Assembly (NCBI GenBank): GCA_963727895.1
Contig: CAVSHT010000019.1
Location: 1 to 22,059 of the forward strand
DNA length: 22,059 nt
Direction of reading: 5' to 3'
Origin: an uncultured Methanosarcinaceae archaeon
Lineage (GTDB): Archaea; Halobacteriota; Methanosarcinia; Methanosarcinales; Methanosarcinaceae
How positions within the stretch are numbered: position 1 is the first letter of the stretch; each line of letters starts with the position of its first letter. Both the position numbers and the translations under genes were made by a program. Below, one piece after another: positions 1 through 22,059 of the stretch. The notes under the pieces are model-generated. The model was not told the DNA's origin. It did not search any database and worked only from the letters and a program-made list of their open reading frames with translations.

Positions 1-229
1 ATTAGCATTCATACTTATTAATATTTTTGCTAGAAGTGACTGCAAAAAAAGATCCTATAATAAAAAGAATCTCAAAAAATTGAAATAAAAACAACATCAA
101 AAGATTGTATTAAAAATATACAAAAAGAACTAAAAACATCAAACATGGAAATAATTTACAAAAAATATATAGAGTGTTATATATTTAGAATAAAAGTTCA
201 AGAGAACTTTTGGGTTATCTAAACGCTTA

Positions 230-1282
230 TTAACATGCCTCTGTAAACTCAAAGATAATAAGATTTGAGATATTTCTAACTTCAAACATTTTACCTGCTG
301 CTCGTAATACCTTTGAGAAAAGTTCAACTAATTTAAAAACTGCTTTTTCATCGGAAAATTGGTGTCTCATTTTCACATATATTTTTCCACCCTCACTGGT
401 CATTTCAATATCATTCACTAGCTGGGTAACTAAAATAATTTTTTTACAGACAATAAATAGTTCAGAGAGAGAAATCTCCTTGATAGGTTTACCTAGAGAG
501 GCTTCAAAAAATCCTGTTATATCCGGCACTTCACCTGAGAGAAACACTTCAAATACGCTTCTATTAAGGTTTATTATCTCATATCTATGCGCGATGTATT
601 TTTCCACAAGAGTAGTCCAGAAATCGGGTTTACTTTTGATTTCTTTAAATGTATAATCTAAGATCCCAAAGTTTTTCCGAACTCCGGGAGGTATTTCAGT
701 ATCAGAGTTGTACTCTTTAAGAAAGATTAGGATAGAGTTGGACTTGCGATGGACAAAAGAGACATCAAAATTCAGGTAGCGACCAAGAAAAATTGAGAGT
801 TCTTCAGCAAGAAACGCTCTTAAACTGGGATCTCCATGTTCAAGCACTATTACCTCAGTCTTGTCTTCTCCCCAACTGGTGATAGAAGCTTTAATTTCCC
901 ACCCCTGGTTTCTGCTGCGCTTATTCAGGTATTCCAAAAGGTCAGAAATGTTTTTTATTTGATAAGGATTAAAAAGTTCACTTACAAGTTCATCAGTAAC
1001 AAGAATGCCATCCGTATTTTCGACAAACCATCTGAAGGAAAGCTGACTTATCAGTATACATTCTCCACTTTCAATCAGATTGTTTCGTACTTCTGGATAC
1101 TTTGAAGAACCTTCTGTGAGATATTCTAGTGCCTCCTCTACAGACTCATGTCCTTCAAGAGCTGCATTTGCAAGTTCTATCGCATCTCTGATTGCAGCAC
1201 TTAAATTGCCATTGTTTTTGTCCAAGAAGGGTTGAAGTTTTTCAAGGTGCGTATCTTCCATAGAAACATTTTTACGAACCAA
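230..1282 (-). CDS. Uncharacterised protein, paralog A: N-terminal RHH-like DNA-binding module plus two alpha/beta (possibly V4R-like) domains
   Basis: Long ORF (track start 1330). Preferred start is TTG at 1282, preceded by SD-like AGGTGG. The N-terminus RKNVS..HLEKL..NGNLSAAIRDAI fits the RHH strand-helix-helix pattern. Colinear with the 1410-2519 protein over its whole length. Coding status is confident; the domain call is inference. Confidence 0.8.
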   Translation of the reverse strand: MVRKNVSMEDTHLEKLQPFLDKNNGNLSAAIRDAIELANAALEGHESVEEALEYLTEGSSKYPEVRNNLIESGECILISQLSFRWFVENTDGILVTDELVSELFNPYQIKNISDLLEYLNKRSRNQGWEIKASITSWGEDKTEVIVLEHGDPSLRAFLAEELSIFLGRYLNFDVSFVHRKSNSILIFLKEYNSDTEIPPGVRKNFGILDYTFKEIKSKPDFWTTLVEKYIAHRYEIINLNRSVFEVFLSGEVPDITGFFEASLGKPIKEISLSELFIVCKKIILVTQLVNDIEMTSEGGKIYVKMRHQFSDEKAVFKLVELFSKVLRAAGKMFEVRNISNLIIFEFTEAC

Positions 1283-1377
1283 AAATCGTCCCCACCTTTC
1301 AATAGATTTTATTTTTGAAAACAACCTCAAAATAAAAAATGTGCGGTCGAGCTTAAAGAGTATGTAGATATTTAGTA

Positions 1378-1397
1378 GATGAACAGTTATATATAAA
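1378..1397 (-). promoter_or_regulatory. TATA box plus conserved downstream motif for paralog A
   Basis: Minus strand TTTATATATAACTGTTCATC: canonical archaeal TTTATATA box with an A-rich BRE-like upstream flank. 17/20 identical to 2634-2653. Confidence 0.65.
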
Positions 1398-1409
1398 TTA
1401 TTATTTTAA

Positions 1410-2519
1410 TCAAAAGCTCTTTTCAGAATAAATTTTGTTGGATATTCCATTTGGGACACCAGTAGAAAAATCAAAAATTAAAAGTTCCGATACCACACTC
1501 AACGTGAAATTATGCCAACCAGCTTCAAATACACTGGAGAAAAGCTGTATCATTTTTGCAATCAGTTTTTCATCAGAATAATCATGCCTGATTTTCATTT
1601 TTTCTTTTCCCCTTTCAGTACAGATTTCCACGTCATTAACGAGTTGAGATGTCATTAGAAAACGCTTAAAAAGTCGAAGTAATTCACAAAGTGGAATTTC
1701 ACGTAAAGACCGGCCAGCTTTAAGTTCAAAATATTTTTTGACATCTGGAAACTCACCTGCAACCAGAGCTTTAAAAAGATCCTTATCCAGATTAACTCTC
1801 CTGTAATTGAATCTTTGATAAAGTTCAATGAGTTCAACCCAGAATTCAGGTTTTTTCTCAATTTCTCTGTAAAGAAAATCTCTTGAGCCAAAATATTTCC
1901 TGATTCCAGGAGCTACTTCCTCTGGATCAATCCTGAAAAAATCTATCAGGTAGATAGTAATTGAATTGTACTTCCTATGCAATGCTACTACATCCAAGCT
2001 CATCCAGCGTGAAAGAAAAATACAGACTACCTTTGCAAGAAACTCACGAAAATCTCGGTATCCGCCAGTAAACTCCATGATAGTGAAGTCGTTTTCCTGC
2101 CCTTCTTTTCGTGGGCCAGAAACCATAATTTTCCAGCCCATTTTCTTACTGCTGGAATTAAGGTGCTCTTCCAATTCAGAAAATGTGGTAATAATGTAAG
2201 GATTAATCATTCCATGAACAATATCTTCGTCAATAAGTCTGCCAGCACAACTTTTTAAAAGCCATTTCATCACTTGCGGGTTCATTTTAACGGATTCTTC
2301 GCTCATAAAAAGCTCTTTTGTCTCTGAAAAATTTTTCTCATATTGTAGTTTCTTCGTAATTTCTTCAGGACTTCCACGATTTTCAAATTCAGAGCTAGCA
2401 AAATCAATAATTTCCCTTATTGCTGCACTTAAATTTCCGTTATGCTTTATCAGAAAAGGCTGAAGTTTCTGAAGGTGAGTCTCATCAAGAGATACGTTTT
2501 TTCGAATCAACACGATCAT
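1410..2519 (-). CDS. Uncharacterised protein, paralog B: N-terminal RHH-like module plus two alpha/beta domains
   Basis: 370-codon ORF; start is ATG 2519 or TTG 2510 (the latter is equivalent to the paralog A start). Shares RKNVS, KLQPFL, NGNLSAAIR, NPY, GW, HRK.NSI, PG.RK.FG, KP.FW, QLVND.E and RH..SDEK with paralog A. Confidence 0.8.
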   Translation of the reverse strand: MIVLIRKNVSLDETHLQKLQPFLIKHNGNLSAAIREIIDFASSEFENRGSPEEITKKLQYEKNFSETKELFMSEESVKMNPQVMKWLLKSCAGRLIDEDIVHGMINPYIITTFSELEEHLNSSSKKMGWKIMVSGPRKEGQENDFTIMEFTGGYRDFREFLAKVVCIFLSRWMSLDVVALHRKYNSITIYLIDFFRIDPEEVAPGIRKYFGSRDFLYREIEKKPEFWVELIELYQRFNYRRVNLDKDLFKALVAGEFPDVKKYFELKAGRSLREIPLCELLRLFKRFLMTSQLVNDVEICTERGKEKMKIRHDYSDEKLIAKMIQLFSSVFEAGWHNFTLSVVSELLIFDFSTGVPNGISNKIYSEKSF

Positions 2520-2633
2520 CAATCATTTTTTTTAAGTTTAATTCGCTAAAGTAAGAGATTTCAAACCTGTCACATTTAAACACAAAAATCTCTCTGGGAA
2601 TTAACACACACTAAATAGATTAAATATATTCTC

Positions 2634-2653
2634 GATTTACAGTTATGTATAAA
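2634..2653 (-). promoter_or_regulatory. TATA-like box plus conserved downstream motif for paralog B
   Basis: Minus strand TTTATACATAACTGTAAATC, 17/20 identical to 1378-1397 and about 120 bp upstream of the start codon. Confidence 0.55.
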
Positions 2654-2871
2654 CACAGATTCAATGCTTAATCCTTTTATTATATATTTTATAGATTAAA
2701 ACTGAAAATCGTACATATGGCAGAACAGATAGTGCTTAAAAGTTATCAAATATAAATATGTTATTATTTTTTTTTGAAAAAATATAAATCTGTATAAGTA
2801 TTCCTCAATGTGATTCCAAAAAATTAGGATAACCGGAACGGCTTTAAGGTCTGCATATATTACCTACTCTC

Positions 2872-3354
2872 ATGAATTGTGACACCGAAAGACTTGCCAG
2901 GGTCCGTATGATCGCGGATTACCAGTTTGGAAAAGGAATAGGAAAAGAACTTTTTCCTGACGGCTCAACTTTTCAGTTATCTAGGACAAAAAGGGTAAGG
3001 CAAATTCTCCACTCAGGAAAACGTATAGCTACAGCGAGAGCAAAGGATGGTTTTTTTACCCTCAGTATTGAGGGAGCTTCTGTAGTCCATAACCTATTAC
3101 CGGAAAAAAAACTCAGAGTTGTTGTATCAGATGAAGCTGCTCCTTTCGTGGAAAAAGGTAAAACCGCTTTTATAAAACATGTAGTTGAAATTGATCCTGA
3201 ACTGAGAGCTGGAGAGGAAGTGCTCATAACGGACAAAGCTGACAGACTGCTTGCAACTGGGCAATTGCTTCTGTCTCCTGTAGAGATCCTTGCCTTTGAC
3301 AGTGGCGCAGCTGTGGATGTAAGAGTAGGAATTGCCTCGAAAAAAGAAAAATAA
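2872..3354 (+). CDS. PUA-domain protein, likely the stand-alone C-terminal (C2+PUA) subunit of split archaeosine tRNA-guanine transglycosylase
   Basis: IADYQFG.G..LF and R..DG.FTLSIEGA resemble the ArcTGT C2 domain. APFV.KGK..F.KHV...DP.LRAGEEVL..D..D.LLATG...L is a PUA domain. TTTAAG at 2843-2848 with no SD suggests a leaderless mRNA. Confidence 0.8.
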   Translation: MNCDTERLARVRMIADYQFGKGIGKELFPDGSTFQLSRTKRVRQILHSGKRIATARAKDGFFTLSIEGASVVHNLLPEKKLRVVVSDEAAPFVEKGKTAFIKHVVEIDPELRAGEEVLITDKADRLLATGQLLLSPVEILAFDSGAAVDVRVGIASKKEK

Positions 3355-3652
3355 ATTCAAAACCCAGAAAACCCTATGCAAACAAAAAAGATAGAGAAAA
3401 AACAGGCGTTAAATTTTATTCTGAACATTATAGCTTTTTAAGTTAAAGAATTAAATGCTAAATGCCATATAAAAAGTTATTTTTATTACTCAACTATTCT
3501 TATAATGAACAATAAAATGAATAAGAATATATTATAGGTAGTAATTTTTGAATAAATATTACTTAGAAAAAACGGCTGTTTAAAAAGTAGTTCAAACCCT
3601 GAAATCAATATAAATGAAAAAATAGTTTCAAAAAATAACAGTTTCCCGGAGA

Positions 3653-4774
3653 GTGAACATTATTTCAGAGCCAGAACAGATCTTAAAAAACTTCCTGGTT
3701 CCAGATAACACCAGAATAGAAGCAAAGAGAATTACAGTTGAGGGAGACGTTATTGTCGGCGATCACTCTAATATTGAATACAGTATATTCGGCGATACTA
3801 TTATTATGGGAGAAGGGGTAACTGTCACTGGAGATATCAAGACAAGTTCTGATATCAGAGTAGACATGTGGTCAAAACTGGGGAGCCAGGTAACTGTCGG
3901 TAGAAATGCTTACCTGGGAGAGTTTGTAACCATTGATGGAAAACTGTTCGTAGAAGGAGACCTGGACGTAGGAAAAGAAGTTAAAATTCAAGGAGGATTT
4001 GAAGCTAAGGGATGGATAGTGGTAAGGAATCCGGTCCCTGTAATTATATTTTTGTATCTCTACATAAGAGAAATGATGCGTCTAGGTAAAGGCGAAGAAA
4101 TTGAAAAAGCTGTAGAAGAACTATTCGACGATTCTGATGATATCCCTGGCTTTGAAGAAAAAGAATCTGTTGAAAATATATTAATTATACCTGCAGGTAC
4201 AAAAATATCCCCTGAAGCTATTGAAATCCCGGGAGAATCATTTATTGGGAACGGTTGCCTCTTGATAGGAAACCTTCGGGCACAAAGTGTCGAGACAGGA
4301 AAAAAACTGACACTCAAGGGAAGCATTTACTCAGAGAGTAAAATAGATATTGGAGAAAATTGCACTGTCTACGGCAATCTATATTCAAAGGGACCAGTAA
4401 AGATTGGAAATAACAGCCAGGTTTTTGGGGGAATAAAAGCCGCTTCAGTCTTACTGCACGAAAACGCAAGAGTAGAAGGTACGATAAAAGCACCTTCGGG
4501 AGTATCTTTCTTACGAGATGCTGCAGAAAAACCTGTTTTTGCAGAAGTCAACGCATTAGGGAAAGCAATAATTAAAGAAACTAAAAAGTTGCCCGAAAAT
4601 GTAATTCAGAGTGAATCCATAAAAACCCTGAATATTGTGGAAGTAAATTCACAAATCAAGCCGAATGCGAAAACCAAGAATATTTTTGTGCCTGGTAGAA
4701 AAAGAAAAACTGCCAGAACCCGGGCCCTGGAAAGAACTAGACGCTTTACAGGAACCAGGACTTACAGGAAGTAA
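3653..4774 (+). CDS. COG4801-like double beta-helix protein (polymer-forming cytoskeletal/bactofilin-like)
   Basis: Two runs of ~17-residue repeats (I.V.GDV.VG....I...I) are separated by a hydrophobic helix (PVPVIIFLYLYI) and an acidic linker, followed by an Arg/Lys-rich tail. The GTG start is uncertain. Confidence 0.7.
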   Translation: MNIISEPEQILKNFLVPDNTRIEAKRITVEGDVIVGDHSNIEYSIFGDTIIMGEGVTVTGDIKTSSDIRVDMWSKLGSQVTVGRNAYLGEFVTIDGKLFVEGDLDVGKEVKIQGGFEAKGWIVVRNPVPVIIFLYLYIREMMRLGKGEEIEKAVEELFDDSDDIPGFEEKESVENILIIPAGTKISPEAIEIPGESFIGNGCLLIGNLRAQSVETGKKLTLKGSIYSESKIDIGENCTVYGNLYSKGPVKIGNNSQVFGGIKAASVLLHENARVEGTIKAPSGVSFLRDAAEKPVFAEVNALGKAIIKETKKLPENVIQSESIKTLNIVEVNSQIKPNAKTKNIFVPGRKRKTARTRALERTRRFTGTRTYRK

Positions 4775-4947
4775 CACAAGACTGAAAAATAATCCAGAAT
4801 CATTTTTCGATCAATAGATTATGCCCCTGACATTATGAAAGTTCAGAATTTTCCTTTTAGAACCTTCTTTGGAATTTTTCATAAAGACAATGCTATCTGT
4901 ATGAAGTATAGCTAATCCTGCAGAGAAAGATTTGCAGAAAAATTTAT

Positions 4948-5688
4948 GGCATTGGTACACAAAAATAGATACATATGCTTATAACATATATTTCTTCATT
5001 AACTGCCCCAGATGCAATAGTTCCAGTCACAAAAAGAACGGTATAGTTGGCGGGCGTCAACGGTACAAATGCTCTGATTGTGGCTATAACTATACAGTAG
5101 AGCTAAAATCAACTGCTTTTTCCGCTTCTGTAAAAAGACAGGCTTTACAACTCTATCTTGAAGGATTGGGCTTTCGCTCAATAGGAAGAGTTTTAGGGGT
5201 AAGTCATGTTTCTGTCCAAAAATGGATACAGAAATTTGGTCAGGAGTTATAGGACCTAAAAAGTGAAAATGAGATATCTATTGTTGAAATGGATGAGATG
5301 CACACGTACATCGGTAACAAAAAAAATATTGCTGGATCTGGATTGCTGTTGATAGAGTTGGGAAAAAGTTTATCAACTGCTCTTTTGGCATCAGAGGAAC
5401 GGAAACTGGAAAACTACTCTGGGAAAAATTGAAGAAAAAAAGAGATTGGAGAAGTGATGACAGATCACTGGAGAGCATATGCAGAGTTTTTTCCAGAAAA
5501 GATCCATACTCAATCAAAAGCAAAAACGTATACTGTTGAAGGATATAACAGCATATTGAGGCATTTCCTGGCAAGATTGAGAAGAAAGACAAAGTGTTAT
5601 ACGAAGAGTCTTGAAATGCTAAAGTACTCGGTTATTCTATTGATGAAATACAGAAATAAAGAGTTAACTATGTTTAGTTAACCACACC
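4948..5688 (+). mobile_element. IS1-family insertion sequence, copy 1 (741 bp)
   Basis: 8-bp target duplication AAATTTAT at 4940-4947 and 5689-5696. Imperfect terminal IRs GGCATTGGTACACAAAAATAG / GGTGTGGTTAACTAAACATAG (13/21). Contains an InsA/InsB-type transposase. Confidence 0.92.
4998..5681 (+). pseudogene. IS1-family transposase with A8 frameshift site, in-frame TAG and ATT in place of ATG
   Basis: Zn ribbon CPRC..KNG...GRQRYKC..CG and HTH EGLGFRSIGRVLGVSHVSV. TAG at 5250-5252, then EMDEMH. A8 run at 5319-5326, after which the -1 frame reads YCWIWIAVDR...MTDHW...TVEGYNS.LRHFLARL.RKTKCY (DDE core) to TAA at 5679-5681. Confidence 0.85.
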
Positions 5689-5983
5689 AAATTTATTATT
5701 TTGAGAAGGAGCAGTAACATTCATAGGGGATCAGAGAATTATCTGGGTTTCGAGAAGACAAAAAATTCAACATTGAAATTCAAATATGAACTCTTTAAAT
5801 ATCAAAAATTTGTGATATTCAACTATATAATATCTAAATCTAAATTTAGTGATATTCAAATGGTTAAACGGTACATTTGTCTAGAACCGTCAGTTCCCCA
5901 TATATAAAAATTAAGTTATAATCAGACTTTATTCATAAACTTTCCAATCAGGTCAAAGGAACAAATTTCAGGAAGGAACCCAA

Positions 5984-7195
5984 TTGACAGAAAATATTAC
6001 AGAGCCTGAGAACCTACAGGTTACAGAGCCTGAGAATCTACAGGCAAAATACGACTCAATTATAGAAAAAGATTCAAAATATGTAATGCAGACATATGGA
6101 CGTCAGCCCCTTGTACTCACAGAAGGAAAGGGTGCAGTTGTCAGGGATATTTATGGGAAAGAGTATATTGACTGCGTTGCAGGAATTGCAGTAAACAATG
6201 TTGGACACTGTCATCCAGCTGTTGTCAGGGCAATCCAGACCCAGGCTGAAAAGCTGATACACGTTTCCAACCTTTATTACACCGAAATTCAAGCTGAACT
6301 TGCAGAAGCCCTTATCTCTGTTACGGGCATGGAACGCGCTTTCTTCTGTAACTCTGGAGCTGAATCTGTGGAAGCTGCAATGAAGCTGGCCCGCGTAGCT
6401 TCTGGAAAAAGTGCTTTTGTAGCTGCTGAACACTCCTTTCACGGAAGGACAATAGGGTCACTCAGTGTAACCCACAAGAATATTTACAGGGACCCTTTCA
6501 TGCCTCCTGTGAGTTCAGAGACTACTTTTGTCCCGTACTCAAATGCTGATTTTATCAGGCAGGCAATTTCGAAAAACACGGCAGCTGTGATTCTTGAGCC
6601 CATTCAAGGAGAAGGCGGAGTAAATATTCCCGATCCCGAATACCTCAAAGAGGTAAGGGAGATCTGTGATGAGACTGGAACTTTCCTTATCTTTGACGAA
6701 GTACAGACAGGTTTTGGAAGGACAGGCACGTGGTTCTGTAAAGACCAGTTTGGCGTAGAACCCGATATAATGAGCATGGCAAAAGCAATCGGGGGAGGCA
6801 TTCCAATGGGAGCTATTGCAGCCAGGGATGAACTAAGCTTTGGACGAGGACAACATGCTTCTACTTTCGGAGGCGGGCCTATTGCCTGTGCAGCAGCACT
6901 TGCTTCGATTGAGGCAATCCGGGAAGAGGGGCTCCTTAAGCGTTCAAAAGATAACGGAGCTTATTTCATGGGAAAGCTCAGGAATATGGCAAGGGAAGAT
7001 GTTGTAGAAGTCCGTGGAAAAGGGCTCATGATAGGAGTTGAGATAAAACATCCTTGCAGCAAATTTGTAAACTTTGCAAGGGAATATGGAGTGCTCGTAA
7101 ACTGCACATCAGAATCGGTACTCCGCCTTGTTCCTCCACTTGTGATTACAAAAGAACAGATTGATACGGTAGTTGATGTTCTTGAGCAGGCCTGA
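5984..7195 (+). CDS. argD: Acetylornithine aminotransferase (class III PLP-dependent)
   Basis: [62 protein letters not shown] lysine in [20 protein letters not shown] start after GGAAGGA. Confidence 0.93.
5997..6044 (+). repeat. 24-bp tandem duplication in the argD 5' end
   Basis: TTACAGAGCCTGAGAACCTACAGG / TTACAGAGCCTGAGAATCTACAGG, 23/24 identical; encodes TEPENLQ twice. Confidence 0.95.
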
Positions 7196-8276
7196 ACTGA
7201 TAAAAAAAGAAATCTTTGATATTGCAGAGTACGTTCCAGGAAAATCCATTGAAGAAATCTCTTTTGCCTACGAGATTGACCCGGCTTCAATCATTAAACT
7301 GGGCTCAAACGAAAACCCGCTTGGGCCTTCTTCAAAAGCTGTCCAAGCCCTGGTGGACACTGCCTCAGGAGCGAATATTTATCCCTCAGCAGATGCTATA
7401 GAGCTTAGGGAAGCTCTCTCAAAATATACAGGCTTTCCTGTTTCAAATCTTGTAGCCTCAGGACCAGGAATGGACGGGCTTCTTGATGGACTTTGCAGGC
7501 TGATCATTGAAAAAGGAGACGAGTTTATAGTTCCCACTCCTACATTCTCCTATTACGAACTTCCGGCAAGGGTATGCGGAGGAAATCCAGTTTTTATCAG
7601 GAGAAACCAGGACTTCTCAGTCGATCCTGATAAAATTCAGAAAGCCCAATCCGAAAAGACAAAAATAATTTTCCTCTGTTCTCCCAATAACCCATCAGGA
7701 AATCTTCTTCCAGAAAAAGACCTGAGAAAAATCCTTGAAAATACCAGAGCTCTTGTGTTCGTTGACGAGGCATACGTTGAGTTTGCGGATAAGAACTTTG
7801 CAGGGCTTGTAAGAGAATACGATAGCCTTGTTGTGGGAAGGACCTTCTCCAAAGTATTTGGACTTGCAGGCCTGCGCCTGGGCTATGGGATTATGCCTGA
7901 ATGGCTGGCAAAAGAGTATATAAGAGCAGCAACTCCGTTTTCAGTAAGTCTTCCGGCATTAAAAGCAGGAATAGCTGCCCTTTCAGATACCGAACACCGC
8001 AGAAAGAGTATAGAACTTGCAAGAGAAGGCAGAAAATATCTGATAGAAAAAATTCCTTTTAAAGTATATCCTTCTCAGGCAAACTTTGTTCTTGTAGATG
8101 TTGCTCCTTTAAAAGGAAAAGCTGTTACACAAAGTCTCATGAAAAAGGGAATCATTGTACGTTCCTGTGATTCCTTTAGAGACGCGGGAAACTCCCTTAT
8201 AAGAGTTACAGTCGGGACTTCAGAACAAAATGAGAAAGTTATCAAGGCTTTTGAGACTGCAAAGAATGAGGCTTAA
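7176..8276 (+). CDS. hisC: Histidinol-phosphate aminotransferase
   Basis: [53 protein letters not shown]. Start is ATG 7176 or TTG 7182 and overlaps the argD 3' end. Confidence 0.92.
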
Positions 8277-8320
8277 AAGCCTCTATTTCTTTAAGTCTAT
8301 TTATTTAAGCCTCTATTTCT
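8268..8320. terminator. Candidate bidirectional terminator between convergent hisC and mptD
   Basis: Inverted repeat GAGGCT-TAAA-AGCCTC (8268-8283) followed by a T-rich run. 14-bp direct repeat AAGCCTCTATTTCT at 8277-8290 and 8307-8320. Confidence 0.4.
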
Positions 8321-8664
8321 AGAATTTTCATTAATGGATAATTTAGTTCAGGGTCATATTCCATTCCGACTTTTATCTTTGAAAATCCGTATTTTACAGT
8401 TATTTTTACCTTAAGCATAGGACCCTGAAGTTCAGAATAGCCAAATTCGTTGTTTAGCTTGCTTTTCAACATATCCCTATCGATTTTTACGGAAATTTCT
8501 TCCACATATGGCTGAACTGAAATGCTTTTCTGGATAGCCTGCTCAAGACTTGAAACTGTGTTTAAATTTACAGGTGAACCTGTAAATTGATGGTAAAGAG
8601 CTCCAAGTTTTATTCCTGCCTCAAAGAGTGCATTATCTCTGTCAGTTACTTTTTCTTGAACCAA
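8305..8664 (-). CDS. mptD: Archaeal dihydroneopterin aldolase (methanopterin pathway)
   Basis: TDR..A.FEAGIKLGALYHQF.G.PV, QPYV, FGYSEL.G.ML and L.YPLM motifs of the MptD (DUF372/381) family. TTG start after GGGAGAG. Confidence 0.85.
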   Translation of the reverse strand: MVQEKVTDRDNALFEAGIKLGALYHQFTGSPVNLNTVSSLEQAIQKSISVQPYVEEISVKIDRDMLKSKLNNEFGYSELQGPMLKVKITVKYGFSKIKVGMEYDPELNYPLMKILEIEA

Positions 8665-8716
8665 AAGAATCTCTCCCTTCTGGAAATTTACTTTACATAT
8701 TTCAAGTAATTATTTT

Positions 8717-9336
8717 GGTAGTGTTAATTAAACATAGTTAACTCTTTATTTCTGTATTTCATCAATAGAATAACCGAGTACTTTAGCATTTCAAGACTTT
8801 TTGTATAACACTTTGTCTTTCTTCTCAACCTTACCAGAAAGTGCCTCAATATGCTGTTTTCCCAGAGTAGTTTTCCAGTTTCTGTTCCTCTGCTGCCAAA
8901 AGAGCAGTTGATAAACTTTTTCCCAACTCTATCAACAGCAATCCAGATCCAGCAATATTTTTTTTGTTACCGATGTAAGTGTGCATTTCATCCATTTCAA
9001 CAATAGATATCTCATTTTCACTTTTTAGGTCCTCTAACTCCTGACCAAATTTCTTGATCCATTTTTGGACAGAAACATGACTCACCCCTAAAACTCGTCC
9101 TATTGAACGAAAGCCCAATCCTTCAAGGTAAAGTTGTAAAGCCTGTTTTTTGACAGAGGCGGAAAAAGCAGTTGATTTTAGCTCTACTGTATAGTTATAT
9201 CCACAATCATGGCATTTGTAGCGTTGACGCCCACCAACTATACCGTTCTTTTTGTGACTGGAACTATTGCATCTGGGGCAGTTAATGAAGAAATATACTT
9301 TCTAATAGTATATAACTATGTTTAAGTATCAATGCC
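8717..9336 (-). mobile_element. IS1-family insertion sequence, copy 2 (620 bp, internally deleted)
   Basis: 8-bp target duplication ATTATTTT at 8709-8716 and 9337-9344. IRs GGCATTGATACTTAAACATAG / GGTAGTGTTAATTAAACATAG (17/21). Above ~90% identical by eye to copy 1 in the coding part; lacks 121 bp equivalent to 5428-5548. Confidence 0.92.
8724..9286 (-). pseudogene. IS1-family transposase pseudogene
   Basis: Same Zn-ribbon/HTH/EMDEMH segment and A8 run (T8 at 8958-8965) as copy 1. The junction GGGAAAA|CAGCAT (about 8857/8856) removes the MTDHW and TVEG catalytic motifs. Confidence 0.88.
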
Positions 9337-9343
9337 ATTATTT

Positions 9344-10135
9344 TTACTGTTTTTCCTTCCCGATTCTCAGTTCTTTATTTCGATAGTCCTTATTACCAAG
9401 GTTACTTAATAGAGGGATCTTGAAAAAGGGAGAAAAAATGTATGTCAACATAAGGATGAAAGGCAGGATCGAAAAAACCCGCATAAATTCGACATTATAC
9501 AGATAGAGGAATATAGTTAGCCCGAAAATGGCAGCTATAAAAGCGAGAACCCTAACGTTCTTAATCTTGGGATAATTCACCGAACTTACCATAAGAATAG
9601 ATAAAGCCAGAGTAAGTGCTAAAAGGAAATCTATTTTGACAAGACTTTCACTCAGTAGCATGTATGTAGCAAGCATAACGCAGCCTGCAGTTATGGGAAG
9701 TCCTTCAAATCCATTTTTACTGGAAGTGAGTGAATTGAAGCGTGCAAGCCTGAGCACACCGCAGATGGCATAAAAAACAGGAAATACAGCAACAAGAGGA
9801 TCGGGGTATCTGACAAGTGGATTTATTTGCCCGAACTGTAGATATATAAGAAGAGCAGGAGCCACTCCGAAAGAAACCGCATCCGCAAGGGAGTCAAGTT
9901 GTCCCCCCAGTTCCCCTCCTTTGAATCGCCTGGCAATGTACCCATCTGCTCCATCTGCAATTGCTGCAGCAAGGAGTAAGATTGAAGCTAGAACAAATCC
10001 ATTATGAGCTGCTAAAATTTGAAATGTTGCAGCCTGGACTGTAGCCTGAGCAGCTACTGCAATTGAGCTAATTCCGCAGATGAGGTTCAAAAGAGAGACC
10101 AAGTCCGGGAGTCTTAACATTTGAAATACGTTCAT
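9344..10135 (-). CDS. pssA: Archaetidylserine synthase (CDP-alcohol phosphatidyltransferase)
   Basis: LPD.VSL.N..CG, DGADG.IAR...G.LG.QLDSLADAVSFGVAPA, LRLARFN, F.GLP, LMVS...YP; multi-pass membrane protein. ATG 10135 (or TTG 10141). Confidence 0.92.
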   Translation of the reverse strand: MNVFQMLRLPDLVSLLNLICGISSIAVAAQATVQAATFQILAAHNGFVLASILLLAAAIADGADGYIARRFKGGELGGQLDSLADAVSFGVAPALLIYLQFGQINPLVRYPDPLVAVFPVFYAICGVLRLARFNSLTSSKNGFEGLPITAGCVMLATYMLLSESLVKIDFLLALTLALSILMVSSVNYPKIKNVRVLAFIAAIFGLTIFLYLYNVEFMRVFSILPFILMLTYIFSPFFKIPLLSNLGNKDYRNKELRIGKEKQ

Positions 10136-10137
10136 GT

Positions 10138-10761
10138 TCAAAAGTCCCTATCATTATTTATTGTTGCTATAATAGTCTTGCCTGCAAGTACTCGCTCTCC
10201 TTTCTGTACTGTAATTTCAAAGTCATGAGGAATTGTTACATCAACTCTTGATCCTAAGCGAATCATTCCAATACGCTGTCCCTGCTCGATCATATCATTC
10301 ACTCGAGAATAAGGGACAATTCGTCTGGCAATTGTACCTGCAATCTGAGTGACACTGACATCCCCATATTTGCTGTGAATAATAAACTCATTTCTTTCGT
10401 TTCGTTCAGAGTCTTTACAGAAAGCAGGAAGATATCCTCCTTTCTTGTAAGTTATTTCCCTGATTTTTCCCGAAATAGGAGCCCTATTTACATGTACATT
10501 TTGGAAAAACATGAAAATACAGATTTTCCGGTCTCGAATGTCTATAACAGTCCCATCGGCTGGGGAAATCATATAAGTGTCAGAAACTTCAACCTCTCTT
10601 TCAGGATCTCTGAAGAAAAAAACCATAAAGAAGGTCAGCGCAACTGCTACGTACGCAGCATAGTTTAGACTAGAGCTGTTGATTAACCTAGAAAGAATTG
10701 CGAAAAATGCAGTAATAAGTGCAACTGTAAAAAGCCAGGGTTCAGAGCCTTTTGCAAGCAT
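10138..10761 (-). CDS. psd: Archaetidylserine (phosphatidylserine) decarboxylase proenzyme
   Basis: FFFRDPER, SPADG.V, IFM...NVHVNRAP.SG, QIAG..ARRI and the self-cleavage motif IRLGSRVD. ATG 10761 with SD GGGGAGGA in the end of artA. Confidence 0.93.
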   Translation of the reverse strand: MLAKGSEPWLFTVALITAFFAILSRLINSSSLNYAAYVAVALTFFMVFFFRDPEREVEVSDTYMISPADGTVIDIRDRKICIFMFFQNVHVNRAPISGKIREITYKKGGYLPAFCKDSERNERNEFIIHSKYGDVSVTQIAGTIARRIVPYSRVNDMIEQGQRIGMIRLGSRVDVTIPHDFEITVQKGERVLAGKTIIATINNDRDF

Positions 10762-10766
10762 TGGCT

Positions 10767-11636
10767 TCAATCCTCCCCGGCTCTGTGCAGAAGTGATCTC
10801 AATTCTTGAGAAATTATGACCCATAGATTATCAATCATTTCAAGTAGTTCTGGAAGAATCCGGAGCACTGCATATGAAATCACAAATAGAGCAATGCCTG
10901 AACCCGCCTTTGCGATATAATTATGCGCAATTGCAAAACTATCAGCTCCAAACCATTGATTTCCATAAGCAATTACCACGAAAATATCCCTGATAATATT
11001 AAGTATATAGATAACTGGCACTGATACGATAAAAGCCATAGTCAAACGGCTAAGAGGAGCTTTCACTGCAGCTATAAGTCCAACAAAGAGAGCAATGCTT
11101 TCAATTGCTGTACAGGCAAGAATGATTTCCACTGTATATCCATTAAATGTGATCATATTCCATGCGTTCATGTACGCAGGAATCTCGAAATATCGGAGAC
11201 CCCACAAAACCTGGGAAGTAACCCCTCCTACGATCCAGGTATTTAGCGAGGAAAAATTTGCAAATGGGAAATAGACGAGAGTTCCGAGTGAAGTGGCAGT
11301 GGTAAGCATAGATGTTGTATCAAGAGAATTGTTTTCACCATTATCTGAAAATTTCGAATACACTACTTCTTTATGATTTCTTATGTAGATAGGACCTTCC
11401 CTATATTCCCTTAACATAACGTAGGCTACAAATAGACAAAATAAGGCTACTATTATTGTAAGTAGCACATTGACATAATCCTGAATCTCTAGATAATGGA
11501 AAGGTTGATACCCCCAGTGGATGGAAAATACACCCCACCCAAGCCCTCCAATCATTTTACGAATTTTAGAGGTTCTGGGAATGATGGATGATGTAACCAT
11601 TAACCCGACTGCGAGCCAGAGTATACTTTCTATCAT
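10767..11636 (-). CDS. artA: Archaeosortase A
   Basis: Multi-TM protein with catalytic-Cys motif V.IILACTAIESIALF, IY.LNIIR..F and SF..AHN.IAK.GS. Adjacent to psd-pssA. SD AAGGTG upstream. Confidence 0.9.
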   Translation of the reverse strand: MIESILWLAVGLMVTSSIIPRTSKIRKMIGGLGWGVFSIHWGYQPFHYLEIQDYVNVLLTIIVALFCLFVAYVMLREYREGPIYIRNHKEVVYSKFSDNGENNSLDTTSMLTTATSLGTLVYFPFANFSSLNTWIVGGVTSQVLWGLRYFEIPAYMNAWNMITFNGYTVEIILACTAIESIALFVGLIAAVKAPLSRLTMAFIVSVPVIYILNIIRDIFVVIAYGNQWFGADSFAIAHNYIAKAGSGIALFVISYAVLRILPELLEMIDNLWVIISQELRSLLHRAGED

Positions 11637-11772
11637 TTTGTATGCACCTTTTTTGCCAGAGGTAAAGCTTAGTTTTATATTTTATTTTTCCGATCTCTGA
11701 GAACTCAGAAAACCTGATAGCTCAGAAAAACCTCGGGCAAGTTATGATGTTTCCGGAAGTAACATGTGAAGT

Positions 11773-11780
11773 CATATAAA
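11773..11780 (-). promoter_or_regulatory. Candidate TATA box of the artA-psd-pssA operon
   Basis: TTTATATG on the minus strand, about 140 bp upstream of the artA ATG; implies a ~110-nt 5' UTR. Confidence 0.45.
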
Positions 11781-11977
11781 TAATTAATATATTTCCGTAG
11801 AAGCTTCTAATAAATTCAATAATTTACAGATGTTAGTATTAAGGAATTCAAAGGTTATGGATTTTACTTATTGATAAGTGTAAATAAGTACCTCCATTAA
11901 GACACTGATAAGAGTATTTGAGCCTGCAATAGATAATAGATTCCTATTATAGAAAAATAACGTTACAAATGTTCTTT

Positions 11978-12003
11978 CACTTATATAAAACACTTATATA
12001 AAA
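11978..12003 (+). repeat. 13-bp tandem duplication containing a TATA-like box
   Basis: CACTTATATAAAA twice in exact tandem (11978-11990, 11991-12003). Confidence 0.85.
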
Positions 12004-12274
12004 AATAGAAAAAAATGAATGAACGTTGGAACTGACAAGAAATTTTTTATATATAATAAAAGGGAAACATTTAAGAGAAACTACCACATAATGAATTTTT
12101 CTGCTTAATAGAAACTTGACTTAAGATGTCAAAATTGAAATACGATTAAGAATTTCTACGTAATGTACAATAATATTATTATTTTATTCTGGTATTCCTG
12201 CTGGAAAAGCTAATTCAGAAATTGATTAGTGACGGAAAAAGAGATATCCCCTAAAGTAAATTCGAAGGCGTTTT

Positions 12275-12691
12275 ATGAAACTTCAAACTCCCAGTTTAAC
12301 CGTTGATACCATAATACTCTTTAAAAACAGGCTTGTGCTGGTGACGAGAAAAAATCCCCCATATAAAGGAAAATTTGCTCTTCCTGGCGGCTTTGTGGAA
12401 ATAGGAGAAAGTACAGAAGAAGCAGCAGCAAGGGAAGCTTTTGAAGAAACAGGCCTTTCTGTAAAGATTATTAAACTTGTAGGGGTTTATTCTGATCCTC
12501 ATCGTGATCCCAGAGGACATACGGTTTCAGTATGTTACCTGGCAAATGGATTTGGAGAACTGAAATCGGGGTCTGATGCTGATTCCGCCGAACTTTTCGA
12601 ACTTGATACCATTCCTGAACTGGCTTTTGATCATAATAAAATTGTAAACGATGCAAAAAGTGATATTAATGCAATTCTGTCCCAAATGTAA
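12275..12691 (+). CDS. Nudix hydrolase, ADP-ribose pyrophosphatase-like
   Basis: Nudix box GGFVEIGESTEEAAAREAFEETG, plus P.LTVD, VYSDP.RDPRGH.VS and LAFDH. Confidence 0.92.
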   Translation: MKLQTPSLTVDTIILFKNRLVLVTRKNPPYKGKFALPGGFVEIGESTEEAAAREAFEETGLSVKIIKLVGVYSDPHRDPRGHTVSVCYLANGFGELKSGSDADSAELFELDTIPELAFDHNKIVNDAKSDINAILSQM

Positions 12692-12983
12692 AAGTATGAT
12701 GTTTCCTAAAAACGGCAATTTCGAATGCAGAAAATGTGGAAGCACAATACCTATAGAAAAAGATGAAAAAAGTTTTGTCTCTAAAGCCACGATCGATGAC
12801 CATGAAGTAGTGGTTCTGGAAGGAGAACAAACTTCAGGTCTGCCAACAACAAACGCAAAATGTTCAGAGTGCGGAAATAACACTGCAGCCTGGTGGCTCA
12901 GACAGCTAAGGTCTGCCGATGAATCTGAAACCCGTTTCTTCAAATGTACAAAATGCGGATTTACCTGGAGAGAATACGATTAA
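12669..12983 (+). CDS. tfs: Transcription factor S (TFS/RpoM-like transcript cleavage factor)
   Basis: Two Zn ribbons (FCPKC..CRKCG; CSECG..CTKCG) and the acidic hairpin QLRSADESETRF. ATG 12669 overlaps the Nudix 3' end by 23 nt. Confidence 0.93.
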   Translation: MQFCPKCKSMMFPKNGNFECRKCGSTIPIEKDEKSFVSKATIDDHEVVVLEGEQTSGLPTTNAKCSECGNNTAAWWLRQLRSADESETRFFKCTKCGFTWREYD

Positions 12984-13298
12984 GATTGATTACTCTTCTA
13001 GTTACCCTTGAAAAGTAAATTTTTCGGAAAAATAGATTTACAGATTATAGTTTTCTTTCTGCTTCAATCAGATCCTTGAGCCTCCCTGTCTTCGGACCAA
13101 GTTTATATAGTTGCCGGGAGTTTGAATCTAATGATTTTTCCGATTCCAGAAACCCATTCATCCTTATTTGAAAATTAACTATTTAAATATAGAAAAAATT
13201 TTCGTATATATGTAAAAATGTATGTGTCCGTAAAGAAATGTATATATCTCAAGGGTAATAAAGAGTTTAAGACTTAAATTTATTATTGGAGAAGAATT

Positions 13299-14036
13299 AT
13301 GTTCAAGGCAGCAATTAATGCAGAGCTTCTGAAAGATTCATTTGCCGCACTGGCTGTAATTGTAGATGAGGTCAGACTCAAGATAAAACCGGAAGGTATT
13401 TCGGTAAAAGCAGTTGATCCTGCCAATGTTGCGATGGGAATTTTTGAGCTTGGGTCATCCGCTTTTGATGAATATAGTGCTGATGAATGTGAGATTGGAG
13501 TTGACCTGACAAAAATTATGGACCTGTTGGGGATTGCGGACAAGACTAACACAGTTCAGCTGGAACTTGAAGAAGAGAATCATAAACTCTTGATTGACGT
13601 TGGAGGATTGTCCTATACACTTTCTCTTCTTGATCCTTCCACAATTCGTGCAGAACCAAGAGTTCCCCAGCTCGAGCTGCCTGCAAAAGTTGTCCTAAAC
13701 GGTGCAGATCTTAGACGTGCTGTGAAAGCTGCAGAAAAAATAAGCGATCACATGCTCATGGGAGTTTCTGATGATACATTCTTTATGGAAGCAAAAGGCG
13801 ATACTGACAAAGTTCGCCTGGAAATGGGTAGAGATCAGCTGATTGATTTGAAATCAGGTGAAGCCTGTTCGCTTTTCTCCCTGGACTATTTAACCGATAT
13901 AGTCAAACCCACAAATAAGATTAATGAGGTTACACTCTCCCTTGGAAAAGATTTTCCAGTATTCATAGATTTTGAAATTGCAAACGGTGCAGGAAGGATT
14001 TCTTACCTCCTGGCTCCAAGAATTGAGTCGGACTAA
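13299..14036 (+). CDS. pcn: DNA polymerase sliding clamp PCNA
   Basis: 245 aa; AVDPANVAM, IGVDL, FSLDYL, LG.DFP and C-terminal YLLAPRIE. SD GGAGA. Confidence 0.97.
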   Translation: MFKAAINAELLKDSFAALAVIVDEVRLKIKPEGISVKAVDPANVAMGIFELGSSAFDEYSADECEIGVDLTKIMDLLGIADKTNTVQLELEEENHKLLIDVGGLSYTLSLLDPSTIRAEPRVPQLELPAKVVLNGADLRRAVKAAEKISDHMLMGVSDDTFFMEAKGDTDKVRLEMGRDQLIDLKSGEACSLFSLDYLTDIVKPTNKINEVTLSLGKDFPVFIDFEIANGAGRISYLLAPRIESD

Positions 14037-14040
14037 TCTT

Positions 14041-15141
14041 ATGCAGGCTGAAGAACTTGCATATTTCCCCTTTATTTCAGAAGCATCTATTTATGTTGAA
14101 AATCTGGGTATTTCCCTAGACAGTTTGCTTAATTCCCGAGCCTATCGGGCTGCAAGAGTAAGAGGAATAGAAAGAGTAAAAGAAGCTCTTGAAGGAGAAA
14201 TAAAAAAATCTCCAGTCTCTGGTGAAGTCCAGATTCTTTCAGAAATTCTTTCTTATCCTTTTGCTCGGATGCTGGTTGCCTGTATAGACGATCAGCTCTT
14301 TACCAGGCGCTATGCTCTGGCAGAAGCAAAAGCTGCCTATAATCAATTAAAAAACGAAACTCCATCTTTTTTGCTTAAATTCGGAGAGAATTTTGGAATA
14401 GCAACCGATTTTAGAGATTATTCTTTCAGCATGCATTTTACGTCTTATATCCACTTTTCAAATGCCCTGAAAGATCCTGCCTGGAAGCTGACAAACCGTC
14501 AGTTTCGGTCTGGAGAAGTAAAAATTACAAAAGAAGAATTTTCAAGGCTTCTTGAAGAAGCTGTCAGAGAACGTATTGAACAGTCGTTTCCAATTCCTGA
14601 AATCCCTTCTGAAGTTTCAAGTTTTTGTGCTCCCTATGTTGCCGAGATAAAAGACCAGTTTGAAATCCAGAAGAAAAAATTTGGAGCAACAGACTTTGGA
14701 ACAGTTGAGCCGGAACTTTTTCCTCCTTGCATATCCCATGCACTTGCAAACGTACAGGGTGGAATAAACCTTGCTCATTCTATGCGTTTTGCCATGACTT
14801 CTTTCCTGCTAAATGTGGGAATGTCAGTAGACGAAATTCTTAACCTTTTCAATATATCTCCTGATTTTAACGCAGAACTAACCCTTTATCAAATAGAACA
14901 TATTGCAGGAGCAACAGGAAATGTATACAAGCCTCCGGCATGTGATACAATGAGAACCTATGGTAATTGCATAGGAAAAGATAGATTGTGCGAGACGATC
15001 AGTCATCCTTTAGGATATTATGAGAAAAAAATATATCTAAAAAAGAAAGAAAGCGAAAAAGAGGCGGAAGAAAAAAGGAGAGAAAGTGAAAAAGATAGTG
15101 GAAAAGGAAAGGAGAAAAGGGACATATCTTTAAGAAAATAA
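14041..15141 (+). CDS. priL: DNA primase large (regulatory) subunit
   Basis: YPF.R, RRYA..EA, WKL.NR....G.V, FPPCI, H..RF...SFL..G, YQI.HI.G, Y.PP.C.T....G.C (Fe-S ligands) and HPL.YY. ATG 4 nt after the pcn stop. Confidence 0.93.
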   Translation: MQAEELAYFPFISEASIYVENLGISLDSLLNSRAYRAARVRGIERVKEALEGEIKKSPVSGEVQILSEILSYPFARMLVACIDDQLFTRRYALAEAKAAYNQLKNETPSFLLKFGENFGIATDFRDYSFSMHFTSYIHFSNALKDPAWKLTNRQFRSGEVKITKEEFSRLLEEAVRERIEQSFPIPEIPSEVSSFCAPYVAEIKDQFEIQKKKFGATDFGTVEPELFPPCISHALANVQGGINLAHSMRFAMTSFLLNVGMSVDEILNLFNISPDFNAELTLYQIEHIAGATGNVYKPPACDTMRTYGNCIGKDRLCETISHPLGYYEKKIYLKKKESEKEAEEKRRESEKDSGKGKEKRDISLRK

Positions 15142-15177
15142 TAAATAAGTTGTGCCCAATTTTAAGATATATATTAT

Positions 15178-15651
15178 ATGTTTGATGAACAAAAAGAAAT
15201 CGGATCTATACTTATAGAAATAAGTAATAGAAATGTAGACAGGTTTTTTTCGCTAATCGAATTTGCAGTTGTGGTACTTACCCTATACGCTTCAATTACC
15301 ATATATAATCCATCTATATTAAAATCTTTGCAAACAATCAATAGTAATCTCATTCTTTGCATTATATCTATTTTTATAGCAATTTATTATTCAATAACGC
15401 AAATACAAGATAGTTGGAAGGATGTCTCTGTATTCACAAAAAATGAAGGTTTAATTCAATTTAAAAAAGAACAAGAATTGTCAAAACTGAACGACCACTT
15501 ATTTTCATCAATTAAAACTCAATCCGATACTTTTATAAGTTCACTTCTCCTTATTGTCTGTTCTCTCGGATTTTCTGTAGTTATTTATTACCAAAAGATA
15601 ATTTTCCTATTAAAGATATGGTATTTTTCGCTTTTTGTGTCCTTTTTATAA
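15178..15651 (+). CDS. Hypothetical low-GC membrane protein, possibly truncated
   Basis: 157-aa ORF with about 4 hydrophobic segments; very AT-rich; no recognisable motif. Confidence 0.5.
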   Translation: MFDEQKEIGSILIEISNRNVDRFFSLIEFAVVVLTLYASITIYNPSILKSLQTINSNLILCIISIFIAIYYSITQIQDSWKDVSVFTKNEGLIQFKKEQELSKLNDHLFSSIKTQSDTFISSLLLIVCSLGFSVVIYYQKIIFLLKIWYFSLFVSFL

Positions 15652-16276
15652 TTTCTATTCTATTTAAACATTGAGAGAAAATCTTAACATTGTATAAAAG
15701 TCGAGAAAATAATATTAATAGTTAATTTGCCGCTCTCAATATCGCTGATTTATATCTTTGAAGTTGCAATCGATTATGAAAGCAATACTGAAAATTTTAT
15801 GATTTAGAGAATAAAGTTGGCTTTGGGATAGCCACTATTTAAATTAATTATTTAACTTGTATAGTATAGCTTTTAATCTATAAACTTTGCTTGATTTTAG
15901 TTACAAACATTGTCTGATAAACTCTTCTGGCATTAAGGTACATTTTATAAAATATGATATTGAATACAATATTCTTTCAAATTATTCATATAAGAGTACT
16001 GAACGTATTCAACAGTTCCTCAGAGTGCCTTACTAATATAATATTCAATCTATAATCTGTATTCCGAAAAACGATATAATCTTTAGAAATTAATTTTACC
16101 TTACAATTCTGAGCCTAATAGACTGAAAGTATTTTAACAGGAGTTCAAGTAAAAATGTCAGATAGAGTTAAAAACCTCAATAAAAGTCCAGCAACAGATC
16201 AAAAATTGAGGAAATTTAAAAGTTGCTCGCAAAGCAAGCAACTTCACTGATTCTGAAACTGTACATTATTCTACAG

Positions 16277-17596
16277 TTATTTTCTTTTGTATTGTCTGCA
16301 TTTTTCCACGAATTTTTCTACTGGGAAAGTTACAGGATGAGAATGTATATAGCCTGCCAGAGTGTTGTGCTCGATGAGACCGTCAAAACCGTCCTGTATA
16401 CCTTTTCCACGGATCATTTCATATGCAAATTTTGCATCACGGTCGCACTCTGTAATAGAATAATGGAATTCGTGACCTCTGATATTATGAGAGGAGAAGC
16501 TCTTATCCAGAGGACGAGCTTCAGTGTACCCAAGAGCCTTAAGTCGATTGGTCATGAGCGTGTTTGCGGGAACGACATCTGCAAGTTTATATGTTCTGTT
16601 CTCAATTTCATAAGTCCCGCAGAGGTAAAGCAGGCCACCACATTCTGCATAGATAGGTAAACCGTCAGCTGCAAGGTCCTTAAGTTTCCTGGTCGTTTCT
16701 GACTTTTCAAGAGTTTCCACGTAAAGTTCTGGATACCCGCCTCCAAAGTAAAGCCCATCTACGTCTGGAAGCTCTCCTGCCATAGGACTAAAAAATTCAA
16801 TTTCTGCTCCATAATTCCTGAAGGCATCAAACATATCCTGGTAATAGAAACAGAAAGCCGGATCCCTGGCAATTCCTATTTTGATATCGGCTTCAGGTCT
16901 CTGTATATCTTTAATTTCTGGAACCGAACATGGTTCAGCAAGTTCAAGCACTAAATCAAGGTCAACGTTTTTCTCAATAAAATATGCCATTTCCTCAGTA
17001 TTGTAGTCTTTTTCATGAGCCATATACAGCCCTAGATGCCTTGAAGGAACCTCAATATCTTTCTGTCTCGGAATCGCACCTACAATAGGAATGTTACCCG
17101 GAAGCGAATTTTTTATAAGTTCAGTATGCTTTGGGCTGCCTATTTGATTCAGAATAACACCTACAACCCTGACTTCAGGATCGAACTCAGAATATCCTTT
17201 AAGGAGGGCAGCGGTGCTTCTGGACATTCCATGTACATTGACTACCAGAATTACCGGAAGGTTAAGGGTTTTTGCAACATGTGCGGAACTTGCAATTTCC
17301 GTAGATTCCATTCCATCAAAAAGACCCATAACTCCTTCTACTACCATAATATCCGCATCTCTAGCAGTGTGGGCTACAGTCTGTATAACTCCGTCAGTAC
17401 CCATTATGTACGTGTCCAGGTTTCTGGAAGGACGCCCGCAAATTGCGGTATGATGAGAAGGATCAATATAGTCAGGCCCTACTTTATAAGGCTGAACTTT
17501 TAGCTGCCTGTGTTTAAGGGCAGCCATGATACCCATGGAGACTGTCGTTTTTCCGACCCCACTATGGGTTCCTGCAATAACTATTCCTTTTGTCAT
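16277..17596 (-). CDS. cbiA: Cobyrinate a,c-diamide synthase
   Basis: IAGTHSGVGKTT P-loop, KVGPDYIDP..H, NLD, VEGVMGLFDG, SRHLGL, AF.FYY, GGGYPE, YAECGG, GHEFHYS. ATG 17596 with TTTAATATAT about 25 nt upstream (likely leaderless). CbiA versus its paralog CfbB is judged only from the absence of a cfb cluster. Confidence 0.85.
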   Translation of the reverse strand: MTKGIVIAGTHSGVGKTTVSMGIMAALKHRQLKVQPYKVGPDYIDPSHHTAICGRPSRNLDTYIMGTDGVIQTVAHTARDADIMVVEGVMGLFDGMESTEIASSAHVAKTLNLPVILVVNVHGMSRSTAALLKGYSEFDPEVRVVGVILNQIGSPKHTELIKNSLPGNIPIVGAIPRQKDIEVPSRHLGLYMAHEKDYNTEEMAYFIEKNVDLDLVLELAEPCSVPEIKDIQRPEADIKIGIARDPAFCFYYQDMFDAFRNYGAEIEFFSPMAGELPDVDGLYFGGGYPELYVETLEKSETTRKLKDLAADGLPIYAECGGLLYLCGTYEIENRTYKLADVVPANTLMTNRLKALGYTEARPLDKSFSSHNIRGHEFHYSITECDRDAKFAYEMIRGKGIQDGFDGLIEHNTLAGYIHSHPVTFPVEKFVEKCRQYKRK

Positions 17597-17712
17597 CTGC
17601 TGGATATTGTTGCTATTAAAATATATTAAAGCTATCAATCCAGCTACTTTAAGCACTTTATAACTCTTTTCAAGAACATAAGTGGGAAAATAAAAAATTT
17701 AATTGATTCAAG

Positions 17713-17753
17713 GTAACTGGTATTAGTAACACTGGTATTAGTAACTGGTATTA
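17713..17753. repeat. Triple tandem 13-bp repeat in the cbiA/moaA divergent intergenic region
   Basis: GTAACTGGTATTA - GTAACACTGGTATTA - GTAACTGGTATTA (middle copy has 2 extra nt). Confidence 0.9.
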
Positions 17754-18098
17754 ATTCCTAGCGAATAATTACTTTTTTGGAAAAAACAGAGATTTGGTAT
17801 TTCCACAAAGCACATTATCTTATTAAAAGGATATGCACACTCTGAAATAAAAAAGCTCGATTCAGGAAAAAATAGAAGATGGTGATATTGAGATTATAAG
17901 CCAAATAAGCTTCTTGTATAATTATAGTATTCATTTATATAGTAAAAGTTTAATAATTAATTTTTGGTTTCAGTAACACATGCTCTTATCAACATATTTC
18001 ATATACATATAAGCATTCAATTCGTATAAGTATCTTAAATCCTGCCCGTCAGTTGAAAAAGAATTGAATGCCAAATTAAGAGGGGATTTTAACCAGCC

Positions 18099-19094
18099 AT
18101 GAAGCAGAAAAATTCAGGAAAAATAGCTGATATTTCAGAAGAAGATTCAAGAAGGACTCTTGAGGACCCTTACGGACGAAGGGTAACAGGACTCAGGATC
18201 TCGATAACTGAAAAATGTAATCTTTCGTGCATGTACTGTCATAACGAAGGTGCAGATTGCTGTACTTCGGGTCCTGAAGGCAACGAAATGAAACCTGAAC
18301 TAATCTGCGGAATTGTCAGAGAAGCTGAAAAATTTGGGGTTAATAAAGTAAAATTCTCAGGTGGAGAACCACTCTTTCGAAAAGATTTCGAGGAAATACT
18401 TTCCTGCCTTCCTCCATTAAAAGAAGTCTCTGCAACCACTAACGGGATCCTGCTTGAGAAGCGCGCAAAAACTCTAAAAGATGCTGGTCTAGATAGAGTA
18501 AACGTAAGCCTGGATTCTCTTATTCCTGAAAAATATGAAAAAATAACCGGAGCGCCACCTGGATCACTTGAAAAAGTAATTAGGGGAATTGACAGTGCAG
18601 TTGAAGCTGGACTGACTCCTGTAAAGCTAAATATGGTACTCTTGAAAGGTGTAAACGATAACGAAATAGATTCTATGATGGATTTTGTCCGGCAATATAA
18701 AGGAATGGTTATCCTGCAATTGATCGAGCTTATGGATATTGATCCCAGACTTTCGAAGTACATGATTGACTCGAAAGCTCTCGAAAAAACTCTGGCTGAA
18801 AGAGCAAGTGAAATCAAAATACGTCACCTGCACCACAGAAGAAAGTATATTATTGATGGGGTAGAGGTTGAGTTCGTCCGTCCTATGGATAACTCGGAGT
18901 TTTGTGCCCATTGCAGCAGGCTCAGGGTCACAGCAGACGGAAAGTTCAAGCCCTGCCTGCTAGTGAACAATAACCTTGTGGATGTCAGGGAAGCAAAAAG
19001 TTCTGAAGAAATAAAAGAGCTGCTTAAGCTTGCAGTAAACCGAAGAAAACCTTATTGTATGCCTGTTAGGATTAAACAAGTAGAAAAGGCTTAA
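18099..19094 (+). CDS. moaA: GTP 3',8-cyclase (molybdenum cofactor biosynthesis, radical SAM)
   Basis: D.YGR....LRISIT..CNLSCMYC, SGGEPL.R, TTNG..L, AGLDRVN.SLDSL, KLN.V...G.N, and the C-terminal FC..C.RLR.TADGK.KPCL second cluster. Confidence 0.94.
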   Translation: MKQKNSGKIADISEEDSRRTLEDPYGRRVTGLRISITEKCNLSCMYCHNEGADCCTSGPEGNEMKPELICGIVREAEKFGVNKVKFSGGEPLFRKDFEEILSCLPPLKEVSATTNGILLEKRAKTLKDAGLDRVNVSLDSLIPEKYEKITGAPPGSLEKVIRGIDSAVEAGLTPVKLNMVLLKGVNDNEIDSMMDFVRQYKGMVILQLIELMDIDPRLSKYMIDSKALEKTLAERASEIKIRHLHHRRKYIIDGVEVEFVRPMDNSEFCAHCSRLRVTADGKFKPCLLVNNNLVDVREAKSSEEIKELLKLAVNRRKPYCMPVRIKQVEKA

Positions 19095-19147
19095 AGGAAA
19101 CAGAAGCAGATCCAGAGATGCATATAAAAAATAAAGAAGGAAAAAAA

Positions 19148-19312
19148 ATGAAAATTGAACTTTTAGTAGATGGAAAAAAAATCCCGATGAATGATTTTGT
19201 CCAAAAAATCGTATTAAATGTAATTAAAGCAATGGTAGAAACACTACATAGCATTGATAGTGAATGGAAAGAGATATCCATCCTTATCGAAAGAGATGAA
19301 CTGAAAGAATAA
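19148..19312 (+). CDS. 54-aa small protein resembling the C-terminal extension domain of archaeal MobB-type proteins
   Basis: MKIELLVDGKKIPMNDFVQKIVLNVIKAMVETLHSI..WKEISILIER. ATG 19148 after GAAGGA, 53 nt downstream of moaA. Family resemblance is from memory and unverified. Confidence 0.7.
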   Translation: MKIELLVDGKKIPMNDFVQKIVLNVIKAMVETLHSIDSEWKEISILIERDELKE

Positions 19313-19535
19313 AAAGAAAAGAGTTTTTTGGCAAAAAGAAAATTTACATTCCTCAGACATTGAAATTTCCTCTTTTCATATTTTGTTTTAGGTTATTGGC
19401 TCTGTAGAAATCTTTTGATACCAAAAATCTCCATTGATTTTAACTGAATTAATTAATATATATTACAAATTGGTTTTCAACCTATTGTACCTGATTTAGA
19501 TATGTTTTTCTACAAAGCCACTTTTTTAGACTATC

Positions 19536-19985
19536 TTAAGACGATTTAAGATAGCAATTTATTGTAAGCATACTCAGAGTTATGAATAAATACGGAATGA
19601 TAGATTCCATTAACGATATAGTACTTGCACTTATAACTATAAAAATAGGGTCGGTAAACCAAAAATAATTAATCCATGATTTAGTATAAGTATTGTAAAA
19701 CCAAGAACTGTTATAAAAATTATATAGGTTATAAATAAACAACGGGACGAATAAAGCAATAAACAATTTTATATAACTTGATTTTTTCATAAAATGGTGG
19801 CAATTCTTTCTCTTTACCCTACAGAATAAATATAAAATAGCTAATATTAGTAAAACGGCAACTACAATGTAAACAACCGGTATCCCATAGAATGTTACAG
19901 CACGACTAGAAGATGTTACAACATGACTAGAAACTGTTTTTTCTCCTGTAACACTAGAGTTATACATTGCAGTTTCAATTTTCAT
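19536..19985 (-). CDS. Hypothetical low-GC membrane protein, possibly the 3' remnant of a larger gene
   Basis: Ser/Thr-rich N-terminus, TM helix followed by RVKRK, then 2-3 further hydrophobic segments; AT-rich. Confidence 0.45.
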   Translation of the reverse strand: MKIETAMYNSSVTGEKTVSSHVVTSSSRAVTFYGIPVVYIVVAVLLILAILYLFCRVKRKNCHHFMKKSSYIKLFIALFVPLFIYNLYNFYNSSWFYNTYTKSWINYFWFTDPIFIVISASTISLMESIIPYLFITLSMLTINCYLKSS

Positions 19986-20492
19986 GCTGCTTTATACGTT
20001 ACTAAAAATTAAATATTTTTTGTAACTATTCAGTATATCAAAAAATGTTCATTGATATTGATTTTAACGAAATGCTGGAATCTGGTAAGATATAGTTCTA
20101 TTATTTAGACTCTATAGAAATCCTCAGTATTCAGACAAATAATTAAAGTTGACAAGAATTTAAAATTATTATCATTTATTGGATAGCTTTGCCGGTTTCA
20201 ACCAGCTAACAGTGTATTTGATAGGTTTTCTACAGACCCATTTTTGATAGTAATTCTAAACTGATGAATAAATAACGAAGAGATTCATATTCAAATGTTG
20301 ATTCATTTTTGGCAGTGTACCGCATTTTCTGTAAATTTAGAGTTAAATTTCTGTATATTGAGAAAAATAAAGTTATATTGCTATTGGATTCTCAAACAAC
20401 AAACTTATTAAAATTTATAATTTTACAGAAGTTTCGGCACATTGCCTTCAAACTTCCAAATAGAAGAAATCGCATTCCAGAAATCCGGATAT

Positions 20493-21296
20493 TTAGAGAT
20501 ACTTTTCAATTTCTGAGAAATCTATCCTTGCGGTTGAATCTAAGGAAACAGGGGTTATCGAAATATGTCCCTTCTGCATGATAGCATTTACATCGGTTCC
20601 TTCTTCTTCTTCTTGTATTAGACCGCCTGCAATCCAGTAATAAGGTCTACCTCTGGGATCACGCCTCTCCTCGACATCAGTTTTGAAGATTTTTCGTGCA
20701 AGGCGAGTTATTTCGATAGGAGTATCTTCTTCAGCATGGTAGGGAATATTTATGTTCAGAAGATCCACATTTTCTGGCATTCCTTGCCTGAGAACTTTTC
20801 GAGCAATCTTATTTACCACTTTTATCCCGACTTCGAATCGCTCTCTATGATAGTTTCTTGGATCATCAAACTTCTGTCCTTCATCAAGAACCTGCATAGA
20901 GGCAGCAATTGCAGGCACACCATGACTTGCAGCTTCAAGAGCTCCTCCGATGGTCCCTGAGGTAGTAATCGTATCCGTGCTTATATTCTCTCCGATGTTA
21001 AAGCCGGAAAGTACCAGATCAGGCATTTCCTTAAGGATTGTGAAGATACCTAAAATTACAGCATCAGTAGGCGTTCCTCCAACAGCGTAAGCTGGTATGC
21101 CGCCAGCATTTGTTTTCGTGATTCTGAGAGGTTCAAATATAGAAATTGAACGTCCGACTCCACTCTGCTGGACAGCGGGAGCCGAAATTGTAACTTCTCC
21201 TAGATCCGAAACACTGTCAAAAGCAGCTTTCAGACCAGTGGAGTAGACACCATCATCATTGGTAACAAGAATTTTTGGAACCATGAGTTTTCCCAT
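20493..21296 (-). CDS. surE: 5'/3'-nucleotidase SurE
   Basis: KILVTNDDG, AP..QQSG.G, GTPTD, PDLVLSG.N.GEN, SGT.G.A.EA, R.DPRGR.YYW, G.ISITP. Start 21296 or 21284. Confidence 0.95.
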   Translation of the reverse strand: MGKLMVPKILVTNDDGVYSTGLKAAFDSVSDLGEVTISAPAVQQSGVGRSISIFEPLRITKTNAGGIPAYAVGGTPTDAVILGIFTILKEMPDLVLSGFNIGENISTDTITTSGTIGGALEAASHGVPAIAASMQVLDEGQKFDDPRNYHRERFEVGIKVVNKIARKVLRQGMPENVDLLNINIPYHAEEDTPIEITRLARKIFKTDVEERRDPRGRPYYWIAGGLIQEEEEGTDVNAIMQKGHISITPVSLDSTARIDFSEIEKYL

Positions 21297-21417
21297 AGTT
21301 GTAGGATAATTTAAAATTAATGGAAAGAACAGGATTTTCGTACCTAAAGCTCTTCATAACCAACTATATTGACCTCATCACGAATTTCATCTCTCTATAC
21401 CTGGAAGATTACCAGTA

Positions 21418-21425
21418 ATATATAA
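21418..21425 (-). promoter_or_regulatory. Candidate TATA box for surE
   Basis: TTATATAT on the minus strand, about 120 bp upstream of the surE ATG. Confidence 0.4.
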
Positions 21426-21499
21426 GGAAAGAAAGCTGCTCCACTCTGAATAAAGACTAAAGAACTAAATGGACACTTGAAAGAAAAATGGATGGTGGG

Positions 21500-21549
21500 A
21501 ATTGTACTGATCTGATCTGATTTAATCAGTACAATTTAAACCAGATCAG
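21500..21549. repeat. Interleaved inverted repeats, A-B-A'-B'
   Basis: A=AATTGTACTGAT (21500-21511) and A'=ATCAGTACAATT (21525-21536) are perfectly complementary. B=CTGATCTGATTTA (21512-21524) and B'=TAAACCAGATCAG (21537-21549) match 12/13. Confidence 0.9.
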
Positions 21550-21743
21550 GTAAGTATATTCTGTTTGTTTCGGCAAGTAGAAATGTGATTTTAGTTGTAA
21601 TTTCGGGCAACCAATTTCCCGATCGAGAATTCCACTCCGAAGAGATCAGTGGTTTTTATTGATTAATGTGCATTTTTGAGGTTTGTGATGTATATTATAT
21701 CAGTATATATTAATCTGCATAACTTTTTTGTGTCAATATTTAA

Positions 21744-22058
21744 TTACTCTCCAGCACCAAAGGCAGCTTTAAGTTTGCTTTCTTCTTCTTTGGATAGGGA
21801 AGTGCGCACGACCTTTGGATGGAATTTGCCCAGTTCATCAAGAACTTTGTCTTCAGTCCACTTTGAAATCAACAAGAAGAGAGCAGATCCTTCTGGCTCG
21901 ATCGTTTGAGAAACTTCATGAATGAAGTCATCGTCTATCCCATAATCAGATAATTTCCCTGTAATTGCACCCTGTGATGGCGCCGATTCCAGTCCAAGCC
22001 AGGGCATCCAGAAAAGCAGTCCTATAAGCATACCCAGTGCTCCACCTACAGTACCTGT
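21744..22058 (-). CDS. DUF1269/COG4803-like glycine-zipper membrane protein, 5'-partial (runs off the window)
   Basis: Frame is open to the window edge: TGTVGGALGMLIGLLFWMPWLG...GKLSDYGIDDDFI.EV...I.P..SALFLL....T.DKV...L......V.RTSLS.E.E..L. Confidence 0.75.
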   Translation of the reverse strand, partial: TGTVGGALGMLIGLLFWMPWLGLESAPSQGAITGKLSDYGIDDDFIHEVSQTIEPEGSALFLLISKWTEDKVLDELGKFHPKVVRTSLSKEEESKLKAAFGAGE

Positions 22059-22059
22059 C

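Follow-up and report, generated by a model that had tools for sequence, protein, structure and literature searches.

The window analysed here, 22,059 nt of DNA from an uncultured Methanosarcinaceae archaeon, carries near its first position two paralogous genes, A and B, together with the features collected in Table 1. The list of open reading frames gives minus-strand frames at 230..1330 for A and 1410..2522 for B. A probably starts at TTG 1282 and not at 1330, since GGTGG lies 9 nt upstream of this codon and the 350-aa orthologues (P0072-P0079) begin at that residue, while B may start either at ATG 2519, as chosen in an earlier note on this DNA, or at TTG 2510, the orthologous start. The same note had described adjacent, co-oriented genes whose proteins align end to end, and BLASTP bears this out, pairing almost the whole of each protein at E 7e-88 with 136/351 residues identical (39%). 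Translation also reproduces its finer counts: the first 32 residues, starting from (L)[VI]RKNVS, are identical at 25/32 positions with RKNVS and NGNLSAAIR unchanged, and the remainder, judged by eye to be about one-third identical, comes to 111/319 (35%). Identity between A and B varies by region: the head reaches 61%, the linker 30%, the first body domain (D1) 31% and the second (D2) 40%.

Table 1. Features of the locus, with positions counted in the window.
Feature	Position	Strand	Remarks
Gene A	230..1282	minus	350-aa AF_0136-family protein; start TTG 1282, stop 230-232; ORF and A orthologue group in tree
RHH-like head of A	1142..1282	minus	residues 1 to about 47; strand VRKNVSM, helix 1, GNLSAAIRD starting helix 2; aligned to B head
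A domain D1	701..1060	minus	approximate; mapped via BLASTP alignment to B; 31% identical to B D1
A domain D2	236..700	minus	approximate; mapped via BLASTP alignment to B; 40% identical to B D2
Gene B	1410..2519	minus	paralog, about 366-369 aa; stop 1410-1412; ORF and B orthologue group in tree
RHH-like head of B	2382..2519	minus	residues 1 to about 47; AF2 models and structure searches
B domain D1	1929..2291	minus	residues about 78-198; beta-alpha3-beta2-alpha-beta2 unit; AF2
B domain D2	1458..1928	minus	residues about 199-355; three-helix linker, then beta-alpha3-beta2-alpha-beta2 unit; AF2
33-nt TATA-like element upstream of A (TTTATATATAACTGT...)	1365..1397	minus	repeat search; recurs upstream of B
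33-nt element, second copy, upstream of B	2621..2653	minus	in stretch absent from B orthologues
Promoter-like block of missing gene C	9..50	minus	matches conserved block lying ahead of every C orthologue
Neighbour gene, divergent	2872..3354	plus	TGT_C2 + PUA protein; Pfam E 2.8e-30 and 1.7e-14

The view of A and B as a tandem pair had to be given up: they open a conserved B-A-C array which, with a dispersed fourth paralog, D, makes up four orthologue groups in Methanosarcina. The contig ends about 100 nt short of gene C, and positions 1-260 run colinear with the spacer that separates A from C in relatives (67.8% identity over 273 nt to L004). In relatives, C is followed by a gene of roughly 200 aa (P0233) without a relative in Pfam, NCBIfam or the PDB; neither C nor P0233 was found in the 84%-complete source assembly. 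On the other side of the array, a 168-aa ORF occupies the position of the divergent neighbour in six of seven other loci, the copy in L016 having been tested against Pfam. Neither an adjacent toxin nor a match to a defence model places A and B in a toxin-antitoxin or defence context, since A, B and the two neighbours gave no PADLOC match and these neighbours are housekeeping genes whose synteny is conserved. Members of one orthologue group share 65-92% identity in each of the three domains (head, D1, D2) and 46-81% in the linker; across groups, the same three domains fall to 29-66%, the head being conserved best.

The N-terminal head of both proteins is most likely of the ribbon-helix-helix (RHH) type, as the earlier note had proposed and as structure prediction now suggests. 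In the full-length AlphaFold2 (AF2) model of B, the head adopts a beta-alpha-alpha arrangement (E3-6, H14-26, H31-47), and a model of the head alone shows an extended N-terminus followed by H13-25 and H30-48 (pLDDT 88.8). The best 50 structure matches in an all-against-all VIA search consist almost wholly of RHH proteins, with Z 6.0-3.4 over 42-53 of 53 residues. Rv0298 (Z 6.0 over 50 aa), ArtA (5.6) and NikR (5.5) are joined there by TacA, CdbA, AmrZ, PutA-RHH, Arc, omega, ParG and FitA; the RHH fold is named in three of the titles, and the others we take to be RHH proteins as well. A Foldseek check agreed in part, in that its top rows are RHH proteins (MatP, NikR, SvtR, NikA, ParD2 and TacA2), but all of these have E above 1 and no PDB match to the head reached E <= 1e-3; NikR, for instance, aligns at 28-33% identity over 42 columns (rmsd 2.4-2.8) with a non-significant E.

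Sequence profiles point in the same direction with less force. The RHH region of NikR lines up with the head without a shift in register (E 0.6 and 0.73); in the search of PDB sequences with the head profile, the match at E 0.6 sits among eIF2B-delta matches of similar E. Neither A nor B matches Pfam RHH_1 at E <= 1, and nine of 34 head-domain relatives do so below threshold (best E 5e-4); the scores listed for P0208 (17.6 bits) and P0181 (16.8 bits) both lie under the 20.5-bit cut-off. The strand RKN[VI]S and the segment GNLSAA[IV]R[DE] are invariant across groups A, B, C and D, so that the putative DNA-reading strand which the note had assigned to both paralogs is common to all four.

Behind the head and a variable linker, the AF2 model of B contains two units in which all nine secondary-structure elements recur in equal order. 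In unit 1 these are E79-80, H82-91, H99-105, H114-128, E132-140, E146-153, H156-174, E176-184 and E187-194, and in unit 2 E243-246, H247-254, H262-269, H278-292, E297-301, E308-312, H318-334, E340-344 and E347-351. The repeat had been anticipated from the letters alone as two internal units of similar layout. Support for this repeat at the level of sequence is weak: in hhalign of D1 with D2, a Methanosarcina-only alignment gives Prob 0.3%, and one of 46-47 diverse members gives E 0.004 (local) or 0.0009 (global) at Prob 8-9% over 87-108 columns, in the register of the example given in the note.

The best recognisable structural relatives of both domains are H-NOX, V4R and Bet3 proteins. D1 matches BcsD (Z 7.6), sGC/H-NOX (Z 6.5, 121 residues aligned) and the V4R protein 2oso (Z 5.3, 113 aligned), and D2 matches Bet3/TRAPP (Z 7.5), Tt H-NOX (Z 6.9, 99 aligned), PoxR (5.6) and DmpR (5.4), besides S6 permutants (Z 8.8) and designed proteins. 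In an unbiased VIA search with the body, ten of 50 rows are H-NOX, V4R, PoxR/DmpR or Bet3-TRAPP, and in a second VIA list 20 of 50 are H-NOX/sGC (12) or Bet3/TRAPP (8). Against these folds the scores range over Z 5.3-7.5 with 99-123 residues aligned, and values of Z < 8 may mean a shared arrangement only; the values for BcsD, the S6 permutants and the designed proteins equal or exceed those for the sensor folds, and unrelated alpha/beta proteins come out just as high. The earlier description of diverged V4R/HNOB-like domains is supported as far as the nearest structural relatives go; the fold matches are middling, however (Z below 8), and no ligand-binding motif was found.

Other searches with the body returned little. 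The whole model of B has no Foldseek match in the PDB at E <= 1e-3, B has no match among PDB sequences by phmmer or profile, and A2 found there only ribosomal S8 (E 1.1). Pfam V4R (PF02830) and HNOB are unmatched in A and B at E <= 1, and D1 alone found no usable match among named ESM Atlas clusters. The absence of the V4R cysteines, noted before, extends to the family: no Cys column is conserved throughout, the best column holding Cys in 74% of 62 sequences. Y-x-S-x-R, the heme-binding motif of H-NOX proteins, occurs in none of these 62 sequences. The polar and aromatic residues invariant in the family are W130, E220, W228, E266 and H313.

Relatives of A and B place these observations in a wider frame. 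Neither protein has an above-threshold match in the Pfam and NCBIfam libraries, which were searched without the model for PF27313 (AF_0136_C, Pfam 38.1); this label is precomputed on 78 of 81 homologues of B (97-26% identical to B) and on 94% of the members of the nearest ESM Atlas clusters, and judging by these homologues A and B would belong to PF27313 too. The family is thus catalogued, although the earlier note, which recognised no characterised family, was right in that no characterisation was found: a literature search for PF27313 gave no paper, text matches to AF0136/AF_0136 being unrelated accession numbers, and searches on RHH, V4R or DAP-seq/ChIP-seq in Methanosarcina found nothing on the AF_0136_C family. 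Matches came from only 152 cluster representatives out of 1.84 billion, and the family range in our searches covers Methanosarcinales, Methanoperedens and some other archaeal lineages.

Its architecture varies. Eleven long relatives of 464-510 aa were scanned, two of which (P0115 and P0124, called response regulators by their sources) end in a receiver (REC) domain (E 2e-28 and 2e-10). The other nine carry a C-terminal domain with three invariant Cys that weakly matches V4R (E 0.0036) and MetOD1 (E 0.0037) and meets a TRAPPC3/Bet3 profile at E 0.0021; the JGI label for it is 'predicted hydrocarbon binding protein'. P0082 was considered as a V4R carrier and dropped when Pfam gave no confirmation. 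Compared by hhalign with this V4R-like extension, D1 and D2 show no significant match (E 0.14-0.84). A short form consisting of RHH head and D1 only occurs in another family, where 19 of 38 genomes have it. Fusion of relatives to a receiver or to a Cys-bearing V4R/Bet3-like domain strengthens the case for a role in regulation or signalling. The available text of PMC5847659 describes MetOD1, HNOB and V4R as related, and that of PMC2614490 presents V4R as a domain that binds small molecules and shares homology with a component of vesicle transport.

Taken together, we consider it probable that A and B belong to a small family of archaeal one-component transcription regulators in which an RHH head is joined to two H-NOX/V4R/Bet3-type domains that tune DNA binding. 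By analogy with solved RHH proteins, each head would pair with a second one to form a two-stranded beta-ribbon reading the DNA major groove, and alignment to NikR suggests that R, N and S of RKN[VI]S face the bases. The two structurally repeated alpha/beta domains that appear to follow the variable linker would most likely have a small molecule as ligand, mediate oligomerisation, or do both, and would thereby adjust DNA binding. As the four groups have the same DNA-reading strand and bodies that differ by 60-70%, they probably recognise related operators and respond to different inputs.

The earlier note went further and had A and B bind one common operator as homodimers and as A:B heterodimers that integrate two signals, a model that we now regard as quite unlikely. 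In its favour, the heads agree at 25/32 positions and their RKN[VI]S and GNLSAA[IV]R segments are invariant in all four groups, the genes lie side by side in the same orientation, and their upstream regions have the 33-nt element in common. Its two copies match at 25/33 positions, compared with 20.6 +/- 1.0 in shuffles (0/200 of which reach 25), and the exact 15-mer TTTATAYATAACTGT occurs in the 3.67-Mb assembly at these two upstream sites only; with one mismatch allowed, there is no genome-wide enrichment (8 versus 5 for the control). Against the model, however, a frameshift makes A a split pseudogene in G023, where B and C are intact, further broken copies exist in G098 and G092, and seven Methanosarcina genomes are devoid of A and B and carry C and D only. 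B can thus persist without A and the family can work without either, which makes an obligate A:B heterodimer unlikely. Each gene also has a TATA-like element of its own, with a 127-nt spacer between A and B. No common operator is visible, in that no 7- or 8-mer recurs upstream of all four paralog groups; the k-mers common to them are A/T-rich 6-mers only (9 observed versus 0.6 in shuffles). Scans for sigma-70 promoters and terminators are uninformative for an archaeon. In three studies, metatranscriptome contigs span positions 265-1217 (A) and 2171-2677 (5' part of B), a hint of expression, RNA contigs being no proof of transcription. The stretch 1218-2170 has no such cover, to which no meaning attaches.

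A different reading accepts DNA binding by the RHH head but takes D1 and D2 for oligomerisation or scaffold modules, so that A and B would be architectural or cooperative repressors and signals would enter only through the additional V4R or REC domain that both proteins lack. It draws on the top match of D1, the oligomer-forming BcsD, on the top matches of D2, which are designed beta-sheet heterodimer interfaces and heterodimerising Bet3 subunits, on the dedicated V4R-like or REC domain behind D2 in relatives, and on the missing ligand motif. Yet sensor domains of the H-NOX, V4R and PoxR/DmpR type recur for both domains, the five invariant residues of the body could line a pocket, and D1 and D2 are 65-81% identical within groups and 60-70% different between them, as would be expected of diverged specificities. 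We give this reading only a small chance of being correct. That the proteins are no regulators, their RHH-like head serving protein-protein or RNA binding in a role tied, for example, to the tRNA-modification-type PUA/TGT_C2 neighbour, is highly improbable: in its favour, the divergent arrangement with this gene is conserved, no family model scores above threshold and no operator was found, but the structure matches of the head are DNA-binding RHH proteins throughout, the basic and polar residues of its strand are invariant, and receiver-domain fusions fit a transcription output.

If A and B are one-component regulators as proposed, an RHH head coupled to two H-NOX/V4R-type domains would constitute a new architecture of this class, and the natural variants RHH+D1, +V4R and +REC would make it possible to dissect its modules. 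To our knowledge, few of the transcription factors predicted in methanogens have been characterised, and an RHH regulator with a large sensor body is a rarity apart from NikR. Four paralogs with one reading strand would also let regulatory diversification through tandem duplication be put to the test, recent decay of some copies included. A bolder extension, speculative and on balance unlikely, would see in Methanosarcina a small network of the four RHH paralogs (B, A, C and D). Reading DNA with one invariant strand (RKN[VI]S), they would compete or act together at operators that overlap, whether as homo-oligomers or as mixed ones, and each would answer to its own ligand through a hitherto undescribed Cys-free tandem pair of H-NOX/V4R-like sensors; such a combinatorial one-component system would be confined to methanogens and their relatives.

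NikR is among the known systems closest to A and B, combining an N-terminal RHH head and a regulatory alpha/beta domain in a single polypeptide, and its residues 1-40 align in register with the head of the A/B family. Its body, however, is a single ACT-like metal-binding domain, whereas that of A and B comprises two H-NOX/V4R/Bet3-like units of ~115 aa plus linkers; the A/B family moreover has no conserved metal-binding His/Cys cluster, and the sequence match to NikR (E 0.6-0.73) is non-significant. The V4R/H-NOX/Bet3 proteins (MJ_1460 2oso, PoxR/DmpR, MetOD1) match both body domains over most of their length, and by sequence the third, Cys-bearing domain of the long-form relatives matches V4R, MetOD1 and TRAPPC3. 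A and B differ from the V4R and H-NOX members in having neither the three V4R cysteines nor Y-x-S-x-R, nor a Pfam V4R/HNOB match. The name attached to their homologues, PF27313 'AF_0136 family C-terminal domain-containing protein', conveys no function.

MsvR, one of the archaeal V4R-containing regulators with other DNA-binding heads, combines a helix-turn-helix head with a Cys-bearing V4R domain. It resembles A and B as a methanogen protein with a DNA-binding head and a V4R-type sensing domain, but the head of A and B is RHH-like and their sensor-like domains are duplicated and Cys-free. MsvR is the subject of PMC3729527. By description, a further likeness exists to MetOD5, which Table 3 of PMC5847659, in the text available, gives as a domain of about 300 aa in MetOD5-REC response regulators of Methanoregula: its size and its place before the receiver recall P0115 and P0124, in which ~350 aa of the AF_0136_C family are followed by REC.

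The tandem paralog pair that the earlier note had placed at 230..2519 is confirmed. BLASTP aligns the products of A and B, two neighbouring genes, with 39% identity across 351 residues (E 7e-88), and their translations reproduce exactly the claimed 25/32 identity over the initial 32 residues, counted from (L)[VI]RKNVS; beyond these, 111 of 319 residues (35%) are identical. TTG at 1282 is most likely the start of A, because GGTGG lies 9 nt upstream and 350-aa orthologues begin at the same residue; for B the start is ATG 2519 or TTG 2510, the one used by orthologues.

Features of the A/B locus and its products, with identity between paralog groups
Feature	Position	Strand	Between-group identity	Basis
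ORF of A	230..1330	minus		ORF scan, same orientation as B
ORF of B	1410..2522	minus		ORF scan, same orientation as A
Conserved block upstream of C	window 9-50			colinearity with relatives' A-C spacer
Head			47-66%	
Linker			15-34%	
D1 (unit 1 of B)	residues 79-194		31-39%	AF2 model
Three-helix segment between units 1 and 2 of B	residues 205-237			AF2 model
D2 (unit 2 of B)	residues 243-351		29-44%	AF2 model

Nothing in the local Pfam and NCBIfam libraries reached threshold for A or B, and the PDB holds no relative of B by sequence. A search among 5.8 billion proteins returned 81 homologues of B; organism names, where given, are Methanosarcina, Methanosarcinaceae or an uncultured archaeon, and every named hit is annotated as hypothetical or uncharacterised. 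The label PF27313 is precomputed for 78 of the 81, and membership of A and B rests on these labels of their homologues, the model being absent from the local Pfam copy. As PF27313 appears in the ESM Atlas as AF_0136_C (Pfam 38.1; automatic cluster name "AF_0136 family C-terminal domain-containing protein"), the family is already catalogued, though without an assigned function. A literature search found no paper on PF27313/AF_0136_C. The family is small, with 152 cluster representatives at E <= 1e-3 in a profile search of 1.84 billion representatives, and its named members belong to Methanosarcina, other Methanosarcinales including Methanoperedens, Methanofastidiosia and unclassified Euryarchaeota MAGs.

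The head can be accepted as ribbon-helix-helix (RHH)-like on the strength of predicted structure, as first proposed. In the AF2 model of B (62-sequence alignment, mean pLDDT 76.9), the N-terminus forms a strand and two helices (E3-6, H14-26 and H31-47), and a head-only model (34 sequences, pLDDT 88.8) retains both helices after an extended N-terminus. The best 50 rows of an all-against-all VIA search of 48,161 chains are nearly all proteins that we take to be RHH, three of them having titles that name the fold; they include Rv0298 (Z 6.0 over 50 residues), ArtA (5.6), NikR (5.5), TacA, CdbA, AmrZ, the PutA RHH domain, ORF56, Arc, omega, ParG and FitA. Foldseek with the 53-residue head placed RHH proteins in its best rows (MatP, NikR, SvtR, NikA, ParD2 and TacA2; for NikR, 28-33% identity over 42 columns, rmsd 2.4-2.8), but none with a significant E. 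Sequence profiles agree weakly: RHH_1 matches below threshold occur in 9 of 34 head-domain relatives, and NikR residues 1-40 align in register with the head at E 0.6-0.73. An intertwined dimer is the defining feature of RHH proteins. The head motif RKN[VI]S ... GN[LF]S.A[IM]R also occurs in stand-alone proteins of ~85-115 aa (P0188-P0232), followed by a short GD.[LI][VI]L.V segment; these may constitute a separate small RHH family.

Across A, B and two further paralog groups, C and D, the strand RKN[VI]S and GNLSAA[IV]R[DE] are invariant. Within groups, identity is 65-92% for head, D1 and D2 and 46-81% for the linker (7 B, 6 A, 9 C and 8 D sequences; rows from genomes G001, G045 and G006 left out). 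This pattern fits the combination of one predicted DNA-reading surface with diverged bodies.

Following a linker that is poorly conserved and of low confidence in the AF2 model, the body of B comprises two units of nine secondary-structure elements each in identical order (beta-alpha3-beta2-alpha-beta2), which bears out the two internal units of like layout described earlier. When the alignment contained Methanosarcina sequences only, profile-profile comparison of D1 with D2 failed (Prob 0.3%). Widening it to 46-47 diverse members brought E to 0.004 (local) and 0.0009 (global) at Prob 8-9%, in a register that agrees with the AF2 elements and with the example in the earlier note. This is suggestive, not proof, of internal duplication.

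Foldseek with the full-length B model found nothing significant. In an unbiased VIA search, 10 of 50 rows were H-NOX (1xbn, Z 5.7; 6mx5, 5.5; 4u99, 5.3), V4R (2oso, 5.3), PoxR/DmpR (5.6, 5.4) or Bet3-type TRAPP (7.5, 6.2, 5.9, 5.1), and in a second-look list 20 of 50 were H-NOX/sGC (12) or Bet3/TRAPP (8). D1 matched the H-NOX chain 8hbe_B (Z 6.5, 121 aligned) and D2 4it2_A (Z 6.9, 99 aligned). The proposed V4R/HNOB-like fold recurs among the matches, but all these Z values fall in the tool's "middling" range, and equally high scores come from BcsD (8 rows, Z up to 7.6), from S6 circular permutants (Z 8.8) and from designed proteins. Y-x-S-x-R, the H-NOX motif, is found in 0 of 62 family sequences, which likewise have no Cys column conserved across the whole family, in keeping with the V4R cysteines noted as missing. 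A passage of PMC5847659 describes MetOD1, HNOB and V4R as related, and one of PMC2614490 presents V4R as a domain that binds small molecules and is homologous to a component of vesicle transport.

Nine of 11 scanned relatives of 464-510 aa carry a third domain with three invariant cysteines, weak matches to V4R (E 0.0036) and MetOD1 (E 0.0037), and a match to the TRAPPC3/Bet3 profile (E 0.0021); one cluster of this kind bears the JGI name "predicted hydrocarbon binding protein". The other two have a receiver domain at their C-terminus (E 2e-28 and 2e-10), both being annotated at source as response regulators, and a ~240-aa form matching head and D1 only is present in 19 of 38 genomes of another archaeal family. 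The modules are therefore separable and occur in signalling contexts.

Of 121 Methanosarcinaceae genomes, 40 contain a match (by genus: g1 19/19, g2 2/2, g3 10/10, g13 6/6, g7 1/3, g14 1/3). At least 13 genomes (8 g1, 5 g13) have three adjacent, co-oriented intact copies and a fourth at another site; in seven g1 genomes the only copies are two dispersed ones. A maximum-likelihood tree of 40 rows, from which both halves of a broken copy (locus L035) were left out, resolves four orthologue groups, in which A, B and C cluster (support 94/99) and D is separate (100/100). The locus reads divergent PUA/TGT_C2 gene, B, A, C, then a ~200-aa gene of no known family (P0233); genomes lacking A and B have PUA, C and the ~200-aa gene. 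A is split into two frames in G023 (L035 5115-6174), and further A/B-type copies are broken in G098 (C3:53820-54942) and G092 (C90:19841-20104); the broken copies in these three Methanosarcina genomes suggest ongoing loss of the younger duplicates.

Position 1 of the window is also that of the contig, and the assembly break (window 1-229, at the contig end) falls within the A-C spacer: window 1-260 is colinear with the spacer of relatives, past which loci L016-L020 and L035 carry C and then P0233. Given this break and the relatives' layout, only part of a larger array is visible here, and what was read as a pair belongs to B-A-C plus a dispersed D. Neither C nor the ~200-aa gene was found in the source assembly (84% complete), whose third copy (contig C6) belongs to the D group. 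Near-identical IS1-type ORFs (InsA-like zinc-ribbon plus HTH transposase) lie close to the A/B array (window 4932-5252) and to D (L003 3616-4050, contig C6), and the contig breaks may be due to such repeated IS copies. A bactofilin/hexapeptide-repeat protein gene (3653-4774) adjoins the PUA gene, a position conserved in relatives. Adjacent PCNA and primase large-subunit genes (13299-15141), aminotransferases, CDP-alcohol phosphatidyltransferase, phosphatidylserine decarboxylase, a CobB/CobQ-type amidotransferase, MoaA-like radical SAM and SurE complete an ordinary chromosomal context.

Both A and B are preceded, at a distance of 115-135 nt, by a 33-nt TATA-like element whose two copies match at 25/33 positions (shuffles, 20.6 +/- 1.0; 25 reached in 0/200). 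Within the source assembly the exact 15-mer of this element is confined to these two sites, and the B-upstream copy sits in a stretch missing from B orthologues. The upstream regions of the four groups share no k-mer of 7 or more, so no operator was identified among them. The A-C spacer holds tandem 25-nt direct repeats, AATAAAAAGAATCTC... and AATAAAAACAACATC..., 80% identical (window 59-108). Some 190 nt upstream of D genes (L021-L029) lies a conserved block, AAATAGAAAGATTTAATATTnGGTAGCACTTACCA, with the palindrome GGTA-N5-TACC, a candidate operator. Metatranscriptome contigs (>= 95% identity; four runs, three studies) over A 265-1217 and over the 5′ part of B with a ~160-nt leader (2171-2677) give only a hint that both genes are expressed.

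The original interpretation largely holds as a prediction but needs amending on three counts: a catalogue entry exists for the family, the genes form part of an array and not a pair, and A:B heterodimers are unlikely to be obligate. A and B are probably dimeric RHH regulators, in which the head would provide dimerisation and DNA binding, and putative ligand sensing by D1 and D2, two domains resembling H-NOX, V4R and Bet3, would tune that binding.
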